In this document: positions 1 to 64,000 of the stretch, piece after piece
Numbering within the stretch: the first letter of the stretch is position 1
Layout: each line of letters begins with the position of its first letter
Virus record (IMG/VR): IMGVR_UViG_3300038299_000097
Coordinates: 10,816 to 74,815 of that record
Reading direction: 5' to 3' (one strand)
Length of the DNA stretch: 64,000 nucleotides
Source of the DNA: a virus
Notes under the pieces: model-generated
What the model was told of the DNA's origin: nothing
What the model saw: only the letters and a program-made list of their open reading frames with translations
The model's database searches: none
Made by a program: the position numbers and the translations under genes

Positions 1-309
1 TTCAAATTTATAAGGAATTTCTGTCGTGAAAACGACATTAAAGTGGCTGAATATGCCAATTACCTCGTAAGAGGTAATGCCACATATTCATCCATTATGC
101 ACGTCAAACGGGGCGATGTATGCATTTACAGTTTATTTGCATTTCATGGCTTTAGAGACGTACTAAAATCCCTATATAAAGATAGGGATGTTTGGGACTT
201 TTACATAGGTGACACCACACCTCTGTTTTTAACACAGAGGTGGTTGAACTCGGTAAAATACCAGACACTCGCAACAAAAGCAAGAACACAAATACAATTA
301 ACAAAATAA
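1..309 (+). CDS. 5'-truncated hypothetical protein upstream of gp32
   Basis: Frame is open from base 1 (FKFIRNFCREND...) into ORF 43..309; no motif recognised. Confidence 0.6.
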   Translation, partial: FKFIRNFCRENDIKVAEYANYLVRGNATYSSIMHVKRGDVCIYSLFAFHGFRDVLKSLYKDRDVWDFYIGDTTPLFLTQRWLNSVKYQTLATKARTQIQLTK

Positions 310-313
310 TTAT

Positions 314-1303
314 ATGTCAGACGAAACACTAGACCTATTCGCATTAGCGGATACACAAACAGAGCAGTTAGAGGTAAATAATGCACAAACATCCACGACT
401 AAACGTGATCCACGCATTCTTAATCTTACAGTTAAAACTAACGAAGAGCGTACAATTTATTTCCGTATGTTCCCAGATTTTACTGACCGTGAGAAACCTT
501 CTTATTACCTTCCATACAAGATCTACTCGTTCAAATCTCCGATTACGAACAAGCGACAGTATGCAGGAGTTTCACCATCCGTTCATGGTGGGGAAGATTA
601 CTGGAGAAAGCGTCAAGGGGAACTCTTCGAGTCTGGTAACAAGGACGTAGCTAAACTCATGTACCCCACCGATAAGCGTTATGTCAACGTGTATGTCATT
701 AAAGATACACTCCATCCCGAAAATGATGGTGAGTTCAAAGTGATGAACTACGGTGCAAAGCCCGTAGATCCCAACAGAGCACGTTCGGGTTCACCTATGA
801 TGAAATGTCTTACAAATGTTCTGGAAGATGAGGATAACGACATTACTCGTCGAAATCTTTATTCTCTAGGGAAAGATGGTGTTACACTTAAGATGACCAT
901 GAAAGGACCAAACTCGGATGCGGGGTTTGTGGATATTGAGGTACATGCATTTGATATTGGTAAAAAGGTACAAGGCTTTGAAGCCCTACCAGCCAAACAA
1001 CAAATGACTGCTTATACTGAAATAGCCGCTAACCTTTTCGATCTACTGGATGAGGTGAAAACGGAAGAAGTACTTGAGGGTATTATTCAAAAGTATCTAC
1101 TTGGTTCTAACGGTGCCACTAATGAAACCTCTGCACCTCAACAAGCTGCCACAAATTATTTCAATGCTGATGAGGGAGGGGATGTCGATGACGACATCCC
1201 AGATCTACCATCAACTGGGAAAATCGATGCAGCCGCTGATGCCAAAACAGGTACACCTACTACTGGTAATGAGGATCTCGACGATCTTCTAAAAAGTATG
1301 TAG
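314..1303 (+). CDS. T4 gp32-like single-stranded DNA-binding protein
   Basis: FRMFP, YVNVYVIKDTLHPENDGEFKV motifs and an acidic C-terminal tail ending DLDDLLKSM. Confidence 0.85.
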   Translation: MSDETLDLFALADTQTEQLEVNNAQTSTTKRDPRILNLTVKTNEERTIYFRMFPDFTDREKPSYYLPYKIYSFKSPITNKRQYAGVSPSVHGGEDYWRKRQGELFESGNKDVAKLMYPTDKRYVNVYVIKDTLHPENDGEFKVMNYGAKPVDPNRARSGSPMMKCLTNVLEDEDNDITRRNLYSLGKDGVTLKMTMKGPNSDAGFVDIEVHAFDIGKKVQGFEALPAKQQMTAYTEIAANLFDLLDEVKTEEVLEGIIQKYLLGSNGATNETSAPQQAATNYFNADEGGDVDDDIPDLPSTGKIDAAADAKTGTPTTGNEDLDDLLKSM

Positions 1304-1319
1304 ATCTAAAAGGTTTTTT

Positions 1320-1352
1320 TAAAACGCACGGTTGACACCGTGCGTTTTTTTT
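1320..1352 (+). terminator. Intrinsic terminator overlapping the -35 box of the next promoter
   Basis: aaaacgcacggt-tgac-accgtgcgtttt plus T-run; TTGACA at 1332, TAATTA 16 nt later, ATG at 1365. Confidence 0.75.
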
Positions 1353-1364
1353 GTAATTACCCAT

Positions 1365-1925
1365 ATGACTGATGAACAAAAGGAGTTACAGAATATAGCT
1401 CAACAATCTATGACACCTACCCCACAGGAAACACCACCTGTCGATATGGAGGCTTTTAATCTATTGGCGGGTGCTACCAATATGGAGACTCAAAATATTA
1501 ACCAGTCACACTCCGAGGGTAATAGGGAATCTATGATCACACCTATACAGAGTTCTAATGGAATTGGTGGTTATAACCCCCAGAACCCTCTAGAAGATCC
1601 AGCAGTTATGGAAGCAGTTATGAGACAGGAGATGGATAAGGCACAGAGAGAGGTCGGTTCTAATATCCAACCTAATATCCAACCTAATATTCAACAAGGG
1701 TTCAATAACCAACCAATGTATCAACAGCCACCTATGATGCCACAACAGCCTGTATATCAACAACAACAGCCACAACCACCTGTACAATATGGTGAAGGGG
1801 TGGTATTTCCACCAAATTTACAGAACATTATACTTTCGAAGATTGTTGCAATTGAAAAAACCTATGCTAAGATTGTAGAACAACAGAAAGATATTCTGAA
1901 ACAATTGAAAAGTAATGGAAGTTAA
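1365..1925 (+). CDS. Hypothetical Q/P-rich protein with C-terminal coiled coil
   Basis: ORF track; start moved to ATG 1365 (TAATTA-N5-ATG); NIQP x3 repeat. Confidence 0.7.
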   Translation: MTDEQKELQNIAQQSMTPTPQETPPVDMEAFNLLAGATNMETQNINQSHSEGNRESMITPIQSSNGIGGYNPQNPLEDPAVMEAVMRQEMDKAQREVGSNIQPNIQPNIQQGFNNQPMYQQPPMMPQQPVYQQQQPQPPVQYGEGVVFPPNLQNIILSKIVAIEKTYAKIVEQQKDILKQLKSNGS

Positions 1926-2667
1926 AAAGACATTCACCGTAAATAAAGAAGAGTTCCAGAAGAACTTTCTAGAGCCGATAAATAAATTCAAAGCAGGTTC
2001 AGAGTTCCTACCGCTATATTATCTTGATGGTAAGATAGTGGTATTTTGTGCCCATAGAGCTAAGGAGAGTAAAGCAACAATAGGTCTATATATAGAGTTT
2101 GAACCAGAGTCCTGCAACCTTGAAGAGGGTGATGTTTTTTATGTGAGAGACCCCGCCAAAATTCAGAAGACTATGGCTCTATTGGATGGTGACCGATTAG
2201 TCATCCGAGTGACAAAGAGTCAGATCATTGCAGATGGGGATACAAGATCTACTAAATATCGTTTATATGATTCAATACTAGCATCCAAAGATAAATCATT
2301 CTGGAAACCTACCAGATTCGCCACAATCCGTAGTATAATGGGTGATGGTGTAAAGCTGGATAAGAGTACTATTGAGACTATTCAGAAGGCTAGTGCGTCC
2401 ATTACTGACGATTTAGCACACATTGAGTATGATGAAGACACCGACGAGAATTACATCATCATTGGTGATCAAGATCGTGATTGCTTCAAACTCCAAATCC
2501 CTCATTATGAAGGATTCTCTAAATTCTCTAAATTCTCTAAATTCCTTTTTAATGTCATCGGGCGTAATGATGTAAACTTTTCAGAGACAACCAACCACAA
2601 GATGATGACATTAACAGATAAATCTGAACTCACCACAAAATACTGCTTCGTAGCAAAGTTTGATTAA
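1915..2667 (+). CDS. Probable sliding clamp (gp45-like)
   Basis: 250 aa alpha/beta protein of clamp size next to gp32; no decisive motif. Confidence 0.45.
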   Translation: MEVKKTFTVNKEEFQKNFLEPINKFKAGSEFLPLYYLDGKIVVFCAHRAKESKATIGLYIEFEPESCNLEEGDVFYVRDPAKIQKTMALLDGDRLVIRVTKSQIIADGDTRSTKYRLYDSILASKDKSFWKPTRFATIRSIMGDGVKLDKSTIETIQKASASITDDLAHIEYDEDTDENYIIIGDQDRDCFKLQIPHYEGFSKFSKFSKFLFNVIGRNDVNFSETTNHKMMTLTDKSELTTKYCFVAKFD

Positions 2668-3158
2668 TGGCTAAAATTACAACCAACATAACAAAGGCTT
2701 CATATATGCTTAAGAGGCTTAGAGATTGTGGATATAAGGCTGATAAGATTATCGGTGCTACAGACCCCGTGTCCCTAGATAAGGATCTGGGTAGGTTTAT
2801 ACATAAATTATTCCCAGACGGTAAGAACTTTGGAAATGTTGAAATTTGTGAGACCTTTAAGACGTTCAAAACCGAGTTTATAAGGTTCACAAACACCTGT
2901 CCTAACTACACAGATAGAGATTCCAGAGTGTGGACTATTCTCATAGACGGAGGTCGTGACAACGTGTTCTTGACGTTCTATAGGAATTATAAGGATGTTG
3001 AGGAAGAGTTCGAGCAAATGGGTAATGACTACTTTGAAATATATGACGGAGGTCAATATGTTAAACCGCTACGCAAACGGTTGAGTACTCAGAGTATGGA
3101 GGTTATCATACAAGAGCTTAATGATATGGGCATAACTAAGAAGTTTAGTGATAAATAA
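2667..3158 (+). CDS. Hypothetical protein
   Basis: Coupled by TAATG stop/start overlap. Confidence 0.7.
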   Translation: MAKITTNITKASYMLKRLRDCGYKADKIIGATDPVSLDKDLGRFIHKLFPDGKNFGNVEICETFKTFKTEFIRFTNTCPNYTDRDSRVWTILIDGGRDNVFLTFYRNYKDVEEEFEQMGNDYFEIYDGGQYVKPLRKRLSTQSMEVIIQELNDMGITKKFSDK

Positions 3159-3159
3159 T

Positions 3160-3567
3160 ATGGGTCAAAAAAATGAACCAGATGGTGGTATTGAGAAAAA
3201 TATATTGGATAGCCTAAATCTGAATGATGAACAACGTGAGGGTGCAACTAAGTTTATGGTTGCAATGAGTGGTTTATGGGATATCGATAAAATCGAAGTA
3301 ACTGATGAAGACGACCATATACCAACCAATACAACCAAACCTTTGGACGAACCCCAGATGAATTCTTTAATGAATGTAATGGATGAATTCCTTAACTCTT
3401 ATATATTGGTGGGCTATGACTTGGGTGGTAATAGGGTAAATAGTTTTTCGTTCCCGTCTGAGATGTCAGCCGATGCAGGGCTGACAAATTTAATAGCATC
3501 TGTGAAAACATGTGAGTCTATGGTAAGAGAGGGCATTTTATCTAATAAAGGAAACGATTATGAGTGA
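3160..3567 (+). CDS. Hypothetical protein
   Basis: ORF 3148..3567; ATG at 3160 follows the previous stop. Confidence 0.65.
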   Translation: MGQKNEPDGGIEKNILDSLNLNDEQREGATKFMVAMSGLWDIDKIEVTDEDDHIPTNTTKPLDEPQMNSLMNVMDEFLNSYILVGYDLGGNRVNSFSFPSEMSADAGLTNLIASVKTCESMVREGILSNKGNDYE

Positions 3568-3754
3568 TACCGATAAAAAAATATTCGCAATAAAGGAGAC
3601 AGAGTTAAAAGACATTCTACAAATTCTATCGGGTCTCCCTTATAAAGATGTACATTTACCGATGCTCATCCTAGAGCAACTACCTGTTATATCAGAGGGG
3701 TGTAATTTAACACCACATGGTGAATCTATGGAATTAATTATGGAATCGCCCTAA
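3560..3754 (+). CDS. Small hypothetical protein
   Basis: Overlaps the preceding stop; operon-like packing. Confidence 0.55.
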   Translation: MSDTDKKIFAIKETELKDILQILSGLPYKDVHLPMLILEQLPVISEGCNLTPHGESMELIMESP

Positions 3755-3763
3755 TTAATAGGG

Positions 3764-4381
3764 ATGTCTACAGAACTACCAGATTGCGACGAACCCGAAA
3801 ACAATATAACAGATAATACATATGGTGAAACACCAGATGTGAGTGGTCTTAATAGACTAGTAGATGACAATTTCTTAACAATTCTTAACCTCCCTAAATG
3901 TTTGGGTGGTTATGTTAAGGAAGTGTGCGGTGTAGCGGAAGAGGTTTCATTAAAGAATTTACAACTATCGGTAATGAACTTTACTATACCTCCTATTAAT
4001 ATACCCACTCACAACACCAAATTTTTATCAGCTACTCGTAAAGAGAGTAGCAAGAGCCTGTCAGAGTATGAAGATATAACTATAAACTTCAAACTTGATG
4101 ATCAGCTCATCAATTATAACACATTGTATAAGTGGTTGAATATGTTGGTTGATACTAAGACTGGTACTATGTCTAGTAAGACTAAAATTGATTATGAGAC
4201 TACTTATGATGTAGTAATACTTGACGAATATAGAAAACCCGCAGGTCTATATAAGTTCCATGGTGTTATACCAGTAGGTATCGGATCTATACCACTAGAT
4301 TATAAATCCACAGGAGAATCCATATTTTTAGACTTTACTTTCGCTTTTGACTTCCTTTCTTTCGAACTAGCCCCTAAATAA
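3764..4381 (+). CDS. T4 gp3-like tail completion / tail-tube-fold protein
   Basis: NFTIPPINIP, YEDITINFKLDDQLINYNTLYKWL, FTFAFD motifs; TAATTA motif upstream. Confidence 0.7.
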   Translation: MSTELPDCDEPENNITDNTYGETPDVSGLNRLVDDNFLTILNLPKCLGGYVKEVCGVAEEVSLKNLQLSVMNFTIPPINIPTHNTKFLSATRKESSKSLSEYEDITINFKLDDQLINYNTLYKWLNMLVDTKTGTMSSKTKIDYETTYDVVILDEYRKPAGLYKFHGVIPVGIGSIPLDYKSTGESIFLDFTFAFDFLSFELAPK

Positions 4382-4387
4382 ACTTAT

Positions 4388-4549
4388 ATGAACGATACAG
4401 AAATTAAGAAAGAAATCAGAAACTTCCTAAACCTTTCGACACAGGATGATCACGAGGCAACTGATAAGAGCCTTGAGGTTATAATTAAAGCAAAGATTGA
4501 TAATCGTTACAACGATGCATATGCTGATGTTGTGTCAGAGACTGAATAG
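4388..4549 (+). CDS. Small 53-aa protein (MNDTEIKKEIRNFL...), not in ORF track
   Basis: Read directly; fills the gap between gp3 and the convergent gene. Confidence 0.55.
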   Translation: MNDTEIKKEIRNFLNLSTQDDHEATDKSLEVIIKAKIDNRYNDAYADVVSETE

Positions 4550-4551
4550 TC

Positions 4552-5091
4552 TTAAAATAATACACCCTCTATAGTTTCCACAATTTCCATATAGTTGTCC
4601 TCGTTGGCTTCTATAGGTAATTCGCGTAGAGTTATATCCATAGCAAATGGATTTACGTTAATAGCCCTTATTATAAGCCTTAACATATCCATCTCCTCGA
4701 TCTCGGTTAAACCTTCGATATCACCACCAAACTCTTCTAGTGTTTCATCAGATTCTTTAAAGATTCTCTCGGGGTGGTCTGATAACACGTTCCTAACAGT
4801 TATTAATTTTTCCACCGCACTTAAATTATGAAATCTAGGCATCTTGATATATGCCCTAAACTCGTCACTAGGTTTGAACCTTAATGAGTTTAGTAATACA
4901 TTGGTCAAGTCTATAAGTTTGCTATCATCAGTGTCTACACCCTCCTCACCACTAAGAGCCGTATCTTGATCGGGTGTTAATAAATCGACACCCTCATCAC
5001 CTATAGGTGTTTCATCACCCGACAACCCATCTTCGGCTTCTAGTATAACTACGTTATCATATATTTCGGTGTAATATTCTTTAAATGTCAT
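4552..5091 (-). CDS. Acidic hypothetical protein, possible internal head protein
   Basis: MTFKEYY...ILEA N-terminus; internal two-fold repeat. Confidence 0.65.
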   Translation of the reverse strand: MTFKEYYTEIYDNVVILEAEDGLSGDETPIGDEGVDLLTPDQDTALSGEEGVDTDDSKLIDLTNVLLNSLRFKPSDEFRAYIKMPRFHNLSAVEKLITVRNVLSDHPERIFKESDETLEEFGGDIEGLTEIEEMDMLRLIIRAINVNPFAMDITLRELPIEANEDNYMEIVETIEGVLF

Positions 5092-5444
5092 TATAGTAAA
5101 TTACTGAGTTCATCGCTACCGTCAACCCCTTTGAGGAAATTTTTGAAATTTTGGTCTATATCATTTCGGAGTTTGATTGTTAAATCGCCCCTATTATCAC
5201 GGCTTTTAAGGGTGTTATAAACCTCTTTGATATTAAGTAGGTATGTATCATGGGTATCAACACCACGATTGTTAAGATCTGATATAACTGCCTCTACAGC
5301 CGCTATACGAGCTTCATATGGGGCATTATGTGTGCTATACCCTACTACATCAGCAAGGTCTGCCCTAGATATCTTCTCGGTTGTAAGCTCTTCTCCGAAA
5401 TACTCCCTAGAGAAAAGACCACAAGTTGTCCTAAAATCGTTCAT
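5091..5444 (-). CDS. Hypothetical protein
   Basis: Start moved to ATG 5444 (TAATTA-N5-ATG), which removes the overlap with GroES. Confidence 0.6.
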   Translation of the reverse strand: MNDFRTTCGLFSREYFGEELTTEKISRADLADVVGYSTHNAPYEARIAAVEAVISDLNNRGVDTHDTYLLNIKEVYNTLKSRDNRGDLTIKLRNDIDQNFKNFLKGVDGSDELSNLL

Positions 5445-5493
5445 ATTAGTAATTATACTATTGACACCATAATTTTGTAAAATAAATATTAAT

Positions 5494-5928
5494 ATGTCTG
5501 AAGATACATATACGAACCTAGAGGTTTCTACCCTAGAACAATGCCATTCAAATGAGTTAAAAACCACCGTGGGTGATTCGGTTGCTGATGATATCAATTA
5601 CCAAATACCTACAGACGACTTCGATATTGTTGAAGTGTTTGATGATATACTCTTGGGTGAATTCCATATTGAAGGATTGAATGACGAAGGGGAACGAATT
5701 TCTGAAGGGGGTATTCATCTCACAGATGATGCAAATGACGACGATAGCAACGCCCTTTATAGAGTATTAAAAGTTCAGATGGTTGGCGATAATGTAAAAT
5801 TTACAAAGGTTGGTCAATATGTTGTTGTATCAAAGACTGCTGGTATGAAAGTTATAGATTTCAATGGTAGAGAGTGTGCAATGGTGAGGGAACCCAACGT
5901 GTTTATGCGTGTTGAGCCAAAAAAATAG
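5494..5928 (+). CDS. groES: GroES-like co-chaperonin
   Basis: SEGGIHL mobile loop, VGDNVKFTKVGQYVVV and VRE..V motifs. Confidence 0.75.
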   Translation: MSEDTYTNLEVSTLEQCHSNELKTTVGDSVADDINYQIPTDDFDIVEVFDDILLGEFHIEGLNDEGERISEGGIHLTDDANDDDSNALYRVLKVQMVGDNVKFTKVGQYVVVSKTAGMKVIDFNGRECAMVREPNVFMRVEPKK

Positions 5929-5991
5929 TAGTAGATACTTGATATACCAAATATGGTATGATATAATATTAATATATACATAAAATAGCAC

Positions 5992-6729
5992 ATGATTATA
6001 GGAGTTACAGGAGCAACAAAGGTTGGTAAATCAACATTTATCACAGACTTTAAAAATAAATTCGGTAAATATATTTCACCGAAAGGTTCTTATAGGGATA
6101 TTCCCGATCTGGATCTATATGAGAATGGAACTGAAGAGTCTCAACGACTTATAAGGGATTTCATGTTTAGACAAATTAAACAAATATGGAGTAAGAGGGA
6201 CACAGTTAAACATGTTATCATGGACAGAACTCTATTAGATAACTTAGCATATACCCTTGTCCTATATGCCAAAGGTGTGATATCCGATGAGTTTTTAGTT
6301 GAGAGTTTTGGGATCACTAAGAAATCCATGGCTATGATGCACTTGGTGGACTTCATTCCAGTTACCGAACTTGATGAAATTCCAGTACCAGAAGATATAG
6401 ATGAGGATTTCAGAATGTCTGTTGATACAATTCTTAAAACATTTTTTAATGCTTATGAGAATAGGGATGATTTAGCAGCCGATCTTCTCCCAGAAACAAA
6501 GTGTGCTGCAATTGATAAGATTTTCGGTACCCGAGAAGAGCGCGTAGCTATTGCTAGTGAGATTCTTGATGAGGATGGTAATGTACAGGGCGGCTTTGAT
6601 ACAGATACCACACCAGAGTTATACGACCAAGACGGGCTTGGTGTATCAACCGAGAGAATTGCTAGTGAATTATCACTAGAGAACTTCGGGTTTACCGAAG
6701 AGGAAATACAAATTGAGAGATCCAAATAA
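5992..6729 (+). CDS. P-loop nucleotide kinase-like ATPase
   Basis: N-terminal GATKVGKST Walker A; IMDRTLLDNLAY motif. Confidence 0.75.
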   Translation: MIIGVTGATKVGKSTFITDFKNKFGKYISPKGSYRDIPDLDLYENGTEESQRLIRDFMFRQIKQIWSKRDTVKHVIMDRTLLDNLAYTLVLYAKGVISDEFLVESFGITKKSMAMMHLVDFIPVTELDEIPVPEDIDEDFRMSVDTILKTFFNAYENRDDLAADLLPETKCAAIDKIFGTREERVAIASEILDEDGNVQGGFDTDTTPELYDQDGLGVSTERIASELSLENFGFTEEEIQIERSK

Positions 6730-7301
6730 TGAATAAATTAGCCAAACAACTTGAAGGGCTTGAAGGGTTCACGGAGATTGAACTCCGTGGTTATAAATCA
6801 ACAAGCGGTGATGTAACAAATGTAATACTTGATGTAGATACGACATATGGACAGGCTAAGGCTATTGACCATGAGACTCTATTAGAGTATAAGGACATCG
6901 ATGTGGTAAAGAATCTACAAGACGTATCAGAGGGTAATAAGGTCTCTTATGATGATCTATGGGTGAAGGCATACGATGCACTGGCTAAGGGGTTTCTCCC
7001 TAAGCCAGTGCCCGTAAGTGTACCCACTAAAGTTGTAGTACCACCAAAACGCCTTTGTAAGGGTATTGGGTTTGATGAAATTAACGAAAAATGTTATATC
7101 AAAGGGTTTATCAAAGATAGGACAATTGTTAGTACCGATGACACCAAGGTTAAAAAGGTTAAAAAGACACAGGTGTTAACACATTTTAAAGATCATATGC
7201 GTGATAAGTTTATAACTTCCACATTTGCCACATATTCACCAGCTCTTGGTAGTGTATCAATTGAGGGTAAAACATTGATTATCGACTGTAATGAAGACTG
7301 A
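6729..7301 (+). CDS. Hypothetical protein
   Basis: Coupled ORF. Confidence 0.65.
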   Translation: MNKLAKQLEGLEGFTEIELRGYKSTSGDVTNVILDVDTTYGQAKAIDHETLLEYKDIDVVKNLQDVSEGNKVSYDDLWVKAYDALAKGFLPKPVPVSVPTKVVVPPKRLCKGIGFDEINEKCYIKGFIKDRTIVSTDDTKVKKVKKTQVLTHFKDHMRDKFITSTFATYSPALGSVSIEGKTLIIDCNED

Positions 7302-7548
7302 TTATAAAAGAGTCCAAGAACTCGCCAAAATTTTTGAAGATTATTGGATTCCATTCGACATTGTACCACTTGATGTAGGTGGAACTAATATGGTTGTTAA
7401 TAAACTAACAGACCATAAATCAGGGTCTGTATATATCGAAAGGTTTGACCCAAGTGTTAATTCATTTACAGTGTATAAATTTGATAAATTCAATGTACCT
7501 AAAGAGTGGCAAATTGAAGAAGATTCTGACGTTACAGTAACCGTCTAA
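7291..7548 (+). CDS. Hypothetical protein
   Basis: Coupled ORF. Confidence 0.55.
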   Translation: MKTDYKRVQELAKIFEDYWIPFDIVPLDVGGTNMVVNKLTDHKSGSVYIERFDPSVNSFTVYKFDKFNVPKEWQIEEDSDVTVTV

Positions 7549-7733
7549 CCACACGATTTACATTTAGAGCGTTTAGATCGTGGTCTGTTAGATTTTGGGG
7601 TGGTACCACGCCTAATACTCAATATTTGTGAGCGACTCTTGCAATATTTATCACAATAGTTATCCACACCTCTTCGAGTTTCGGGCACTTCTAAGGACTT
7701 ACCACATTCTTTACATACAACGGTGATATTCAT
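7545..7733 (-). CDS. Small basic zinc-finger-like protein
   Basis: CKEC, CDKYC and CKSC motifs; TAATTA-N5-ATG. Confidence 0.6.
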   Translation of the reverse strand: MNITVVCKECGKSLEVPETRRGVDNYCDKYCKSRSQILSIRRGTTPKSNRPRSKRSKCKSCG

Positions 7734-7778
7734 AAACTTAATTATAGACTTATACCATATAGTTTATTAATTAAGTTT

Positions 7779-8561
7779 ATGTCTGACATTAATTCTATTA
7801 TAGCAGGTCTTAGTAAACTCAATGATGAGAATACTATCACTTTCAATTTACCCCTTTCAAAAATCGAGGTGACTCTTAAACCATTTCAATCTAAACACGG
7901 TAGTATGGTAAACAGTTCACTAGTTGCGGGTGCCGATGGTACCTATGGTCTTAAATTCATGCCCCTTATCAAGGATATTTTTGATGATATTCTAACATTA
8001 GATGAAGGTAAAACTTATCATAATTTACCATTGGTTGATGTTCATTATATAATCCTAAAAATCAGGGAGACCTTCAACGATGAGGTTATTATTAATTACG
8101 GAACTGATGAACAGACCTCTGTTAATATTAAACATATCATTAGAGGTTTCAATGATCTTAAGATCGATGATAAACCGATAGTGGTAGGTGATGAAATTTG
8201 TTCAGTGGAGGTAGTACAACCATCATTTACAAAAACTTTAAAGTTTGACAATATTCTCATCGCATCGCACGAGAGGTTTTCAGAAAAAGAAAGTGAACAA
8301 CTTGTTAAAGATGCTCTAGCATTTACAATGCTCAAATTTATAAAAAGTATTAAACTGGTTATTGATAACGAAGAACAAAGTGTTACATTATCAGACTATA
8401 ACCCAATGGAGCAGAAGAAGCTGCTTAATATGATACCAAACACTCTTTATAAGGATATCATGAACGCTGTAAAGGGTATAACTGACCCTATGGAGGATCT
8501 GTTACGAATTGATGAGGAAACTGTAGTAGTTATAGATCAGAGTATCTTAGTAGACGTTTAA
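7779..8561 (+). CDS. Baseplate hub assembly protein (gp26-like)
   Basis: LPLSKIEVTLKPF and LPLVDVHYIILKIR motifs; TAATTA motif. Confidence 0.6.
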   Translation: MSDINSIIAGLSKLNDENTITFNLPLSKIEVTLKPFQSKHGSMVNSSLVAGADGTYGLKFMPLIKDIFDDILTLDEGKTYHNLPLVDVHYIILKIRETFNDEVIINYGTDEQTSVNIKHIIRGFNDLKIDDKPIVVGDEICSVEVVQPSFTKTLKFDNILIASHERFSEKESEQLVKDALAFTMLKFIKSIKLVIDNEEQSVTLSDYNPMEQKKLLNMIPNTLYKDIMNAVKGITDPMEDLLRIDEETVVVIDQSILVDV

Positions 8562-9496
8562 ACATACTTACCGTTGAGTTTGTTGGGTGATTGGTCAATG
8601 ATTTGGTCACCCGACACACCATTAAACGAAAATATGGTCTCGTCGGATGCTGCAATAGACGCCCTAAGCTCCTCTATTTGTTCGTTACTGGGTCTGGTAT
8701 ATGTATAAGTTGTACCACTAAGCAAAACCATCTCACTAGGCGAAGTATCAGTAGTAGACCCATCCGTGTGTATGTGTCTATCTACCCACACACCTTCACA
8801 AGCATCACCACTCAACCATGTATACATAGGTTGTGAGGAATTTTCTGGATACCACTTAATACTATCAGTAAATGAGGGACAGTCACCTCCTAGGGCACCA
8901 AAGCAGTTGAAGTTTGGTATATTGTCACCAGATAAACCTTCCGAAAAATCGGGTATATTAAAATCAAATTCGGTTTGTGTTTTATCAAAATATTGAATTT
9001 CTGTATTTGTCCTAAATAACAATTCGGGTTTGAGGTTATCAACACCACCAGACCCAAAATTAAATTGTGTATATATCCTATAACATGGGGCGCATGTAGT
9101 TTGGTGTGTATCTGAAAAGTTATTTTTAAGTGGTAATACATTAGTTGATGCCACACATACACCGCTAATATTAGTATATGAATCCAGTGGTAGGGTTATC
9201 CAGTGGTTGCAACAAGATTCTTTAACATTGTCACAATCTATTCCGATATCTTTGTTAAACACCGCCAACTTGGAAGCAGACAGTCCTATAGACATATTAC
9301 TCCTAACATCGGTTAGGAAGTTTACACTATCGAATGCTATAGCTATATCCTCAACAGCAGATAATTCATCTTGAAATTGGAAAACCCCCTCATTAATATC
9401 CGTGGTAAAATCCCCATAAAACCCCCTATTCTCGTTTAAGTAAGTAAGTTTTATGGGATGTACGTTATACAATGATGGATGTAAATTAGGGAACAT
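8558..9496 (-). CDS. Cys-rich putative virion protein
   Basis: TAATTA motif; C-terminal IDQSPNKLNG resembles a LamG-type start motif. Confidence 0.55.
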   Translation of the reverse strand: MFPNLHPSLYNVHPIKLTYLNENRGFYGDFTTDINEGVFQFQDELSAVEDIAIAFDSVNFLTDVRSNMSIGLSASKLAVFNKDIGIDCDNVKESCCNHWITLPLDSYTNISGVCVASTNVLPLKNNFSDTHQTTCAPCYRIYTQFNFGSGGVDNLKPELLFRTNTEIQYFDKTQTEFDFNIPDFSEGLSGDNIPNFNCFGALGGDCPSFTDSIKWYPENSSQPMYTWLSGDACEGVWVDRHIHTDGSTTDTSPSEMVLLSGTTYTYTRPSNEQIEELRASIAASDETIFSFNGVSGDQIIDQSPNKLNGKYV

Positions 9497-9501
9497 TAAT
9501 A

Positions 9502-10422
9502 TTAATTATCATCGGGAGTCCATTCTTCGCCAACAACACCAACAGTATTTAACACAGGGGGTGTTTGATGGGAGTCAAATTGGTTGTTTCTAGCATACTC
9601 ATCCTGTTTGTATTTATCAATATTATCTTTCTCCCAAGACTCAAGCTTGGTCATAACATATTTACAGAACTGACTACGAACGATATCCTCAACACCGAAC
9701 TGCCATTTGAAGAATCCGTTACGCTTGTTGTCGAAGTCGTCAGAAGGGTCGAAAATCTCGGCAAACTTCACAATATCATTCTGGGTATACCCTGACAGAT
9801 CAGATTGTTTTGGATCGTAACAAAACCAAATTCTACCCTTCTCGGCCATTCGTGAGATGATAGTAACTAACTCGTCGAAAATTAGGTTCTGTGCCTCGTC
9901 TACGATGACAGCACAGTTTGCTAGATTTCGACCTCGAAGATAACAAGTTGATTCCATCTTTACAAACCCACCATCCATGAGTAATTTTATTTGTTCGGGT
10001 GGTAGAAGTTCTTGAAGCTTATCATCTAATGGGGACTGGTATACACCCATTTTATCATCAATGGACCCGGGCAAGAAGCCTAATTTATGGGGTGAACTAT
10101 CAACCGCAGAACGGACATAATATATCTTTTCGATCTTACCTTCAGCCATAAGTTTTAGAGCACTATAAACAGCCGTAAGGGTCTTTGAAGTTCCCGCAAC
10201 ACCAGATATGAAACCACATGTGATATCAATAGGTTCTAGACAGTCGATGGTGTCACACTGCTCATCAATTGTAAATTTCTGTTTTTTGGTTAGTGAATTT
10301 ATTAAAATTTTCTGGTTTTCAGTCCAAGGTATCCTCTTAGCTCTTTCGAAATTAAGCTTACAAGGTAGACGGACTTCTTTTTGGGGGGTGTATATCTTTT
10401 TAGTTTTAGTTTTAGTTGGCAT
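9502..10422 (-). CDS. phoH: PhoH-like ATPase
   Basis: GVAGTSKT, LGFLPG, YLRGR, IVDEAQN and DPKQSD motifs. Confidence 0.92.
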   Translation of the reverse strand: MPTKTKTKKIYTPQKEVRLPCKLNFERAKRIPWTENQKILINSLTKKQKFTIDEQCDTIDCLEPIDITCGFISGVAGTSKTLTAVYSALKLMAEGKIEKIYYVRSAVDSSPHKLGFLPGSIDDKMGVYQSPLDDKLQELLPPEQIKLLMDGGFVKMESTCYLRGRNLANCAVIVDEAQNLIFDELVTIISRMAEKGRIWFCYDPKQSDLSGYTQNDIVKFAEIFDPSDDFDNKRNGFFKWQFGVEDIVRSQFCKYVMTKLESWEKDNIDKYKQDEYARNNQFDSHQTPPVLNTVGVVGEEWTPDDN

Positions 10423-10482
10423 ACACTAATACTTACCCAGAACATAAAGCTAATACTAGGTTTATTTTACATAATTAAAGTC

Positions 10483-12153
10483 ATGAGCAACTCAGACGAT
10501 TCAACACCTGTAATACCCGAAGGTTGGACAGCATCAACAAACTTAAATTCATCCATTAGAACTTATGCTGATGTGGCACACCGTGTTAAAATACGTCTAG
10601 GGTATCCATCTAATGATATTAATGCCAGTGATGAGGCTATAGCCAACCACATTAATGAGGCGGTTGAATTATATACTAGGTATGCTGGTTATGACGAAGA
10701 GTATGTTATATTCTGTGATAGTGCGTTAACCAATGGTTGTGAGATAAAGCTTGATGACCTAGTTGACCAATGTTATGCCTGTGGTAATGGTGATTCATTA
10801 ATACCAGATCCATCACTATCGGCAGATCCAGCATCAGATCCAGCACTGAGTGCCAGCACATTTATAAGTGCTACTAGTGTAACAGATACTTTGTTAGGTA
10901 GTTCAAATTCATATGTAGGTATGGACACATCGGTGTCTAGTAGTAGCTCACAAGTTGTAAACGCCCCTACAGAGTCAATAGATATTTCAGAGTTGGAAGT
11001 TACATTCGATCCAACCAACCCATGGGACTTTAGTGTGTGTGATGCCAATAGGGTGATCATAACACCACTGTCATCATATGCAGCCACTGAATCACTATCA
11101 CCCGTTATGGATGCATGGGTGACCGTAACAGGTGGTATTGGTCAAATATACCCACCAAACTGGGAAGGTAAGGATCAGTGTCTACCACTGGACGAATGGT
11201 GGGGCTTATCTGGACTCTCTGGGTTCGATCCTACCACAGCGACCCATGCAATCATTACGAACGTACCTGCGTGTACTGTGGGTGGTTTACAGTCATTAGA
11301 ATTAAATACAGGAAGGGCTGCATCTTTCAGAACAAAAGATAAGAAACTCGATACATGTGGTTATATACCTGCACAGGTTGAGTTTGTTATTAACCACAAC
11401 CCACCTACAGGACTTTCTGGGTCTTTCGGTGTGGAGAAGAATACAGGTTTCAAACTTATACTTGAGAGTGAACCAGATCAATTCCAAGACACCAACCCTA
11501 TATTAATGGATGTGGATTTCTATCAATCACTTAGTTCATTTGAGTATGGTACCAAATACGAACTTATAGACACAGGGTTTAATGATATAGACCTTGGTTC
11601 TAAACGTAAGGTGGTGGATGTGTTCTTCACAGATCCTACTGGTAAGAATCATGGGGATCTACTATTCAATTTTGAATATGCATTCATGCAAGACATTTTC
11701 GGTTATGACGGTATGGGTAATAGAATTAGATCCCAAGGTTACGATCTTGTAACATATGACCTAAGTAGACAGTTCCTAGAGACTGTTGATAAATATTTTG
11801 GTGGTCGGACAATTGGTCACCAGTTCAATAAGAGAACACAGACACTTCGTATCAACCAAGGTAACCATAACAATTATGCAGCAAATAGTTGTTACTTAAT
11901 TGGTATACACCTTGAGAGATCCATAGCTGACATATTACCAGAACGATGGATTACTGATTTTGTAACCGCTATGACTAAGATAACTATAGGTAACACACTT
12001 ACCAAATTTGGTGGTGCTACGACACTTGGTGGTCTTACTATTAATGGTAATGATGTATTATCACAAGGTATCCAAGAGAAGGAAGAGTTATTAAAATGGC
12101 TTCGTGAAGATAATTCCGAAGGAGGCTTTGACAAACCTGTGTATATTTACTAA
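10483..12153 (+). CDS. Neck protein (gp13-like) with large central insertion
   Basis: N-terminal RLGYP..I...I..AVELY; C-terminal KFGGATTLGGLTING...EKEEL; start at TAATTA-N5-ATG. Confidence 0.75.
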   Translation: MSNSDDSTPVIPEGWTASTNLNSSIRTYADVAHRVKIRLGYPSNDINASDEAIANHINEAVELYTRYAGYDEEYVIFCDSALTNGCEIKLDDLVDQCYACGNGDSLIPDPSLSADPASDPALSASTFISATSVTDTLLGSSNSYVGMDTSVSSSSSQVVNAPTESIDISELEVTFDPTNPWDFSVCDANRVIITPLSSYAATESLSPVMDAWVTVTGGIGQIYPPNWEGKDQCLPLDEWWGLSGLSGFDPTTATHAIITNVPACTVGGLQSLELNTGRAASFRTKDKKLDTCGYIPAQVEFVINHNPPTGLSGSFGVEKNTGFKLILESEPDQFQDTNPILMDVDFYQSLSSFEYGTKYELIDTGFNDIDLGSKRKVVDVFFTDPTGKNHGDLLFNFEYAFMQDIFGYDGMGNRIRSQGYDLVTYDLSRQFLETVDKYFGGRTIGHQFNKRTQTLRINQGNHNNYAANSCYLIGIHLERSIADILPERWITDFVTAMTKITIGNTLTKFGGATTLGGLTINGNDVLSQGIQEKEELLKWLREDNSEGGFDKPVYIY

Positions 12154-12161
12154 TTAACAAT

Positions 12162-14207
12162 ATGTCCACAGATTTTACAGATTTAGTAGAGGTGCGTTGT
12201 CCACTACTTGAACAACCTACTAACGATATGTGTGTAGGTGACTTGGTTAAGTTGTTAGCATATAACACAGCGGTGTTAGAGAGAACATTACTTGACAACG
12301 TTGTACCAGCAGGTGTTATTTCGTACTACTCTGGTAGTTTATCCGAAATCCCAGCAGGTTTATTAGTTTGTGATGGTTCCTTCTATGAGCCAGAGACATA
12401 CCCAGAACTTTTCGAAAGCATCCATTATTCACACGGTAGGGCAGTATTACCAGATATCGGTTTTGCAGTACCAGATCTTCGCGTTAGTATAATCCAAGGT
12501 ATGGCACTAAGCAGTGATACCATGGAAGACGAAGAACAAGATCTTTGGGTTGGTAACGAACCACTTATAGGTAGTCCTATAAGTGGTGATTATGTAGGGG
12601 CTTCCATATCACACAAAAATACGGAAGATGGTGGTTTTGTTACAGCAGGTTCACGATATTTTAAAGTTGCTATGATACCAGTTATATCAACTGGTGAAAT
12701 ATGTAATAGGGAGGAAATAACCTCAACATCTACTAGACCTTGTAGTATAACTGGTCTTAGTTTACACACACTGGCTATTGATAATAATGAGTTGTGTATT
12801 CTTAACGAGTTTGGTGCAGTTAACAATTGTATACAACTACCTATACCCGATTATGAAATACGTTCTATAGGTGGTAATATATGCCTTTATAAAAATGGTG
12901 TATCTATAAGTTGTGTAACGGATGGCGGCGAAGGCGGTGGTGGTTTTACAAAGGGGTTTAAGAAAACCTATTTAGACACACCTATTGCAATAATAGACCA
13001 ATACGATGGATCGTTGACTACTACTATTGATTTAAATACACTAACTGGTGTAACAGTACCTTGGTGGGCGACTCATGCCATAGTGAAAGCTAGGACTTCT
13101 GCATATGTATCTGGTAAGGGAAAAAATGTTAGAAGTACTGTTAATGTAATGGGTACCGTGGTATCCCAAACTATAGTTAGGGCGGGTAGTTCTGGTAGTT
13201 CATACTCTAATTATACTTATGGGGGTCTCGCATTAGGGGTTGATGCTGATGGTGCTAATGATGAAGAAATTTATGGTAATGAAAGTAATGTAGTACCAGT
13301 ACCACTAGATGTTACCAGCCTTGATATTATTATAACAAAGGAGGTGGGTTCTGGATCTAGTGCTGGAGGTAGTAACACAGCAGCCGCATATCTATACTTG
13401 TATGGGTTTGAAGGTGATGACACCACTCCTTTAGTAATAGCAGATACCTACCGAAGAGAATCTTTTGAACCAATACTTATAGATTTTGAAGATAGTGGTG
13501 CCGTTAGTGGTATTAGAAACTTCGACATATCCACACTTAGTGGTAATGGTCTTAGTGCTGGTGCTATTGATATACCAACATGGGCAACCAATGTATTACT
13601 TAAGGGTACTATGAGAACAACAGCCCCATATGCTTCAACGATGTATATTGATGATATTCCGTTTTTGGAAATGGAAAATTTTGGTCTTTCTAGTGATAAT
13701 GTAATTGGTCACAATGTATTAATAGATTCATTCCCTATGTTATCTGGTTCAAATATTGAATATGAATTCGAGGGTAATGGTTTATCCTCTTCATCATTCT
13801 TCAAACTACAAGCAGTTGGTTTCGAGGGTTATGTTGAAGGTACAATACCACCACGAGAGATTTTCAAACATGTAATAAAATATACTGGTGAGGTAAATAT
13901 ACCAAATAATGGAACTACCAACATTCCGTCCGTAATACCTTGCCCATCATGGGCTGAAGGTGCTATAATTTTCTGTTGGGGTAGGACATTTCTAGCTAGT
14001 GGTACGTTTAAAGCGAATGATATTTTAATGGGGAGCCATCAGTCAACGGGTGTAGATGATAGTACTTATATATCCAATACAGCGTTTATACCCTTCCTTG
14101 ATGGGACACAGGACATAACTACTAGTTATGTGGGGGGTGGTGCTGGTAATAGCGGTTCGTTCAGAGTACAGGGATATTATGGTAATGAACCCATAATAGT
14201 AACTTAG
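12162..14207 (+). CDS. Tail fibre-like protein with tail-collar domain
   Basis: PAGVISYY..IPAGLLVCDG...YPELF...VPDLR collar motif; three P.WA repeats downstream. Confidence 0.75.
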   Translation: MSTDFTDLVEVRCPLLEQPTNDMCVGDLVKLLAYNTAVLERTLLDNVVPAGVISYYSGSLSEIPAGLLVCDGSFYEPETYPELFESIHYSHGRAVLPDIGFAVPDLRVSIIQGMALSSDTMEDEEQDLWVGNEPLIGSPISGDYVGASISHKNTEDGGFVTAGSRYFKVAMIPVISTGEICNREEITSTSTRPCSITGLSLHTLAIDNNELCILNEFGAVNNCIQLPIPDYEIRSIGGNICLYKNGVSISCVTDGGEGGGGFTKGFKKTYLDTPIAIIDQYDGSLTTTIDLNTLTGVTVPWWATHAIVKARTSAYVSGKGKNVRSTVNVMGTVVSQTIVRAGSSGSSYSNYTYGGLALGVDADGANDEEIYGNESNVVPVPLDVTSLDIIITKEVGSGSSAGGSNTAAAYLYLYGFEGDDTTPLVIADTYRRESFEPILIDFEDSGAVSGIRNFDISTLSGNGLSAGAIDIPTWATNVLLKGTMRTTAPYASTMYIDDIPFLEMENFGLSSDNVIGHNVLIDSFPMLSGSNIEYEFEGNGLSSSSFFKLQAVGFEGYVEGTIPPREIFKHVIKYTGEVNIPNNGTTNIPSVIPCPSWAEGAIIFCWGRTFLASGTFKANDILMGSHQSTGVDDSTYISNTAFIPFLDGTQDITTSYVGGGAGNSGSFRVQGYYGNEPIIVT

Positions 14208-14253
14208 TGTAATATAATTTGACACCACCGTAATCTTTCACTAACTAAAACTA

Positions 14254-14598
14254 GTGAAAGATTACGATAGACTACTATGTGGGTTTAAATCCAAAGAGGT
14301 AAATATCAAACATAAGGACAAAATCCTTAAGAGTGGTATTATGACAAACTGGATTTGTCACCCTTTCTATATGGAATTATTTATAGAAACCGAGAAAGGG
14401 AATGAGAAAATTAAACTCTACTACCCATTCTCCCAAGAGGAGTATGGTGATGATATAGGTATCGTAAAGAGGGAATTATATATGGATTACCGTATATCAA
14501 CATTTGGTGATGTCATAGGTAGTCATACATTAAATGACATTTCCAAGATGACCTATCACAAATTTCTAAACACCATTGTTAGTATATCCGAAATTTAA
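14254..14598 (+). CDS. Hypothetical protein
   Basis: GTG start behind TTGACA at 14219. Confidence 0.6.
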   Translation: MKDYDRLLCGFKSKEVNIKHKDKILKSGIMTNWICHPFYMELFIETEKGNEKIKLYYPFSQEEYGDDIGIVKRELYMDYRISTFGDVIGSHTLNDISKMTYHKFLNTIVSISEI

Positions 14599-14599
14599 T

Positions 14600-15295
14600 A
14601 TGAAGGGAGTTTTACTATTAGGCGGTAGTGGTTCGCGCCTAGCACCACTAAATGAAGTTTGTAATAAACACTTGATCAATGTTGGTGGTAAACCAATGGC
14701 TCAATGGAATGTTGAAAAGTTAGTGAGTGCGGGTATAACCGATATACTAATAATCACAGGGGGTGAACACATTGGCTCCATTGCATCATATTTTAAAGGT
14801 GGTAATAAATTTGGTTGTAATATTACATACAAGATCCAAGAGACTGCTGGGGGTATAGCACAGGCTATTAAACTAGTGCATGGTTTTCTCAATGATGGTG
14901 ATAAGTTTGTCACCATACTTGGTGATAATATATTCCAAGATACTATAAATGCATTGGTTGAATCACTTAGATCCAACAATACAGTTCTAACATACAAAGA
15001 GGTAGAAGACCCAGAACGTTTTGGTGTTATCGATTATGAAAATAATGTGATTATTGAAAAACCAGAGGTAGCCCCTTCTACACATGCTGTGTGTGGTGTG
15101 TATGGATATACTTTCGATGACAAATTCAGAAACATACTGAATTGTTTATCAGCATCAGAAAGAGGTGAGTTAGAGGTAACCGATCTCAACAACGACCTTA
15201 TGGATGAAACCGTGTTTATGGAACTTGAAGGGTGGTGGACAGACGCAGGAACACATGAATCCCTCAAACTGGCAAACCAATTAATTTATGGATAA
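14600..15295 (+). CDS. rmlA: Glucose-1-phosphate thymidylyltransferase
   Basis: LGGSGSRLAPL..NKHL, LGDNIF, SERGELEVTD and WTDAGT motifs. Confidence 0.88.
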   Translation: MKGVLLLGGSGSRLAPLNEVCNKHLINVGGKPMAQWNVEKLVSAGITDILIITGGEHIGSIASYFKGGNKFGCNITYKIQETAGGIAQAIKLVHGFLNDGDKFVTILGDNIFQDTINALVESLRSNNTVLTYKEVEDPERFGVIDYENNVIIEKPEVAPSTHAVCGVYGYTFDDKFRNILNCLSASERGELEVTDLNNDLMDETVFMELEGWWTDAGTHESLKLANQLIYG

Positions 15296-16097
15296 CGTAC
15301 TAGTGTTAGGTAATGGCTTCTTAGGTAAGCAATACAAGAAGAATGGTTATACTGTTTGGGGTAGAGACCAATTAGATATAGACCCCAATAACATCGAGGG
15401 GTCGTTGGATGTATTATTCACTAAAGAGGTGTGTGATAAGTTCGACACTATAATCAATTGTATTGGTAATGCCAATACAAGGATGTGTGAAGACCCTTTA
15501 TACTGGGATGTGGTGTATGCTATAAATGCACACCTACCAAAGGTTCTTTCGGGTCTGTGTGAACTACACGGTATTAAATTTGTACAGATTTCGTCTGGTT
15601 GTGTTTATGACCAGAACAATGAACCACAAAGGGAGGACTCCTACCTATCATCACATTGTAGATATGTTGTATCTAAATTAGCAGGGGAGTTCAATTGTCA
15701 TAGTAATGATCTTATATTAAGACCAAGACTTTACTTTGGTGAAACCAAGGACGGCAACAACCTACTAAGCAAGATCACCAATTTTAAAACATTCCTTACA
15801 GAGATGAATTCATACACCTCAGTACAGACCATCGTGGAGGCTACAGTGGCACTACTTAATAATGACTGCTCTGGTGTGTTTAACGTGGCCCAGAGGGGTG
15901 TGACGAACTTAGTTGATATTGCCGAGGCTGTCGGGTTGAAAGTGGGGGGAACCCTCTCAGGTAGCCAACTGAGAGATCAAGAGGGGTTATATCTAGTTAA
16001 TAACATCATGGATATTTCCAAGCTTGAACAATACTATACACCGAGACCTATCATTACTGAAATTAAAAGGTGTTGGAATATCCTTAATATTAAATGA
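15288..16097 (+). CDS. rmlD: dTDP-4-dehydrorhamnose reductase-like SDR
   Basis: GNGFLG, ISSGCVY and YVVSK motifs; adjacent to rmlA. Confidence 0.7.
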   Translation: MDNVLVLGNGFLGKQYKKNGYTVWGRDQLDIDPNNIEGSLDVLFTKEVCDKFDTIINCIGNANTRMCEDPLYWDVVYAINAHLPKVLSGLCELHGIKFVQISSGCVYDQNNEPQREDSYLSSHCRYVVSKLAGEFNCHSNDLILRPRLYFGETKDGNNLLSKITNFKTFLTEMNSYTSVQTIVEATVALLNNDCSGVFNVAQRGVTNLVDIAEAVGLKVGGTLSGSQLRDQEGLYLVNNIMDISKLEQYYTPRPIITEIKRCWNILNIK

Positions 16098-16116
16098 TGT
16101 CTAACTAAATAGAATT

Positions 16117-16251
16117 ATGAACGATCTATTAGAAAAGTGTCACGAACTACTTTCAGAGTACAAGTCCATCCTTGAACAAGAGGGTGAACTAACAGAGGCT
16201 GAACAAATATACGAGACCATTTGTGAGATAGAAAGTTCTTTAGAAAGTTAG
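16117..16251 (+). CDS. Small acidic 44-aa protein (MNDLLEKCHELL...), not in ORF track
   Basis: TAAATA-N5-ATG; read directly. Confidence 0.55.
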   Translation: MNDLLEKCHELLSEYKSILEQEGELTEAEQIYETICEIESSLES

Positions 16252-16271
16252 TTTGTGGCATAATTAAACTC

Positions 16272-18884
16272 GTGGACATCCCTAGCAACATATCACTACC
16301 AGTATCATCTGATAACACACTATTTGATCTATTTAACTGTTATTTAGAATCGTTCTCTGCTGATATACCCTTAAGTGAGTATATTGATGTATTTGAAAAG
16401 GATGAACTAAAATTTGATTTATATCTTAAAACCCATAAATATTTAGGTGAGGATATATATACATTGTCTTCAGTAGCATTAAATACAGATATTGTAACCG
16501 TAACCACTACACTAACAGATGGACAAAATAATTATAACCCTTTCGAAGATATCCCAGAAGGTGTATCATTTTCAATACCACTTTCCAGTTCTAGTCTTAC
16601 AGATATCGGAGCTACTGCGGGGACTGGTCTAAACAACTCTGATGTCATATGGCAATTTGTTGACGGAATTGTAGAGGGGGCTTGGTTAAAAAGATCCGAC
16701 GAAGAGTTTGTAACCAATACAGCTTGTATAAGATTACCTAGGGGTGTTACAGAATTCCGATTCCCTTATGCTAATAAGGGTCTAAGTGGTGAGGGTATAG
16801 ATTGGACGGGTAAGGGTATTGATAATTGTTATGTTACCCCATATGTAAGCCAAGAGGAGAGGGAATTGGCTTCATATATTGAATCAGTATACTGGGGCGA
16901 TAGAAGCGAACTAAGTTCCGTACAACCCATAGCACTTAACCAGACACAATTGGTAAACACTGGTGCTAAAGCCTCGAAGATTATAGAAGAGGCTGATCAG
17001 ATACTGGTAAGATCTGAGAAGGATGCTGATGATAGTGACCTTGCATGGTTATTTAAGTTTGATAGAACAGAGTTACCTATATCATGTGGTACTAATGTTA
17101 TATATTACCCATTGTTTAGATTGGATGATTCAAATAGTGGTGTGATGTTCAATATATCACCAGACCAAACAGAGTCGAAACCCCTTAGTGGTTTACCTAT
17201 AACAAAGACGATGTGTGGTGCTATAGCAGGACTAACACCAGACGATTCGGATCAAATTTTAAAACAGTCTGGCCAGTGTGAGAATCCTACCGAGGGGGCT
17301 TGGCTACGTAGTTGTGAGCTATCTTCTATTGACACGGGTGGTAACACCATGTTCACGGCTGAGTTATCTGGTGGTGGGTTTATTGGTGGTGCTGGTGTTA
17401 GACAGACTGGTATACATATGGTCAGTAGATCTGGTGAGATATCAACTTTCGTCTGGGAGTTTGATGATCTAGATGCAACTCTAGCTATAAACGGATATGA
17501 TCATGATAACTATTGTGATTATCTGGGTATAGATATATACAGCTCTATTATAAATCCTACCATTAGTGATGAATTAAACCAATGGAAGAGGTGTAACTGT
17601 AAGGCTGTTAACTATTCACCCATTGGTAACCCGTTAGGTAATTACGAATCATACAGAGCGTTCTCAGATGTTATATATGTAGATAGTGGTGTCGAGCCAT
17701 TTTCCCTAGCCACATGGGAAGACCTAGATGGTAATGATTATAAAAATTCAGACCAATTTGCAGTATTCAATTACAGTGGTATACTCAGTGGGGTGGATGG
17801 GAAGGACATGGAGCCAGACGCAGGATATGGTATCGGGTACTGGGAAACTCTAAATGGTAAACCTCTAATACTTAAGAATGGTAGTAGTTATGTTTATAGA
17901 CGCGCATCATTCGGCGGGTGTGATGATATTACAGCACCTCCGTTTGTTATTAATAATTGCCATTGTTATGATAAGAGTAACGATAATATTTGTAGCACAG
18001 AGTGGGTCAAGATGGTTCGTGATGATGACGGTAGTTGGGAGTCCACTGATGAGGTAACCGATATGGTTCTAGATTCTGGTAGTTTCTATCAATATGTGAA
18101 GAAGGGTTCTACCAAATATCAAATTTATAAACAAGGTGAGTGGTATGACAAGTCCACAGAAACACCCAGCTTCTCGTTGAACATACCTTTCGAGGAATCC
18201 AAACCGTACTGGGCATCATCACCAAACCTATTTGGGTTGAGTGTTGGTATAAGCGCGTTCGAGGCAGATTCCTATCTACTAACAACACAACCAAAACCTT
18301 CGGGGATTATACTTACTGATGACATATACATGCAATATACCTCTAATGGTTGTGATCCTATAATTTGGAATCAAAATCTTAATTTTTCAATAGACCTAGA
18401 TATACCAGATTCGTGGAGAAAAATAGAATTCTCGGACGAAACACCCGAGTTGTTAAGAAAAATAATAGGTTGCGGGACTTGTGAATTGGTATTTCCTGAC
18501 ACACCCAATACTTGCGCCATCCGAGAAAATAAGTGTGATTCATTCTTCACGTCTATTAAAGCTATAGACGAACCATCTGATATGTTGTTGCGAACCCCTA
18601 TAAACTGTAATGAGACAACCCAGTTCTTCTACTATGCGACCACAGGGTTTTCTTGGGAGCAGGAATATATCGATGTTATAAACGCTGATGATGCATTAGA
18701 AGTGTCATTGTTTTCTACCGCCAGCAAACCATGGGGCAATCTTTTAAATACTAACGATGCACTCATTAGAGTACACGAGAAAGATGAAATACTCAAAACT
18801 AAATATGAGATAGGTATATTCAAACCAGAGAATGTAGGTCTTAATAAGATCGAGTGCTTCGGCATCCAAAACGAAATTTTATAA
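16272..18884 (+). CDS. Large Cys-rich putative virion protein
   Basis: 870 aa; TAATTA-N5-GTG; acidic and beta-rich. Confidence 0.65.
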   Translation: MDIPSNISLPVSSDNTLFDLFNCYLESFSADIPLSEYIDVFEKDELKFDLYLKTHKYLGEDIYTLSSVALNTDIVTVTTTLTDGQNNYNPFEDIPEGVSFSIPLSSSSLTDIGATAGTGLNNSDVIWQFVDGIVEGAWLKRSDEEFVTNTACIRLPRGVTEFRFPYANKGLSGEGIDWTGKGIDNCYVTPYVSQEERELASYIESVYWGDRSELSSVQPIALNQTQLVNTGAKASKIIEEADQILVRSEKDADDSDLAWLFKFDRTELPISCGTNVIYYPLFRLDDSNSGVMFNISPDQTESKPLSGLPITKTMCGAIAGLTPDDSDQILKQSGQCENPTEGAWLRSCELSSIDTGGNTMFTAELSGGGFIGGAGVRQTGIHMVSRSGEISTFVWEFDDLDATLAINGYDHDNYCDYLGIDIYSSIINPTISDELNQWKRCNCKAVNYSPIGNPLGNYESYRAFSDVIYVDSGVEPFSLATWEDLDGNDYKNSDQFAVFNYSGILSGVDGKDMEPDAGYGIGYWETLNGKPLILKNGSSYVYRRASFGGCDDITAPPFVINNCHCYDKSNDNICSTEWVKMVRDDDGSWESTDEVTDMVLDSGSFYQYVKKGSTKYQIYKQGEWYDKSTETPSFSLNIPFEESKPYWASSPNLFGLSVGISAFEADSYLLTTQPKPSGIILTDDIYMQYTSNGCDPIIWNQNLNFSIDLDIPDSWRKIEFSDETPELLRKIIGCGTCELVFPDTPNTCAIRENKCDSFFTSIKAIDEPSDMLLRTPINCNETTQFFYYATTGFSWEQEYIDVINADDALEVSLFSTASKPWGNLLNTNDALIRVHEKDEILKTKYEIGIFKPENVGLNKIECFGIQNEIL

Positions 18885-20773
18885 TGTCAAAATTCAACTT
18901 TAAAGAGCGGTTCCCTATTATGGCAAATGTTGCTACACAGGATGACTCACCGAGTGTGTATAAGTTCAATGGTCAGAACTATTTAATATCTGTGTTTTTA
19001 GATAATATGGATGACATATTTGAAGTACCTACTAGTGATATTATTTCTATACAAATCATTGATGATATGTTAGGATTTAACCACACTGGTACACTCAAGT
19101 ATAAGACACCCAATTTCTCATCTGCTAGATTTTTTAACAAAATTATTGCAGAGGCATCTGGTGATGAATCATGTAAGAAACTAGCAGAGGACGAGGGTGG
19201 TGCATTCCGCTTTAGAGGTTCTGGTTCTGAGATGGTTCATGTGAAGTTACAGGTTGTAAGAGAACGAAATAACAATGGTAAGATAGAGGAGAAGTCTAAT
19301 GATATATTAATGCATACATATGTTGTAACTGATATTATAGACACAGGTGGTGCATTTAGTGATAAGCAATACACACTACAGATGGTGGGTATTGAGAGAT
19401 ATATTCTGGAACAATATAAGTTGAAAGACTTTGTAGCTGGTAACTCATCAAGAAATGTTTCCAACGAAACATTACTACAGTTACCCGACCATCCTATCAA
19501 TAATGATTATGATGATAAGATTAGTTATAGGGCTGATAAAACTGGTGAGGCTATATATCACATAATGATGATGGCATATAATAACTGGTCTGAATTGGTG
19601 GGTTGTGACCTACCATTCACAGACCTATTACCAGATATTAGAACCGAAGACTCTAATAACACCCAATTGACAGGAGGTTCTGTTCTCAAACAAAAATCGT
19701 TATTGGATATTTTGGGCAGAGGTACTGGAGGGGGTGCCCCTAGTGTAGTGAATTACCGAATAGATGTAGGCGATCAAGAGAATAATGTATGGGTGTTTAA
19801 ATCAAATGGTACAACTAAACAGGTAACTAAACAACCTACAGATTTCTGGGATTTTGGTTCTCCAGATAGTTGTTTATTCAGACATTTTGGTCAAAATGTA
19901 TCTACATGGGAGGTTGTGAACGAATACCTCAAAATGCATACATCAAGTATCACCACACAGGCATTGACTACTAATGGTGTGCATAACGATAAATACGATC
20001 CATGTGTTCTTAAATTAGAAAGACCTAATAGTGCCTTAAGTAGGGGGAAGGTATCATTGCGTCCATTAGTATCATATTTTAACTCTGTAAAGTTGGGTGA
20101 TAGTATGTCTGGGGCTGCATGGATGGGTTCATTTGAGTTTGATTTTAAGGACAATACTGGTAGTAATTTTGATGTGGTACCTAAAGTGTTGAGACCAATA
20201 TTTTGTGGTGATGAACCGACTGAAGGTATCGAAGATTTCACATTTGAACCAACAAGTCCCACTGATGCATCATTGATGTTTAGGACACATACCACAGAAT
20301 ATACCAAAGGTGGCGTAACAACTCCTAATATAAAGGATGGTGCCTTTGAAAATGTGAAAGCATATATAGGTTTCAATTACATCAAACCTATATACCACTT
20401 ATCACCACCCATAGATGGTAACTATACAGATCTGGTCAATGTTCATAATAATGGTACTGCCCATGATTTGAAAAACCCTCTTTCATTTACATACCAAAGT
20501 TCCCCTACTATATCAGCACAGATGGCTGAGGGTCGTAACAAAGCATTAAAGGCATTCATTTTCATGAACGACTCTCTATCATTTGTAACCAAGGGTATTA
20601 TAAATAGAACCTCTGGTATGTGCTTCAGTGCTACAACACCAAAGGTTGATCCAGATGATAAAATTCTGAATAGATTAAATGGTGTTTACCTTTGTTCTGG
20701 TATAACACACCGATTCGATTTCGAAGCAGGTTCGTACACCAATGATATATTAGGTGTTAGGTTTTATGAATAA
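18884..20773 (+). CDS. Putative baseplate hub protein
   Basis: IQIIDD...GTLK at the N-terminus; LNGVYLCSGITHRF..Y at the C-terminus; TAATG coupling. Confidence 0.5.
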   Translation: MSKFNFKERFPIMANVATQDDSPSVYKFNGQNYLISVFLDNMDDIFEVPTSDIISIQIIDDMLGFNHTGTLKYKTPNFSSARFFNKIIAEASGDESCKKLAEDEGGAFRFRGSGSEMVHVKLQVVRERNNNGKIEEKSNDILMHTYVVTDIIDTGGAFSDKQYTLQMVGIERYILEQYKLKDFVAGNSSRNVSNETLLQLPDHPINNDYDDKISYRADKTGEAIYHIMMMAYNNWSELVGCDLPFTDLLPDIRTEDSNNTQLTGGSVLKQKSLLDILGRGTGGGAPSVVNYRIDVGDQENNVWVFKSNGTTKQVTKQPTDFWDFGSPDSCLFRHFGQNVSTWEVVNEYLKMHTSSITTQALTTNGVHNDKYDPCVLKLERPNSALSRGKVSLRPLVSYFNSVKLGDSMSGAAWMGSFEFDFKDNTGSNFDVVPKVLRPIFCGDEPTEGIEDFTFEPTSPTDASLMFRTHTTEYTKGGVTTPNIKDGAFENVKAYIGFNYIKPIYHLSPPIDGNYTDLVNVHNNGTAHDLKNPLSFTYQSSPTISAQMAEGRNKALKAFIFMNDSLSFVTKGIINRTSGMCFSATTPKVDPDDKILNRLNGVYLCSGITHRFDFEAGSYTNDILGVRFYE

Positions 20774-20777
20774 CACT

Positions 20778-22829
20778 CTACCTGTAGATGTGCTGGAATG
20801 ATCTCTTCTTAACCTCAGCACTTCGTTTGGATAGGCTATCAGTAAACACATTATTTGTCGTACCACCATCAGATCGCTTCATAACCGCTTGTGCGACCTT
20901 GGCAGACCCTGCTTGGTTTGATGCCACCATAGCTTGAGCCACACCAGCATTAGACTCAAGTTGTTCTTTGTGGCGTTGTTCTGCCCTCTCGTCATTTTTT
21001 GAATCCTCAGCATTCTTATTAGCTATAAGAGCCGCTTTATCTGCATTGGACTGTTTAGTAATACTGTCATTGAGTGCTTTCTCTAGTTTGTTAAATTTTG
21101 CGATATCTGATGAATCTGTGGGTTTGGCGTTTATTAGATCATTTAGAGCTTGTCTCTCGGCTCGTATTTTCAACCTTTTAGTGGTGTCTAAAAATGTTTG
21201 TTTTTCCTTTGCATATAATATCTTCTCTTCAGCCTTCCATATTACTAAATTTATATCGCGCATAAACCCAGTTAATGAATTCATTAGCTTCATAATACCT
21301 ATATCAAATCTTAATTTCATTCTATATAAAGGACCCGAACTCATCAAGTTATCCAAAACCTTGGCTGCACTATTCCATATAGTGTCAAGTATATCACCAA
21401 GTTTTTCCCATAACCACGCAAGCCCAGTTCCTAACCCACTAAACACCGCTTTACCAGCATTTATAAATTTGGAAGGGTCTTTAACTATCTCTATAACGTC
21501 TAACATAGGTATGAGTGGTGGTATTAACCACAACAAATCCTTTGCCAACTTAAGATGTGCCAACCCTTGATCTATGTCACCGCCAGTGAATATCATACTA
21601 AGCCCTGTGAATAGATTTGAGAATGCTTGTATCACTGGTAGATCCATAAACCAGTTTCTTAAACCCATCATCCACGAACCACCACTTGACTTCTTCTCAC
21701 TCTTAGACATTGTGAAATCTCTGAACATTAATATCACATCTGGTATTAAGGCTAGTGCTGGTATAGGTATAAGTCCTAGAAGTGCTGAAGTTAATTCTAA
21801 TAAACCACCAACCATATCACCGTCCTTAAATCTACTCACCGCAAATGCTAGTGAAATTATAGAACCTAGGAATGGTATAGACTTGAATACTAACTTAGCA
21901 CCCTTACCCATTGTTTTACCAATATTCAAAAGAGGTTTGAATAACTTACCAAAAGAGGTATTAAGTATACTACCAACCTTTTTAGTTAAGCCCTTACCCA
22001 TATTAAATGAAAATAGTTTACCCATAGGTGCCATCACATTTTTAATAATGGTACCAAACTTCTTGAATATGAGGTTACCAATGGAAATCAATACATTACC
22101 AACAAGTTTGAACAGTCCTTTAGTTGGTCCACCATCTATTAAACCCTTCATAGCAAGTGACACACCACCAACAAGTAGACCAGCAGCTAGACCCGCCATG
22201 GTTAGACCTTTGATAGCCATACCTATCTTACTAAGCAATGAACCATTACTATCCTTCCTCCCATCAGATCCTTTATCGGGTTGTTCTATAACTACCGCAG
22301 TGGACTCACGAGCACTCCCAAGTTGTTTTAATACGGTATCACTTAAGGATATGACATTGACATCCATGATCTTATCAACAACACCTTCTTCTGTTAGGTC
22401 CTTTTTACCCTGTATCGATGCTAAAATCTTGGCAACACCTTCAGATGGTGGGAGTACTTTGGTTGAGGGGGTTTTAATACCAGACCCTGCTAAAATCTTG
22501 GCAACCCCTTCAGAAGGTTTGGGTGAAAGTTTAGGAGGTTTATTACCAGTTGGTGTATTTACAATATCACCAATACCCATATTCTTAGTCATGGATTCAT
22601 ACCCAGATAGGAATGCCTCCAAAACCTTTTCATATCTATCCTTAAATTTCTTAGATTTGTTCTCGTCTAAGTTGAATAGGCTGGATACACTCAACGTCTC
22701 TTTACTCGACTCAACACTTTTGAGTTTTTTAAAGAGTGGCTGTAGAGAAGACTCTAGTTGGTTCGAAAAGTAATTCCTACCCTTTGATTCATCAACTATG
22801 TCTGCTACTTCTTGTAATGTAATGTCCAC
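20778..22829 (-). CDS. Tape-measure / baseplate-hub-like protein (gp29-like)
   Basis: Gly/Lys-rich amphipathic repeats, KSIPFLGSIISLAFAVSRF motif, coiled-coil C-terminus. Confidence 0.6.
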   Translation of the reverse strand: MDITLQEVADIVDESKGRNYFSNQLESSLQPLFKKLKSVESSKETLSVSSLFNLDENKSKKFKDRYEKVLEAFLSGYESMTKNMGIGDIVNTPTGNKPPKLSPKPSEGVAKILAGSGIKTPSTKVLPPSEGVAKILASIQGKKDLTEEGVVDKIMDVNVISLSDTVLKQLGSARESTAVVIEQPDKGSDGRKDSNGSLLSKIGMAIKGLTMAGLAAGLLVGGVSLAMKGLIDGGPTKGLFKLVGNVLISIGNLIFKKFGTIIKNVMAPMGKLFSFNMGKGLTKKVGSILNTSFGKLFKPLLNIGKTMGKGAKLVFKSIPFLGSIISLAFAVSRFKDGDMVGGLLELTSALLGLIPIPALALIPDVILMFRDFTMSKSEKKSSGGSWMMGLRNWFMDLPVIQAFSNLFTGLSMIFTGGDIDQGLAHLKLAKDLLWLIPPLIPMLDVIEIVKDPSKFINAGKAVFSGLGTGLAWLWEKLGDILDTIWNSAAKVLDNLMSSGPLYRMKLRFDIGIMKLMNSLTGFMRDINLVIWKAEEKILYAKEKQTFLDTTKRLKIRAERQALNDLINAKPTDSSDIAKFNKLEKALNDSITKQSNADKAALIANKNAEDSKNDERAEQRHKEQLESNAGVAQAMVASNQAGSAKVAQAVMKRSDGGTTNNVFTDSLSKRSAEVKKRSFQHIYR

Positions 22830-22882
22830 GTTATAATTATAGAATCGGTGGTGTTATACCAAACTTTATATATTATATACGT

Positions 22883-23857
22883 TTAGTTATTCATACGTAG
22901 TGGTGCGTTACGTACATTATCTTCTCTATTTGTATCAACTCGCATACCTTGTTGGTTTGTGTAATCACCACTCCTAACCCCTAGTTTTTTTCTTAGGTTA
23001 TCAGTTCTTTGAGTGTATTCTTCGGGGGTCATTCTACCCAACTCTAAACCTTTGGTCAGGGTATCAATTTTTCGCTGAAACTCGGACTTCGGTCTAGTAG
23101 TAGGTTCTTCAGTAGCAGTAGGTTCTTCAGTAGTAGCAGTAGGCTCTTCAGTAGCAGTAGGCTCTTCAGTAGCAGTAGGTTCCTCAGTAGTAGCAGTAGG
23201 TTCTTCAGTAGCAGTAGGTTCCTCAGTAGTAGCAGTAGGTTCTTCAGTAGCAGTAGGTTCTTCAGTAGCAGTAGGTTCTTCAGTAGCAGTAGGTTCTTCA
23301 GTAGCAGTAGGTTCTTCAGTAGCAGTAGGTTCTTCAGTAGCAGTAGGTTCTTCAGTAGCAAACTGTTTAGCTAGTTCTGGGTTATTTTTAAAGGCAACCT
23401 GTTTATATGCATCATAATAATTGGTGTATATACTCCTCATACTGTCCAAAATCTCTTTACGGATGTCATCATTCCCCGCCATCTCCTTAGATATAATAGA
23501 GTCTAGGGGGTGTTTTCCAGACAGTATAGAAGCATCACTTAGAAATTTGTCAATCTGTTTACCAACAGAAGAACTAGGGTCTAGGTGTTGCTGCAATGCT
23601 GCAACAGTTGGTGTTATTTCTTGAGCTTCTTTATCGGCAATACTTTTTAGAGTGGATTGAGCACCTTTATCGTTACCAGCAATAACTTGACCACCTGCCT
23701 TAATAGCTTGACCTATTTTACTAAGGCGACCTTGTTTGGTTTTCGAAGCAGCTCTCCTAGCTTTGATTCTGGACAATATCCCCTCTTCAAGTGGTGAGCC
23801 GCCAAGAACATCAATACATTGTGTCCACATACTATTAAAGGAATCCGAATTTGACAT
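22883..23857 (-). CDS. Hypothetical protein with TEEPTA repeat linker
   Basis: Start at 23857 (TAATTA-N5-ATG); LEEG motif near the N-terminus. Confidence 0.7.
   Translation of the reverse strand: MSNSDSFNSMWTQCIDVLGGSPLEEGILSRIKARRAASKTKQGRLSKIGQAIKAGGQVIAGNDKGAQSTLKSIADKEAQEITPTVAALQQHLDPSSSVGKQIDKFLSDASILSGKHPLDSIISKEMAGNDDIRKEILDSMRSIYTNYYDAYKQVAFKNNPELAKQFATEEPTATEEPTATEEPTATEEPTATEEPTATEEPTATEEPTATTEEPTATEEPTATTEEPTATEEPTATEEPTATTEEPTATEEPTTRPKSEFQRKIDTLTKGLELGRMTPEEYTQRTDNLRKKLGVRSGDYTNQQGMRVDTNREDNVRNAPLRMNN
23095..23360. repeat. Coding tandem repeat, about 14 units of 18 bp (some 21 bp)
   Basis: agtaggttcttcagtagc repeated; encodes (T)TEEPTA. Confidence 0.95.
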
Positions 23858-23900
23858 ACTATTAATTATGTGGTGAGAGGTTTGATTAATAATTAAAAGT

Positions 23901-24866
23901 ATGGCAGAAGAATTCACAGCGAACCGAAAACGAGCATTCCCAGAGTTGGTTGAGAGAACACCAAGCTTTATTAGTAACAACATTAATCAACCACTTGATG
24001 ATTTTGTTGGAATTTTCCGTAATAGGTATAATGATTCGTATGCATCGGGGTTGTTCGAACTAGCACTACCCGAACAGGTTGGACCTGTACTAGGACTCGG
24101 TGCCCCCGACATGAAGAACAGGTCTCTACAGTTCTACACTAACACCTTGAAGGATTTTTCGTTTGCATTACCACACTCCGCTAAGTGGGCGGTGTTTGTA
24201 GAGCCACATAACCATTCACACTTAATGGATCAGATAGGTAATATGTCCAAATATGAGCCATGGGGAACTAAAGATGATTGGAATTTTGGTGTTAAGTCTG
24301 AAAGGCTTTTAGGTTCTGACGCACAGGAAACCATTGGTTGTATATTCGCACTAGGTGTCACACAGGCGGGTCATAGCTTAGGTGTAAGTAACATGGGTGG
24401 TGCTGGTGGTGTCAATAACGGTTTCATCAAGACACCTATATCTCAGGGACGGGCTGATAACCAAACACTAGAACTCATTGTTAAAGAAACCAACAGCTCA
24501 TATACTGATTTTGTATTAAGACCGTGGAGTATACTTACTTCACACCTAGGGTTCCATGCAAGACCAACCAGCCAAAGTATCAAATGTGATATAACAATAT
24601 TCGAAATGAATGACACACTTAATAATAACCAACCAGTTGTTAGAAAGGTGTTCAAATATTACGATTGTCTACCAATAGATATTAATACAGAGAATTTGAA
24701 TTACGAAGCAGACAAAGTTATACAGAGGCAAATTCAATTTACATACAACTACTACACAGTTCAAGGGGGTGAGCCTAATCCCGTTATGGATGACACACCC
24801 GAAGATTCTGTAAGTGTAGAACCAAATTTCACACCAGTTGAACTACCTGTCATACCTCAAAAGTAA
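23901..24866 (+). CDS. Baseplate tail-tube initiator (gp54-like)
   Basis: Tail-tube-fold motifs ETN...FVLRPW and YYDCLPIDI...LNY...FTYNYY. Confidence 0.6.
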   Translation: MAEEFTANRKRAFPELVERTPSFISNNINQPLDDFVGIFRNRYNDSYASGLFELALPEQVGPVLGLGAPDMKNRSLQFYTNTLKDFSFALPHSAKWAVFVEPHNHSHLMDQIGNMSKYEPWGTKDDWNFGVKSERLLGSDAQETIGCIFALGVTQAGHSLGVSNMGGAGGVNNGFIKTPISQGRADNQTLELIVKETNSSYTDFVLRPWSILTSHLGFHARPTSQSIKCDITIFEMNDTLNNNQPVVRKVFKYYDCLPIDINTENLNYEADKVIQRQIQFTYNYYTVQGGEPNPVMDDTPEDSVSVEPNFTPVELPVIPQK

Positions 24867-24900
24867 TTGACCTACTCACAATTTTCATTAATTAAATACC

Positions 24901-25536
24901 ATGGCACTAACATCATCACCAATAGGTACTGCATACACCAAATTCCAAGTAGTTACATTCACAACCGATCTAATGGGTAAGAAGAAAATAAACTTCGGGG
25001 ATGGCAACTTTGAAATTTTCGAAGGGTCTACAGTTGAACATATTTATAATAACAATGATACATACACGGCTTGTGTTAAATTATGCAGTGATAGTGAATT
25101 TAACGATATTGATAATTGTGTGGTTATTACAACATCACATTTCGTGGGCGAGGTGTTAAACGTTACAGAGGCTCTTTCAGCATATGCATCAGAAGAAAGT
25201 GGTTTATTTGAAGTTAGCCTTTCGTCAAGTTGCCCACCACCAATTGAGGTTGGATTATTTGTTGATAACACCATAAGCGAATATAGTGCATCACAGACTA
25301 ACTGTAGACCTAGGCACTATTTCTTCATGAGTGGTGAACCACTGGATTCAACCGTGGTTACACTAGAGAATCCGTCAGTTATTAAAGTTGATGATACTAT
25401 TGTTGGGTACCATGACAAATTCTGTTTTGGTTACTATGATGACTACAGTGGTGATTTTGATATAACGGTAAAATTACTAGGAGAATGTGGTTTGTGTAAT
25501 AGCGATGCCGTATCAGTATTCAGTGGTGTCGAGTAG
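24901..25536 (+). CDS. PKD/Ig-like domain virion protein
   Basis: NFGDG...VEHIY...Y PKD signature. Confidence 0.6.
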   Translation: MALTSSPIGTAYTKFQVVTFTTDLMGKKKINFGDGNFEIFEGSTVEHIYNNNDTYTACVKLCSDSEFNDIDNCVVITTSHFVGEVLNVTEALSAYASEESGLFEVSLSSSCPPPIEVGLFVDNTISEYSASQTNCRPRHYFFMSGEPLDSTVVTLENPSVIKVDDTIVGYHDKFCFGYYDDYSGDFDITVKLLGECGLCNSDAVSVFSGVE

Positions 25537-25604
25537 AAATAAATACTAGCCGACCCGACCCCCTTAAAAATAATATTTTAAGGGTTTATTTTTCCTATTT
25601 CAGT

Positions 25605-25633
25605 ATTGACAGGGGTGTAATTATTATGTACAA
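25605..25633 (+). promoter_or_regulatory. Sigma70-type promoter for nrdAB
   Basis: TTGACA-N17-TACAAT. Confidence 0.7.
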
Positions 25634-25646
25634 TACTATGACTGAT

Positions 25647-27887
25647 ATGGAAAAAGAGATACGAATTGTGAAGAGGGACGGAGTTGAAGAGAACTTCAAA
25701 ATAGACAAAATTACAAAAATACTGGAGTGGGCATGTGAAGGGATCGAGGATGTGGTACCAGACCATATATTATACAACGCTAAGTTAAATGTTTTTGACG
25801 GCATTAAATCTAGTGAGATACACCAAATCATTGTGGAGTCTGCTGCAAGCCTTATTGATAAAGAGGTTAATTACACCAAGGTTGCGGCAAGCCTTATGAA
25901 TTATAAACTTCGTAAAGAGGTTTGGGGTGGTAAGAACCCACCAAAGCTTTATGATCTCCTCAAGAAGGGTATTAAGAAAGGCTTCTACGACCCAGAGCTT
26001 ATCAAAATTTACACCAAGGCTCAGATCAATAAGCTTGATGAGTATATCAAGCATGATAGGGACAGTCGTTTTGAGTATGGTGGTCTAGTACAACTTACGG
26101 AGAAGTATTTAGTACAGAACCGTAACACCAAGGAGATCGTGGAAACGCCCCAATTTGCGTACATGATGGCATCGATGGCACTTTGTATCAAAGAAGCACC
26201 ACGACAGCGTGTGAAGTGGGTGAAGGAGTTCTATGATGACTTCTCTAATCATAAGATCAACGTGTCCACACCAATTATGTCGGGTGCAAGAACAAGAGTC
26301 CGTAGCTATTCATCATGTTGTATTATTGACGTAGCTGATACTAAGCATTCCATCACATCATCTGTCACATCATCTGTGTTGGTTACTGCTGATAAGTATG
26401 GTATTGGACTCAACTATTCTAAGATCCGTTCTATCAATGAACCAATCCGTGGCGGGGAAGCTTCACACGGTGGTGTAATCCCTTGGTTGAAACTCAGTCA
26501 AGCAGCGATTCAAGCATCACAGCAAGGACCTAGACGTGGTGCGGGTACGTGTACGTTCTTCGCAATGCATCCAGAGATCGAAACTATCCTACAATTAAAG
26601 GATACACTTCTTCCAGAGGACAGAAAGGTCGAGCACTTGGATTACTCCATTGCTATGACAAACCTATTCTACCACAGACTACTAGAAGGTGGTGACATTA
26701 CGTTGTGTTCATATAACCAAGCACCAGATGTTTACAAGGCATATGGTACACCATTTTTCAACGATATCTATGAAAAGTGGGAGCTGGAGAATCCAGATGC
26801 ACCCAAGATTACTACCGAAAGGTTCTTCTCATTACTCGCTAAACAACGTAGTGAGACTGCTAGAATTTACATCTACAACATTGACGAGAACTTCACCAAC
26901 TCTGCTTGGTTGCCTCGTGTTGAGGCATATAATTTATGTCAAGAAGTGGGTGGACCTACTAAACCCGAACGGTTCACAGAAGACCCAGAAGCTGAAACGG
27001 TTGTGTGTGTCCTCAGTGCCCCCAATGCATGTAATATAAAGGATGATGCGGATCACAAGAGAGTACTTTACAACATTGTTCGTATCCTTGATAACGTCAT
27101 CGATGTACAGGAGTACACGGTGGATGCTTGTAAGAGGTATGCAGAGAACAAACGCTCACTTGGTGTTGGTATTAGTAACCTAACAGGTTGGCTCGCACTC
27201 CAAGGTCTTAACCACTCATCTATTGAGACACCACAGGTGGTTTCAGACTTCTTCGAGAAACAACAATACTACCTTATTGAAGCATCTATTGAACTAGCTA
27301 AAGAGCGTGGTAAGTGTAAGGATTTCAACCAGTCTAAATACTCTAAAGGTATTATGCCAGTGGATCGTTACAATAAGAATGTTCATGAGTTCCTTGATGA
27401 AGAACACAAGCTCGACTGGGACAGGATCAGAGCAGCAGTATTGAAGTATGGTATGAGACATTGTACTCTATCATCATTCATGCCATGTGAAGCTAGTTCG
27501 GTTGTACAGTCATCTACTAACGGGTTTGAACCAATTCGTGACCTAGTGGTGTACAAAGAATCCAAGACAGCAATGACTATTGTAGTAGCACCAAATGTGA
27601 AGACACATGGTCAACACTATGTTAGAGCTTATGACGCACCTAACAACGATGGTTACATCAAAGTAGTAGCAGTACTGACTAAGTGGTCTGACATGGGTGT
27701 TAGTGGTAATCTATACTACAACCCTGCATACTTCGAAGGTGGTATCATCCCACAAGATTACATCATCCAAGATATCCTCACAGCAACCCGATACGGTTGG
27801 AGAACTTTCTACTACCATAACACCGATGATGGTGATAAGGAAGTAAGCGAAGATAGTGCTTGCGCCTCTGGTGCTTGCTCACTATAA
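25647..27887 (+). CDS. nrdA: Ribonucleotide reductase class Ia alpha subunit
   Basis: ATP-cone IVKRDG, SSCC, NLCQE, TFYY and C-terminal CASGAC; exact start uncertain. Confidence 0.95.
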   Translation: MEKEIRIVKRDGVEENFKIDKITKILEWACEGIEDVVPDHILYNAKLNVFDGIKSSEIHQIIVESAASLIDKEVNYTKVAASLMNYKLRKEVWGGKNPPKLYDLLKKGIKKGFYDPELIKIYTKAQINKLDEYIKHDRDSRFEYGGLVQLTEKYLVQNRNTKEIVETPQFAYMMASMALCIKEAPRQRVKWVKEFYDDFSNHKINVSTPIMSGARTRVRSYSSCCIIDVADTKHSITSSVTSSVLVTADKYGIGLNYSKIRSINEPIRGGEASHGGVIPWLKLSQAAIQASQQGPRRGAGTCTFFAMHPEIETILQLKDTLLPEDRKVEHLDYSIAMTNLFYHRLLEGGDITLCSYNQAPDVYKAYGTPFFNDIYEKWELENPDAPKITTERFFSLLAKQRSETARIYIYNIDENFTNSAWLPRVEAYNLCQEVGGPTKPERFTEDPEAETVVCVLSAPNACNIKDDADHKRVLYNIVRILDNVIDVQEYTVDACKRYAENKRSLGVGISNLTGWLALQGLNHSSIETPQVVSDFFEKQQYYLIEASIELAKERGKCKDFNQSKYSKGIMPVDRYNKNVHEFLDEEHKLDWDRIRAAVLKYGMRHCTLSSFMPCEASSVVQSSTNGFEPIRDLVVYKESKTAMTIVVAPNVKTHGQHYVRAYDAPNNDGYIKVVAVLTKWSDMGVSGNLYYNPAYFEGGIIPQDYIIQDILTATRYGWRTFYYHNTDDGDKEVSEDSACASGACSL

Positions 27888-28010
27888 TGAATGTATACCT
27901 TATGTGCCTCTCTTAACATGGACTGAAGCAAAATTCATGAGGTGGTCGATGACCCAAGAATCCTATGTTCAAGGGTCATCACTTTTACAAATAAACAAAT
28001 AAACAAATAA

Positions 28011-29084
28011 ATGAGTAACACAGTTTTAAATCTAGAGAAGCGTGATGCATTGGCTGAACCAATGTTTTTCGGCACACCCCTTGGAATCCAACGTTTCGAC
28101 GTGGTTAAATATCCAGAGTTTGCAAAGTCCGTAGAGACACAATTTTCCAACATGTGGAACCCAAAGGAGATAGGTATGGCATCAGACCTAGCTTGTTATG
28201 AATCACTCTCAGATACCGAGAGATTCATCTTCGAGACAAATCTTCGATTCCAGACAGCGGGTGATTCACTACTTTCCAGAAGTATTGAAGCAATCAAACA
28301 ACATGTCACAAACTCAGAACTTGAGTACGCAATGAACTGGTGGGGTCTTATGGAGAATATTCACTCCGAGAGTTACACCCACGTACTACAAGGGATCACT
28401 AAAGATCCTACACCATTCTTCGATTCTATTCTAGAAGACACAGAACTGGTTGAACGTATGCAGACCATCATCAAACCCTTCAATGACCTTCTTGAAGATA
28501 AGGAAGGTGACTGTAAGCGCACGAAATTATTCAAAGCGGTGTTGGCACTACAAATTGCTGAAGGTGTTCTATTCTACACATCATTTGCATGTAGTTTCTT
28601 CTTCGCTAAGAACGGTAAGATGACCCAGAACGGTAAGATCATTTCTATGATTAAGCGTGATGAGTCAGAGCACCAATCAATCACACAGAACATACTCAAG
28701 AGAATGCGCGAAGATCCGTCCGAGGGGTTCCAAGATATCGTAAAGGCTCATGAACAATTCGTTTATGATTCATACGAGGTTGCACTTGATGGTGAAAAGA
28801 AGTGGGGTGATTACTTATTCTCTAAGGGTGAGATGGTCGGACTTACTAAAGCATCTCTCCATGGCTATGCTGAGTGGAATGTTCGTGGTCGTTTGAGATC
28901 CAATGGTTATGATCCATCAAAGTTTGCTTACCCACTAGCAGAACAGAATCCTATTTCATGGTTGGTTAAATTCCTTGACTCAAGTCGTGTACAGGCGGCA
29001 CCTCAAGAGATCGAGAAGACTGATTATAAGAAGATGGGAACTGTAAACAATCTTGGTAGTTCGCTTAAGACATTAAAATTCTAA
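28011..29084 (+). CDS. nrdB: Ribonucleotide reductase class Ia beta subunit
   Basis: ENIHSESY, EGVLFYTSF, RDESEH and QAAPQE motifs. Confidence 0.95.
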   Translation: MSNTVLNLEKRDALAEPMFFGTPLGIQRFDVVKYPEFAKSVETQFSNMWNPKEIGMASDLACYESLSDTERFIFETNLRFQTAGDSLLSRSIEAIKQHVTNSELEYAMNWWGLMENIHSESYTHVLQGITKDPTPFFDSILEDTELVERMQTIIKPFNDLLEDKEGDCKRTKLFKAVLALQIAEGVLFYTSFACSFFFAKNGKMTQNGKIISMIKRDESEHQSITQNILKRMREDPSEGFQDIVKAHEQFVYDSYEVALDGEKKWGDYLFSKGEMVGLTKASLHGYAEWNVRGRLRSNGYDPSKFAYPLAEQNPISWLVKFLDSSRVQAAPQEIEKTDYKKMGTVNNLGSSLKTLKF

Positions 29085-29102
29085 GTTTATTACCAACTTA
29101 GC

Positions 29103-29131
29103 TTGACACTGATTTAAAACTGTGCTAATCT
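29103..29131 (+). promoter_or_regulatory. Sigma70-type promoter P1 of the ncRNA array
   Basis: TTGACA-N17-TAATCT; unit 1 starts 7 nt downstream. Confidence 0.75.
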
Positions 29132-29137
29132 AAGTAT

Positions 29138-29225
29138 GTCACCAGCTACAGGAAGGATATATATAATTCAGTCGGGATCACCCTTCGGGGCATCCCCGAT
29201 CCAACAACCTTCCTAATACGGTGAC
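29138..29225 (+). ncRNA. Y-RNA-like unit 1 (apical cUUCGg hairpin)
   Basis: gtcacc/ggtgac stem, AGCUA/AAUAC internal loop, aggaagg/ccttcct stem, ccc-ttcg-ggg. Confidence 0.7.
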
Positions 29226-29380
29226 TATAAATAAAACGCCCAGCCACGGCTGGGTTATATTATAAAACTGAAGTCGAAAGACATTGGGGGTTCGAGTCCC
29301 TCACTTCCCACTCGACGGGAAGTTGGCGAAATTGGTAGACGCATCAGATCAACTCATCCAATTCGGGCGTTTTATTTATA
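29226..29380 (+). ncRNA. Y-RNA-like unit 2 with permuted tRNA-Leu-like domain (YrlA-like)
   Basis: Perfect 16-bp terminal stem; AGCCA/AAUUC loop; then variable arm, T-arm (29286-29302), closed acceptor stem acttccc/gggaagt, D-arm tggcgaaattggtagacgca. Confidence 0.8.
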
Positions 29381-29384
29381 TTCA

Positions 29385-29473
29385 GATCAAATGAAAACAG
29401 TTCCTCAGCTAAGTGTATGTTATTTATATTCAAAACACACATACCCAATTCGGGGAGTTGTTTTCATTTGATT
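29385..29473 (+). ncRNA. Y-RNA-like unit 3 (minimal)
   Basis: About 22-bp terminal stem, AGCUA/AAUUC loop, gtatgt/acatac stem, AU-rich loop ending tcaaaacac. Confidence 0.7.
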
Positions 29474-29549
29474 TAAGAGAACGTCTATCTCTGGGACGGT
29501 ACTCCGTTACCAGTAGCGTCTTGTTATAAAGATAATGTCAAAACAGTTG

Positions 29550-29577
29550 TTGACAATATGATCAAACCTGTTAAAGT
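29550..29577 (+). promoter_or_regulatory. Sigma70-type promoter P2 of the ncRNA array
   Basis: TTGACA-N16-TAAAGT; unit 4 starts 7 nt downstream. Confidence 0.7.
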
Positions 29578-29583
29578 AATTGT

Positions 29584-29646
29584 GTCACCAGCTAAGAGAG
29601 TGTTATTTAAATGAAATCAAAACACACACACTCTCAATACGGTGGC
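29584..29646 (+). ncRNA. Y-RNA-like unit 4 (minimal)
   Basis: gtcacc/ggtggc stem, AGCUA/AAUAC loop, gagagtgt/acactctc stem, loop ending tcaaaacac as in unit 3. Confidence 0.7.
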
Positions 29647-29792
29647 TATAAATATGGCATTCAGCTAGGTATAAGTTAAACTATTAAACAATTGGTCACA
29701 GGTTCAAATCCTGTCATCTCAGCCTTATGGGATGTAGCTCAGTCTGGTAGAGCAGTTGATACAACTTGTACGATTCGGGTGCCATATTTATA
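29647..29792 (+). ncRNA. Y-RNA-like unit 5 with permuted tRNA-Asn-like domain (YrlA-like)
   Basis: 16-bp terminal stem; AGCUA/GAUUC loop; T-arm acagg-ttcaaat-cctgt, closed acceptor catctca/tgggatg, D-arm tagctcagtctggtagagc. Confidence 0.8.
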
Positions 29793-29825
29793 TCCTTCAA
29801 CATAAACAACAAACACCACTAACTA

Positions 29826-31868
29826 ATGTTACTATCCGAAAACGCAGTATATGTTCAGCCTTCTAAGTCAGCTCGTAGTAAGAGCAACTCAGTTAAAATT
29901 GCTAACCTGCTCTCTATTGAGTTAATGAACTACGGTATTCAGCTAAGTGCCGACCTTCGTAATTCAATTTCCAAGCTTAATGCCAAGGACGCTCAGTCAG
30001 TAGCTACTGAGATCCTTAAGGCTAACACCATGGGTAGTCTAACACCACCACTTTTCCGTAATTGGGAACAGCGTAATGCGTTCACCACTGGGGAGATCAT
30101 TGTGCAACTCTTTGCATACGTATTCCAAATCTCTGGTAATGATCTTTATGATCCAGAGTTCCTCAACAACCTTGACCGTGATTTTGATTACACCAAGACG
30201 CTCAACCTTGCTACCAAGGATGACGCAACCAAGAAGTTCAGCACTCTTGCAACCACACGAGTGCCACTCGACATGGCTTCTATGCAACTTGTAGTACAAC
30301 TTGCTAAGACACTTCCTTTGGACAACTGTGAACGTATCTTCTCTGATGAAGTTCGTGTGGCTGTTATCGACGGTGATGGCGGTTGTGACTTTAAATCTTT
30401 CAAAGGGCGACCAACTGACGTTCTTAAACTCTTCGCACTCCGCAAGAATCAAAACACTCTCGACATGAAACTACCTGTCGATGTCAAATTTGACGCCCTC
30501 TCATGGTCTGAGAGAATCAAAACACTTGAGTTCCTTGAGTCCTTCGGTTTCGAATATCTATCTGAAGAGATGGGTAAGAACCGTGGAGCTTGGTCTAAGT
30601 TCTTCAACCACATTCATGCTTTCGGGCAGAAGGGTTGGAGTAATAGATTCCCTAATTTCATGATGGCATCAATGGCATCCGTTCAACGTAATATTAGTCT
30701 AGTAGATAAGAAGACCGTCAAAGGTTTCTCAGAACTAATACTTAGTGGTGGCGTTGAAGTGGTTTCTAATAAGTTTGTTTACCGTACATTCGCTTCCCGT
30801 GTAGAATCAACACTCAAAAACTACAAGACATTTGATCAAGTGGTTGCAGTGTTTGGTAACAAGGGTTCTTATGTTCTCAACAACTTGACCTCTATTTCTA
30901 ACAAGATCAAGAAGGCAGACTCTCGTAAGTTTGTGGAGCTTGTTCGTGGGTTTCTTACCAATGCACCAGTCAAAACTCTGTTCTCTATTCTATCTATCGA
31001 TGTGAATGCAGAGTGGCGTGTGATTGATGTTAAGGGTAGCACCAAGATCGAAACTGCCAACTATAGTTCTGTCATTGGTGACATCCAAGGTGACATCAAG
31101 ATCGCCCTACATGAGCGTTTCGGGTTCGAGGGTAAGGTAACAGTCGATAAAGAGCTTGCGACACTAGGTGTGCCATTCTTGACCACTAGTTCACAACTTA
31201 GCCGTGGTACTCGTTACTCATTCACTGATGACGAATATCTCTACTTCTTCATGAAGTGGATTCAGCCAGAGAATCGGACTACAGATCTTGACCATAGCCT
31301 TCTTTACTTCGATGCGGATTGGAATTCACAACACGTTTCATTCTCTCGTCAAGTTGATACATTCATCCGACATGGTGGTGACATCACCAGTGCGCCAGCC
31401 CCACATGGTGCCAGTGAATACTCACGAGTTGATCTCAAACTAATCCCGAAAGCTGTTAAGTACATCGTACCATCAGTGTTCGTATATAGAGGTACTAAAC
31501 TTTCATTGAATGATGAGGCATATGCAGGATTCTACTTCGGTGATAACGATTCGTTCTCCCTTAAACAGGAACACACACGTTACGACTTCACTCAGCCATC
31601 AGGGTTTAACGTACCATTCATCATCGACGTTGAGAATCGCGAGATTGTAGTGGTGGATTATAACCAAGAGACCTCTGGTAATGTTGTTCAGTCTGCTGTA
31701 TGTGATATCAAGAACCTCATCAGTGCTACGAATTCTAAGAACTACATCACCGTTGAGGATCTAGCAGAGATTCTATCTGGTGATAAGGATACCACATCCT
31801 TAAATATCTCAAACGATAGTGGCGATGGTATAGTAGCACCACAGGATTTATTCTCACTGTTCGCATAA
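29826..31868 (+). CDS. Helical protein with C-terminal TerD-like domain; candidate Ro60/TROVE-like RNA-binding protein
   Basis: N-terminal ELMNYG...PLFRNW; C-terminal W...DLDHS...HGGDITSAP..GASEY; directly downstream of the RNA array. Confidence 0.65.
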   Translation: MLLSENAVYVQPSKSARSKSNSVKIANLLSIELMNYGIQLSADLRNSISKLNAKDAQSVATEILKANTMGSLTPPLFRNWEQRNAFTTGEIIVQLFAYVFQISGNDLYDPEFLNNLDRDFDYTKTLNLATKDDATKKFSTLATTRVPLDMASMQLVVQLAKTLPLDNCERIFSDEVRVAVIDGDGGCDFKSFKGRPTDVLKLFALRKNQNTLDMKLPVDVKFDALSWSERIKTLEFLESFGFEYLSEEMGKNRGAWSKFFNHIHAFGQKGWSNRFPNFMMASMASVQRNISLVDKKTVKGFSELILSGGVEVVSNKFVYRTFASRVESTLKNYKTFDQVVAVFGNKGSYVLNNLTSISNKIKKADSRKFVELVRGFLTNAPVKTLFSILSIDVNAEWRVIDVKGSTKIETANYSSVIGDIQGDIKIALHERFGFEGKVTVDKELATLGVPFLTTSSQLSRGTRYSFTDDEYLYFFMKWIQPENRTTDLDHSLLYFDADWNSQHVSFSRQVDTFIRHGGDITSAPAPHGASEYSRVDLKLIPKAVKYIVPSVFVYRGTKLSLNDEAYAGFYFGDNDSFSLKQEHTRYDFTQPSGFNVPFIIDVENREIVVVDYNQETSGNVVQSAVCDIKNLISATNSKNYITVEDLAEILSGDKDTTSLNISNDSGDGIVAPQDLFSLFA

Positions 31869-31882
31869 GACTTACAAAAATT

Positions 31883-31917
31883 CAACCCTCATACCTTAAG
31901 TGGTGTGGGGGTTTTTT
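31883..31917 (+). terminator. Intrinsic terminator
   Basis: aaccctcatacc/ggtgtgggggtt stem plus T-run; followed by TTGACA-N17-TAAGGT for rIIA. Confidence 0.75.
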
Positions 31918-31957
31918 ATTGACACAAACCGCCAAATATAGTAAGGTCTCTCCACAG

Positions 31958-33880
31958 ATGAATATACCCGTAGAACCACAGAACACAGTGAAGTCCAATA
32001 ATTTCGAGACTTCAGAGATGACCATCGAACTTGGTCAGATTAATATGGTAGCCCAGATTGTTAGGGATAAGATTTATACTGATAAACCCATGGCACCAGT
32101 TCGAGAGTATGGGTGCAATGCACTTGACGAACACCTAAAGCATAATGTTGGAAGGATGGTCGAGTTCACTATTGATGATATTAAAAGTACATTCAGCGTG
32201 AGGGACTTCGGTCTAGGACTTAGTAATGATTTTGTAATGAAAGTCTACGGCATGATAGGTAAGACCACTAAGAAGGATGACGACACCCAGACTGGTGGGT
32301 ATGGTCTAGGCTCTAAGTCTGGACATGCTTACGGTGATCAGTTCACTATCACGTCATACTACGGCGGTAAGAAGACTGTATACATTGCCATCCTTGAAGG
32401 AGATGGTGTACCAATTGGTGTGATCAACAAGGTTAGTGTAACAGACACTGATGAACCAACTGGTGTTGAGATCTCACTACCTATTAAAGATGGTGAACTA
32501 CCCTCATTCAAAGATCGCATGTCAACATTCCTTAAGGGTGTTCGTACTGACGTTGTGTACAATGGTGAGGTTCATAATGAAAGACACCCAACGGTTGAAG
32601 GCCATAGCCACATCCACCACAGTGCTTCCCATGTTAGAATGGGTGATGTTATCTATAAGATTGATTTCCCTACACAGTTCACCAAGAACAATATTCCTAT
32701 CACAATCGATGCACCGTTAACCTCTCTAACATTCCCCCCAAGCCGTGAGTCTATCGATAACACACCACACAACCAAAAGGTTATAGATGACATTATCAAT
32801 GAGTACATGGCTATTGAGGATCTAAAATTTAAAGAGTTGCTTAAGACTGAGAAGGTGAACACACTACTCAAACTTGCCACATCAACCCAGACATACAGGT
32901 ATCTTGTAACTCTCAATAACTATGTTAAAGACGGTCTTACTATATCAACCAAGACTCAACTTGGTTATGTGATGGCAAATAATGATATACTTATGAGCTA
33001 TATGGATCAGCGTGATGGTTATGAAGTTTTCAAACATAATCGTGATCAGAACGCTAAACCTAAGAAGATGGAACTTAGTACGATTGAGATGACTAACTTC
33101 TTCATATCTAAAAGGCGGTGTGGTGTACCACTATCTAACGAGATCGTTAAGCACTATGATAAAGACGATCTTAAATATGACAAATACTGTACAGAGTTCT
33201 CGGTTATATATGAACACAAAGGTAACCAAGAATTCATCACAGAGCTTCGCAAGGTTCTAGAGTGTCGTGATCTTGATGAAGACGTGTACATTAAAACCAA
33301 TGTTACCAGAGCCGCAACCAAAGCTCGTAGAGGTAAGGTAGAGTTCAGTAAACTTAATAAAGTAGAGTATGGTAGAATTAGAAATAATGATACCGACATC
33401 AATTCTCTTGTTAAGTCATACCCATTATTCTACTCCGACTGGCAGGATTATTCCAGACGTACAAAACAACCTTACTATAAACTCACCAAGGTACAATTTG
33501 AATACCTAAAATCTAAGGGTTATAAGATGGTTCATATGACTAATATGAATGATACACTAAAACAGATGGTGTATGATAAGTCTACCAAGCTAGAACGTTT
33601 CCAGTATGCTAAGTATAGGTTCATAGAAAAGTCTGATGTTCGTAAACATTTTGCCAAGGGTGTTATGTTTAAGCAACCTAGATATAAGAAATCATTTGAT
33701 GCATTCAAAGATATTGATTATGATGAGTCTGTTGAGTATAAGAAGTTTATTGACATTCTAGGTAGAGTGAGTGATAATATATTACCTTCTTGGAAAGTTC
33801 GAGCAATGAAAAGGCTCGCAGGTTTCAACGGTGCTACAGAACACAAAGAGGCAATGGATATAATTTTACACGCAAAATAA
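31958..33880 (+). CDS. rIIA: rIIA-like protein (N-terminal GHKL/HATPase domain)
   Basis: IYTDKPMAPVREYGCNALD, SVRDFGLG and GGYGLGSKS motifs; adjacent to rIIB. Confidence 0.88.
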   Translation: MNIPVEPQNTVKSNNFETSEMTIELGQINMVAQIVRDKIYTDKPMAPVREYGCNALDEHLKHNVGRMVEFTIDDIKSTFSVRDFGLGLSNDFVMKVYGMIGKTTKKDDDTQTGGYGLGSKSGHAYGDQFTITSYYGGKKTVYIAILEGDGVPIGVINKVSVTDTDEPTGVEISLPIKDGELPSFKDRMSTFLKGVRTDVVYNGEVHNERHPTVEGHSHIHHSASHVRMGDVIYKIDFPTQFTKNNIPITIDAPLTSLTFPPSRESIDNTPHNQKVIDDIINEYMAIEDLKFKELLKTEKVNTLLKLATSTQTYRYLVTLNNYVKDGLTISTKTQLGYVMANNDILMSYMDQRDGYEVFKHNRDQNAKPKKMELSTIEMTNFFISKRRCGVPLSNEIVKHYDKDDLKYDKYCTEFSVIYEHKGNQEFITELRKVLECRDLDEDVYIKTNVTRAATKARRGKVEFSKLNKVEYGRIRNNDTDINSLVKSYPLFYSDWQDYSRRTKQPYYKLTKVQFEYLKSKGYKMVHMTNMNDTLKQMVYDKSTKLERFQYAKYRFIEKSDVRKHFAKGVMFKQPRYKKSFDAFKDIDYDESVEYKKFIDILGRVSDNILPSWKVRAMKRLAGFNGATEHKEAMDIILHAK

Positions 33881-33881
33881 T

Positions 33882-34862
33882 ATGAAGAAAACAGAATACG
33901 CTTATAGCAATGGTGGCGTAACAATAATCAATATGCTAACAGGGGAACCCACCTCGTTCGAGTCGGGGTCTAAGGACTATGATTTTGTATTGGAGAACAT
34001 CGATGACGATGATCAACTATATAGAATCGTTACAGAAGGTATCGAACAATTCTTTGAAAAGGAGTTGGTCAACATCTTTGATGAACACAAGGACTTTATC
34101 ATGGTGGCTGGTCACAAAGTGAAGAACCACCTTGTATCAACTTGGATCGATATCCGACACAAGGGTGGTGATACCCAAGCGTATGAACTATTCCTTGAGA
34201 ACCTAGCTCGTAATCCATCAGCCACATCCATCAAGGAATTGGTAGACTTCCTATCACACGGGGGTTTCCCTATCACTGAAGATGGTTGCTTCCTAGCATA
34301 CAAGGGAGTCCAAACAAATGGTTGGAGTGTTAAAGGTAACTTGGACACCGTGGTGTTAGAGGGTGATACCAACTCAAAGGGTCAGATCAACAACGTACTA
34401 GGGGGTACCATCCGTATCAAACGAGCATCATGTGATGATGACCGTAAGAAGACATGTAGTTTTGGTGTCCACGTTGGTACTTTTAACTATGCATCTAACT
34501 GGGGTGATCGACTTGTACTGGTCAAGGTCAATCCAGAAGACGTGGTGTCTGTACCAGTTGATGGTTATGAGAAGCTCCGTTGTTGTGCCTATAGTGTCGA
34601 GAAGCTTTATGGTAAGGCTGAGGGTGAATTAGAACAATCAACTGCTAACATCGTTGAAGGTGAGATTGTCACCGCTGACACTGCTGTAACGGTTGCTGAT
34701 ATGGTCAAACTGGCGATTTATGAATACAACTGCTTCAAGGTGTGTGACGTAGAAATGTGGGTCCGTTGTGAGTATAGTATAGCACTCAACGAGGTTCAAA
34801 TCATCAATGCTGTTAAGGAATTGGGTATGCGCGTTGTCGGCGTTGACACGATTCTGGTCTAG
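33882..34862 (+). CDS. rIIB: rIIB-like protein
   Basis: PITEDGCFLAYKGV, CSFGVHV and VKVNPEDVVSVPVD..KLRCC motifs. Confidence 0.9.
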   Translation: MKKTEYAYSNGGVTIINMLTGEPTSFESGSKDYDFVLENIDDDDQLYRIVTEGIEQFFEKELVNIFDEHKDFIMVAGHKVKNHLVSTWIDIRHKGGDTQAYELFLENLARNPSATSIKELVDFLSHGGFPITEDGCFLAYKGVQTNGWSVKGNLDTVVLEGDTNSKGQINNVLGGTIRIKRASCDDDRKKTCSFGVHVGTFNYASNWGDRLVLVKVNPEDVVSVPVDGYEKLRCCAYSVEKLYGKAEGELEQSTANIVEGEIVTADTAVTVADMVKLAIYEYNCFKVCDVEMWVRCEYSIALNEVQIINAVKELGMRVVGVDTILV

Positions 34863-34973
34863 CCCTCACATTTGAGACAAACGTTTGTTTGAATACCCTC
34901 TGAAATGGGGGGGGGGGGTATTCTACTCAACTAAAGAGTATTGACGAATATGACGAATTGGCTAAATAGAATT

Positions 34974-35516
34974 ATGAGTAGGTTTTTAGATGCGATAGGG
35001 AAGGTGAGAGATCACAAAGATGAAGTGATATTACAGGAAATGCCCGAAATAGCAAAGGTACAGGATTTCGATATGAGTAGTGTATATACTAATATGAAGA
35101 AAGACCTTGTAGAGGTAGGAGACTTCGAGATATACAAGATCATGAAATCTGATAAGGGTGAGTATATACACGAATTCCTAGTAGATTCCAAGGGTAAGCC
35201 TGTATTGTATAGCTCTTATCAACACTCTGAAGGGTTTGGAATATTCGAGAAGAGTGTATACCAGCACAATAGCACGGTAGGGTTGGCACGTAGGTTCTAT
35301 GTACACTACCTTATACCTAAGTACAACGTAATCATTTCTGATGAACAACTCTCAGAGGCAGGGTTCAAGTTTTATGAGAAACTATTTGACAGTTTGACCA
35401 TTAAAGTGTTGGATACCACCACAAAGCAGGTGGGGTCACTAGACTCTGTTGATGAGATGGATGAATATTTCACAATGGGTTCTAGTAGATATCGATTCAT
35501 GCTAACCAAAAAGTAA
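34974..35516 (+). CDS. Hypothetical protein, GNAT-like motif
   Basis: GLARRFY...ISDEQLSEAGFKFYEKL; TAAATA-N5-ATG. Confidence 0.55.
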   Translation: MSRFLDAIGKVRDHKDEVILQEMPEIAKVQDFDMSSVYTNMKKDLVEVGDFEIYKIMKSDKGEYIHEFLVDSKGKPVLYSSYQHSEGFGIFEKSVYQHNSTVGLARRFYVHYLIPKYNVIISDEQLSEAGFKFYEKLFDSLTIKVLDTTTKQVGSLDSVDEMDEYFTMGSSRYRFMLTKK

Positions 35517-35524
35517 TTAACAAT

Positions 35525-36133
35525 ATGAGTAAATTTAATAAATCAATCCAAAAGGTAACCGAGGCTACCTCTACCACACCAACATCAACACCATATGGTT
35601 CATCCGAAATTTCATCGACCACCGATGCCGCACGATTTTCACAAGCACAGGAAAGTGCAATGAACAAACGAGTTGGTGATAAAAACCAAGTTGATGTCCT
35701 AAGTGAATCAGAGGCTCAAGACATTCTTAATGGTGGTGGTAAGCTTTACCTCTCATCTGATAACACCACTGGCGCATATCTAAAGGCTGATGGTTACATG
35801 GGCGGTCTCTTTAAAGACCCTACAGCTAACCGTACAGGTGCTGCAAAGGTCTTACAGCAGATTCGTCGGGATGATGGTGGCTACTTCTTCGATGCCTATG
35901 CTACACACCTTGAGGATATCTACATTAAGAATGACTTCAGACCTGTTGCTCGTCTAGACTTCGTCAAAGACTATGCACCAGTAGGTTGGGATGATGAAGG
36001 TTCATCCTTATCAACCCGACCAGATGTGGCATTCTTTATCTATGACCCAGTAACTAAAGGTGTTAAAGGTGAAGGTCAGCGCATGACCGATTGGGATGAA
36101 GCTTATGAGTTGGCTAAAACCACTGGTAGATAA
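35525..36133 (+). CDS. Hypothetical protein, possible GNAT-like domain
   Basis: GLFKDP..GAAK..FFDAY..IY..FRPVARL..YAP.GW..RPDV motif; TAATTA-N5-ATG. Confidence 0.55.
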   Translation: MSKFNKSIQKVTEATSTTPTSTPYGSSEISSTTDAARFSQAQESAMNKRVGDKNQVDVLSESEAQDILNGGGKLYLSSDNTTGAYLKADGYMGGLFKDPTANRTGAAKVLQQIRRDDGGYFFDAYATHLEDIYIKNDFRPVARLDFVKDYAPVGWDDEGSSLSTRPDVAFFIYDPVTKGVKGEGQRMTDWDEAYELAKTTGR

Positions 36134-36136
36134 ATT

Positions 36137-36502
36137 ATGAAACTAATCATAGCTGGCGGTAGAGAATATAAATTTACACCCAGCGACATAACACGCCTCG
36201 ATGAAATTCGGGGCGTTTTTAGTGAGGTGGTGTGTGGTTGTGCTCGTGGTGCCGACACCGAGGGTAGGTTATGGGCTGAGTCCCGTGGTGTGCCAGTAGT
36301 GGAGTTCCCTGCTGACTGGAAGAGGCTTGGTAAATCTGCGGGGTATATACGCAACCAAGAGATGTCAACGTATGCTGACGGGGTTGTACTGTTCAAAGGT
36401 GGTAATGGCACCGATCACATGTTTAGGATAGCCACCAAGGACAAGCTACACATATGGGACTGGCGAGAAGATGACGAAGATCCCTTTTTGTTGTTGACGT
36501 AA
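36137..36502 (+). CDS. YspA/SLOG-family protein (DUF2493-like)
   Basis: IIAGGR, GCARGAD, FPADW..GKSAGYIRN and GT..M motifs. Confidence 0.85.
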   Translation: MKLIIAGGREYKFTPSDITRLDEIRGVFSEVVCGCARGADTEGRLWAESRGVPVVEFPADWKRLGKSAGYIRNQEMSTYADGVVLFKGGNGTDHMFRIATKDKLHIWDWREDDEDPFLLLT

Positions 36503-36529
36503 AACTAAAAGTGGTGTATCTATTCATAC

Positions 36530-36733
36530 ATGAATTGGCAACCAATTAACACCGCACCCCCTAATGCAATCTTTCTAGTATCTGGGGGTGGTGATTTTGC
36601 TGTAGCTGAACTGAGTTGTGGTACACTACTACCTGCGGGTGGTTTGGTACCCAGCTATGATCAAGGTTGTAGTATCGAGTTCGATTTCGTACCTACACAC
36701 TGGGCACACATTACATCATCACCAACAGACTAA
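36530..36733 (+). CDS. DUF551-like small protein
   Basis: WQPINTAP...PTHW motif. Confidence 0.7.
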   Translation: MNWQPINTAPPNAIFLVSGGGDFAVAELSCGTLLPAGGLVPSYDQGCSIEFDFVPTHWAHITSSPTD

Positions 36734-36737
36734 ACTT

Positions 36738-37004
36738 ATGAGACGGCAAATTAAATGGATCAGTGAACTGGGTGGTAGTTTCGATACCCCTAAAGAGGCA
36801 TTCGATGATGAGGGGCGGTTGCCTAGTATCATCGCTACATATGAGGCTGACCTAGTCAAGATGGAGACTACTGGTGAATTTAATGGCAGCACCGATGATA
36901 TCGAAGGGTGGATTGACACATGGAAAGATGCCATTGCTATTTATAAAGCAAAATGGGTGAAGGCTAGACCTTTGGGTCTTGACAAATTTACAGAACCAGA
37001 ATAG
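36738..37004 (+). CDS. Hypothetical protein
   Basis: Start moved to ATG 36738, after the previous stop. Confidence 0.55.
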   Translation: MRRQIKWISELGGSFDTPKEAFDDEGRLPSIIATYEADLVKMETTGEFNGSTDDIEGWIDTWKDAIAIYKAKWVKARPLGLDKFTEPE

Positions 37005-37013
37005 CATACCGAT

Positions 37014-37478
37014 ATGAAATTAGATTCATGGCACGTTAACCTTTATAAGAAACTTACAGATTATAAGAAACTTACAGATTGTAAGAACCTACCCAGAACC
37101 TACCCCACCTACATACTAATGTGGTGTGGGTCGGTAATAACATATCCACTATTATTTGTATTATCACACGCAGTTGCTTTACAATGTGCATTGTTTGGTG
37201 TGTTATTCAATAATGACATCAGTACTATGAGCGGTACGCTGGACTATTATAGAGATATGTATAAGATGTTATTCAAAGGTGATCTATGCAGTGACGGTGG
37301 TGGGGAATGGGAATGTATATGTTTAATCTATGGTGCAGTCATGACAGTTTTAACTATAATGCTCATGATTAATGTCCCGATACTACTAACCATACCAATT
37401 AGTATATTAATTTCCAAGGTCTTTATATGCTGGATTGTAAAGATAATTTATAACTCAACACAAATCAAATGGAAATAA
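37014..37478 (+). CDS. Membrane protein
   Basis: Hydrophobic segments; TTGACA-N17-TAGCAT-N6-ATG; 18-bp tandem repeat (YKKLTD x2). Confidence 0.65.
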   Translation: MKLDSWHVNLYKKLTDYKKLTDCKNLPRTYPTYILMWCGSVITYPLLFVLSHAVALQCALFGVLFNNDISTMSGTLDYYRDMYKMLFKGDLCSDGGGEWECICLIYGAVMTVLTIMLMINVPILLTIPISILISKVFICWIVKIIYNSTQIKWK

Positions 37479-37663
37479 ATATGGATAAACCAGAACACAG
37501 GCTCAGAGAGTCAACAGGCGATCAATTTTATGATCGAGCAGTAGGTATCTTAATAGGCTTTAAGGAAGTATTAGAAGCCCGAGATGGTCACATTGATATC
37601 ATCACTGTACAGGCAGCGGTAGAGGAAATGAAAACCCTAAAAGAAATCAAACAAAATGGATGA
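37469..37663 (+). CDS. Small hypothetical protein
   Basis: Coupled ORF. Confidence 0.5.
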   Translation: MEINMDKPEHRLRESTGDQFYDRAVGILIGFKEVLEARDGHIDIITVQAAVEEMKTLKEIKQNG

Positions 37664-39050
37664 AACACAAATAACAATGGATGATATGTTCAAACCCTCA
37701 CCAAATGAGGGTAAGATGTTCACAGGGGTTCAGTGCCCTAAAATGTTGGAGACTTTAAAATACGTACAAGAGTTCGTAGATAAAATGAAATCCACGTCGA
37801 AGTCTACTGAGAAGATTGAGATCCTAAAAGACCTAGGTAAAAATCATATGGTTCAGAAGGCTCTAGTGTTCACACAAGACCCTTTCCGTAAGTACCATCT
37901 AAAGTCTTCCAAGTGTCGTAAAATGGATCACCTTTGTAATCCCTCTTATAATAACCTATGGGATTTGCTCTATATGCTAACTGAGCGGCGTATCTCGGGT
38001 AATGATGCTTGTGCAGCCATGAATGGTTTCGTCAGTATATACCCAGAATATGAAGAAGTCATCTTCAGTATATTGGATAAGAATATGAAGATCCGTTCTT
38101 CAGAGTCTACTATCAACAAGATATATCCTAAGCTGATCCCTACGTTCAAAGTGGCACTAGCACAGCCGTTCAACCCTAAGAGGGCAAATTGGGCGACTGA
38201 GACGTGGTATGGGTCGCGTAAGCTTGATGGTGTACGTTGTATTGTAATCTATAATCACGAGCTTCAGACCATCAAGGCATTGTCTCGTGAGGGTAATGAG
38301 TTCGAAACGCTACAGGTTGTTAAAGATGACATCCTAGCACTAGGTCTAACCGAGAGTATGGTGTTCGATGGTGAGATTTGCATCATGGATGTTAACGGTG
38401 ATGAGGACTTCTCAGCCGTCATGAAGGAAATCAAATGTAAGGATCACACCATCAAGAAACCCAGATACATTCTGTTCGATTGCCTAACCATGAAAGAGTT
38501 CGAGGACCTAACAAGTGTCCGTATCCTATCTGAGCGCATCAAATTCCTAAAGGATGTTATATTTCTAGGTGGGGACAACTCTGGTTGTCTAACAGTACTA
38601 GAACAGGTGGTAATCACTGATGAAGCCTGTATTGCTGAACTTGTTGATGATGCAGATAAGCGTGGTTTTGAGGGTATCATGGTTCGTAAGAATACTGTGT
38701 ATGAGGGTAAGCGATCATACAATCTTCTTAAAGTTAAGAAGTTTCATGATGCCGAATACAAAGTGGTGGGTGTTGAAATTAATGAATCATACCGAATTGT
38801 CAAGGATGGTAAGGAGATTGAAGAGCCATTACTAGCTAAGGCGGTCATCATACATAAAGGCACTGAGGTTGGTGTTGGTTCTGGTTGGTCGCAAGATCAA
38901 CGTAGAAACTTCTATCACAACCCAGACCTTCTTATAGGTAGAACCATTACGGTTCAATATTTTGAAGAGACCAAGAATTCCAAGACTGGTAAATACAGCC
39001 TTCGCTTCCCCGTAGTAAAACATATTTGGGATGCATTGAGGGACATTTAG
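37656..39050 (+). CDS. lig: ATP-dependent DNA ligase
   Basis: KLDGVR, FDGEI, EGIMVR, LLKVK and SLRFP motifs. Confidence 0.95.
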   Translation: MDETQITMDDMFKPSPNEGKMFTGVQCPKMLETLKYVQEFVDKMKSTSKSTEKIEILKDLGKNHMVQKALVFTQDPFRKYHLKSSKCRKMDHLCNPSYNNLWDLLYMLTERRISGNDACAAMNGFVSIYPEYEEVIFSILDKNMKIRSSESTINKIYPKLIPTFKVALAQPFNPKRANWATETWYGSRKLDGVRCIVIYNHELQTIKALSREGNEFETLQVVKDDILALGLTESMVFDGEICIMDVNGDEDFSAVMKEIKCKDHTIKKPRYILFDCLTMKEFEDLTSVRILSERIKFLKDVIFLGGDNSGCLTVLEQVVITDEACIAELVDDADKRGFEGIMVRKNTVYEGKRSYNLLKVKKFHDAEYKVVGVEINESYRIVKDGKEIEEPLLAKAVIIHKGTEVGVGSGWSQDQRRNFYHNPDLLIGRTITVQYFEETKNSKTGKYSLRFPVVKHIWDALRDI

Positions 39051-39085
39051 TATTGTAAGGATTGGCTTCTTAGGTAATTAGATAT

Positions 39086-40768
39086 ATGAGTAAGGATCTA
39101 ATCAAGGTAAGAAACCCATCAATTTACCATGGTGGTTCTGTTGTACCTCGCAACAGGACCCCATTTGAAATGGCTGATGATATTTTCTGTACTTACCGAA
39201 ATGCCACCACAACACCTTATCAGACATATTCACCATACAGCTCAACTACGTCAAACCTAAGCGATCTAGTAAATAAGGCTTCTATCAAGTGTGGTGAAGA
39301 TGGTGAATACGAGAGTCGGCACATATATAAATGCCATGAAGATATTCACGGCAATACATATCTCCTATTCAAGCATGATATAACCGCCTCAATAACTCAT
39401 AAGAGGAATTCACTAGGCACTCTACATGTTATAGGTGCTGACGGTATAGAGTTCGAAATTCTGTTCGGGACGCTGGTTATACCACAGGGCGAAACCGTGA
39501 AGGACGTACAAGTGTTTTATGATAAAGTTGTTATCATAACAGACACTAACATATGGCTAGGTGAGAGCGGTTCTAGAAACTTCTTCAGTATACCGTATGT
39601 ATCATATGTACAGACAACCTTCAAGGATGGGAATGTGTATATACTGCACGACCCAAAAACTGAAGATATATATGATATATCAAAGTTTGATGGTAATGAT
39701 ATAGTACCAGTAACAACCACACCGCTTAATGATATTATAACATCTTCAAGTATGACGGTTAAGGATAACCGTATAGAATTAATTTATATTAACACAGATT
39801 GTGGGTTTCTAACAACCAGCGAATACGACTTATTAGAAGATAAATGGAATGGGTTCCTACTCATGAACATGCATTATGAGATCATAGGTGTCCATGATGA
39901 TTCTAAAAAATGGTATGTATATTATGAAAGTAATACATTCCCTAATAGAGTTGGTGGTTTATGTATAGACTTTAACTTTGAAAAACCACCAGTGGTGGAT
40001 GGTTCAGAGTGTGGCACTACTGAAGATATAAGTATAATTTTTGATGAAATTGCTTTACCATGTCCAGATATTTCATGGGCACTTAGTTCTGTTAACACTA
40101 ACGACTGGGTGGAGCATAGTACACATGATATAGAGCTTAGAGTGCAAACTTCTGTGACCTGTCTTAGTGGTACTAATAATGATATTCAGCAGGGTATTGC
40201 ATTAGGAACTATAGAAGTTCCTGCGGGTCAGTATATCACTTTAGGATGGGAGCTTGAGGGGGTTGTAGAGACACAGGATACGGGATTTGATTTAGCATCT
40301 TATAGTGTCAATGGGGATGTCATTGCCCTTATAGAATCACAAGGTGATAGTGGTGAATGTGAACCATTTACGGTAATTAAGACGGGTACGACTATACTTC
40401 CAGAAGGTACAAATATTTTACAAGTTTTGTATGATACAGTTGATTACAAATACCATACTGAAGAATTCGGTGTAAGATTTACAATAACTTCATGTGGTGT
40501 ATTAGAAGAGGAACCAGACGTAACATCATATTATGTTTGTAGTAGTGGTTTAACTACAACAATAACAGGTAGTTTAAACATTGGACACTTCGAGGGGTAC
40601 TTCTACCTCTTTGGTGAACAGACGTTGATGACTCTCACATGGGATGGTAATGAATGGCAATTAGATACTAGTGGTGGTAGTTTTAGCGATCCAGTATCGT
40701 CCGACAGGAACGATCCGACAGGAACGACCCGACAGGGTCTGACGGTCAAGAAGGTCTCACAGTGGTAG
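39086..40768 (+). CDS. Putative virion protein, truncated by a frameshift near its 3' end
   Basis: TAATTA-N5-ATG; last residues are out of frame after a 14-bp duplication. Confidence 0.7.
   Translation: MSKDLIKVRNPSIYHGGSVVPRNRTPFEMADDIFCTYRNATTTPYQTYSPYSSTTSNLSDLVNKASIKCGEDGEYESRHIYKCHEDIHGNTYLLFKHDITASITHKRNSLGTLHVIGADGIEFEILFGTLVIPQGETVKDVQVFYDKVVIITDTNIWLGESGSRNFFSIPYVSYVQTTFKDGNVYILHDPKTEDIYDISKFDGNDIVPVTTTPLNDIITSSSMTVKDNRIELIYINTDCGFLTTSEYDLLEDKWNGFLLMNMHYEIIGVHDDSKKWYVYYESNTFPNRVGGLCIDFNFEKPPVVDGSECGTTEDISIIFDEIALPCPDISWALSSVNTNDWVEHSTHDIELRVQTSVTCLSGTNNDIQQGIALGTIEVPAGQYITLGWELEGVVETQDTGFDLASYSVNGDVIALIESQGDSGECEPFTVIKTGTTILPEGTNILQVLYDTVDYKYHTEEFGVRFTITSCGVLEEEPDVTSYYVCSSGLTTTITGSLNIGHFEGYFYLFGEQTLMTLTWDGNEWQLDTSGGSFSDPVSSDRNDPTGTTRQGLTVKKVSQW
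40700..40736. repeat. 14-bp tandem duplication
   Basis: tccgacaggaacga x2 followed by cccgacagg. Confidence 0.9.
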
Positions 40769-41421
40769 CTGATTCATTGGAGTGTATTAGTCCACCACTT
40801 ACAGGCTGTGCAGGATTTGATACAACCTCATACTTCATCAGCCCAGAGAACCCTATTAGTGGGGTAAATGATTTTTGTATAGAAGTAGTAGGTGATCACA
40901 CCACTGGTATATTTACCGATGGAGGTTTTTGGTCTATCGAATGGGATGGTGTAAGTGGATAGGTCATGTTAGATCCTGTAGCGGGTAGTGATATACCAGA
41001 CCCTCACGGTAATGAAAAGGGTGAATATTGTCCAGAGGGTATATATTCATTCTTACAGGCTAGTGGTAATAATAACAATAACCAAATTGTAACTTCGACA
41101 TGTCCATTCGATGTTAACATATAGGAATATAATGCAAATTTAACATGGTATGATATCAATGGTGATTTTGAATCATCAGAAGTTGTAACTATGACAGGGT
41201 CAACCCTAAACGGTGAATACTTCGGTGCCACAGCACTAGGTGATGATGTTTCACTATACTGGGATGGTAGTAAATGGATTGTTGAAATGATGATGCCTAC
41301 ACCACCATATACACCACTAGACGTTGGTTCAATTATTAGGAATGATGCATTGGGTAATTATACACCAAGTGCCCCCTCTGGTGCATTCCCTAGATGGGAG
41401 GCTGATATTGTATTACCTTAA
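40728..41421 (+). pseudogene. Disrupted C-terminal continuation of the 39086 gene
   Basis: One reading frame interrupted only by TAG at 40960 and 41122; repeats the WDG..W motif of the upstream ORF. Confidence 0.7.
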
Positions 41422-41987
41422 TCTAGTATGACATCGATACGCTCCAGTACACGTTTATATGTACTCGGAGCCGTATCAGTCTTTCTATTAGGGCTGATCA
41501 TCTGGTGTGTTATAATATCCCTCTTCTTAATACCAAACTTCTTCATGAGATACACACACTTGTGGGCGCATGAATCTATTTCTACATCACTAGCATGTCT
41601 CTTACGAGTATTACCCCAGAACGCGACACCTATGGAATGACTATTTAAACCATTAATACCATCCCACTTGGATACACCAGCGTGCCAAGCCTTTCTGGTA
41701 TTTCGAACAAACTGTGTTCTATTCCCGTCAGCATCTATAAGATAGTGGTAGCTAACCTTAGACACAGGGTCTTGAATCCACGATACACCGCCGATGTATG
41801 AACCTTCTGAGTCGTGGAGTACGATATACTTGGGGGTTATGCTGCCGCTCTGGTGAGGACTACGTTTGAATACTTCTTTATAAGGGTCAGATTTTGACAC
41901 AACAACTTTAGGCTTAGTAACAACAGGTGGTGTGGTCGATTTGCGGGTTTTGAACAGACCTTTGAATAGTTTTAGAAAAATGTTCAT
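41418..41987 (-). CDS. N-acetylmuramoyl-L-alanine amidase (Amidase_2), probable endolysin
   Basis: IVLHD, SYHYLI, AWHAG, NSHSIG, ITH and RKTD motifs. Confidence 0.9.
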   Translation of the reverse strand: MNIFLKLFKGLFKTRKSTTPPVVTKPKVVVSKSDPYKEVFKRSPHQSGSITPKYIVLHDSEGSYIGGVSWIQDPVSKVSYHYLIDADGNRTQFVRNTRKAWHAGVSKWDGINGLNSHSIGVAFWGNTRKRHASDVEIDSCAHKCVYLMKKFGIKKRDIITHQMISPNRKTDTAPSTYKRVLERIDVILD

Positions 41988-42046
41988 ATTAATAATTATA
42001 CATTAACCCTTGTAATTGTATAAACAGTGTGTATAATCATTGAACA

Positions 42047-42246
42047 TGATAGATGAAATAAGGAAATCAACGGTAAATGCTTATCAAAAGTTATGTCAAA
42101 GATTGAAAATACCCAACTGGCAGAAGGAGGTTTTCATGGGGAATGCTATGGAAATCCTAGTTAAGCTTGAGAAAAGAGTCGAAGAACTTGAGAAGGCTAA
42201 TAAGTCACTCAAAGAAGAACTCAACAATAAAAAAGATAAATCGTAA
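42047..42246 (+). CDS. Small coiled-coil protein (start approximate)
   Basis: ORF 42040..42246. Confidence 0.5.
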
Positions 42247-42247
42247 C

Positions 42248-43159
42248 ATGTCAGTATTAGATACACTATGGTTTGAGAAATACAGACCTAATAAATTAGA
42301 TGATCTCATTCTTGACCCAGAAGTCAAGAAGCGTATACAGAACTTCGTAGATGCTAAAGCCATCCCACATCTTCTATTGGTGGGTAGTGCAGGTATTGGT
42401 AAGACTAGTCTAGCCAAGATACTTATCGATGAGGTATTAAACTGTGAAGCACTAACTATCAATGCCTCGGATGAAGGGGGTATCGATACCATTCGTACCA
42501 AAGTGAAGGATTTTGCCAGTTGTGTATCCTTCGACGGTGGTCTTAAAGTCGTAGTATTTGGAGAGGCTGATGGCTTATCCAAAGCTGCACAAGATTCACT
42601 CAAGGAAATCATCGAGGATTGCTCGGGTACAACTCGTTTCATATTCACAGCCAATGATATATCTAAGTTGTCCGAGCCTATTGTCAGCCGTTGTCAGAGG
42701 TTTGATATTAAATTCTCTGAGAAGTCCTATGTTAAAGCTTGTGCAAATGTTCTCAAGACAGAGGGTGTGACGTTTGTACCAACGGATCTACTAAAATTGC
42801 TTCGATCATGTTATCCAGACTTTCGTCTAGCCATTGGCGAGATGCAGTCTAATGTTATCGATGGTGCGTTTGTATTACCAGATAAGGTCAATATCAGTTT
42901 TGCAGGGGAGTTGTGGGAAATGATCAAACAGAACCCACCAGAGGAGGTCAGAGCATTCTGTATTAACAATCCGTCTAAATTCAGTGATCATTGCTCATTA
43001 ATGATAGACCTTGTTAAACATGCATCAATACATTTCGATATATCAGAGACGAGAAAACTCGTCCTTATATTGAACGAGTTCCTTGTAAAAGACTCAGCGG
43101 TGGTTAACAAAGAGATTAACTTCTTCTGTTGTCTTATATCTATTTGTGAATTGTATTAA
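42248..43159 (+). CDS. Clamp loader large subunit (gp44/RFC-like)
   Basis: WFEKYRP, GSAGIGKTS, NASDEGGID, SRC and YPDFR motifs. Confidence 0.92.
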   Translation: MSVLDTLWFEKYRPNKLDDLILDPEVKKRIQNFVDAKAIPHLLLVGSAGIGKTSLAKILIDEVLNCEALTINASDEGGIDTIRTKVKDFASCVSFDGGLKVVVFGEADGLSKAAQDSLKEIIEDCSGTTRFIFTANDISKLSEPIVSRCQRFDIKFSEKSYVKACANVLKTEGVTFVPTDLLKLLRSCYPDFRLAIGEMQSNVIDGAFVLPDKVNISFAGELWEMIKQNPPEEVRAFCINNPSKFSDHCSLMIDLVKHASIHFDISETRKLVLILNEFLVKDSAVVNKEINFFCCLISICELY

Positions 43160-43561
43160 CTATTTATTCTCGGCCTTCAAAGGTTCTGGCTCACCGTTGC
43201 GATCACTCTTATTAGTGTGCTTCCATGAGTCAGGAATCGAAGGTGGTTGGGCATATCCTATAACTTTAAGATGTTTAACTGGTACAGTGATTTTGCGTGG
43301 GTATAGACCACTAGCCATTTCCTGCCCAATGACAACTGAAAACGTATTAGGTTGATTGCGACCATCTTCAGCAGTAGAACTAACAACTTCAAGAACTTTA
43401 ATATTTAGATCATCAGCCTTGAATTCTTCAAGTTCTTTGATATAATCTTCAGTAGCACCATCAACCTTAGTATCAAGAATTTTAACATAGTCTTGGATTT
43501 GGATACCACCAAAGTTAAATCTGTCTAGTGTGTGTTCGAACAATGCTTGGAAATGCTTCAT
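43160..43561 (-). CDS. Hypothetical late protein
   Basis: TAATTA-N5-ATG. Confidence 0.65.
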   Translation of the reverse strand: MKHFQALFEHTLDRFNFGGIQIQDYVKILDTKVDGATEDYIKELEEFKADDLNIKVLEVVSSTAEDGRNQPNTFSVVIGQEMASGLYPRKITVPVKHLKVIGYAQPPSIPDSWKHTNKSDRNGEPEPLKAENK

Positions 43562-43620
43562 ACTACTAATTATATTACCAGTTGACTATTATAAACAAAA
43601 ACACTATTTAAAATTACATT

Positions 43621-45024
43621 ATGTATAAACCGAAAAAGACGATCACACCAAAGAGTGGGTCAAAAACAGAGACGATCCTCAAATTCCTATTAGGAACGGG
43701 TGGAAACGCAGACTATAAGTCATACATCGAAATTGCTGATACCATCACCGATGCCACAGGTGTTGTTATCAACCGAAGAGTAGTATGTAATGCCGTATTG
43801 CGATACAACGAAGGATTATTCATTGTAGATGGTAAGACCGTCGAAGACACTGGTAAGCTTTCACCTCTTGATAAGAAACCCAAAGCTTCTCAAGATCTAA
43901 ACACTTCATATGGGTGTACAGACTCTGTTAGTAATATTGAACATGATGAGTCTATTGATGTTGTGATCGATGAAGAATCATCCAACCCAGAAGATGTTAA
44001 AACCTTCAAACAGATTTGTATCGAAGAGGGTATTGACCCAGCAGATGCGGCGGGTGGTTGGGTTAAGACTAAGAATCTATCGGTTCGTATCAAAACCAAG
44101 GAAGATACCTCAGATGAATTGGGTAAGTTGTTAGATGCAGCCGAGGAACTTATCAATAAGGATTTCTGGCACGTTGCACCGAGGTTGAAAGCGAAGGGTA
44201 GTAATATTGGTGTGGTGCATATTAGTGACCTACATTTGGGTGCATGGGTTAAGGGGTTGGTCAAGACACCCGACTATGATTTGAACATCCTTAAGAATAA
44301 ACTATTGGATGCAGTTGATACTGTTAATGCAATGGGGTACGCAGAAGTACATGTTAATTGTTATGGTGATCTCATTGAGGGGTTTGGTTCAAATCACCCC
44401 AACTCTTGGAAAGAGATGGAAAATGGAATTCATGGTGTCGAGGCTATTAAGTTGGTACACCAAGTGTTCACTGAGTTCTTCCTTGATCGTATCAACAACA
44501 TCGCCAAAGTTAATATGGTTGGTGGAAATCATGATAGAACCACCGAAAACAATAAGGAGGACACGAAGGGTGGTGTAGCAGATCTTGTGGCTGCTATGTT
44601 GCGCCTCAGTGGTTATGACGTTACATTCTCTCCACTAGTGGTACCTGTAGAAATTGATGGTATTATGTATATCATGCTACATGGTGATAAGGGCGTGTCT
44701 AAGCGTTCTACCTCTGATATCATCTGTAGTTATGGTAAGCTTAAGAAGCCTGTTATCGAACATGGTAAGATCGTTGAGAAGAAGATGTTTAACTTCGTGT
44801 TAGAGGGTCATCTCCACTCACGCATCCAGCGAATGAGTGCTGGTGCTATCGATAAGTTTAAGATCGTCACTGATGATTCTATTGATATGCGTAGACAGGT
44901 TCTACCATCCATCTTCACAGGTAACAGCTACTCTGAGGATAACAATTGGTTCTCAAACAGTGGTATTGTAATCACACATAATAACGGACGTGGTGTCCCT
45001 TGTGTACTAGACCTCCCAATATAA
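43621..45024 (+). CDS. Calcineurin-like metallophosphoesterase with N-terminal extension
   Basis: SDLH, GDLIEG, GNHDR, HGD and GHLH motifs. Confidence 0.85.
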   Translation: MYKPKKTITPKSGSKTETILKFLLGTGGNADYKSYIEIADTITDATGVVINRRVVCNAVLRYNEGLFIVDGKTVEDTGKLSPLDKKPKASQDLNTSYGCTDSVSNIEHDESIDVVIDEESSNPEDVKTFKQICIEEGIDPADAAGGWVKTKNLSVRIKTKEDTSDELGKLLDAAEELINKDFWHVAPRLKAKGSNIGVVHISDLHLGAWVKGLVKTPDYDLNILKNKLLDAVDTVNAMGYAEVHVNCYGDLIEGFGSNHPNSWKEMENGIHGVEAIKLVHQVFTEFFLDRINNIAKVNMVGGNHDRTTENNKEDTKGGVADLVAAMLRLSGYDVTFSPLVVPVEIDGIMYIMLHGDKGVSKRSTSDIICSYGKLKKPVIEHGKIVEKKMFNFVLEGHLHSRIQRMSAGAIDKFKIVTDDSIDMRRQVLPSIFTGNSYSEDNNWFSNSGIVITHNNGRGVPCVLDLPI

Positions 45025-45094
45025 TATTCATAATTATTTTAACCAACCATCCAGAATTTAGTTGTTTTGTGTGGTTGGTTACATAATTAATTAT

Positions 45095-46177
45095 ATGTCT
45101 AAAAGAAAAACTAGAGAAGAATGGGTTGATAGGTTTGTTGAAATACATGGTAGTAAATATGATTATTCAAAGGCTGAGTTTAAGACTGCGGTTGATAAAA
45201 TATCTATAGGTTGTTGTGTTCATGGGAACTTTACCCAAACCCCCCATGACCATGCGAGAGGTAGGGGTTGTAAGTTATGTGGTTATACCAAATCTATTAG
45301 TGATTGGTTGGATGATTTCAAAATGGTACACGGTGATTTGTATGATTACACAAATTCCGAGTTTAAAGGGTTTCGCGTTAAAATAAGTATAGGTTGTAGT
45401 AAACACGGTATATTCAAACAAAGTCCTAATGCCCATAAAAGTGGTAAAGGGTGTCCAAAATGTTCGATAAAAATTTCAGATGATTGGTTGGATGATTTCA
45501 AAATGGTACACGGTGATTTGTATGATTACACAAATTCCGAGTTTAAAGGGGGTCGCGTCAAAATAAGTATAGGTTGTAATAAACACGGTATATTCAAACA
45601 GACACCCACATCTCATAGAGGGGGTAATGGGTGTCCTACATGTAGTCATATTACTAGAACGGCAGTACTTACAAAACCTCACGCCATATACTTATTAGAA
45701 TTTGTTGAAATTCATGGTGATTTATATGATTATAAAAATTCTGATATAACAAGTAGCCACAATCCAATATCTATAAGTTGTTCTAAGCATGGTGTTTTCC
45801 TGCAAAGCCCCCACAATCATAAAAAAGGGCACGGGTGTCCTACTTGTAGATCAAGTAAGGGGGAGAAAATAGTTAGGGGTATATTGGGTGATAACAATAT
45901 CAAGTTTGTCGAACAGAAACGGTTTGATGGTTGTGTTAATAGGAAGTGTTTACCATTTGATTTCTACACAGAGTGTGGTAAACTTATAGAATATCAAGGA
46001 AAACAACACAGGGAATCTGTTAAACACTTTGGTGGGCTGGATCAACTTAAGAAACAACAGCGTAATGACGCTATTAAGAGAGAATACTGTAAAACTAACA
46101 ACATACCATTACTGGAGGTGTGGTTTGATGATAAAGATCCAGAACAAACAATTAAAGATTTTCTAAACAATAATTAA
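45095..46177 (+). CDS. Putative homing endonuclease (DUF723-like Zn repeats plus PD-(D/E)xK-like domain)
   Basis: Four HG..YDY...C..HG.F.Q.P..H..G.GC..C repeats; LPFDFY..IEYQG.QH...ND..K..YC. Confidence 0.8.
   Translation: MSKRKTREEWVDRFVEIHGSKYDYSKAEFKTAVDKISIGCCVHGNFTQTPHDHARGRGCKLCGYTKSISDWLDDFKMVHGDLYDYTNSEFKGFRVKISIGCSKHGIFKQSPNAHKSGKGCPKCSIKISDDWLDDFKMVHGDLYDYTNSEFKGGRVKISIGCNKHGIFKQTPTSHRGGNGCPTCSHITRTAVLTKPHAIYLLEFVEIHGDLYDYKNSDITSSHNPISISCSKHGVFLQSPHNHKKGHGCPTCRSSKGEKIVRGILGDNNIKFVEQKRFDGCVNRKCLPFDFYTECGKLIEYQGKQHRESVKHFGGLDQLKKQQRNDAIKREYCKTNNIPLLEVWFDDKDPEQTIKDFLNNN
45300..45600. repeat. Near-identical 120-bp direct repeat, period 180 bp
   Basis: 45301-45420 versus 45481-45600 differ at only a few positions. 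Confidence 0.9.
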
Positions 46178-46178
46178 T

Positions 46179-46589
46179 ATGAAACTAAAAGAATGGGCAC
46201 GACAAGAAGGTGTCAATTACAGAACAGCAGTCGATTGGTTCCATGCAGGTAGGCTACCTGTTAGGGCTACACAGTCTATATCGGGTACTATCACCATAGA
46301 CCCACCAACAGCATACATTTATGCTAGGGTTGATAACGAGGATCAAGATATACAACACCAAATAGATACAGTTGATGTATTCTGCAAGGTTAATAAATGG
46401 GATTATAACCTTGTCATAGAGGATGTAGCTCCCAATACAGACGAATCCAGAGCGGGGCTTGATAAACTACTATCACTGAAAGATGCTAGGGTGGTGGTTC
46501 TCAAAGGGGAAGTATTAGCACACAGTGGTGTAACGTACATTGAAAAGTGTATTACCAATAATGGTGGACAATTGATAATAATGGGGTAA
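46179..46589 (+). CDS. IS607 TnpA-like HTH plus degenerate serine resolvase
   Basis: MKLKEWA..GVNYRTA..WF.AG.LP HTH; YARVD in place of YARVS. Confidence 0.75.
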   Translation: MKLKEWARQEGVNYRTAVDWFHAGRLPVRATQSISGTITIDPPTAYIYARVDNEDQDIQHQIDTVDVFCKVNKWDYNLVIEDVAPNTDESRAGLDKLLSLKDARVVVLKGEVLAHSGVTYIEKCITNNGGQLIIMG

Positions 46590-46598
46590 TATAGTATT

Positions 46599-46847
46599 AT
46601 GGATAAAAAATTAAAAGGTGCTTGGATGACTAATAACCCCAAATCCCTATTGTCATGGTATCCTAGACGGGCAGTATTGCTCCGCGAGGGTTCTCCCAAG
46701 GCAACCAGTGAATACACCGTAGAGGAATTCAAGGCTATGGGTATGGTAGGAATATACCTAGACGAAGATGTGGAAGATCTTAGTAGCATGAAAATGTGTA
46801 CTAACAGGAATGAGTATATGAAGAATTTAAGAGAAAGAGGATTATGA
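46599..46847 (+). CDS. Hypothetical protein
   Basis: ORF coupled to the next gene. Confidence 0.5.
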   Translation: MDKKLKGAWMTNNPKSLLSWYPRRAVLLREGSPKATSEYTVEEFKAMGMVGIYLDEDVEDLSSMKMCTNRNEYMKNLRERGL

Positions 46848-47452
46848 GTAAATTTATGGAAAGTATAAAAAAGGTTGAGGACACCACTAGTGGTTATACT
46901 CAAGAAATGTCGGATTGGTCTGAAGCCAGAACAAGTAAACACATTGGTTTTGTTAGAGGGTTTATTGATAAACTCCCCGACATGATACCTAGTGAGAAGG
47001 AAGATCGAAAGCGAAATCACGACCAATCCAAGTTTAAGTCACCAGAGTACGAACCGTATATTTGGATAAATTGGAAGTATAAGTGCCTCGATGACGGGGT
47101 TAATTTCGACGACTACAACCCACCAAGTGATTTAGCCGACCAGATGAACACCGCGACTCATCATCATATTACTAACAATACTCACCACCCCGAGTATCAT
47201 TCACCAGATCAAACCGATCTACTCAATCGTGATGATCGTGATAAACCACCCGAGAAAATGGTTGATGCTACGGCAATGCCAGATGGTGACATCATGGAAA
47301 TGTGTTGTGACTGGGCTGGTATGAGTCAAGAGCGTGGTGGTGATCCAAGTGATTGGGCTAAGAAGAATGTGAATGTCAGATGGAAATTTGATAAGGAACA
47401 GGAGGCTTTGATCTACTCCACTTTGGATGCAATTTGGGAAACTGAAAAATAA
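46844..47452 (+). CDS. HD-like (DUF5662-type) protein
   Basis: HDQSKF..E, HH..NN.HHPEY and EM.CDW motifs. Confidence 0.7.
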   Translation: MSKFMESIKKVEDTTSGYTQEMSDWSEARTSKHIGFVRGFIDKLPDMIPSEKEDRKRNHDQSKFKSPEYEPYIWINWKYKCLDDGVNFDDYNPPSDLADQMNTATHHHITNNTHHPEYHSPDQTDLLNRDDRDKPPEKMVDATAMPDGDIMEMCCDWAGMSQERGGDPSDWAKKNVNVRWKFDKEQEALIYSTLDAIWETEK

Positions 47453-47499
47453 ATGCAATTAGATGTTGACTTACCCCTGTGTTTAGTTACAACAGGGGC

Positions 47500-48780
47500 A
47501 TGACAACGAACGCCAACACAATCACAATCGCTCTCAGCTCCCTCACTTCACTTGAGTCAGCAGTAGCCAAGCTCAACCGCAGAGCTACCAAGCTCGGTTT
47601 CGAGCAGGTAGTTGCTGAGGCGGGTACACCATTCCTTAAGTACTTCAAGGAAGTTTCCCACAGAGGCTTTGGTGAGATCACTACAAAACACGTAGAGATC
47701 ACCAAGGAAGCTTACGGCGAACTTAGTAGTGCTCGTACACACTCTTGGACTGTAGAAGCTGTTGAAGTTACATTCAACGATGTTTCACACGGTTTTGAAG
47801 GTCACCGCATCGTAGGTCTCACTGAGGACATCGACGGTATCCACACTCTCAACACTTTTGACGAGTCCTTCGACCTCACTGACGAGCGTGGTACTTGTAA
47901 GTGTGACCACTGTGGTGTTAACCGCAGCCGTAACAAGGTGTTCTTCGTAGCTAAGACCGATTCTACTGACATCATTCGCCTCGGTTCCACTTGTGTATCA
48001 AACTACTTCGTCAATGAAGACGTAGCAGGTAACGCACTCGCTAAATTCAAATTCCTTGAAGAGGTGCTCAACATCACTAACGGTTACGATGAAGATGAGC
48101 AGTGGGGTGAAGGTGGTGCTGCTACCACTCACTACGATGTGAAGGGTCTCCTTAAGTGGACAGTGTTCACTACAGCAATCACTGGTTACGTTTCGGTAGC
48201 TAAGTCCCGTGAAGATGAGTCTAAGACCTCTACTAAGGATGCGGTTCTCAACAACATCAATGATGAGAAGGTGAAGTTGGAGCTTACTGAAGCACAGGAG
48301 AAGCAAGCTGAAGACCTCTACCAGTGGGCTAAGGACTTCACACCTAGTTCTGAAACTTCTGAGTACTTCGACACTGTACAGCAGATCATCGAAGCCGACT
48401 ACTGCCCTTCTAAGCTCGTAGGATACATCATCGGTGTATACGGGTGGTGGAATGCTGCCAACAACAAGCGCATCGCTAAGGAGGCTAATAACTCCCAGCA
48501 CGTAGGTGTAATCGGAGAGCGTCAAGAGTTCACAGGTGTAGTCAAGAGTGTTAAGTCTTTCGAAGGTGCATATGGCACTGGGTACATCACAAATGTTACA
48601 TGTGGGGAAGATACAGTAATCTACTTCAACCTCCTCAAGCCTCGTGGTACATTCGACGCAGCAGTTGAAGGTGATACAGTGAACTTCTTCGCAGCAGTTA
48701 AGGAGCACGGTGAGTTCAACGGTGTAGCCCAGACCACTATCTCCCGAGCTTCTAAGGTGAAGATCACCAAAGTTGCATAG
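47500..48780 (+). CDS. Early protein with Zn-ribbon and C-terminal OB-like domain
   Basis: CDHC..R.R...GSTC; VGVIGER...VKEH.EF.G..QT; TTGACT-type promoter directly upstream. Confidence 0.7.
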   Translation: MTTNANTITIALSSLTSLESAVAKLNRRATKLGFEQVVAEAGTPFLKYFKEVSHRGFGEITTKHVEITKEAYGELSSARTHSWTVEAVEVTFNDVSHGFEGHRIVGLTEDIDGIHTLNTFDESFDLTDERGTCKCDHCGVNRSRNKVFFVAKTDSTDIIRLGSTCVSNYFVNEDVAGNALAKFKFLEEVLNITNGYDEDEQWGEGGAATTHYDVKGLLKWTVFTTAITGYVSVAKSREDESKTSTKDAVLNNINDEKVKLELTEAQEKQAEDLYQWAKDFTPSSETSEYFDTVQQIIEADYCPSKLVGYIIGVYGWWNAANNKRIAKEANNSQHVGVIGERQEFTGVVKSVKSFEGAYGTGYITNVTCGEDTVIYFNLLKPRGTFDAAVEGDTVNFFAAVKEHGEFNGVAQTTISRASKVKITKVA

Positions 48781-48827
48781 GTTTTAAAACCCGTGGTGCC
48801 ATTTAATGCTCATGCCTAATTAAGGGT

Positions 48828-49283
48828 ATGAGCATTATTATTAAGGATCTAAACACCAAGACCGACCAGAGTAATAACTATCTATATAAGGACATAGACT
48901 TGTTTCAGATAGAAGGTACCAAAGGTAAACTGGCGGTAACAGATTTCGATGCTGTAAGAGCTTCAATGAATAATCTATTCCTTATAAAGAGGGGTACTAG
49001 AATTCTTGACCCTACATTCGGCTCAAATTTGGATGTATACCTCTTTGAACAACTTAATGAGACCAACGCAGGGTTTTTAGCCGATGACGTTGAGGAGATA
49101 CTGACACAAGAGCCTAGGATCATGGTTGAGAGTATCGACGTGGTCGTAGATGAGGTTAATAATCAATATGTTGTAGGTGTTAAATTCTATGTACCAGAAC
49201 TTTCTAAAGAATCACTCGATTTAAGTTTTGTACTCAGTAAAGATGGTGGTGTGGTGATAGGCAGTGATAAGATCAATAATTAA
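48828..49283 (+). CDS. Baseplate wedge protein (gp25-like)
   Basis: AVRASMNNLF...G.R.LDPTFGS.L..YLFE...EPRI. Confidence 0.88.
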   Translation: MSIIIKDLNTKTDQSNNYLYKDIDLFQIEGTKGKLAVTDFDAVRASMNNLFLIKRGTRILDPTFGSNLDVYLFEQLNETNAGFLADDVEEILTQEPRIMVESIDVVVDEVNNQYVVGVKFYVPELSKESLDLSFVLSKDGGVVIGSDKINN

Positions 49284-49287
49284 AACT

Positions 49288-50460
49288 ATGGCATCCAAAA
49301 ACATAAGCATCGTAACGGGTGACAATAATACACCAGTTACTAGTAGAACTACTCGTAGATCTGATATTGATAACGGTAATAAATCTATCCCATTGTATAT
49401 ACATAGTGGTCATGATAATGCCAACCCCTATTATTCATTCCCTCACGGGTCGCCAGAGAATAAAATAAAGGGTGGTATCGACGTTGTTAATAGAGGGGGT
49501 TGGACACAGTCACCTATAGAATCGAGAGAACATGTTGTACCTATCATCATAACAGAATACCAACCTAAATACTCATCGGTATTGAACAACTTACTCAAAA
49601 ATGGTAATATACTTGCACAATTTGCTGATCAAGCAAAGAGTGTAGATGTCGGTGAAACTTTGGGTTCTGTAGGTGGCGCAGCTAGGGGTATAAAGGCTGT
49701 TACTGAGACATACTTGGCTAACCCTATAGCCAACTCTTTCCAAGCCAATAAGACGGGGTTCTCTTATAAATTACCATATCTAAAACTAGATGCACAAAGT
49801 TATGCAACTATGTTCAATGATGGCGACGAAGGTAAACAGAATGTTCTATCTAAGGCGTTGGATTTTACAAAAAGTCGCTTGGCTAATAACGCTAGTGCCC
49901 CATTAAAAGGTGCTGGGGGTCTTTTCGTTTTAGCGGGTTCATTAGGTAATGCTGTAAGTGATATAGCATCATCGGTACTCCCAGCAATAAACCCAGCAAA
50001 CGCCCGTGATCAATTCTACAAGGGTTCAAGCCCTGTTTCTTACGAGCTTAAACTTGAGCTTATGAACAACATGGATTTCCAACAGATGAAATTCCATAAG
50101 GAACTTATCGAATTATGGACCCACCAAATGGGTATGGGAGACCTCCGTACCCCTTACGTTGGCGATAGTCCATGTATTTATTCCATAGAGATACCCCAGA
50201 TACGCTGGTGTCCAGCAGCAAAGATAGATTTCTCTTACGAGGGTGTGGGCAACTTAACATATATTGACGGGGTACCTTACCCAGAGGGGTATCTATGCAC
50301 CTTTTCAGTAACTGAGTTCTTTCCCCCTATTCGTTCTGTATATCACCATTACGTAAAATATGGTGAGAAGTTCATGGCTATTACTACCCAAAAAGTGTGT
50401 GAGCAAGTTAACAGTGTTATTAAATCTGCTGGTGATCTGGTAAAGGGGTTGTTCTCATAA
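49288..50460 (+). CDS. Putative baseplate/tail-tube cap protein (gp48-like)
   Basis: Position between gp25 and gp6; TAATTA motif; C-terminal F.VTE. Confidence 0.45.
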   Translation: MASKNISIVTGDNNTPVTSRTTRRSDIDNGNKSIPLYIHSGHDNANPYYSFPHGSPENKIKGGIDVVNRGGWTQSPIESREHVVPIIITEYQPKYSSVLNNLLKNGNILAQFADQAKSVDVGETLGSVGGAARGIKAVTETYLANPIANSFQANKTGFSYKLPYLKLDAQSYATMFNDGDEGKQNVLSKALDFTKSRLANNASAPLKGAGGLFVLAGSLGNAVSDIASSVLPAINPANARDQFYKGSSPVSYELKLELMNNMDFQQMKFHKELIELWTHQMGMGDLRTPYVGDSPCIYSIEIPQIRWCPAAKIDFSYEGVGNLTYIDGVPYPEGYLCTFSVTEFFPPIRSVYHHYVKYGEKFMAITTQKVCEQVNSVIKSAGDLVKGLFS

Positions 50461-50488
50461 CACACCACTAGGTTATTAAATACTCATT

Positions 50489-50659
50489 TCAACAGTCATC
50501 AACATAACAACATATAGCCACAATTATACATATAACCACCACCACTGCAATCAATATACCAACGATTGGATTAATGCAAAGAGCTAGAATTGTGCCTATT
50601 AATATAAACTTGAATAAAAATATGCATAAGATACCTAATAAACTTAAAATTGTTTTCAT
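50489..50659 (-). CDS. 56-aa hydrophobic membrane peptide, not in ORF track
   Basis: MKTILSLLGILCIFLFKFILIGTILALCINPIVGILIAVVVVICIIVAICCYVDDC; TTGACA-N17-TACAGT-N6-ATG. Confidence 0.6.
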   Translation of the reverse strand: MKTILSLLGILCIFLFKFILIGTILALCINPIVGILIAVVVVICIIVAICCYVDDC

Positions 50660-50734
50660 AACACCACTGTATACTTAATAACCTTTATTGTCAAGAATTA
50701 CTTTAGTTTCTGGGTGCGGCTTATAATTATAAGC

Positions 50735-52474
50735 ATGGATATAAAGGAAGAATACCTAAAATTTAATGTAGGGTCTGTAAGTGAACTCATTAAACAGAAG
50801 CTGGAACCCCAGTTTCCAGACGTTGCATTTCGTGGTAGCTCTGCAAATATCATGGCAGAGACTATATCTTCAGTGTTCTCTATGCTGACATATCAATTGA
50901 ACAGAACTGCTTCAAACAGTACATTCTCCAAGACCGACTCACTAACATCTCTAATTGAACAAACAAAATTGTTAGGCTACAACCCTGTAGGGTACCAGCC
51001 CAGTTCAATGTTTGCGAACATTTTTCCAACAAACGGGTTTGATATCAAATCCTATACCATTCCTAGGTATTCCTATATTAACACCACTCTTGGCAGATTT
51101 AGTACTACTGAGGATCTAGAATTTTCATATTCTGGTTCCCCAGACATTGCACTTCTAGAGGATATTGTGTTAAAGGGTGGGCAATGGGTTGAGTACCCAT
51201 TATTAGTTGGTGATGGTACTACCAATCAACGTATTACAATTACGAATGATATGGGTAAGTTCATAGACCACAACTCTTTAAATGTATACATCAAGGATAC
51301 TGTTAATAATGGTAAGTGGGAAGAGTGGAACCAAGTTGATAGTTTGTTTTTAAGTAGTGGGTTTGATAGGGATTTCGAATCCCGACTCAACACTAAAGGC
51401 ACATACGACCTAACATTTGGTGATGGTGTGAATGGCTGCTTCATACCAGAAGGAGCATCGGTTGCTATCTATTATATGTCCATCATCACACCAGATGTTA
51501 CTGAAATAATTACACCTAACACAATATCTGAAGATTTGGTTAGATTCTCAACAGACCGAATCAATGAAATTCTCATTGATATCGTTGACGTTGGTAAGAC
51601 GTTCGTACTAGGTGTCACATCAGGGTCATTCTATGTTGAGAACACATCAACATCCACAGGGTATTCAAACCCTGAAGATTTAACAGATATTCGTAGAAAT
51701 GCACCAGTAGCGTTCCAGACCCAGAATAGATTGGTCACTGCTGAAGACTATCGTTCATTCGTTAGTAATAACTTCTCGGACTTCATATCTGATGTAGTAG
51801 TCCTTTCAAACACCGAGTTTGTGGATGGATACATGCAATACTATTATGAGCAAGGGTTGGAAAATCCATTACTTGAGTCTAGGGCACTGTACAACCAAAT
51901 AGAGTATGCAGATGCATGTAACTTTAATAATGTATACGTATTCTTGATACCTAAGTCTGGTAACTATGTCAGTGATATACAGAAGAAGTTGATTATTGAC
52001 TCCGTAGATAAAACAAAAACACTAACCACAAGTGTTGTACCTTCAGACCCTATCTATATAAATTTCGGTATAGCAACACCAACGACTGGTATAACAGAGG
52101 AAGACTTAAATACTAGCACACTTCAAATCACTAAATCCTCAAACTCTAATAGGAGTGATGATGATATAAGAACAACCGTGTATAACACCATTGTAAACTA
52201 CTTCGATGAGAGATCCTCATTATTCACCAACACTGTTGATGCGTATGAGCTAAACGCGCTACTATTAAACATAGGAGGGGTGCAGGCAGTCCATACTGTG
52301 AATAGTACAATCTCCAATGTGGGGTTACAGCTATACCAGTTCAACCCACAGTTCCCTTCTAAGGTGTACACAACCCCGCCAAATATACTCTTCTCGGAAA
52401 TATTCGTCCCACGTCTATACGACAACAACCTATTGAATAAAATCATAATTACACAATCCAATGTCAACAACTAA
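50735..52474 (+). CDS. Baseplate wedge protein (gp6-like)
   Basis: F.GS, LGYNP, FGDGVNG and IRRNAP..F.TQNRLVTAEDY motifs. Confidence 0.9.
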   Translation: MDIKEEYLKFNVGSVSELIKQKLEPQFPDVAFRGSSANIMAETISSVFSMLTYQLNRTASNSTFSKTDSLTSLIEQTKLLGYNPVGYQPSSMFANIFPTNGFDIKSYTIPRYSYINTTLGRFSTTEDLEFSYSGSPDIALLEDIVLKGGQWVEYPLLVGDGTTNQRITITNDMGKFIDHNSLNVYIKDTVNNGKWEEWNQVDSLFLSSGFDRDFESRLNTKGTYDLTFGDGVNGCFIPEGASVAIYYMSIITPDVTEIITPNTISEDLVRFSTDRINEILIDIVDVGKTFVLGVTSGSFYVENTSTSTGYSNPEDLTDIRRNAPVAFQTQNRLVTAEDYRSFVSNNFSDFISDVVVLSNTEFVDGYMQYYYEQGLENPLLESRALYNQIEYADACNFNNVYVFLIPKSGNYVSDIQKKLIIDSVDKTKTLTTSVVPSDPIYINFGIATPTTGITEEDLNTSTLQITKSSNSNRSDDDIRTTVYNTIVNYFDERSSLFTNTVDAYELNALLLNIGGVQAVHTVNSTISNVGLQLYQFNPQFPSKVYTTPPNILFSEIFVPRLYDNNLLNKIIITQSNVNN

Positions 52475-54350
52475 TATAACACTCGACGGTAGTAACTATG
52501 TGCAATTACCATCCGACGATGCATTATATAATGATAGTGGTGTTTATGTGAATATAAACATGTCACTTGAAAACTGGAACTATGAAGGCTCGTCACAAAT
52601 TGTGGGTAACTACAATGGTCAAGGTTATGGTCTGTTTTATAACAAAGGGTTTGAGGACAATCCCGAGTTCAATATAATGGATAGTGGTAATAAGCACTTA
52701 TTCAACTTTAACCATACAGGGGGTCTAATAGACCAAAAGCCTGTACAAAACACAGATGCGGTATTCACAGCATATATGGTGGATCACCGTGATTATAGAT
52801 ATTACTTTGATCAATTCAATTTGATATGTTATAAGTTTGATATTGATAATATATTAAAATATACTTTCCCTATTGAACCAAACGCAGTTATTAGTGTTGT
52901 AGTACCCGATAAGGAGGGTGATGTTTATTTCATGGATACCTTTGCGGGTATGATACACAAGTACAAAGGTAGTGATGGCACTCTTATAGAGTCGGTTGCT
53001 CCCGAACACCCCGAACACAATAACATGATTGTGCTCATAGATGGCACAATAAAAACATTTTTCTCTACTGCTGGTACACCAATGTTGGTAGACACAGAGG
53101 AGAACACTTATAATATATGGGGTGCCAACATATATAAAAACGGCTCACCATGGTTTTTCACAAACTCATCAACCAATACCATTGGTATTGATATGGACGA
53201 TAATATATGGGTGGTATATAATAACAACAGGGTTCTTAAAATTAACACATTTGGTGTTATAGAATTTGATAGAGTATTCCATAACATAAAACCTTGTACG
53301 GTTAGCGACTGTGCAACGATTCCCAAAACCACTGATAAGGTTTGTTTGGGCTTTACTAAGTTCGATGGTGAGGTCAGGACATGGATCGTGTTGAATGAGT
53401 CTAACTATATATTACAACTAAGTACCCGTGGGGGTCTATTAGGTTGTGAACTAGTTTCAAGCCTTCTGGATGATAACCTTTATACAGATGTTGATTTTAG
53501 TTCCATGAATCTAATGACGAATGGTGATTTTACAGGCTTCAACTCTAAGAAGAGATTTAACGCAGATATTATAAATAACTCCAACATAACTGCTAAAATA
53601 GCATTGGTAGACCCTTGTGATTCCTCTGTAGATATCATAGTTTTAACCACCGATGTGACAAGTCTTGATAGTGGCGAACACAATATTGTGTTTGGTTACA
53701 ATCCAGTGGGTGGTGTTGGGGAGTTACTTATAGATGGTGTTGTTAAGGCATCATTTGTACAAACTGGTCTGATTTATTATAAGAGTGGTAATAAAACGCC
53801 TTATTTAATAGGTGCCGATAGTGGTAACTATAGATCAAAACGCGAAGAACAAGGTATGGGTAGTGGTGGTTATTTAAAAGCTGTTATAACAGATCTATTA
53901 ATATCAACCAAGCCACAGACTGAGAGATTAAACAAAGTAGTTCTTAATAATATGAGTATAGAACTACCTACAACATATCCCATATCCTATAAGGAGCGTG
54001 TTGATAAGTTCTTCCTTATGAGACCAGCAGGATTTAAGTCCACTAGATATAACATAGATCTAAACAATACTGGTATTACTGATACGGGTGTTAGGTCACT
54101 CGTAGAGTCTGATGTGTCTAAAGTTGTGAAGACTAAGTCACCCATACACAACACACTCGATTCCATCAATTGGCGTGAGGATACCCGATTAAGGTGGCGA
54201 TCACGTAAACTTTGTAACTCCTTGTCGTGGGTGGATTCAGAAGTATGGGTGGATTCAGAAGTATGGTGTGAAAGTGGTATTAACCCTTCATGGATAGATT
54301 GTGAGCCATGGGTTGACGCAGAGGTGTGGTCAGAAACTGAATTACCCTAA
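52461..54350 (+). CDS. Virion protein (LamG-like plus beta-propeller-like) with WVDSEV repeats
   Basis: LDGSNYVQL, HNIVF.Y..LLIDG..IGA motifs; 18-bp repeat near 54228. Confidence 0.55.
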   Translation: MSTTNITLDGSNYVQLPSDDALYNDSGVYVNINMSLENWNYEGSSQIVGNYNGQGYGLFYNKGFEDNPEFNIMDSGNKHLFNFNHTGGLIDQKPVQNTDAVFTAYMVDHRDYRYYFDQFNLICYKFDIDNILKYTFPIEPNAVISVVVPDKEGDVYFMDTFAGMIHKYKGSDGTLIESVAPEHPEHNNMIVLIDGTIKTFFSTAGTPMLVDTEENTYNIWGANIYKNGSPWFFTNSSTNTIGIDMDDNIWVVYNNNRVLKINTFGVIEFDRVFHNIKPCTVSDCATIPKTTDKVCLGFTKFDGEVRTWIVLNESNYILQLSTRGGLLGCELVSSLLDDNLYTDVDFSSMNLMTNGDFTGFNSKKRFNADIINNSNITAKIALVDPCDSSVDIIVLTTDVTSLDSGEHNIVFGYNPVGGVGELLIDGVVKASFVQTGLIYYKSGNKTPYLIGADSGNYRSKREEQGMGSGGYLKAVITDLLISTKPQTERLNKVVLNNMSIELPTTYPISYKERVDKFFLMRPAGFKSTRYNIDLNNTGITDTGVRSLVESDVSKVVKTKSPIHNTLDSINWREDTRLRWRSRKLCNSLSWVDSEVWVDSEVWCESGINPSWIDCEPWVDAEVWSETELP

Positions 54351-54371
54351 CATTTATACATAATTAGATAT

Positions 54372-55508
54372 ATGAGTTTTAAAGCATTCTATAACGAATA
54401 TGTGAAAGAATCAAATATGCCAACTGTTATGACCCGATTTATAATAGAGGCGTTTGATGCGGCTAAGGCAGATGCTAAAGGTATCCAATATAGGGAGACC
54501 GAGGTTGCTGGTGTTAAAGTTGTTATCACTGGTAAACGTGGTATAGAATTCGGTCATGATAGCACAGTTATCATCAACCAATCGGATCTTATTGATGCAT
54601 CCTCATCATTCTGTCAGTATAACCCACAGATCAACCAGTTCGCCAAGGAGAGTCCAGAGAATTTATTCTATGTATTGGGCTTAGTTGTCGGAACGATTGG
54701 CTCTAGCTGGGTTCAGTTCCGTAATCTATACCCAGTGTATGCAGCTTACGTTAAACAAACTGATGGCAGGGACTTTCCCGTTGAGTACATCATTGGTCTT
54801 GATGGTAAGAAGGTTAAGGTTGCTCGATGGTTCATGAAGGGTGCCCCTAAATACATGAAGAGAATTTGGGCACAACGCGAATTCCTTTATAAGAAAATCT
54901 ATGAAGACGATTTAATTTCTGATGAGTATGAACTATATAAGTTCATCATCAAACACGTTGACGGAATGGCAACAGTTAAAGCAGCATTTGCAGTACAGTT
55001 ACTAACAGGTAAGTTGGGTTGTATTGATAATATAAACTCGGACATATATGGTGCCCCTGTAACTATCACCAACGCCACTGGTCAACAAATTGATGCACCT
55101 GCATTTAAAACTGTGAAGGGTGATGATGGTAAGCGTGTCAAAACTGATAACCTATCACCTAAAGGTAAGCGTGTCATCAACGACTACATCGATTTTGTAA
55201 AGGCTATCGGTAAAGCAGCTAACAGCCCTTACTCCCAGAGACTATGGGATGACTGGACACAGTTAGCAGCAGCCAAGTCCGTATTCTCAGATAGCCACAA
55301 ACAGATACAATTTAACCTTGTGGATGGTCGCACAGCTATCATGCCTACATACACCAACGATAAGAACTCAGCAGAGTATACCGAGTTCCTTAACAACGCT
55401 CGTAAGAGTGGTGTAGATCCATTTGGTGGTGTAGAGATAGGTAAGGATCACTTCACGGTACCTAAGATGGCTGGGGAAATCGACGATGCTAGTGATAGAG
55501 TTTCTTAA
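54372..55508 (+). CDS. Hypothetical protein with HhH-like motif
   Basis: VDGMATVKAAFAVQL..G..GCID; TAATTA-N5-ATG. Confidence 0.55.
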   Translation: MSFKAFYNEYVKESNMPTVMTRFIIEAFDAAKADAKGIQYRETEVAGVKVVITGKRGIEFGHDSTVIINQSDLIDASSSFCQYNPQINQFAKESPENLFYVLGLVVGTIGSSWVQFRNLYPVYAAYVKQTDGRDFPVEYIIGLDGKKVKVARWFMKGAPKYMKRIWAQREFLYKKIYEDDLISDEYELYKFIIKHVDGMATVKAAFAVQLLTGKLGCIDNINSDIYGAPVTITNATGQQIDAPAFKTVKGDDGKRVKTDNLSPKGKRVINDYIDFVKAIGKAANSPYSQRLWDDWTQLAAAKSVFSDSHKQIQFNLVDGRTAIMPTYTNDKNSAEYTEFLNNARKSGVDPFGGVEIGKDHFTVPKMAGEIDDASDRVS

Positions 55509-55824
55509 AACAGAAGTCGTCATAGACTTCTAATATAAATTCACAATGACAACGCCTAGGTTTGCAGAAGCAGCCTAGGCGTTTTTCTTTCTTGAAATCG
55601 TACAATGTGTTAATTGCTTTCATTATAACAGGATCATCAATCATATATCTTTTCCATATGTATTCGCCATACATGTCTATAGACACATCCCTAGTGTATT
55701 CCTTAAGGTCAAATGGGTTGCCCAACACGGTTAGATCTACACCATGTTGTGAGGGTATAAAAGAAGAAGCCCTACCACAGTAATGTGTACAGGACTCCTT
55801 CTTGATATTTACGATGGAAATCAT
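55489..55824 (-). CDS. DUF4326 family protein
   Basis: YCGR...LGNPF...LGCFCKP..CH motifs. Confidence 0.85.
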   Translation of the reverse strand: MISIVNIKKESCTHYCGRASSFIPSQHGVDLTVLGNPFDLKEYTRDVSIDMYGEYIWKRYMIDDPVIMKAINTLYDFKKEKRLGCFCKPRRCHCEFILEVYDDFCFKKLYH

Positions 55825-56505
55825 TTATTTGAAATCATTAAAACACCCATGGTCTTCCATTTCTTTGACCATCTCAGCATCCTCTTTAACATCTTTACCA
55901 TCATCAACCCCAACAATAAAATTATCAAAATTTAAAGGTGGTTCGGTAGAAGTCTCCTTACGAAACTTATTGATAAGGTTAGTTGTCCAACGTCTGGCTG
56001 ACCACTTACTATCCTTACGGAGTTCAGCATTCTCAGAACGTAGTTTACGAAGTTTAAGTCTATGATCCATAACCTCGTGGTTACGTTGTGTAACACTATC
56101 AGACCACATCTCTAGTACACCAGAAATCATAGTGTTATTAACACTATCACGATCTAGTTCTACACCATTTTGTAGGTCCTTAGAAACATTACTAGTGAGA
56201 AATTTGAAAGGTTCTGAATAATCAGTACCCGCCCTACCCAACACTTTAATAGATCCAGCATACTCCTTGACGATAGATTCTGAACAGGATTTCAACATCT
56301 CGCCAGAATCATACGCCAACCCAGATTGTTTCTTGGCATAATCAAAATTACCAGTAACGGCACCACTCATATCCTGTAGTGGTGTAGTCGATAACAATCC
56401 AAGATCTTTAGATAATTGTTTAAATTCCTTAGTATTGGAATTAATAGAATCCTGTAGTGGTGTATGTAGCTCTTTGAAAGCCTTAACCTTTTCTTCGATA
56501 CTCAT
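55825..56505 (-). CDS. Hypothetical protein
   Basis: Coupled ORF. Confidence 0.6.
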   Translation of the reverse strand: MSIEEKVKAFKELHTPLQDSINSNTKEFKQLSKDLGLLSTTPLQDMSGAVTGNFDYAKKQSGLAYDSGEMLKSCSESIVKEYAGSIKVLGRAGTDYSEPFKFLTSNVSKDLQNGVELDRDSVNNTMISGVLEMWSDSVTQRNHEVMDHRLKLRKLRSENAELRKDSKWSARRWTTNLINKFRKETSTEPPLNFDNFIVGVDDGKDVKEDAEMVKEMEDHGCFNDFK

Positions 56506-56942
56506 GATAGTAGTGTCTTTACAGATTTAGCCACCATGCCACCGTCAGCCTTTCCATCAAGTTCTTTCTTACAAGCACCCATAACCTTACCCATATCTCT
56601 CATAGAGGTAGCGCCAAGCTTCTCAATGATAGAAACGACCACTGCATTCACAGAAGCCTCGTCAAGCTGCTCTGGGAGGTATTTCGAGAGGATATCGAAC
56701 TCTACTCGTTCCTTATCAACAAGATCCCATCTCTTACCCTCAGTGAAGGCTTTAATAGAGTCATCACGTTGTTTAGCTTGCTTCTTAACGATATCAAGAA
56801 CCTTGAGGTTATCGACCACGTTGCCGCCCTTTTCGAACCTAGTGATAGCTGCCTTGACATCCCGTAGTGTTGTTAGTACGACTTTGTCCTTACTCTTCAT
56901 AGCGTCTTTAAGATCGCTGTTTATTTGTTCCAGTGTGTTCAT
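56502..56942 (-). CDS. GatB/YqeY domain protein
   Basis: DLKDAMKSKD, KQRDDSI, YLPEQL and DMGKVMG motifs. Confidence 0.92.
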   Translation of the reverse strand: MNTLEQINSDLKDAMKSKDKVVLTTLRDVKAAITRFEKGGNVVDNLKVLDIVKKQAKQRDDSIKAFTEGKRWDLVDKERVEFDILSKYLPEQLDEASVNAVVVSIIEKLGATSMRDMGKVMGACKKELDGKADGGMVAKSVKTLLS

Positions 56943-57355
56943 TAGATTTTTCCTTCCGAAATCATTTTAATTTGTTCAGCCTCTGTCATTTTACCGAAAT
57001 CAATGTGTCGCTGGGCTGACTTGGACGGCACATATACATAATCTGGTTTTGGTTCGAGATCAAACAAAATTGCTTGCTCCTTCAAAAACTCCAGAGACAT
57101 TACTGTGGTGTAGTTACCGTCAAGTGATAGTTTATTGATCTTGGCGAAATTGGAGTTAATAGCGTCAAGAATAAGACTTGATTCATCGTTCATGGTATCG
57201 CCTTCGAAGACGAACCCTAACTTTGCTAGTTCCTCCATTCTCACGAAGTAGTCACCGAGTTTGGATTCTATCCAAATCTTTCTAAAATTGTTTACATTCA
57301 TGTTAAATTGCTGGTCTTGGGTAATCGAGCTTACCAGAGTGTTCGTACCCGTCAA
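56942..57355 (-). CDS. Hypothetical protein (start uncertain)
   Basis: ORF fills the operon gap. Confidence 0.55.
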   Translation of the reverse strand: MTGTNTLVSSITQDQQFNMNVNNFRKIWIESKLGDYFVRMEELAKLGFVFEGDTMNDESSLILDAINSNFAKINKLSLDGNYTTVMSLEFLKEQAILFDLEPKPDYVYVPSKSAQRHIDFGKMTEAEQIKMISEGKI

Positions 57356-57357
57356 GC

Positions 57358-58944
57358 TTATACCGCAACAATAGCGGGAATAGAGGACTGTGGTTCATAA
57401 TTAGTTAGAATAGTATCACCATGACACCAATCTAATACAGAATTAAATTCTGGAGTGGATACTATGGGCAAGTTGGACGGGGTTCTAGTCAATTGTTCGT
57501 TAATAGCATCAATATGATTTTCGTAAACATGGGCATCAATTAATGTACCCGTTAGTTCACCACATTCAAACCCTGTTTCTTTGGCTAGTAAATGTAGTAA
57601 CACGGCATATGATGCAAGATTAAATGGTACGCCAAGGAATATATCAGCACTTCGTTGTATCCAAGCCAGATTCAGCTTACCATCGGTTACCGTTATTATG
57701 AACATTAGATGGCAGGGTGGTAGTGCCATGTTTTTCAACTCTTTAGGATTCCAAGCCGAGCACACCATGCGTCTATCATTGGGATTGGTCTTTAATGTGT
57801 GTATAATATCAGACAATTGGTCTATGCTTTCGACACTAGGTTTGGTGACTTCAACCTTTGTTATATGCCACCCACTGGGTTTCCACACACTTTTCCCGTT
57901 TATATATCTTGATGCGTCACCACAATCAACAGAATATTTTTCACAGAAGCTATTTAAGCTTTTACCATGGTATTTCTTACCCGACTCATGGACTGCGACA
58001 AACTCGATACTTTTAGTGGTATTTTCCGACTGGGTAGCCCTGTTAGCCCAAATACATGATTCTTTAGAGTAGTAATACATTCCCTTTACATCTTTGTCTA
58101 AAGTGTATTCATCCCATTCACCCACCTTCAGATCCCAATTATCCAACAATACTACGTCTTCTAAAAAATATTCATAAACCAACCAATCATTAGATACATA
58201 AACCCCTCGACCCCCGTAGTTTTCATAATCTTTAGATTTAGTGTCATAGCACCTATTTATCATACGTTCCCATGTTGCAAATAGTTGTTTTGCTAAAGCT
58301 GGGTATTTAACCCTAGCCATACCTAAACATCCAACACCATCAAAAAAAGGGTGATAAGGGTTTTTAACCATCCCCCTATTTATATTACTCATACTATTAC
58401 CACTCTTAATATACCCATTATGTATAAACTGTATGGTTACATCTTTGGTAGATTTTTTATCCAATATAATAAAATCACCATACCTATTACTATTGTACAC
58501 TTTACCATCTATTGATGGTTTCATTACCCAGAATGGTATATTACCGAATGGTGGGTTATAAGTCTTTTTACCGTCAAATGAACGCCATTGATGACCGTAA
58601 AATGATCCACAGTCACTGGAATTTAATTGGTATAATTTTCTAGACTCGTCACCATGTAATAAAGACCTCCCATCAACATATGAAAACTCGTTCCATATTT
58701 TACAACCATTATCATTATACCAATTTTTGTCGGTAATGCCTTTGATAAACCCTTCCAGTTCCACTTTTAGGGTTTTCCATGCAATTTTCTTAGTTGTTAG
58801 TATGGGGAATCCTTCAGACATATCATGTCTTAATGTTCTGTGGAATAAAGTTCTAGTGCCTGTCCCTGTTCTATCACCTTTATGACACCCGCTATCTCTA
58901 GCTTCCTTTAAAAGGTTTAGATATTGTTCTTCAATTGTTTCCAT
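57358..58944 (-). CDS. thyA: Thymidylate synthase with in-frame HNH endonuclease insertion
   Basis: DRTGTGT, YGHQWR, DQL, RR, ALPPCH, QRSAD.FLGVPFN and HVYENH motifs; about 247 extra residues. Confidence 0.93.
   Translation of the reverse strand: METIEEQYLNLLKEARDSGCHKGDRTGTGTRTLFHRTLRHDMSEGFPILTTKKIAWKTLKVELEGFIKGITDKNWYNDNGCKIWNEFSYVDGRSLLHGDESRKLYQLNSSDCGSFYGHQWRSFDGKKTYNPPFGNIPFWVMKPSIDGKVYNSNRYGDFIILDKKSTKDVTIQFIHNGYIKSGNSMSNINRGMVKNPYHPFFDGVGCLGMARVKYPALAKQLFATWERMINRCYDTKSKDYENYGGRGVYVSNDWLVYEYFLEDVVLLDNWDLKVGEWDEYTLDKDVKGMYYYSKESCIWANRATQSENTTKSIEFVAVHESGKKYHGKSLNSFCEKYSVDCGDASRYINGKSVWKPSGWHITKVEVTKPSVESIDQLSDIIHTLKTNPNDRRMVCSAWNPKELKNMALPPCHLMFIITVTDGKLNLAWIQRSADIFLGVPFNLASYAVLLHLLAKETGFECGELTGTLIDAHVYENHIDAINEQLTRTPSNLPIVSTPEFNSVLDWCHGDTILTNYEPQSSIPAIVAV
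57829..58569 (-). mobile_element. HNH-type homing endonuclease domain embedded in thyA
   Basis: W..MINRCY...NYGGRGV.V..W...F, LDKD..YSKESC.W, C-terminal SL..FC..Y HTH-like region. Confidence 0.8.
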
Positions 58945-59404
58945 TATCTCGTTTGAGTATTTCTATACATCTGGCCTTGTGTTCCTGTCTAAGACCTGTG
59001 TCGAAGTTTGTATTCACAAAGTTGTCAGCTTGCCACAACATCATATCACCATCATCATCGATGATCAAGTAGTTTTTGAAGTCCCAACCATTTTCTATAT
59101 TGTTAACTAACCATGTTCGAATTTCCCAACCTCGTGGGGAATTATTAAATGACGGGGTCTCACCCTTAAAGGTTATATCAAGACCAGCCTCTGAAAGTAT
59201 TCTCTGTACCTTATCAAGACCCATATAACGCCACGCACTACTGAGTACCACCTCGGCACCAGTCTCTTCCAATATCTCTTTGAGTATACTGATGGATTCT
59301 GGATCGAAATGCCTACCTTTAGGGTGCCCTTGACTACTTTTAAGCATAAAATACTGGCGATTATTTAGTACACCATCGATGTCTAGGAATATGATAGGTT
59401 TCAT
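58931..59404 (-). CDS. HAD phosphatase (HAD_SAK_2-like)
   Basis: FLDIDGVLN, VLSSAWR, RG.EI..WL and IIDD motifs. Confidence 0.85.
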   Translation of the reverse strand: MKPIIFLDIDGVLNNRQYFMLKSSQGHPKGRHFDPESISILKEILEETGAEVVLSSAWRYMGLDKVQRILSEAGLDITFKGETPSFNNSPRGWEIRTWLVNNIENGWDFKNYLIIDDDGDMMLWQADNFVNTNFDTGLRQEHKARCIEILKRDNGNN

Positions 59405-59868
59405 AATTCTTTCTTAATACGGTCACAGATCCACTTGTAGGGCACGTCAACGAACTTGGCCACCTTCTTACGGTTCCAAGTATACTGTACCCATGTCTTG
59501 GTGTCATCAAAGTATTCATACCAATGCTTAGACCACCGCCCAAAGAACACACAAGTCCAAGTATTGGGGCGAGCATCTAAAATGCGGTGTGTATAGTTTC
59601 TGGGAAGGTATCTAGGTCTGAACAGTTTTCTGACTTGCTGCTTCTTAATACCCTCATCGGTGATGACCTCTTGAATATAAGATCCACGGAGAGTGAACGC
59701 CACGGAGTTAAACGCATGAGTATGGAATCGATTCTGGTCGATAGTCTTCCAGTTATAAATCCAGATACCACCCAGTTGCTTACACTCAAAAATGGTGTAC
59801 TGCTCGATGTGACCTTTACCTAGTTCGATGCGCTTCTTTTGAGCGATGATGACATTACCAATTCTCAT
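59401..59868 (-). CDS. Cupin-like protein
   Basis: HTHAF...L.GSY..E...THRI...TWT motifs. Confidence 0.6.
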   Translation of the reverse strand: MRIGNVIIAQKKRIELGKGHIEQYTIFECKQLGGIWIYNWKTIDQNRFHTHAFNSVAFTLRGSYIQEVITDEGIKKQQVRKLFRPRYLPRNYTHRILDARPNTWTCVFFGRWSKHWYEYFDDTKTWVQYTWNRKKVAKFVDVPYKWICDRIKKEL

Positions 59869-60325
59869 ATTTATGAACCATAAAATCGTTGTTCTCTAAT
59901 GTAGTGGATTTACTATTATATAACCCACCTACCCAGTTCATATCCATAGTGGTGTCACACTCGTACCCCTCATGTAAACGTGTCACCCATAGTGTATCAC
60001 ACAGTGGTAGTAGCTCCTCATATATCTCAGCACCGCCGATAATAACAACGGGTGAATCATGGAAACATTGTAGTGATAGGAAATGTTCAAGTGTCATAGA
60101 CTCTACGATACCATCCCACTTCTCTGGTGTCCTGCTGAGTACGATGTTGCGCCTTTTAGGTAATTGTTTACGTCCTAGAGATTCAAACGTCTTAGAACCC
60201 ATCACAACAGCCTTACCTCGTGTCACATTGACGAAGTGCTGCATGTCCTCCTTATTGAAAGGCCATGGTAATGAATTCTCAAATCCAATACCACCGTTTT
60301 TATCACATGCGAAAATAGCTTCCAT
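59855..60325 (-). CDS. folA: Dihydrofolate reductase
   Basis: GIG..LPW..EDM..F, VVMG.KTFES, LP.R.NIVLSR and IIGGAEIY motifs. Confidence 0.95.
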   Translation of the reverse strand: MEAIFACDKNGGIGFENSLPWPFNKEDMQHFVNVTRGKAVVMGSKTFESLGRKQLPKRRNIVLSRTPEKWDGIVESMTLEHFLSLQCFHDSPVVIIGGAEIYEELLPLCDTLWVTRLHEGYECDTTMDMNWVGGLYNSKSTTLENNDFMVHKYENW

Positions 60326-60331
60326 AATTAT

Positions 60332-60562
60332 TTAGGTGATGTGAATTTTTCTAGGGGATTCTTGAAACTTATCTTCAAGTTCCTGTCGTAATGAATCTGG
60401 AAACTCTACAGCGACGATCTCTTCACCAGCGTAACGGAAATCCTCCTTCACCGAGTGGTAGACTTCGGCAACCTCTTTACAAGTACCTACAATATATTCA
60501 TAGGTACCAACCTTAAACTGGTTACATTGTGCAACCCCTTTACATATAATCTTTTTAATCAT
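60332..60562 (-). CDS. Hypothetical protein heading the DHFR-thyA operon
   Basis: TTGACT-N16-TATAAT upstream (about 60572-60599). Confidence 0.6.
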   Translation of the reverse strand: MIKKIICKGVAQCNQFKVGTYEYIVGTCKEVAEVYHSVKEDFRYAGEEIVAVEFPDSLRQELEDKFQESPRKIHIT

Positions 60563-60601
60563 GGTGAACCCATTATAGGGAACACCACGGTTTAGTCAAT
60601 A

Positions 60602-61258
60602 TTAATATACTGAATTTGCCTGTACCCTCTTCCAGAACGTTTCGGGGCTTTTGATATAAGCATCCGAATCAAATGATACGAGTTCGAGTTTATGAAGTGA
60701 GTTTGGTACACTCTTCAGAGAGAGGTGGTAGATATTTCTACGAGGTTTACTCTTGTAGATCTGACCAATTGTCTTAGTGGCAGCATGTACTAGTGCATAT
60801 TTGTATTCCCTAGTAGTGGTTCTCTTGGTTTTAGGTTTAGCAACCACTGGCTGAACATCGATCTTGGAGAGGATATCAGTAGGGATTGTATCGATCTTAA
60901 AGACTTCCTCAATACGTCTTCTAGTACCAGCAGAGTGGTCTAGAGTCTCGCCATATTGATGGGCAAGAGCGTGGTTGCAAGTGGTGATAATGAACTTACC
61001 ACGGTAGCGGAACGATTTAACAGTCTTAGCAGAAACGTGAACCTGATCGAATGTAACACCAACGTGGTGTAGCGCAGCCTTGATCTGGTGAGTCTGTGTA
61101 CCACAATTGGCTTTACGCCCCACTTGCTTAAGTAGACTCCAGCTCTGCTCGAACGTGAGGTCTAGGGTTACTGCAAGTGCAATAACTGCACAACATCCAC
61201 TCTCGCCTAGTTCTGTGCCGCGCTCTCTGATGTTGTGGTATCTCTGAATTGCTGTCAT
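60602..61258 (-). CDS. Hypothetical protein (possible papain-like Cys/His fold)
   Basis: CCAVIALA...HALA...D; TTGACA-N16-TATTGT-N6-ATG. Confidence 0.6.
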   Translation of the reverse strand: MTAIQRYHNIRERGTELGESGCCAVIALAVTLDLTFEQSWSLLKQVGRKANCGTQTHQIKAALHHVGVTFDQVHVSAKTVKSFRYRGKFIITTCNHALAHQYGETLDHSAGTRRRIEEVFKIDTIPTDILSKIDVQPVVAKPKTKRTTTREYKYALVHAATKTIGQIYKSKPRRNIYHLSLKSVPNSLHKLELVSFDSDAYIKSPETFWKRVQANSVY

Positions 61259-61353
61259 GGGTGAACAATACAAAATACCACAGTGGTGTCAACACCTATC
61301 GTTAAAAAAGTCTAAAAAAAAAGAGTGCCGAAGCACTCCTTGGTTAAAAGGTG

Positions 61354-61686
61354 TTAAAATTTCTCATCCATGTCGATTGTACCACTACTCCAGTCAGTAC
61401 CGTTACCACCCATCCAACCAGTGCCCGTCTCATTCTTTAGGAACTTCTGTTCGAACTCCTCTTTAGTAATGACACCAGTATGTCTGAACCCATCTGAGGA
61501 TGCAAATGCTGGCACAGCTCTAATACCTAACTCCACAGCACGTTTCATACCAGCCTCATTGTCGATACTCACTTCAATAAAGTTGATATTATCACCAAAC
61601 TTTGCTTTAAGTTCTGTCCATACAGGTGCTACTAGCTTACATGGTGGGCACCCTTCTTTAGAAAATTTATAAATTGCTTTCATCAT
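61354..61686 (-). CDS. Thioredoxin
   Basis: CPPC active site; IRAVP cis-Pro loop. Confidence 0.85.
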   Translation of the reverse strand: MMKAIYKFSKEGCPPCKLVAPVWTELKAKFGDNINFIEVSIDNEAGMKRAVELGIRAVPAFASSDGFRHTGVITKEEFEQKFLKNETGTGWMGGNGTDWSSGTIDMDEKF

Positions 61687-61692
61687 ACATAC

Positions 61693-62280
61693 TTATAGAC
61701 CAACTTGGTTTTCTACAAGCCCTAATAATAATTTAAGACTAAACACACCATGTTTAGATAATACTTTAACTATACCCATAACATCCTCGTTAAAAAACTG
61801 TGGGTGTGTCAACATTCTGATAACCTTTTTAGTTTTTACACTATCTAATTGACCCACGAAGTCTTCAACAGTCACACCATAAGGTTTTAGTTTAATAAAT
61901 AGGTGATATATACCGTTTTCGTGATTATCATTATCAAATAAAGAATTATCACCCTCTGGAATACCATTAGATTTTAAAAATTTATTCCAATCCTCGTAAG
62001 CTTCTTCACCCAATGCATTCCATACATATGTCTCTAAAATACTCATAGGATCACTAGGCTCTCCATCATCCTCCGCATTATGTTTAGCCATGCTATAAAG
62101 ATTGGCTCCTGTCATATCCTCCCAGTTATCAAAAAACTTGGAGAATTTTTTAGTAGTCCAATCAATAAGTGTGATAACCTCCTGTTCAGACAACCCACCA
62201 GAACTGGTAGGTTGGGTAGGTTGGCTAGGCTTATTACCCAAGTTTATCTCATTAATTAGTTTATCAAATTTATTCAACAT
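61693..62280 (-). CDS. Hypothetical late protein
   Basis: TAATTA-N5-ATG. Confidence 0.6.
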   Translation of the reverse strand: MLNKFDKLINEINLGNKPSQPTQPTSSGGLSEQEVITLIDWTTKKFSKFFDNWEDMTGANLYSMAKHNAEDDGEPSDPMSILETYVWNALGEEAYEDWNKFLKSNGIPEGDNSLFDNDNHENGIYHLFIKLKPYGVTVEDFVGQLDSVKTKKVIRMLTHPQFFNEDVMGIVKVLSKHGVFSLKLLLGLVENQVGL

Positions 62281-62288
62281 ATTATTAA

Positions 62289-62762
62289 TTATGTGATTAA
62301 GTGGTCGTCTGTATTAGATTCTTTCCACTCAAGGTATAGTGCCTTAGCACCAGCATTGAACCATTTGAGACACCACTTCTCTTCCCTGTTCTGCTCAGTG
62401 AAGTACTCACGAGCCAGACCATGGTCAATCATGTACTGATTAACGTGCATTGTTCTGTCGTCTATCTCTACCCATACCTCACCAACCAAACGGTTGAATG
62501 ATGTGGTGCTTAAGCTTTTGATATAGATAGTCTTACCTATAAGGATAGATTTAAGCCATTCCTGTATTTCGATGGCAATAGCCTTCTCGGAAGCGAACAC
62601 CCTTTTGGTGTTATTACTTTGCTTCTCTGGTGTGTCTATGCGTGATAATCGAAATTTCTGTTGGCTGAGAATAACATCAAATCCCAGATCTATATCCACG
62701 GTTATAGAGTCACCGTCATATACGTCTGTTACGGTAGCTCTCCTTATGAATTCATCTGTCAT
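62289..62762 (-). CDS. Thermonuclease (SNase-like)
   Basis: VYDGDS..DLGF, RL..IDTPE and N..MI..GLA..Y motifs. Confidence 0.85.
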   Translation of the reverse strand: MTDEFIRRATVTDVYDGDSITVDIDLGFDVILSQQKFRLSRIDTPEKQSNNTKRVFASEKAIAIEIQEWLKSILIGKTIYIKSLSTTSFNRLVGEVWVEIDDRTMHVNQYMIDHGLAREYFTEQNREEKWCLKWFNAGAKALYLEWKESNTDDHLIT

Positions 62763-62795
62763 ATAAGTAATTATACTATATGTTATAAGGAAAGT

Positions 62796-62854
62796 AAGCC
62801 CACACCACCTATATGCGATATTTATGACAACAAACTAATAGGTGGTGTGGCTTT
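62796..62854 (-). terminator. Long hairpin, likely terminator of the tRNA operon
   Basis: ccacaccacctat / ataggtggtgtgg inverted repeat. Confidence 0.55.
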
Positions 62855-62860
62855 GAAGCT

Positions 62861-62933
62861 CGTAAGCATGGAGGGATTTGATACCCACATTAGGACTCCA
62901 GTAACGGTTCCGTCTTCTTTAGATGACATGCTA
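62861..62933 (-). tRNA. Degenerate tRNA-like element or pseudogene
   Basis: AGCATG/CATGCT acceptor; T-arm GTGGG-TATCAAAT-CCCTC; ends ACGA; anticodon arm poor. Confidence 0.4.
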
Positions 62934-62985
62934 CTTTTCAGTATCTCGTTAATTAGACGGTCAACTTAGTTATTAATAAAACTGC

Positions 62986-63161
62986 TGGACTGCTTGGTCA
63001 CTGGGCATAGCCCTCACTCACAGTCACTCCACTGGCGACTAACCAATGTTATAGTCCACACCACAGGGGGTCAACCCTCGCGTGAATTACACACTACCAG
63101 AGTCCGACGAACTGGTAACCGATGATAGAAGCGTCGATGTCCTCTACGGTGAATAACGTGG
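62986..63161 (-). ncRNA. Two adjacent multibranch structured RNAs, unknown family
   Basis: Closing stems tggact/agtcca and ccac/gtgg, each with 2-4 internal hairpins; inside the tRNA operon. Confidence 0.45.
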
Positions 63162-63171
63162 TAAGTTAAAA

Positions 63172-63249
63172 TGGTTGGAGTCGTTGGATTTGCACCAACA
63201 CAAGGTAATTAACCGAACGGCTCATGAGACCGATTGTACTATTACTCCA
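63172..63249 (-). tRNA. D-armless tRNA-like RNA, anticodon CAU, long variable arm, encoded CCA
   Basis: TGGAGTA-ATAGTACAA-TCGGT-CTCATGA-GCCGT-variable arm-GTTGG-TGCAAAT-CCAAC-GACTCCA-A-CCA. Confidence 0.7.
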
Positions 63250-63256
63250 TTAGAAA

Positions 63257-63332
63257 TGGTGCCGAGGGGCTGGAGTCTCACCAGCCGCCGCAGGGTTTAG
63301 TCACCCCCGCTCTAATTCTGAGCTACCTCGGC
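63257..63332 (-). tRNA. Phe-like tRNA body with aberrant anticodon loop (UGACUAAA), encoded CCA
   Basis: Perfect GCCGAGG/CCTCGGC acceptor, GCTC/GAGC D-stem, T-loop TGAGACT. Confidence 0.7.
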
Positions 63333-63339
63333 ATAAAGG

Positions 63340-63413
63340 TTGGCGTGGTAGGATTTGAACCTACATTGTCTCCTCAAAACGGAGAGCGTAATAACCAGTT
63401 ATACTACACGCCA
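63340..63413 (-). tRNA. tRNA, anticodon read as UUU (Lys) with atypical loop GTTTTGA
   Basis: TGGCGTG/CACGCCA acceptor; TCTCC/GGAGA anticodon stem; GTAGG-TTCAAAT-CCTAC T-arm. Confidence 0.75.
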
Positions 63414-63511
63414 ATAAAATTTATGTTTATTGTCAGTCGATCTCTTGAGATCCCCTTACTACCAAGGACGTTTGAAGATTGTGCGGTTAGCTCTTCGGGG
63501 CTATGTTATAA

Positions 63512-63539
63512 ATTATACAGATTGTGTAGGGTTTGTCAA
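63512..63539 (-). promoter_or_regulatory. Consensus sigma70-type promoter of the tRNA operon
   Basis: TTGACA-N16-TATAAT on the minus strand. Confidence 0.8.
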
Positions 63540-63557
63540 CCCCTCAATGAGATTTAT

Positions 63558-63761
63558 TTAACTAGGTCGTCTATCTTCAACTTCTGTTGCTCCGATCAAA
63601 CCACTACATAGTCTAGGGATGACGTAACCATCTAGTGTGTAACCACCTTGGTCGGTACCTTCGATGACTGTAATACCGTCTTCAGTACGGGCAGTATAGT
63701 TACTTGGTAGGTAAGGTAGTACTCGTTCAAGGGTTGCTGTGGTGTGTGCGGTTCGTTGCAT
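63558..63761 (-). CDS. Small hypothetical early protein
   Basis: TTGACT-N17-TATATT-N6-ATG. Confidence 0.65.
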   Translation of the reverse strand: MQRTAHTTATLERVLPYLPSNYTARTEDGITVIEGTDQGGYTLDGYVIPRLCSGLIGATEVEDRRPS

Positions 63762-63774
63762 GAGAAGAATATAC

Positions 63775-63819
63775 AAAATGAACACCAAATAGTCAATAAC
63801 TATTTGGTGTTCATTTTGA
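63775..63819. repeat. Perfect 20-bp inverted repeat overlapping a promoter
   Basis: caaaatgaacaccaaatagt-caata-actatttggtgttcattttg. Confidence 0.85.
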
Positions 63820-63839
63820 ATTAATACACAGTGGTGTGA

Positions 63840-64000
63840 TTAGTCAATAGTCACACTACCATCTTCATTAACAGTATGTGCCTGTACTTTAGCAACTAAT
63901 CCCATGATCACACCAAGTTCATTGTCGCGCTTACCTGTAAGTTCACCTGCTAGGAAAGCAACTGTGTTTGTGTTAAGTTCAAAAAGCTCCTGTGCATCTG
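63840..64000 (-). CDS. 3' end of a hypothetical protein that begins beyond the window
   Basis: Open frame DAQELFELNTNTVAFLAGELTGKRDNELGVIMGLVAKVQAHTVNEDGSVTID*. Confidence 0.5.
   Translation of the reverse strand, partial: DAQELFELNTNTVAFLAGELTGKRDNELGVIMGLVAKVQAHTVNEDGSVTID

What the first reader, a model, noticed from the sequence alone, without database searches (positions are those of the whole stretch)
29103..31868. Array of five Y-RNA-like hairpins plus a TerD-domain protein: candidate non-canonical Ro60/Y-RNA system
Seen: the 740-bp gap after nrdB contains five units (29138-29225, 29226-29380, 29385-29473, 29584-29646, 29647-29792). Each has an outer stem ending in C, then AGCUA (AGCCA in unit 2), an inner 6-9-bp stem, a variable apical cargo, then AAUAC/AAUUC/GAUUC and G. 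Stem sequences differ between units but keep pairing, while the loop is conserved, which is the signature of a protein-binding RNA motif. Cargoes differ: a UUCG hairpin, two permuted tRNA domains and two AU-rich loops. No clear terminator separates unit 5 from the 680-aa gene. Known: bacterial YrlA Y RNAs combine a Ro60-binding stem with a tRNA-mimic domain and lie next to Ro60 (TROVE plus vWA) genes, using a GNCGAA-type motif. Here that motif is absent on the RNA strand and the neighbour ends in a TerD-like domain. Inference: one scaffold protein loaded with interchangeable RNAs, perhaps acting as tRNA decoys or in RNA repair against host anticodon nucleases.
Basis: partly seen in the sequence, partly recalled or inferred. 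Interest (0 to 1): 0.93.

Follow-up and report, generated by a model that had tools for sequence, protein, structure and literature searches.

The report
Phage Ro60-like protein with handle RNAs
A large phage carries five small folded RNAs that share one conserved "handle" (two also carry a tRNA look-alike) directly in front of a gene for a Ro60-like ring protein ending in a TerD domain, and this RNA-gene pair recurs in every related phage examined, so it is probably an undescribed cousin of the Ro60/Y-RNA particle, although binding has not been shown.

Summary
The gap 29103-29825 holds five stem-loop units with one shared scaffold. The scaffold is an outer stem P1 ending in C-G, an internal loop AGCUAN / NNU(U/A)C, a 7-bp stem P2, and an apical loop that starts (A/U)UAU and carries variable cargo.

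A covariance model built from 38 such units found 60 copies in 248 kb of related loci and 8 more in three MAG contigs. Every copy lies on the gene strand, within about 750 nt upstream of a homologue of the 680-aa protein (29-45% identity). None lies elsewhere. Both stems covary strongly.

The cargo of units 2 and 5 is a circularly permuted tRNA body, in the order T arm, sealed acceptor stem, D arm. That is the YrlA layout, and unit 5 matches Rfam YrlA at E 7e-7.

I read it as a Ro60/Y-RNA-like ribonucleoprotein with a new RNA handle. Binding and function are untested. I found it in no paper, in Rfam or in Pfam. This scan's earlier notes report the same kind of pair on at least eight other genomes.

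The parts
29103..29131 (+). Sigma-70-like promoter 1: TTGACA, 17-nt spacer, TGc-TAATCT. The -10 hexamer ends 6 nt before the first base of unit 1.
   Evidence: Read from the sequence. The same layout, TTGACA-N17-TATAAT directly before the first unit, occurs in L009, L016, L020 and L004. Transcription is inferred.
29138..29225 (+). Handle RNA unit 1. Cargo is a GC-rich hairpin capped by UUCG.
   Evidence: Fold. Covariance model 45.3 bits, E 1.5e-12. Parsed.
29226..29380 (+). Handle RNA unit 2 with a 16-bp P1 and the variant J12 AGCCAC. Cargo (29255-29352) is a permuted class-II-like tRNA body: variable arm, T arm, sealed acceptor stem, D arm.
   Evidence: ARAGORN calls the un-permuted cargo an 84-nt cloverleaf. 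The YrlA model aligns the same arm order, but only at 14 bits, E 1.9.
29385..29473 (+). Handle RNA unit 3 with a 22-bp P1 and a minimal AU-rich apical loop.
   Evidence: Covariance model 54 bits, E 4e-15.
29550..29577 (+). Sigma-70-like promoter 2: TTGACA, 16-nt spacer, TGt-TAAAGT. It ends 6 nt before unit 4.
   Evidence: Promoter scan, 10 of 12 matches with TG.
29584..29646 (+). Handle RNA unit 4 with a minimal AU-rich apical loop.
   Evidence: Covariance model 53.9 bits, E 5e-15.
29647..29792 (+). Handle RNA unit 5 with a 16-bp P1. Cargo (29676-29764) is a permuted tRNA body in YrlA order. The linker after the acceptor 3' strand reads G-CC.
   Evidence: Rfam YrlA 41.2 bits, E 6.8e-7, model positions 23-88. 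ARAGORN calls the un-permuted cargo a 75-nt cloverleaf.
29826..31868 (+). 680-aa protein. Residues 1-130 are an N-terminal region of unknown fold. Residues about 130-395 are a Ro60/TROVE-like helical ring. Residues about 397-445 are a small beta-beta-alpha-beta unit (beta-grasp-like, my reading). Residues about 465-631 are a TerD fold. A C-terminal helical tail follows.
   Evidence: AlphaFold models with pLDDT 81 and 84. Structure searches with VIA-align and Foldseek. NCBIfam NF041916, E 2e-47, below the cut-off. Homologues.
31884..31913 (+). Intrinsic-terminator-like hairpin with a U run, after the protein gene.
   Evidence: Terminator scan.

Best explanation
This is a phage-encoded ribonucleoprotein system built on the plan of Ro60 with its Y RNAs.

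Most likely sequence of events:
1. Host RNA polymerase transcribes the small RNAs early, from two sigma-70-like promoters (inferred).
2. Each RNA presents the same handle: the internal loop AGCUAN / NNUUC, a 7-bp helix of fixed length, and the (A/U)UAU base of the apical loop.
3. The 680-aa protein made from the adjacent gene binds that handle (inferred from strict co-occurrence). The binding surface is probably its Ro60-like helical ring.
4. The variable apical cargo works as an exchangeable adaptor. Cargo is a plain loop, a GC hairpin, a T-arm-like hairpin or a complete tRNA body that lacks the anticodon loop and has a sealed acceptor end. It would bring the protein to different partners, much as Y RNAs tether Ro60 to PNPase. 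The tRNA-like cargo would target enzymes that recognise the tRNA body, such as RNase P, the CCA-adding enzyme, modification enzymes or tRNA-directed nucleases (speculative).
5. The TerD domain takes the place of Ro60's vWA/MIDAS cap. It keeps part of the TerD metal-site motifs (DxDxS and GD), so it may sense a cation or a small ligand (speculative).

Shown here: the RNA structure, its conservation and linkage to the gene, the tRNA mimicry, and the folds of the protein model. Inferred: binding, transcription start sites and function.
For: RNA structure:
- On 38 units, P2 is 96% paired and all 7 of its pairs show compensatory changes. The inner 4 bp of P1 are 100% paired. The covariation score is 0.876, against 0.23 in shuffles and at most 0.17 when partners are slid.
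- Hits outside the seed set (L003, L006, L007, L009, L010, L018) pair at 6-7 of 7 positions with different sequences.

Linkage to the gene:
- 60 hits at E <= 1.5e-5 in 248 kb, all on the gene strand within about 750 nt upstream of a homologue, in 19 loci plus the window.
- 8 more hits upstream of the gene in L040-L042.
- Flanking genes differ between loci. nrdA and nrdB are not found in any of the other loci; rIIA lies downstream in only two (L003, L006).

tRNA mimicry.

Protein:
- With the full-length model, Ro60 entries align over 305-330 residues.

Precedent: phage Ro60 genes with Y RNA genes upstream on the same strand are known (PMC4201824, PMC12135203).
Against: - There is no binding or expression data.
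- TROVE is undetectable by sequence: Pfam, hhalign probability 0.09% and 0.35%, and none in the 74.8-kb record.
- The handle has no resemblance to the Ro-binding GNCGAA or GGUCCGA motif.
- The CM built on this handle found no copy beside the cellular relatives tested (metagenome loci L026-L033, ten Streptomyces loci, one Deinococcales MAG). I did not look for other RNAs there.
- tRNA-like cargo was seen only in this phage among the loci scanned with Rfam.
- No RtcB, RNA ligase or CCA enzyme lies in the 74.8-kb fragment, which is only about a third of the genome.
Confidence: 0.6

Rival explanations
1. The units form a cis-acting leader. They would be repeated operator or attenuator hairpins in the 5' UTR, through which the protein or another factor controls expression of the downstream gene. 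They would not be free-standing small RNAs.
For: - The units always lie upstream on the same strand.
- In the window there is no terminator and only 33 nt between unit 5 and the ATG.
Against: - Arrays hold up to 5-6 units with diverse cargo, including full tRNA bodies, which is excessive for an operator.
- Several units have their own sigma-70-like promoters.
- In L002-L005 the last unit ends in a U run, and a separate promoter-like motif then precedes the gene.
- Small ORFs interrupt the arrays in L013 and L020.
Confidence: 0.12
2. The RNAs are independent phage small RNAs, for example decoys for host tRNA-directed defence nucleases or regulators. They would share an early transcription unit with the gene but would not be bound by its protein.
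For: - The cargo mimics tRNA.
- tRNA gene clusters adjoin the locus in L002/L004, L011 and L012.
- No binding has been shown.
Against: - The conserved part of the RNA is the handle, not the cargo. That points to one common binding partner.
- The only gene that stays with the handle across 29-45% protein identity and changing neighbours is this one.
- The tRNA bodies lack an anticodon loop, which is what most anticodon nucleases recognise (established knowledge of PrrC/RloC-type enzymes).
Confidence: 0.15
3. The pair is a true ribonucleoprotein, but the protein is only an analogue of Ro60. Its helical domain would be an unrelated alpha-solenoid that resembles the Ro60 ring by chance or by convergence.
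For: - hhalign and HMMER find no TROVE signal.
- Foldseek found only weak generic solenoid hits.
Against: - All three Ro60 representatives rank first out of 48,161 chains, with roughly twice the aligned length of the longest other hits listed.
- The result recurs with an independently built full-length model.
- The non-significant hhalign alignment runs in roughly the same register as the structural one.
- The gene-plus-upstream-RNA layout and the YrlA-style cargo match Ro60 loci.
Confidence: 0.3
4. The units are selfish or structural repeats, such as REP- or MITE-like palindromes or terminators, and have no RNA function.
For: - They are tandem, palindromic and intergenic.
- Some final units end in U runs.
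Against: - Compensatory changes keep the pairing while the stem sequences differ.
- The loops are invariant.
- All units share one orientation and one genomic position relative to one gene in all the loci checked with the CM (19 metagenome loci, three MAG contigs and the window), and none lies elsewhere.
Confidence: 0.03

Closest known systems
Ro60 (Rsr; TROVE + vWA) with Y RNAs of bacteria and phages: YrlA/YrlB (Rfam RF02553; Chen et al. 2014, PMC4201824) and Thermus phage phiLo Ro60 with Yrl1/Yrl2 (PMC12135203)
   Same: - Several small RNA genes lie directly upstream of the protein gene on the same strand.
- The RNAs are modular: a protein-binding stem plus a variable module.
- Two RNAs carry a tRNA-like domain in the YrlA arm order (T arm, sealed acceptor stem, D arm).
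- The predicted helical domain matches Ro60 rings best.
- A metal-binding-type domain follows the ring.
   Different: - There is no TROVE sequence signature.
- TerD, plus a small beta-grasp-like unit, stands where Ro60 has vWA/MIDAS.
- There is an extra N-terminal region of about 130 residues.
- The RNA handle is CAGCUAN / NNUUCG around a fixed 7-bp helix, not GNCGAA(N)G.
- There are up to 5-6 RNA paralogues per locus.
- The Rfam YrlA score is 41 bits, against a gathering score of 69.
MXAN_6230/SCO0854 family RING domain-containing proteins (NCBIfam NF041916; carry Pfam Prok-RING_4, PF14447)
   Same: The helical domain through the TerD region is homologous: E 2.3e-47 over residues 197-620; structural TM 0.78 in the ESM Atlas.
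   Different: - The phage protein lacks the RING finger and scores 162 bits against a cut-off of 600.
- No handle RNA was found beside the cellular relatives tested, which included ten Streptomyces loci.
- I found no described function for that family.
TerD-domain proteins (Pfam PF02342; structures 2kxt, 3ibz, 2qz7)
   Same: - The DxDxS and GD motifs align with TerD.
   Different: - Here TerD is one domain of a 680-aa protein that is not in a ter operon.
- The acidic GEGDDE calcium-binding stretch is replaced by PAPxGA(T/S)EY.

Membership tests
Ro60 / TROVE (Pfam PF05731) | TROVE domain detectable by sequence profile | tested here: not met
   - No Pfam TROVE hit for the protein or for 22 homologues, even at E <= 10.
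- No TROVE in the 74.8-kb record.
- hhalign against a 16-sequence TROVE alignment: probability 0.09%. With a 163-sequence family profile: 0.35%, E 0.17.
Ro60 / TROVE (Pfam PF05731) | HEAT-repeat ring (toroid) fold | tested here: inconclusive
   [not shown]
Ro60 / TROVE (Pfam PF05731) | C-terminal vWA domain with a MIDAS site | tested here: not met
   The C-terminal domain has a TerD fold. TerD matches 13 of 22 homologues by Pfam.
Ro60 / TROVE (Pfam PF05731) | Binds Y RNA and misfolded RNA | not testable with these tools
   Needs EMSA, pull-down or CLIP.
YrlA Y RNA (Rfam RF02553) | Reaches the family's gathering score (69 bits) | tested here: not met
   Unit 5 scores 41.2 bits, E 6.8e-7, over model positions 23-88 only. 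Unit 2 scores 14 bits, E 1.9.
YrlA Y RNA (Rfam RF02553) | tRNA-like domain in the order T arm, closed acceptor stem, D arm | tested here: met
   YrlA model alignment of unit 5. ARAGORN calls the un-permuted cargo of both units 2 and 5 a cloverleaf tRNA.
YrlA Y RNA (Rfam RF02553) | GNCGAA(N0-1)G motif near the 5' end (PMC4201824) | tested here: not met
   The 5' strand of every unit reads C-AGCUA-N (AGCCA in unit 2). No GNCGAA lies in the stems.
YrlA Y RNA (Rfam RF02553) | Encoded within 4 kb of a TROVE protein gene on the same strand | tested here: inconclusive
   The units lie 34-688 nt upstream, on the same strand, of a protein that is Ro60-like only by predicted structure.
TerD domain (Pfam PF02342) | TerD beta-sandwich fold and sequence profile | tested here: met
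   - Sequence: the family profile hits 3ibz at E 0.0066, and 13 of 22 homologues match PF02342. The window's own protein falls below Pfam's reporting level.
MXAN_6230/SCO0854 RING family (NCBIfam NF041916) | Score over the curated cut-off, and an N-terminal Prok-RING_4 finger | tested here: not met
   161.7 bits against a cut-off of 600, matching profile positions 269-713 of 842 only. There is no RING hit. The protein is a relative, not a member.

The most novel reading that the evidence does not exclude
This would be a deeply divergent, previously unrecognised branch of the Ro60/Y-RNA ribonucleoproteins. TerD has replaced vWA, and the RNA partner has become a standard handle that accepts interchangeable cargo.

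The tRNA-body cargos could be cut by RNase P in the acceptor linker. Unit 5 keeps G-CC after the acceptor 3' strand. The cut would yield a two-piece tRNA with a real acceptor end held on the protein. That would let the phage recruit, sequester or monitor host tRNA enzymes or tRNA-directed defence nucleases.

As a corollary, the RING-bearing SCO0854 family of cellular bacteria (seen here mainly in Streptomyces) would be Ro-like ring proteins fused to an E3-type finger.
Probability: 0.35. Interest if true: 0.9.

Novelty: new variant of a known kind. Interest (0 to 1): 0.8.

Why it matters
Ro60 and its Y RNAs are conserved from bacteria to humans, yet their function is still poorly understood. 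If this reading is right, it would contribute three things.

- **A natural variant for dissecting the system.** It has a different cap domain and a sharply defined RNA handle with swappable cargo. That makes it possible to test what the ring, the cap and the RNA modules each do.
- **Wider reach of tRNA mimicry.** tRNA-mimicking adaptor RNAs would extend beyond TROVE loci.
- **First functional leads.** It would give a lead for a widespread family of uncharacterised jumbo-phage proteins, and for the SCO0854 RING/TerD proteins of cellular bacteria (seen here mainly in Streptomyces).

The handle could also be used as a modular protein-recruiting RNA tag.

Tried and rejected
- **Rfam, all 4227 families, on the region at E <= 10.** Only the partial YrlA hit is meaningful. 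The miRNA, tmRNA and other rows are chance-level.
- **blastn of 28000-32000 against 50,697 phage records.** No match. tblastn of the protein found only four distant partial hits, so no cultured phage in that collection has a close homologue.
- **Foldseek with the N-domain.** Only weak generic solenoid rows, none of them Ro60. The similarity appeared only with the exhaustive aligner.
- **Sequence searches.** HMMER against PDB sequences gave nothing for the N-domain. hhalign against TROVE was not significant.
- **ESM Atlas.** It returned only relatives of the same TerD/RING family, no TROVE cluster.
- **Gene neighbours of two cellular homologues (L026, L028).** No informative common context.
- **RtcB, RNA ligase and CCA-enzyme families in the 74.8-kb record.** None found, but the record is about 33% of the genome.
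Comparison with 17 phage tRNAs gave no specific best match: unit 5 was closest to Pro and Met, and unit 2 tied between Leu and His. I leave this open.
- **Papers.** Burroughs et al. 2011 (PMC5938088), which defined the prokaryotic RING families, and a second look-up (PMC4104200, an id I recalled from memory for a review of the Ter system) were not held.
- **A composite 135-nt unit in L006** from my first pattern scan turned out to be two ordinary units.
Full report
**Setting.** The window is part of a 74.8-kb IMG/VR viral record estimated to be 33% complete. An identical copy of the 680-aa protein lies on a 231-kb contig, so this is a jumbo phage. The neighbours are nrdA (25626-27887) and nrdB (28011-29084) upstream, and rIIA and rIIB downstream. 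The finding covers the 741-nt gap after nrdB and the next gene.

**Observation.** Folding and direct parsing confirm five units at the stated coordinates. Each unit has these parts:
- an outer stem P1 of 6, 16, 22, 6 and 16 bp, closed by C-G;
- a 5' internal-loop strand AGCUA plus one base (AGCCA in unit 2);
- an inner stem P2 of exactly 7 bp;
- an apical region that begins (A/U)UAU and holds variable cargo;
- a 3' internal-loop strand of 5 nt, ending in UC or AC, followed by G.

Two sigma-70-like promoters, at 29103-29131 and 29550-29577, each end 6 nt before the first base of units 1 and 4. The array therefore looks like a duplicated cassette: a promoter, a short-stem unit, then a long-stem unit with tRNA-like cargo. 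No terminator-like site separates unit 5 from the ATG at 29826. One follows the gene at 31884-31913.

**Is the structure real?** Homologues of the 680-aa protein (29-45% identity) occur on many metagenomic phage contigs. Their upstream regions hold the same kind of hairpins.
- On 38 short units, P2 is 96% paired and all seven pairs show compensatory changes. The inner four pairs of P1 are always paired. The covariation score is 0.876, against 0.23 in shuffles and at most 0.17 with slid partners. My selection pattern required part of this pairing. However, the pairs it did not require (P1 pairs 5-6, P2 pairs 6-7) also hold.
- A covariance model built from the alignment recovered units in loci that gave no seeds (L003, L006, L007, L009, L010, L018). 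These pair at 6-7 of 7 positions in P2 with different sequences.

**Linkage to the gene.**
- The model gives 60 hits at E <= 1.5e-5 in 248 kb. Every hit is on the gene strand, within about 750 nt upstream of the homologous gene, in 19 loci plus the window.
- It gives 8 more hits upstream of the gene on three MAG contigs.
- There are no hits elsewhere in the 64-kb window and none beside the distant cellular relatives tested (metagenome loci L026-L033, ten Streptomyces loci, one Deinococcales MAG).
- The surrounding genes differ between loci. nrdA and nrdB are not found in any of the other loci, and rIIA lies downstream in only two. tRNA gene clusters adjoin the pair in four or five loci. Small ORFs interrupt two arrays.
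- The RNA array and this gene are therefore the conserved unit.

**Cargo.**
- Unit 5 matches Rfam YrlA at 41.2 bits, E 6.8e-7. The match covers only model positions 23-88, which are the tRNA-like part and not the Ro-binding stem.
- Unit 2 aligns in the same arm order, but without significance.
- I placed the 5' half of each cargo before its 3' half, with a placeholder anticodon loop and CCA. ARAGORN then calls both cargos cloverleaf tRNAs, of 75 and 84 nt, the second with a long variable arm.
- Both are therefore circularly permuted tRNA bodies. The acceptor end is sealed by a loop, and the handle replaces the anticodon loop. This is the YrlA design (PMC4201824).
- A specific Leu or Asn origin, proposed in other first-stage notes, was not supported.
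- Other loci carry simpler cargo, including T-arm-like hairpins. Rfam found no YrlA-like cargo in eight other loci.

**The protein.**
- Pfam finds nothing in it.
- AlphaFold models have pLDDT 81 for the full length and 84 for residues 1-395.
- Foldseek gave only weak solenoid rows for the N-domain.
- With the full-length model, the Ro60 entries follow TerD directly and align over 305-330 residues.
- Sequence profiles do not support homology: hhalign probability 0.09% and 0.35%.
- The protein is a RING-less relative of the NCBIfam MXAN_6230/SCO0854 RING family, at E 2.3e-47 and below the cut-off.

**Interpretation.** The conserved part of the RNAs is the handle. The only gene that always travels with the handle is this one. 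That gene's product looks like Ro60 with a different cap domain. Known Ro60 loci of bacteria and phages have the same layout, with Y RNA genes upstream on the same strand (PMC4201824, PMC12135203).

I therefore read the locus as a Ro60/Y-RNA-like ribonucleoprotein. The protein binds the handle, and the cargo serves as an adaptor. My confidence is 0.6 that the pair forms such a particle, and somewhat less that the protein is a true TROVE homologue. No repair genes were found in the fragment available.

**Novelty.** Nothing in Rfam 15 matches the handle. No Pfam family covers the helical domain. Five full-text searches found no paper that links TerD proteins to Y-like RNAs. The jumbo-phage survey from the Aravind group mentions only canonical TROVE proteins and Ter operons.

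This scan's earlier notes, which are unchecked AI notes, report the same kind of RNA-array plus helical/TerD protein pair on at least eight other genomes. My results agree with them, and I reached them independently before reading them.

Noticed in passing
L003:3680-3705 and 3975-3998; L005:3668-3690 and 3975-3995: The shared motif AAACACTA-N4-TATA(C/A) stands before the RNA array and again before the protein gene in two distant phages. It may be a phage-specific promoter.
   Followed up: no
L013:2426-2720; L020:2531-2842: Small ORFs of about 100 aa are inserted between handle RNA units inside the arrays.
   Followed up: no
L004:4655-6697; L011:1443-2475; L012:377-452; L002:6170-6329: tRNA gene clusters on the same strand directly adjoin the RNA array or the protein gene in several related phages.
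   Followed up: partly
window 29144-29147 and the equivalent position in each unit: The invariant core of the 5' loop strand, AGCU, is a palindrome. Two handles could therefore pair with each other. Phage phiLo Ro60-Yrl2 complexes are reported to dimerise (PMC12135203).
   Followed up: no
window 29716-29727: In unit 5 the acceptor 3' strand is followed by G-CC-UUA before the acceptor 5' strand. This looks like a tRNA 3' end (discriminator plus CC) joined to a short leader. It would fit RNase P cleavage and CCA completion, as shown for M. smegmatis YrlA (PMC4201824).
   Followed up: no
window 29474-29549: The 76-nt spacer between unit 3 and promoter 2 folds into a modest hairpin (GGGACGG/CCGUUAC) without a U run. 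Its role is unknown.
   Followed up: no
L043-L119 (Streptomyces loci): The cellular relatives (SCO0854-type RING/TerD proteins) are very common in Streptomyces genomes: 229 loci were confirmed in the species-representative collection, and most of the 80 kept are Streptomyces. The handle-RNA model found no copy in the ten Streptomyces loci I scanned.
   Followed up: partly
window 63338-63413 (- strand): A tRNA-Lys (UUU) gene is the only canonical tRNA in the window.
   Followed up: no

What the first reader, a model, noticed from the sequence alone, without database searches (positions are those of the whole stretch)
29257..29350. Circularly permuted tRNA-Leu-like domain opened at the anticodon loop
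Seen: the order is taaaa-ctga, variable arm gtc-gaaa-gac, T-arm ggggg-ttcgagt-ccctc, acceptor 3' strand acttccc, 7-nt linker, acceptor 5' strand gggaagt, D-arm tggcgaaattggtagacgca, tcag. Rearranged, this is a class II Leu-type tRNA whose acceptor end is sealed and whose anticodon loop is replaced by the carrier stem. Keeping a long variable arm is unusual for the YrlA RNAs I know. Inference: it derives from a real tRNA-Leu(UAA), for example from the junction of a tandem duplication. It is either an unchargeable mimic or a precursor matured by cutting the linker.
Basis: partly seen in the sequence, partly recalled or inferred. Interest (0 to 1): 0.78.

Follow-up and report, generated by a model that had tools for sequence, protein, structure and literature searches.

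The report
Leucine-tRNA mimic on phage Y-like RNA
A phage small RNA carries a leucine-tRNA body written in rotated order (sealed acceptor end, no anticodon loop) on a conserved stem "handle", just upstream of a gene for a protein whose predicted shape resembles Ro60, so it is most likely a new variant of the known tRNA-mimicking Y RNAs and not a broken or split tRNA.

Summary
At 29268-29347 the order is anticodon-stem 3' strand, variable arm, T arm, 7-bp acceptor stem closed by a 7-nt loop, Leu-type D arm, anticodon-stem 5' strand. Rotated in silico, ARAGORN calls it a tRNA in 30 of 30 joins and in 0 of 300 shuffles. Among 185 phage tRNAs its body is closest to tRNA-Leu.

It is not a stand-alone element. 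It fills the apical loop of one of five tandem hairpin modules (29138-29792) that share a handle: stem, C-AGCYAN / NNUWC-G internal loop, stem. This handle covaries strongly and recurs upstream of orthologues of the next gene (29826-31868).

That 680-aa protein has a C-terminal TerD fold. Its helical N-terminal domain has Ro60 structures as its best fold matches (Z 8.1, 7.2, 5.6), but it shows no sequence similarity to TROVE.

Sub-threshold YrlA-like tRNA mimics lie beside distant homologues of this gene in at least six other phage lineages.

Long variable arms are already published for YrlA RNAs, and the "UAA anticodon remnant" depends on the register chosen.

This is a new variant of a known kind. 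Notes from earlier in this scan report the same RNA-protein pair on other DNA (at least 34 genomes).

The parts
29226..29241 (+). Basal stem 1, 5' strand (TATAAATAAAACGCCC). It pairs perfectly over 16 bp with 29365-29380.
   Evidence: The paralogous unit at 29647-29662 / 29777-29792 keeps the pairing with compensatory changes.
29242..29247 (+). 5' side of the conserved internal loop of the handle (AGCCAC; family consensus C-AGCUAN).
   Evidence: CAGCUA is invariant in 17 simple modules. This unit has C in place of the U.
29248..29256 (+). Stem 2, 5' strand (GGCTGGGTT). It pairs with 29351-29359 in 8 of 9 positions, with one C-U mismatch.
   Evidence: The homologous stem 2 covaries in alignment A3.
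29257..29267 (+). 5' joining strand ATATTATAAAA. With the end of stem 2 it reads UUAUAUU, the family's WUAUW motif.
29268..29271 (+). Anticodon-stem 3' strand CTGA (positions 40-43). It pairs with TCAG at 29344-29347.
29273..29282 (+). Variable arm: 3-bp stem GTC/GAC with a GAAA loop. It also matches GNCGAAN0-1G, though not near the RNA 5' end.
   Evidence: Motif definition from PMC4201824.
29286..29302 (+). T arm GGGGG-TTCGAGT-CCCTC, with canonical T54, psi55, C56 and A58 letters.
29303..29323 (+). Acceptor stem of 7 bp (ACTTCCC / GGGAAGT) closed by the 7-nt loop ACTCGAC. The first loop base is A at the discriminator position. The predicted RNase P site would be 29316/29317.
   Evidence: The cleavage is inferred from the M. 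smegmatis precedent.
29324..29343 (+). U8 and G9, then the Leu-type D arm GCG-AAATTGGTAGA-CGC, then A26.
   Evidence: 88% identity to annotated phage tRNA-Leu genes..
29344..29347 (+). Anticodon-stem 5' strand TCAG (positions 27-30).
29351..29380 (+). Stem 2 3' strand (AACTCATCC), 3' side of the internal loop (AATTC), and the stem 1 3' strand (GGGCGTTTTATTTATA).
29138..29225 (+). Simple handle module A1 (no tRNA part). It starts 7 nt after a promoter-like TTGACA-17-TAATCT and abuts the Leu-type unit.
29386..29475 (+). Handle module C, with a long AU-rich basal stem and core at 29403-29455.
29584..29646 (+). Simple handle module A2, downstream of promoter-like TTGACA-16-TAAAGT at 29550-29577.
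29647..29792 (+). Paralogous unit B2: the same handle carrying a class I tRNA-like domain. T arm 29698-29714, closed 7-bp acceptor 29715-29734, D arm 29737-29753.
   Evidence: Rfam YrlA 41.2 bits, E 2.4e-7, below the gathering score of 69..
29826..31868 (+). Gene for the 680-aa candidate protein partner: helical N-terminal domain (about 130-455) plus a C-terminal TerD fold (about 465-631).

Best explanation
The element is the tRNA-like 'cargo' domain of a small non-coding RNA built like a YrlA-type Y RNA.

Shown: a basal stem and a conserved asymmetric internal loop (C-AGCYAN / NNUWC-G) form a handle shared by five tandem RNAs. In this unit and in one paralogue, the apical loop of the handle is replaced by a tRNA body in rotated order with a sealed acceptor stem. 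Here the body is of the class II tRNA-Leu type. It folds as an L-shaped tRNA core but has no anticodon loop and no free CCA end, so it cannot decode.

Inferred: the handle is bound by the protein encoded 446 nt downstream, which has a Ro60-shaped helical domain and a TerD domain. The tRNA-shaped end then recruits or occupies a tRNA-recognising factor, such as a modification enzyme, RNase P, the CCA-adding enzyme, LeuRS, or an RNA-repair or decay enzyme. This would parallel how Y RNAs tether Ro60 to effectors.

The Leu-type body most likely came from a tRNA-Leu dimer junction and was captured separately from the class I body of the paralogue.
For: Fold and tRNA character:
- All helices are intact, and rotation gives a tRNA call in 30/30 joins against 0/300 shuffles.
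- The body is nearest to tRNA-Leu.
- The proposed structure lies within 1 kcal/mol of the MFE.

Handle:
- The same stem/loop/stem is found 21 times on the gene's strand, directly upstream of the gene in the window and in four about-43%-identical orthologous loci. It is found once on the other strand across all DNA held.
- In alignment A3, 95.9% of cells are paired, 12 of 13 pairs change on both sides, and 0 of 500 shuffles reach this.
- The two tRNA-bearing units keep the 16-bp stem through compensatory changes.

Protein:
- TerD fold at VIA Z 14.3 and Foldseek probability 1.00.
- The N-terminal domain searched alone against 48,161 chains gives Ro60 of phage phiLo (Z 8.1, 248 residues aligned) and D. 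radiodurans Rsr (Z 7.2, 274 aligned) at ranks 1 and 2. Xenopus Ro60 is at rank 7 (Z 5.6, 278 aligned). The unrelated rows mostly align about 75-125 residues.

Linkage:
- Closed-acceptor tRNA mimics lie beside distant homologues of this gene in L007/8/9, L018, L032, L046, L064/65 and L069/70, always on the gene's strand.
- In five of these lineages (L008, L018, L032, L064, L069) they score 35-46 bits with Rfam YrlA. L046 scores 26.4 bits.
- In four contigs the best YrlA-like match of the whole contig is the one next to the gene.
- In Rhodococcus phage Weasels2 the pair lies about 3 kb from RtcB, as rsr-yrlBA-rtcBA does in Salmonella (PMC4201824).

Precedents: YrlA RNAs with long class II-like variable loops, and phage Ro60-Y RNA particles (bioRxiv 10.1101/312249; PMC12135203).
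Against: - There is no experimental or transcript evidence for the RNA, its ends, or any protein binding.
- The Rfam YrlA model does not match this unit even at E <= 10.
- The Ro60-like reading of the protein rests on fold scores in the range the tool itself calls 'middling' for helical repeats. Foldseek finds nothing for the N-terminal domain.
- Pfam TROVE, a profile search of PDB sequences and hhalign against a TROVE alignment are all negative.
- This unit has C where the handle's CAGCUA is otherwise invariant. Its 5' part can form a competing hairpin at 29238-29255.
- The four closest orthologous loci carry handles without any tRNA cargo.
- Six distinct Leu-type permuted tRNA mimics found elsewhere lie in phage contigs, two of them at least 96% complete, with no detectable member of this protein family, TROVE or TerD. 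Such mimics may therefore not need this partner.
- No close relative of this phage could be fetched, so covariation within the Leu-type domain itself is untested.
Confidence: 0.6

Rival explanations
1. Processed, nicked tRNA-like RNA. RNase P cuts 5' of G29317. The 3' side is trimmed to the discriminator A29310 and receives CCA. The result is a two-piece RNA held together by its stems, with a free acceptor end that LeuRS could charge, since LeuRS does not read the anticodon. This can coexist with the main explanation.
For: The acceptor stem is exactly 7 bp, with A at the discriminator position and a 7-nt single-stranded loop. M. smegmatis YrlA, the one YrlA with a 7-bp stem, is cleaved by RNase P in vitro and is found cleaved with CCA added in vivo (PMC4201824). 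The body carries Leu-type core features: A73, a 3-bp D stem, and A15 with U48 available for the Levitt pair (read from the sequence).
Against: There is no read or end-mapping evidence. Salmonella YrlA and D. radiodurans Yrn1 are not cleaved. No CCA is encoded after A29310. Charging by LeuRS is pure inference.
Confidence: 0.2
2. Partner-independent tRNA decoy. The RNA acts alone by occupying a host factor that recognises the tRNA elbow or the tRNA-Leu body, for example a tRNA-targeting defence nuclease or a modification enzyme. The handle serves only for stability.
For: Six distinct Leu-type permuted mimics occur in other phage contigs that lack the TerD-fusion family, TROVE and TerD. Two of those contigs are estimated to be at least 96% complete.
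Against: It does not explain why the same handle also occurs on three cargo-less RNAs here and on 2-5 cargo-less RNAs upstream of every close orthologue of the gene. It also does not explain why YrlA-like mimics sit beside distant homologues of the gene.
Confidence: 0.12
3. Cis-acting leader. The five structures are operator sites in the 5' untranslated region of the 680-aa gene, which the protein binds to control its own synthesis. They would not be free small RNAs.
For: The array ends 33 nt before the start codon, and I saw no separate promoter for the gene.
Against: In L032, L046 and L069 the tRNA mimic lies downstream of the gene. In L005 single modules each follow their own copy of a promoter-like repeat. 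A full tRNA-shaped domain is not needed for an operator.
Confidence: 0.06
4. Decayed remnant of two tandem tRNA-Leu genes, or a true permuted tRNA gene of the Cyanidioschyzon type that is circularised and re-cut into a working tRNA.
For: The T-arm-to-D-arm order is what a tRNA dimer junction gives. Collinear BLAST matches are such junctions, and 115 pattern matches across the first 120 IMG/VR loci are such junctions.
Against: The flanks show no trace of the missing tRNA halves. Instead they pair with each other over 16 + 9 bp and carry the family handle. The two acceptor strands are perfectly complementary and only 7 nt apart. There is no anticodon loop to restore, and every helix is intact.
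Confidence: 0.02

Closest known systems
YrlA-type bacterial and phage Y RNAs bound by Ro60/Rsr (Rfam RF02553; Chen et al. 2014, PMC4201824; Wang et al. 2018, bioRxiv 10.1101/312249)
   Same: - The order is variable region, T arm, closed acceptor-like stem-loop, D arm, on a long stem formed by the RNA's two ends.
- tRNA core nucleotides are kept.
- Long class II-like variable loops occur in many YrlA RNAs.
- A 7-bp acceptor stem occurs in M. smegmatis YrlA.
- Several Y RNAs lie next to the protein gene.
- A proposed origin from dimeric tRNA.
   Different: - The D arm is tRNA-Leu-like, not the conserved YrlA GCUCAG..GGUAGAGC, so the Rfam model does not see it.
- The carrier has a different conserved loop (C-AGCYAN / NNUWC-G) and no 5'-proximal GNCGAAN0-1G.
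- No TROVE gene is present in the 74.8-kb contig.
- The neighbouring protein has TerD where Ro60 has vWA, and shows no sequence similarity to Ro60.
Phage Ro60 with Y-RNA-like RNAs (Thermus phage phiLo Yrl1/Yrl2, PMC12135203; mycobacteriophage Ro, e.g. Bxz1)
   Same: A phage-encoded ring-shaped helical protein with two or more small structured RNAs encoded just upstream. phiLo Ro60 is the best fold match of the N-terminal domain (Z 8.1).
   Different: phiLo and Bxz1 proteins are recognisable TROVE + vWA proteins. Their RNAs use a CGAA-containing bulge.
Phage T4 species 1 and 2 RNAs (rnaC, rnaD) in the tRNA cluster
   Same: Small stable RNAs of a T4-like phage that keep parts of a tRNA. rnaC has a T arm and an acceptor-like end.
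   Different: They are in normal, not rotated, order with an open acceptor end. They have no CAGCUA handle and are not next to a TerD-fusion gene.
Circularly permuted tRNA genes of Cyanidioschyzon merolae (from my own knowledge)
   Same: The 3' half of a tRNA is encoded upstream of the 5' half, joined by a short linker at the acceptor ends.
   Different: Those genes keep a complete anticodon loop and are matured through a circular intermediate into normal tRNAs. Here the anticodon loop is absent and is replaced by a 25-bp carrier.

Membership tests
YrlA (Rfam RF02553) | T arm, closed acceptor-like stem-loop and D arm in that order, flanked by a stem made from the 5' and 3' parts of the RNA | tested here: met
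YrlA (Rfam RF02553) | tRNA core nucleotides for the L-shape: U8, A14, G18 G19, T54 psi55 C56, A58, and a 15:48 Levitt pair | tested here: met
   Read from the sequence: U at 29324, D loop AAATTGGTAGA with GG, T loop TTCGAGT, and A15 with U48 (29285). The fold itself is not probed.
YrlA (Rfam RF02553) | Score at or above the family's gathering threshold (69 bits) | tested here: not met
   No match to this unit even at E <= 10. The paralogue at 29690-29760 scores 41.2 bits.
YrlA (Rfam RF02553) | GNCGAAN0-1G motif near the 5' end (proposed Rsr contact) | tested here: not met
   The only match, GTCGAAAG at 29273-29280, is the variable arm next to the T arm and is not 5'-proximal. The paralogue B2 has none.
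YrlA (Rfam RF02553) | Encoded within about 4 kb of a Ro60 (TROVE) gene on the same strand | tested here: inconclusive
   There is no TROVE match in the 74,815-base contig, which is estimated 33% complete. A protein with a Ro60-like predicted fold starts 446 nt downstream on the same strand.
Functional tRNA-Leu | Contiguous cloverleaf with anticodon loop and free acceptor end | tested here: not met
   ARAGORN and Rfam tRNA do not call it. There is no anticodon loop and the acceptor end is closed.
Functional tRNA-Leu | Leu-type body: class II variable arm, 3-bp D stem with AAUUGGUAGA loop, A73 | tested here: met
Permuted tRNA genes (Cyanidioschyzon type) | Both halves together restore a complete tRNA including the anticodon loop after circularisation | tested here: not met
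   The flanks form a 16-bp and a 9-bp stem with the family handle. The anticodon call depends on an arbitrary join.
Ro60 / TROVE (for the neighbouring protein) | Sequence match to the TROVE domain | tested here: not met
   Pfam gives no hit at E <= 10. The PDB profile search has no Ro60. hhalign against a TROVE alignment gives probability 0.15.
Ro60 / TROVE (for the neighbouring protein) | Ring of helical repeats superimposable on Ro60 | tested here: inconclusive
   VIA-align gives ranks 1, 2 and 7 of 48,161 chains: 9l5y Z 8.1 (rmsd 5.0, 248 aligned), 2nvo Z 7.2 (rmsd 4.8, 274 aligned), 1yvp Z 5.6. Similar results come from the full-length model. Foldseek is negative.
Ro60 / TROVE (for the neighbouring protein) | C-terminal vWA domain with MIDAS | tested here: not met
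   The C-terminal domain has a TerD fold: 2qz7 Z 14.3, Foldseek probability 1.00.

The most novel reading that the evidence does not exclude
The Leu-type domain is one of two interchangeable tRNA 'cargoes' mounted on a previously undescribed RNA handle. That handle is the binding site of a Ro60-shaped, TerD-carrying phage protein. Together they would form a second, sequence-unrelated lineage of Ro60/Y-RNA-like particles, widespread in large phages (about 2,000 protein cluster representatives). In this lineage tRNA bodies of different classes have been captured repeatedly from tRNA dimer junctions. [quoted passage not shown]
Probability: 0.4. Interest if true: 0.8.

Novelty: new variant of a known kind. 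Interest (0 to 1): 0.62.

Why it matters
tRNA-mimicking Y RNAs are known only as partners of recognisable Ro60 proteins, and the factor that their tRNA-shaped end engages is still unknown.

This locus shows the same design on a different handle, next to a different protein (Ro60-like shape, TerD in place of vWA). It carries two different tRNA bodies, class II Leu-type and class I, side by side. If the pairing is real, three things follow:
- The Y-RNA principle extends to a large family of phage proteins that nobody has annotated.
- The tRNA end is a swappable module.
- A natural pair of cargoes becomes available for asking which tRNA-binding enzyme is being recruited or blocked during infection.

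The Leu-type unit, with its exact 7-bp acceptor stem, is also a clean test case for whether such mimics are opened by RNase P and charged.

Tried and rejected
As a result the 231-kb contig holding the identical protein and the 84%-identical relative could not be fetched.
- No close relative of this phage was found. Tried: the protein in IMG/VR, a handle pattern in IMG/VR, the protein in JGI metagenomes, and a 19-nt handle pattern in metagenomes, which gave 14 chance matches in unrelated DNA. Covariation inside the Leu-type domain therefore could not be tested.
- BLAST of the element against named phages gave apparently collinear hits in BcepSaruman and Synechococcus phage ACG-2014i. These proved to be ordinary tandem tRNA junctions.
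- Rfam sub-threshold YrlA hits below about 30 bits were disregarded, because the same search rings in 6 of 14 control genomes.
- Sequence homology of the protein to Ro60 was sought and not found.
- RtcB is not in this contig.
- T4 rnaC/rnaD were examined as a possible relative and rejected because they are in normal order and have no handle.
- The GTCGAAAG match to the YrlA Rsr motif is treated as coincidental, because of its position in the variable arm and its absence from the paralogue.
- My rotated version of the paralogue B2 used wrong end points, so its negative ARAGORN result is not evidence.

Full report
**Setting**

The window is part of a 74,815-base IMG/VR phage contig, estimated 33% complete. 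It is T4-like in gene content.
- nrdA lies at 25626-27887 and nrdB at 28011-29084.
- rIIA lies at 31919-33880 and rIIB at 33882-34862.
- Between nrdB and the next gene is a 741-nt stretch (29085-29825) with no long ORF.

**Checking the observation**

- CTGA 29268-71
- A GAAA-capped 3-bp variable arm 29273-82
- T arm 29286-302
- ACTTCCC 29303-09
- Loop ACTCGAC 29310-16
- GGGAAGT 29317-23
- TG, then D arm GCG-AAATTGGTAGA-CGC 29326-42
- A, then TCAG 29344-47

In native order neither ARAGORN nor the Rfam tRNA model calls a tRNA. I rotated the sequence in silico and closed the anticodon loop with 5-9 natural flanking letters in 30 different ways. ARAGORN called a class II tRNA every time. It called none in 300 dinucleotide shuffles of one rotated version.

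The anticodon it reports is Leu, Tyr, Phe, Ser or unassignable, depending on the join. The isotype cannot therefore be read from an 'anticodon remnant'. With standard numbering the letters at 34-36 are AUA, not UAA.

The body is nonetheless Leu-type.
- The D-arm half matches annotated phage tRNA-Leu genes at 88% identity.
- Two pieces match a Rhizobium phage tRNA-Leu at 98% identity.

**What surrounds it**

The flanks of the tRNA-like core pair with each other. There is a perfect 16-bp stem (29226-41 with 29365-80) and a 9-bp stem with one mismatch (29248-56 with 29351-59). Between them is an asymmetric internal loop, AGCCAC on the 5' side and AATTC on the 3' side. This cloverleaf-on-carrier structure is within 1 kcal/mol of the MFE. 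The unit folds far better than shuffles, with z = -4.8.

A second unit at 29647-29792 has the same plan with compensatory changes in the basal stem. It carries a class I tRNA-like domain that the Rfam YrlA model recognises at 41.2 bits, E 2.4e-7, below the gathering score of 69.

Following a lead from another first-stage note, I checked that three further hairpins share the stem / C-AGCYAN ... NNUWC-G / stem handle. These are 29138-29225, 29386-29475 and 29584-29646.

**Is the handle real?**

The downstream 680-aa protein has 82 homologues of similar length in the 90%-clustered database. It has about 2,000 cluster representatives at E <= 1e-3 in the 50%-clustered one. A profile-guided scan of IMG/VR gave 69 loci.

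The four loci with about-43%-identical orthologues (L003-L006) each have 2-5 tandem hairpins with the same handle directly upstream of the gene. Across all DNA held there are 21 matches on the gene's strand and 1 on the other strand.

An alignment of 17 cargo-less modules gave the following.
- CAGCUA, a UAU at the start of the apical loop, and the closing CG are invariant.
- 95.9% of cells are paired.
- 12 of 13 pairs change on both sides.
- The covariation score is 0.97 against 0.29 in shuffles (0 of 500 reach it).
- Pairing collapses when the partner columns are slid.

The 3' joining strand carries the family's CAAC-like motif. The tRNA body is therefore an insertion into the apical loop of a handle module. 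In the Leu-type unit the otherwise invariant U of CAGCUA is C.

**The neighbouring protein**

There is no Pfam match, even at E <= 10. An AlphaFold model built from 35 homologues has mean pLDDT 83.8.

Its C-terminal domain is a TerD fold. Foldseek gives probability 1.00 and VIA-align gives Z 14.3 to 2qz7.

An all-against-representatives search that does not depend on Foldseek placed D. radiodurans Rsr, Xenopus Ro60 and phage phiLo Ro60 at ranks 3, 5 and 8, with 300-335 aligned residues.

I modelled the N-terminal 455 residues alone from 21 diverse homologues. The same search then placed these structures as follows.
- phiLo Ro60 at rank 1: Z 8.1, rmsd 5.0, 248 aligned, collinear with its helical domain.
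- Rsr at rank 2: Z 7.2, 274 aligned.
- Xenopus Ro60 at rank 7: Z 5.6, 278 aligned.
- The unrelated rows mostly align about 75-125 residues; none is a Ro60.

These Z values are in the range the tool warns can arise from common helical arrangements. Foldseek found nothing. No sequence method links the family to TROVE.
- A profile search of PDB sequences was negative.
- hhalign against an alignment of mycobacteriophage, actinobacterial and phage G Ro60 gave probability 0.15.

I therefore treat 'Ro60-shaped' as probable, and homology as unshown. Distant family members carry a prokaryotic RING finger (Prok-RING_4).

**Linkage between the protein family and tRNA mimics**

I wrote a strict scanner for this arrangement: T arm, then a 6-7-bp hairpin immediately after it, then two bases, then a D arm. 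Besides the two units of the window, it found such domains next to distant homologues of the gene in L007/8/9, L018 (two), L032, L046, L064/65 and L069/70. All are on the gene's strand, and their acceptor loops of 3-6 nt (20 nt in one L018 copy) exclude tandem tRNAs.

Rfam YrlA scores them 35-46 bits in five of these lineages; L046 reaches only 26.4 bits. When whole contigs are searched, the best YrlA-like match of four contigs is the one beside the gene. Matches below about 30 bits were ignored, because the control genomes also ring at that level.

Those contigs have no TROVE gene. Their carriers share a different motif, CUUCCUUC. The handle thus changes with the protein clade.

L046 is the isolated Rhodococcus phage Weasels2. 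There the gene (gp266, 'hypothetical') sits in the tRNA cluster, the mimic lies in the unannotated gap after it, and RtcB is about 3 kb downstream. This echoes the Salmonella rsr-yrlBA-rtcBA arrangement (PMC4201824).

**Comparison with the literature**

Chen et al. 2014 define YrlA by four features.
- A 5'-proximal GNCGAAN0-1G.
- T, AS, D and often V stem-loops.
- tRNA core nucleotides.
- Location within 4 kb of Ro60.

They also show that M. smegmatis YrlA, with a 7-bp acceptor stem, is cut by RNase P and gains CCA.

Wang et al. 2018 state that many YrlA RNAs have long, class II-like variable loops, and they cite the dimeric-tRNA origin model.

Phage Ro60-Y RNA particles are known (PMC12135203; PMC7824862). 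I found no paper in the held library that links TerD with Ro60 or Y RNAs. Two relevant reviews were not held.

**Is a Leu-type cargo unique?**

No. Of the matches in the 120 loci, 115 overlap real tRNA calls and are tandem junctions. Seven loci, six of them distinct, have a closed 6-7-bp acceptor hairpin and no tRNA call.

Their contigs, two of them at least 96% complete, show no member of the protein family, no TROVE and no TerD. This is the main caution against an obligatory protein partner. It is the basis of the decoy rival.

**Verdict**

The element is best described as the tRNA-Leu-shaped cargo of a YrlA-like small RNA on a new handle. It probably works with the downstream Ro60-shaped TerD protein.
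- Shown: the fold-compatible sequence, the Leu-type body, the conserved covarying handle, and the recurrent gene-RNA neighbourhood.
- Inferred: expression, protein binding, the effector engaged, and any RNase P opening or charging.

Notes from earlier in this scan report the same RNA-protein pair, including Leu-type cargo, in at least 34 other genomes. I used them only as leads and tested the claims again here.

This prevented a covariation test on close relatives.

Noticed in passing
L088 (Rhodococcus phage Weasels2, NC_041887.1) 2619-4697, 4908-4962, 7854-7987: In this isolated phage the homologous 692-aa 'hypothetical protein' gp266 sits in the tRNA cluster. An unannotated YrlA-like tRNA mimic lies in the 388-nt gap after it, and RtcB lies about 3 kb downstream. 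This is a culturable system in which the pair could be tested.
   Followed up: partly
L015, L018, L026, L035 (IMG/VR loci near homologues of the 680-aa gene): ARAGORN-89-nt long-arm tRNAs with anticodons UUG ('Gln') and UUA ('Stop'). These are class II bodies with unexpected anticodons. Rfam scores some as sub-threshold tRNA-Sec. They may be suppressor or recoding tRNAs.
   Followed up: no
L007/L008, L018, L032, L069 upstream of the tRNA-like domains: The carriers of the YrlA-like RNAs beside distant homologues share a CUUCCUUC motif in the 5' strand instead of the CAGCUAN loop seen here. The handle appears to change with the protein clade.
   Followed up: partly
P0104, P0140, P0169, P0180 (distant family members): Longer relatives (about 840-870 aa) of the 680-aa protein carry a Prok-RING_4 zinc finger near residue 120, ahead of the helical and TerD parts.
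   Followed up: no
L097, L120, L123/L193, L184, L195, L212: Six distinct Leu-type permuted tRNA mimics with closed acceptor hairpins occur in other phage contigs. For the five contigs searched (L212's was not), no TerD-fusion, TROVE or TerD gene was detected.
   Followed up: partly
window 29238-29255: GCCCAGC-CACG-GCTGGGT can form a 7-bp hairpin followed by a U-rich run. This would compete with the handle's internal loop in the Leu-type unit. It exists only because this unit has C in place of the invariant U of CAGCUA.
   Followed up: no
L005 1890-2240: A promoter-like repeat of about 40 nt (AAAAAGTGCTTGACTTA...TATAATG) precedes three successive handle modules. This suggests that the modules are transcribed individually in that phage.
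   Followed up: no
window 41230-41306 (+): Sub-threshold match to the fluoride riboswitch model: 25.7 bits, gathering score 34, E 0.006.
   Followed up: no
window 63338-63413 (-): This tRNA-Lys(UUU) is the only conventional tRNA gene in the window and in the whole contig.
   Followed up: no

What the first reader, a model, noticed from the sequence alone, without database searches (positions are those of the whole stretch)
29678..29762. Second, independently derived permuted tRNA (Asn-like) retaining an anticodon-loop-like heptamer
Seen: ctattaa-acaat-tggtc, T-arm, catctca-g-cc, then tgggatg-tagctcagtctggtagagc-agttga. Rearranged, it resembles tRNA-Asn (normal loop CUGUUAA; here CUAUUAA, whose AUU also reads an Asn codon). 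The discriminator G and the CC of CCA survive in the linker. It shares little sequence with unit 2, so two different tRNAs were captured into the same carrier. Inference: the displayed anticodon-like strands could be bait for tRNA-specific anticodon nucleases, with the array diversifying against different host toxins.
Basis: partly seen in the sequence, partly recalled or inferred. Interest (0 to 1): 0.78.

Follow-up and report, generated by a model that had tools for sequence, protein, structure and literature searches.

The report
tRNA-shaped domain in phage Y-like RNA
The "permuted tRNA" is real, but it is best read as a tRNA-shaped tip on one unit of a previously undescribed array of small structured phage RNAs that always sits beside one conserved phage protein, much like bacterial Y RNAs beside Ro60, and not as a working tRNA or a bait made from an anticodon.

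Summary
Window 29688-29759 (+) holds a complete tRNA body in the order anticodon-stem 3' strand, variable loop, T arm, acceptor 3' strand, 6-nt linker GCCUUA, acceptor 5' strand, D arm, anticodon-stem 5' strand. There is no closed anticodon loop. Rfam YrlA scores it at 41.2 bits (E 1.8e-7), the same as closed-acceptor RNAs in phage contigs that encode true Ro60 (36-41 bits).

This body is the tip of module 5 (29647-29792), one of five hairpin modules. The shared scaffold is an outer stem, an invariant C-AGCUA-N / A-A/C-U-U-C-G internal loop, an inner stem, and an apical loop starting N-U-A-U-U. My covariance model finds 57 such modules in 18 loci. All lie just upstream of homologues of the adjacent 680-aa gene, and covariation is strong.

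The 680-aa protein has a TerD C-terminal domain. Its helical N-domain matches Ro60 best with one structural aligner (Z 8.4 and 7.6), but Foldseek and sequence searches show no Ro60 signal.

The heptamer CUAUUAA overlaps the scaffold's own UAUU motif, so the anticodon-bait reading is not supported. Modules 2 and 5 share homologous junctions, so independent capture is doubtful. The Asn assignment is weak.

Verdict: a YrlA-type tRNA mimic on a new carrier, a new variant of a known kind.

The parts
29103..29131 (+). Promoter-like site P1 (TTGACA, 17 nt, TAATCT), 7 nt before module 1
   Evidence: Read from the sequence. The consensus scan did not list it.
29138..29225 (+). Carrier module 1, whose apical loop holds an extra hairpin
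   Evidence: Model R1 gives 44.6 bits, E 6e-9.
29226..29380 (+). Carrier module 2, with a Leu-like (class II) closed-acceptor tRNA body
   Evidence: ARAGORN calls the de-permuted form a tRNA. It aligns with module 5.
29401..29457 (+). Carrier module 3 (core); a longer basal stem spans about 29384-29474
   Evidence: Model R1 gives 41.3 bits.
29550..29577 (+). Promoter-like site P2 (TTGACA, 16 nt, TAAAGT, with TG), 7 nt before module 4
29584..29646 (+). Carrier module 4 (plain)
   Evidence: Model R1 gives 50.7 bits, E 1e-10.
29647..29792 (+). Carrier module 5, whole: 16-bp outer stem (29647-29662 with 29777-29792), internal loop AGCUAG (29663-29668) opposite GAUUC (29772-29776), 9-bp inner stem (29669-29677 with 29763-29771)
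   Evidence: Stem-and-loop scan. MFE fold and proposed fold, -46.7 and -42.6 kcal/mol.
29678..29687 (+). It overlaps the carrier's UAUU motif.
29688..29759 (+). tRNA-like domain: anticodon-stem 3' strand, variable loop, T arm 29698-29714, acceptor 3' strand 29715-29721, linker GCCUUA 29722-29727, acceptor 5' strand 29728-29734, D arm 29737-29753, anticodon-stem 5' strand 29755-29759
   Evidence: Rfam YrlA 41.2 bits over model positions 23-88. ARAGORN. Coordinates.
29760..29762 (+). 3' junction strand UAC
29826..31868 (+). 680-aa protein P0001, the presumed RNA partner: helical N-domain (about 1-460) plus a TerD-fold domain (465-631)
   Evidence: Structure models, pLDDT 83.5 and 80.7. TerD fold, Z 14.8 and Foldseek E 5e-7. 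Ro60 takes the top two places for the N-domain, Z 8.4 and 7.6. NF041916 partial match. Synteny with the RNA modules.

Best explanation
Module 5 is one unit of a phage array of small structured RNAs. It is built on a conserved scaffold of outer stem, C-AGCUA-N / A-A/C-U-U-C-G internal loop, inner stem and an apical loop that starts N-U-A-U-U. In module 5 the variable tip of that loop has been replaced by a complete tRNA-shaped domain whose acceptor stem is closed by a short loop and which has no anticodon loop. This is the topology of the tRNA-like domain of bacterial and phage YrlA-type Y RNAs.

Shown:
- The domain exists and keeps every nucleotide that shapes the tRNA elbow.
- The scaffold is a real, covarying RNA family.
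- The scaffold is found only immediately upstream of homologues of the adjacent 680-aa gene.
- The + strand is the RNA strand.

Inferred:
- The conserved internal loop is the docking site for the 680-aa protein (helical, possibly Ro60-like ring, plus a TerD domain), giving a Y-RNA-like ribonucleoprotein.
- The tRNA-shaped tip serves as the effector or stabilising end. It would be recognised by host enzymes that read tRNA shape (TruB, Dus, TrmA and similar).
- Because it has a 7-bp acceptor stem followed by G-C-C, it is probably cut by RNase P before U29728, trimmed and given a terminal A. This was shown for Mycobacterium smegmatis YrlA. The two halves would stay paired through the 9-bp and 16-bp carrier stems.

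On this reading the G and CC in the linker are functional. The heptamer is carrier and junction sequence, not a displayed anticodon.
For: The tRNA-like domain:
- Rfam YrlA gives 41.2 bits, E 1.8e-7, over the T arm / acceptor / D arm part of the model.
- Closed-acceptor RNAs from other viral contigs score 35.8-41.1 bits over the same model span. Three of those five contigs encode a TROVE/Ro60 protein, including both that are at least 90% complete. M5's sub-threshold score is therefore normal for this phage RNA class.
- ARAGORN accepts the de-permuted body.

The carrier:
- Model R1 finds 57 modules in 172 kb, all on the + strand and all just upstream of the gene.
- It finds none in 125 kb of loci that hold only distant relatives.
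- In four related viral contigs (289 kb) it finds modules nowhere outside the array.
- 95.7% of cells are paired, against 30-46% when partners are slid. 306 cells are compensatory, against 34-68.
- G-U pairs number 52 and A-C pairs 6, so the + strand is the RNA.

The protein:
- TerD fold.
- For the N-domain alone, the top two of 48,161 chains are Ro60. These are phage phiLo, Z 8.4 over 264 residues, and D. radiodurans Rsr, Z 7.6 over 270 residues. The next unrelated hit scores 5.5 over 118 residues or fewer.
- Genuine Ro60 orthologues differ from each other by 5.8-6.5 A (PMC12135203).

Precedents:
- Y RNAs lie upstream of Ro60 in bacteria and phages.
- M. smegmatis YrlA, which has a 7-bp acceptor stem, is cut by RNase P and gains CCA in vivo.
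- YrlB carries a lone T arm (PMC4201824). Here L015:1752-1818 carries a lone T arm.
Against: - No binding, expression or processing data exist; the phage is uncultured.
- M5 does not reach Rfam's YrlA gathering score (41.2 against 69).
- The published Ro60-binding motif GNCGAAN0-1G/CGAA is absent from the + strand RNA.
- The protein shows no TROVE signal by Pfam, by PDB sequence profile, by Foldseek or by the ESM Atlas.
- Its sequence relatives are the uncharacterised MXAN_6230/SCO0854 RING-TerD family.
- The Ro60 resemblance rests on one aligner, at Z values the tool itself calls middling for helical proteins.
- Model R1 does not itself detect modules 2 and 5, because the insert is too long. 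They are placed in the family by manual and scripted structure and by alignment.
Confidence: 0.58

Rival explanations
1. Decoy or bait for host tRNA-targeting nucleases. The tRNA-shaped body, with CUAUUAA shown as a pseudo-anticodon, soaks up or blocks an anticodon nuclease or another tRNA-directed defence toxin.
For: The heptamer fits the Y-U-NNN-R-A pattern of anticodon loops. It abuts the anticodon-stem 3' strand exactly and differs from the Asn loop CUGUUAA by one base. Two different tRNA bodies in one array would suit two targets. From general knowledge, phages are known to answer tRNA-cleaving defences with their own tRNAs.
Against: - There is no closed anticodon stem-loop: 10 nt face 3 nt.
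- UAUU at this place is the carrier's own invariant motif in 57 of 57 modules without a tRNA. xUAUUAA occurs in four of them.
- Unit 2's equivalent heptamer matches no Leu anticodon, and the junctions of units 2 and 5 are homologous.
- Relatives carry no tRNA body at all.
- A decoy for enzymes that read the elbow or acceptor rather than the anticodon is not excluded.
Confidence: 0.12
2. Processing or stability signal. The tRNA-shaped body is an RNase P 'punctuation' site that cuts the polycistronic RNA and leaves the downstream 680-aa mRNA with a base-paired, protected 5' end. The modules would be a cis-acting leader, not trans-acting RNAs.
For: - Module 5 ends 33 nt before the start codon, with no U-run terminator.
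- Each cassette reads promoter, plain module, tRNA module.
- A 7-bp acceptor stem is the main RNase P determinant (PMC4201824).
Against: - Relatives keep the arrays without any tRNA body.
- In L006 single modules have their own TTGACT-17-TATAAT promoters. In L005 and L007 the last module is followed by a U-run, as expected of separate small RNAs.
- In L015 and L022 small ORFs separate groups of modules.
- This rival can coexist with the RNP model.
Confidence: 0.14
3. A true permuted tRNA gene, as in the red alga Cyanidioschyzon merolae. The transcript is circularised and recut to give a working tRNA-Asn.
For: The 3' half precedes the 5' half. The body is complete, with G73 and CC in the linker.
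Against: - No anticodon loop can be formed. The two 'anticodon-stem' strands run into a 9-bp and then a 16-bp helix shared with non-tRNA modules.
- There is no bulge-helix-bulge site.
- Position 31-39 is an A-A mismatch.
- A34 is almost never used in bacteria (own knowledge).
- The same scaffold carries non-tRNA tips in 57 modules.
Confidence: 0.03
4. A decaying relic. A tRNA fragment or gene junction was inserted by recombination near a tRNA cluster and has no function of its own.
For: - In relatives L004 and L006 a tRNA gene array lies directly downstream of the protein gene, so donors are at hand.
- The first BLAST hit was to a tRNA-Met|tRNA-Asn gene junction.
Against: - All tertiary-interaction nucleotides and a perfect 7-bp acceptor stem are kept.
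- The BLAST hit reflects only a generic T arm and D arm.
- Two such bodies are kept in homologous junctions.
Confidence: 0.05

Closest known systems
YrlA-type bacterial and phage Y RNAs (Rfam RF02553; Chen et al. 2014, PMC4201824)
   Same: - A long basal stem with an internal loop, and a tRNA-like domain at the far end in the order T arm, closed acceptor stem, D arm, with no anticodon loop.
- Encoded in small arrays just upstream of the partner protein gene.
- The 7-bp acceptor stem followed by G-C-C resembles M. smegmatis YrlA, which is cut by RNase P and gains CCA.
- The YrlA model score (41 bits) equals that of closed-acceptor RNAs in viral contigs that encode TROVE proteins.
   Different: - The score is below Rfam's gathering score.
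- The Ro60-binding motif GNCGAAN0-1G is absent. The carrier has C-AGCUA-N / AAUUC-G and an apical UAUU instead.
- The neighbouring protein has no detectable TROVE sequence and carries TerD where Ro60 has vWA.
- Most family members have no tRNA-like domain.
Ro60/Rsr (TROVE + vWA), including Thermus phage phiLo Ro60 with Yrl1 and Yrl2 (PMC12135203)
   Same: - The gene lies directly downstream of its candidate RNAs.
- The architecture is a helical repeat domain followed by a C-terminal metal-binding beta-rich domain.
- Ro60 chains are the best two structural matches of the N-domain with VIA-align.
   Different: - There is no sequence similarity, and Foldseek finds nothing.
- The C-terminal domain is TerD, not vWA.
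- Sequence relatives are the uncharacterised MXAN_6230/SCO0854 RING-TerD family.
Permuted tRNA genes of Cyanidioschyzon merolae
   Same: The 3' half of the tRNA lies upstream of the 5' half, joined by a short linker at the acceptor end.
   Different: Those genes break inside loops and rebuild a complete tRNA through a circular intermediate at a bulge-helix-bulge site. Here the anticodon end opens into a long helix of a carrier RNA, and no anticodon loop can form.
Permuted (two-piece) tmRNA and T4 stable RNAs rnaC and rnaD
   Same: These are tRNA-like parts in non-tRNA phage or bacterial RNAs. T4 rnaC ends in a T arm plus acceptor-like 3' end.
   Different: - Rfam permuted tmRNA scores only 14.9 bits, and ARAGORN finds no tmRNA in the contig, hence no tag reading frame.
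- Model R1 finds nothing in the T4 tRNA/rnaC/rnaD region.

Membership tests
YrlA (Rfam RF02553) | Reaches the family's curated gathering score (69 bits) | tested here: not met
   M5 scores 41.2 bits over model positions 23-88 of 114. Closed-acceptor RNAs in viral contigs that encode TROVE also reach only 35.8-41.1 bits.
YrlA (Rfam RF02553) | A tRNA-like domain in the order T arm, closed acceptor-like stem, D arm, with tRNA tertiary nucleotides | tested here: met
   cmscan alignment, ARAGORN on the de-permuted body and the nucleotide check.
YrlA (Rfam RF02553) | The Ro60/Rsr-binding motif GNCGAAN0-1G in the 5' strand of the basal stem | tested here: not met
   The motif is absent from module 5 and from all 57 modules. 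The conserved loop is C-AGCUA-N / A-A/C-U-U-C-G. The motif definition comes from PMC4201824.
YrlA (Rfam RF02553) | Encoded next to a TROVE-domain (Ro60) gene | tested here: inconclusive
   There is no Pfam TROVE in the own contig or in two related contigs. The adjacent protein's N-domain has Ro60 as its top two VIA-align matches, but Foldseek and sequence searches find nothing.
YrlA (Rfam RF02553) | Bound by Ro60 in vivo and modified by TruB and DusA | not testable with these tools
   This needs immunoprecipitation and modification mapping.
Permuted tRNA gene (C. merolae type) | The 3' half lies upstream of the 5' half, and together they make a full tRNA body | tested here: met
Permuted tRNA gene (C. 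merolae type) | The transcript ends form a bulge-helix-bulge, and joining them restores an intact 7-nt anticodon loop | tested here: not met
   The ends continue into a 9-bp helix and a 16-bp helix. The junction is 10 nt opposite 3 nt, and position 31-39 is A-A.
   The structure scan finds module 5 with a 16-bp outer stem and a 9-bp inner stem. UAUU lies 5 nt out of register. R1 itself does not span the 85-nt insert.
   Module 5 ends 33 nt before the ATG at 29826. The same holds for 57 modules in 18 loci.
Ro60/TROVE protein (for P0001) | TROVE sequence signature (Pfam PF05731) | tested here: not met
   None of 43 family members hit TROVE at E <= 1. The PDB profile search gives nothing.
Ro60/TROVE protein (for P0001) | A ring of HEAT-like repeats | tested here: inconclusive
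   VIA-align gives Z 8.4 and 7.6 over about 265 residues, the top two of 48,161 chains. Foldseek finds no significant match.
Ro60/TROVE protein (for P0001) | A C-terminal vWA domain with a MIDAS site | tested here: not met
   Residues 465-631 form a TerD fold, Z 14.8. 23 of 43 members hit Pfam TerD.

The most novel reading that the evidence does not exclude
T4-like uncultured phages encode an undescribed ribonucleoprotein. It would combine a RING-less relative of the MXAN_6230/SCO0854 family, with a Ro60-like helical ring plus TerD, and arrays of 1-6 'plug-and-play' small RNAs. These RNAs would dock through an invariant AGCUA/AAUUC internal loop and display exchangeable tips. In this phage two tips are full tRNA bodies that are opened by RNase P and given CCA. 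The Leu-like one has A73 and a long variable arm, and LeuRS does not read the anticodon, so it might even be aminoacylated. That would tether host tRNA-handling machinery to the particle.
Probability: 0.35. Interest if true: 0.8.

Novelty: new variant of a known kind. Interest (0 to 1): 0.6.

Why it matters
Y RNAs and Ro60 are conserved from bacteria to humans, yet what the tRNA-like end of bacterial Y RNAs does is still unknown. This locus offers three things:

- The same tRNA-shaped module sits on a different, strongly covarying scaffold, next to a protein with no detectable TROVE sequence. Either Ro60-like particles are far more diverse than sequence searches show, or tRNA mimicry on a protein-docking stem has evolved twice.
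- Relatives of this family carry no tRNA tip, a lone T arm, or a full class I or class II body. That is a natural series for testing what the tip contributes.
- It gives a first functional handle, RNA binding, on the uncharacterised MXAN_6230/SCO0854 RING-TerD protein family.

It also corrects a tempting reading. The anticodon-like heptamer is most simply scaffold sequence.

Tried and rejected
- Standard tRNA and tmRNA detection: ARAGORN and Rfam at gathering threshold find only tRNA-Lys at 63338-63413.
- BLAST of the whole array against cultured phages gave only a 60-nt hit to a tRNA-Met|tRNA-Asn gene junction in Pseudomonas phage phiK7B1. Inspection shows a generic T arm and D arm, not a donor.
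- Isotype by half-searches and by comparison with 21 tRNAs of related loci: no clear donor, best 67%.
- Orthologue of module 5:
  - The search for related loci with P0001 and P0002 found nothing in viral contigs. With A1 and A3 it found the same 4 loci.
- T4 rnaC and rnaD: no match to model R1.
- TROVE by sequence: absent in the own contig and in two related contigs. Also absent in Pfam scans of all 43 homologues, in the PDB profile search and in the ESM Atlas.
- Foldseek on the N-domain gave only weak ARM/HEAT hits.
- No cultured phage has a full-length homologue.
- Cellular relatives: no R1 modules and no relevant Rfam hit beside them.
- Minus-strand transcription, which would turn AAUUCG into a CGAA-like motif, is rejected by 52 G-U against 6 A-C pairs, by the promoters and U-runs, and by the tRNA motifs.
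- The literature searches for permuted tRNAs in phages and for a TerD/TROVE link gave nothing relevant.

Full report
**The observation.** The window is 64 kb of a 74.8-kb IMG/VR viral contig, estimated about 33% complete. The phage is T4-like:
- nrdA at 25626-27887 and nrdB at 28011-29084
- rIIA at 31919-33880 and rIIB at 33882-34862

The 740-nt gap between nrdB and a 680-aa ORF (29826-31868) is non-coding. It folds far better than shuffled sequence (z = -7.9).

It is a tRNA body in permuted order, with a perfect 7-bp acceptor stem closed by the 6-nt linker GCCUUA. All nucleotides that build the tRNA elbow are present.

Rfam's YrlA model describes this very topology. It scores the element at 41.2 bits, E 1.8e-7, over the T arm / acceptor / D arm positions 23-88. 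ARAGORN calls the de-permuted sequence a tRNA.

**What surrounds it.** The body is the tip of a 146-nt hairpin, module 5 (29647-29792). Module 5 is the last of five modules that share one plan:
- an outer stem
- an internal loop, 5'-AGCUAN-3' opposite 5'-AAUUC-3' (variants AAUAC, GAUUC)
- an inner stem of 7-9 bp
- an apical region

Modules 1, 3 and 4 have plain or hairpin tips. Modules 2 and 5 have tRNA bodies, Leu-like class II and class I respectively.

The 680-aa protein (P0001) has no Pfam hit. It has 48 homologues at about 40% identity in metagenomes.

I fetched 4 viral and about 20 metagenomic loci that encode full-length homologues. A simple structure scan found 1-5 copies of the same module immediately upstream of the gene in nearly every one. 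An alignment of 43 short modules shows an invariant C-AGCUA and CG, and stems that vary freely.

I built covariance model R1 from that alignment. Its results:
- It finds 57 modules in 172 kb, all on the + strand and all in the upstream arrays. These include 14 modules that were not used to build it.
- It finds none in 125 kb of loci that hold only distant relatives.
- In four related viral contigs (289 kb) it finds modules nowhere except the array.

Covariation is strong:
- 95.7% of cells are paired, against 30-46% when the partners are slid.
- 306 cells are compensatory, against 34-68.

G-U pairs outnumber A-C pairs 52 to 6, so the + strand is the RNA. Rfam 15 holds no family for the module.

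**The heptamer.** In all 57 modules the apical loop begins N-U-A-U/A-U/A (U 57/57, A 57/57, U 55/57, U 45/57). Four non-tRNA modules read xUAUUAA there.

Module 2 keeps the motif in register (UUAUAUUAUAAAAC). Module 5 reads UUAAAC and then CUAUUAAAC.

Modules 2 and 5 align through the whole carrier and both junctions: UAUUA(U)AAAC on the 5' side and GAU(A)CAACU on the 3' side. The alignment includes the C40-G30 pair and the A31-A39 mismatch. The bodies in between share only universal tRNA positions.

Unit 2's equivalent heptamer, UUAUAAA, also fits Y-U-NNN-R-A but matches no Leu anticodon.

In the fold the heptamer is part of a 10-nt strand opposite 3 nt, not a closed loop. The simplest reading is that CUAUUAA is A/U-rich scaffold and junction sequence. 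The two tRNA modules are then paralogous cassettes whose bodies were exchanged, not two independent captures.

The label 'Asn' is weak. The 5' half matches phage tRNA-Asn, Ile and Ala. The 3' half matches tRNA-Ile best. Only G73 favours Asn.

**The protein.** AlphaFold models are confident (pLDDT 83.5 for the whole protein, 80.7 for the N-domain).

Residues 465-631 form a TerD fold (Foldseek E 5e-7; VIA-align Z 14.8). 23 of 43 homologues hit Pfam TerD.

With the whole model, Ro60 structures took ranks 3, 4 and 8. With the N-domain alone they took ranks 1 and 2 of 48,161 chains:
- phage phiLo Ro60: Z 8.4, 264 residues, 4.9 A
- D. radiodurans Rsr: Z 7.6, 270 residues
- next unrelated rows: Z 5.5 or less, over 118 residues or fewer

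True Ro60 orthologues differ from one another by 5.8-6.5 A (PMC12135203).

Several searches show no TROVE signal:
- Foldseek
- Pfam
- a PDB sequence profile
- the ESM Atlas

By sequence the protein is a RING-less relative of NCBIfam NF041916, 'MXAN_6230/SCO0854 family RING domain-containing protein' (E 2e-47, below the family cut-off). More distant relatives carry Prok-RING_4 and TerD. Ro60-likeness is therefore a structural lead, not a finding.

**Comparison with known Y RNAs.** Chen et al. (PMC4201824) showed four things:
- YrlA RNAs lie next to Ro60 in more than 250 bacteria and phages.
- They carry exactly this closed-acceptor tRNA-like domain.
- M. smegmatis YrlA, the one with a 7-bp acceptor stem, is cut by RNase P and receives CCA in vivo.
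- YrlB has a lone T arm.

Module 5 has the 7-bp stem followed by G-C-C. A relative, L015:1752-1818, has a lone T arm as its tip.

As a control I pulled closed-acceptor elements from viral contigs with a pattern scan. 43 of the first 118 matches had complementary acceptor strands. Six that I tested score 35.8-41.1 bits on YrlA over the same model span. Of the five of those contigs searched for TROVE, three encode a TROVE protein, including both that are at least 90% complete.

M5's sub-threshold 41 bits is therefore typical of RNAs from Ro60-encoding phages, although the control RNAs were not shown to lie beside the TROVE gene. What differs is the docking part. The published GNCGAAN0-1G/CGAA motif is absent and is replaced by the AGCUA/AAUUC loop. 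The partner protein also differs.

**Mechanism.**

Shown:
- a tRNA-shaped domain
- a covarying carrier family
- strict synteny with one protein family
- the + strand as the RNA strand
- promoter-like sites before modules 1 and 4
- separate promoters and U-runs around modules in relatives

Inferred:
- The carrier loop docks the 680-aa protein.
- The tip is an exchangeable effector or stabiliser.
- The tRNA tip is handled by host tRNA enzymes, and RNase P plus the CCA-adding enzyme open the linker.

Rivals, with my probabilities:
- nuclease decoy, 0.12
- RNase P punctuation or leader, 0.14
- true permuted tRNA, 0.03
- relic, 0.05

**Limits.**
- R1 does not span modules 2 and 5.
- There are no expression or binding data.

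**Verdict.** The finding is real. It is best classed as a YrlA-type tRNA mimic on a new carrier, beside a new candidate partner protein. That makes it a new variant of a known kind. The anticodon-bait idea is not supported. Earlier first-stage notes on this same genome had already proposed the Y-RNA-like array and the helical-TerD partner. No look-alikes were on record from other genomes.

Noticed in passing
window 29226-29233 and 29647-29654 (also 29373-29380 and 29785-29792 on the other strand): TATAAATA, the T4 late-promoter consensus, forms the first 8 nt of the outer stems of both tRNA-bearing modules. Its complement closes them. Late transcripts starting just downstream would have a much shorter outer stem.
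   Followed up: no
window 29826-31868 (P0001): The protein is a RING-less partial match to NCBIfam NF041916, the MXAN_6230/SCO0854 family (162 bits, cut-off 600). The N-domain profile reaches 466 proteins. Many are about 700-870 aa with Prok-RING_4 at the N-terminus and TerD at the C-terminus, mostly actinobacterial.
   Followed up: partly
L006:1880-2430; L005:2460-2475; L007:2462-2480: In a relative, three successive modules each have their own TTGACT-17-TATAAT promoter. In two others the last module is followed by a U-run. This is what separately transcribed small RNAs would look like.
   Followed up: partly
L004:4670-4826; L006:4648-6687: In two related phages an array of up to 13 tRNA genes lies directly downstream of the homologue of the 680-aa gene. 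This is a possible source of the tRNA bodies found in this phage's modules.
   Followed up: partly
L015:1752-1818; L006:1938-2016 and 2078-2171; window 29138-29225: Other module tips carry different payloads: a lone T-arm-like hairpin (GTGG-TTCAAAT-CCAC), a T-loop-like hairpin (CGGG-TTTGAAC-TCCCG), a long hairpin, and a hairpin capped by UUCG.
   Followed up: partly
L186, L215, L217, L236, L260, L277, L290 (viral contigs): Closed-acceptor tRNA-like RNAs in other viral contigs share a GUUACUUCG motif 5' of the T arm. ACUUCG also occurs as the 3' loop strand of many carrier modules here, on the opposite side of the tRNA domain. This may be coincidence or a shared protein contact.
   Followed up: no
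L184, L214, L240, L244, L257, L206, L219, L223, L231 (viral contigs): A further group of closed-acceptor tRNA-like elements is flanked by ACAGCA(U/A)A-type motifs, within large tRNA arrays. L240 also holds a GOLLD RNA (7545-8034). L206 shows tandem 114-nt 'tRNA' hits that bridge neighbouring units.
   Followed up: no
L015:1927-2220; L022:2032-2343: Small ORFs of about 100 aa sit between groups of modules in two relatives.
   Followed up: no
window 63338-63413 (-): tRNA-Lys(UUU) is the only standard tRNA gene in the 74.8-kb contig.
   Followed up: no
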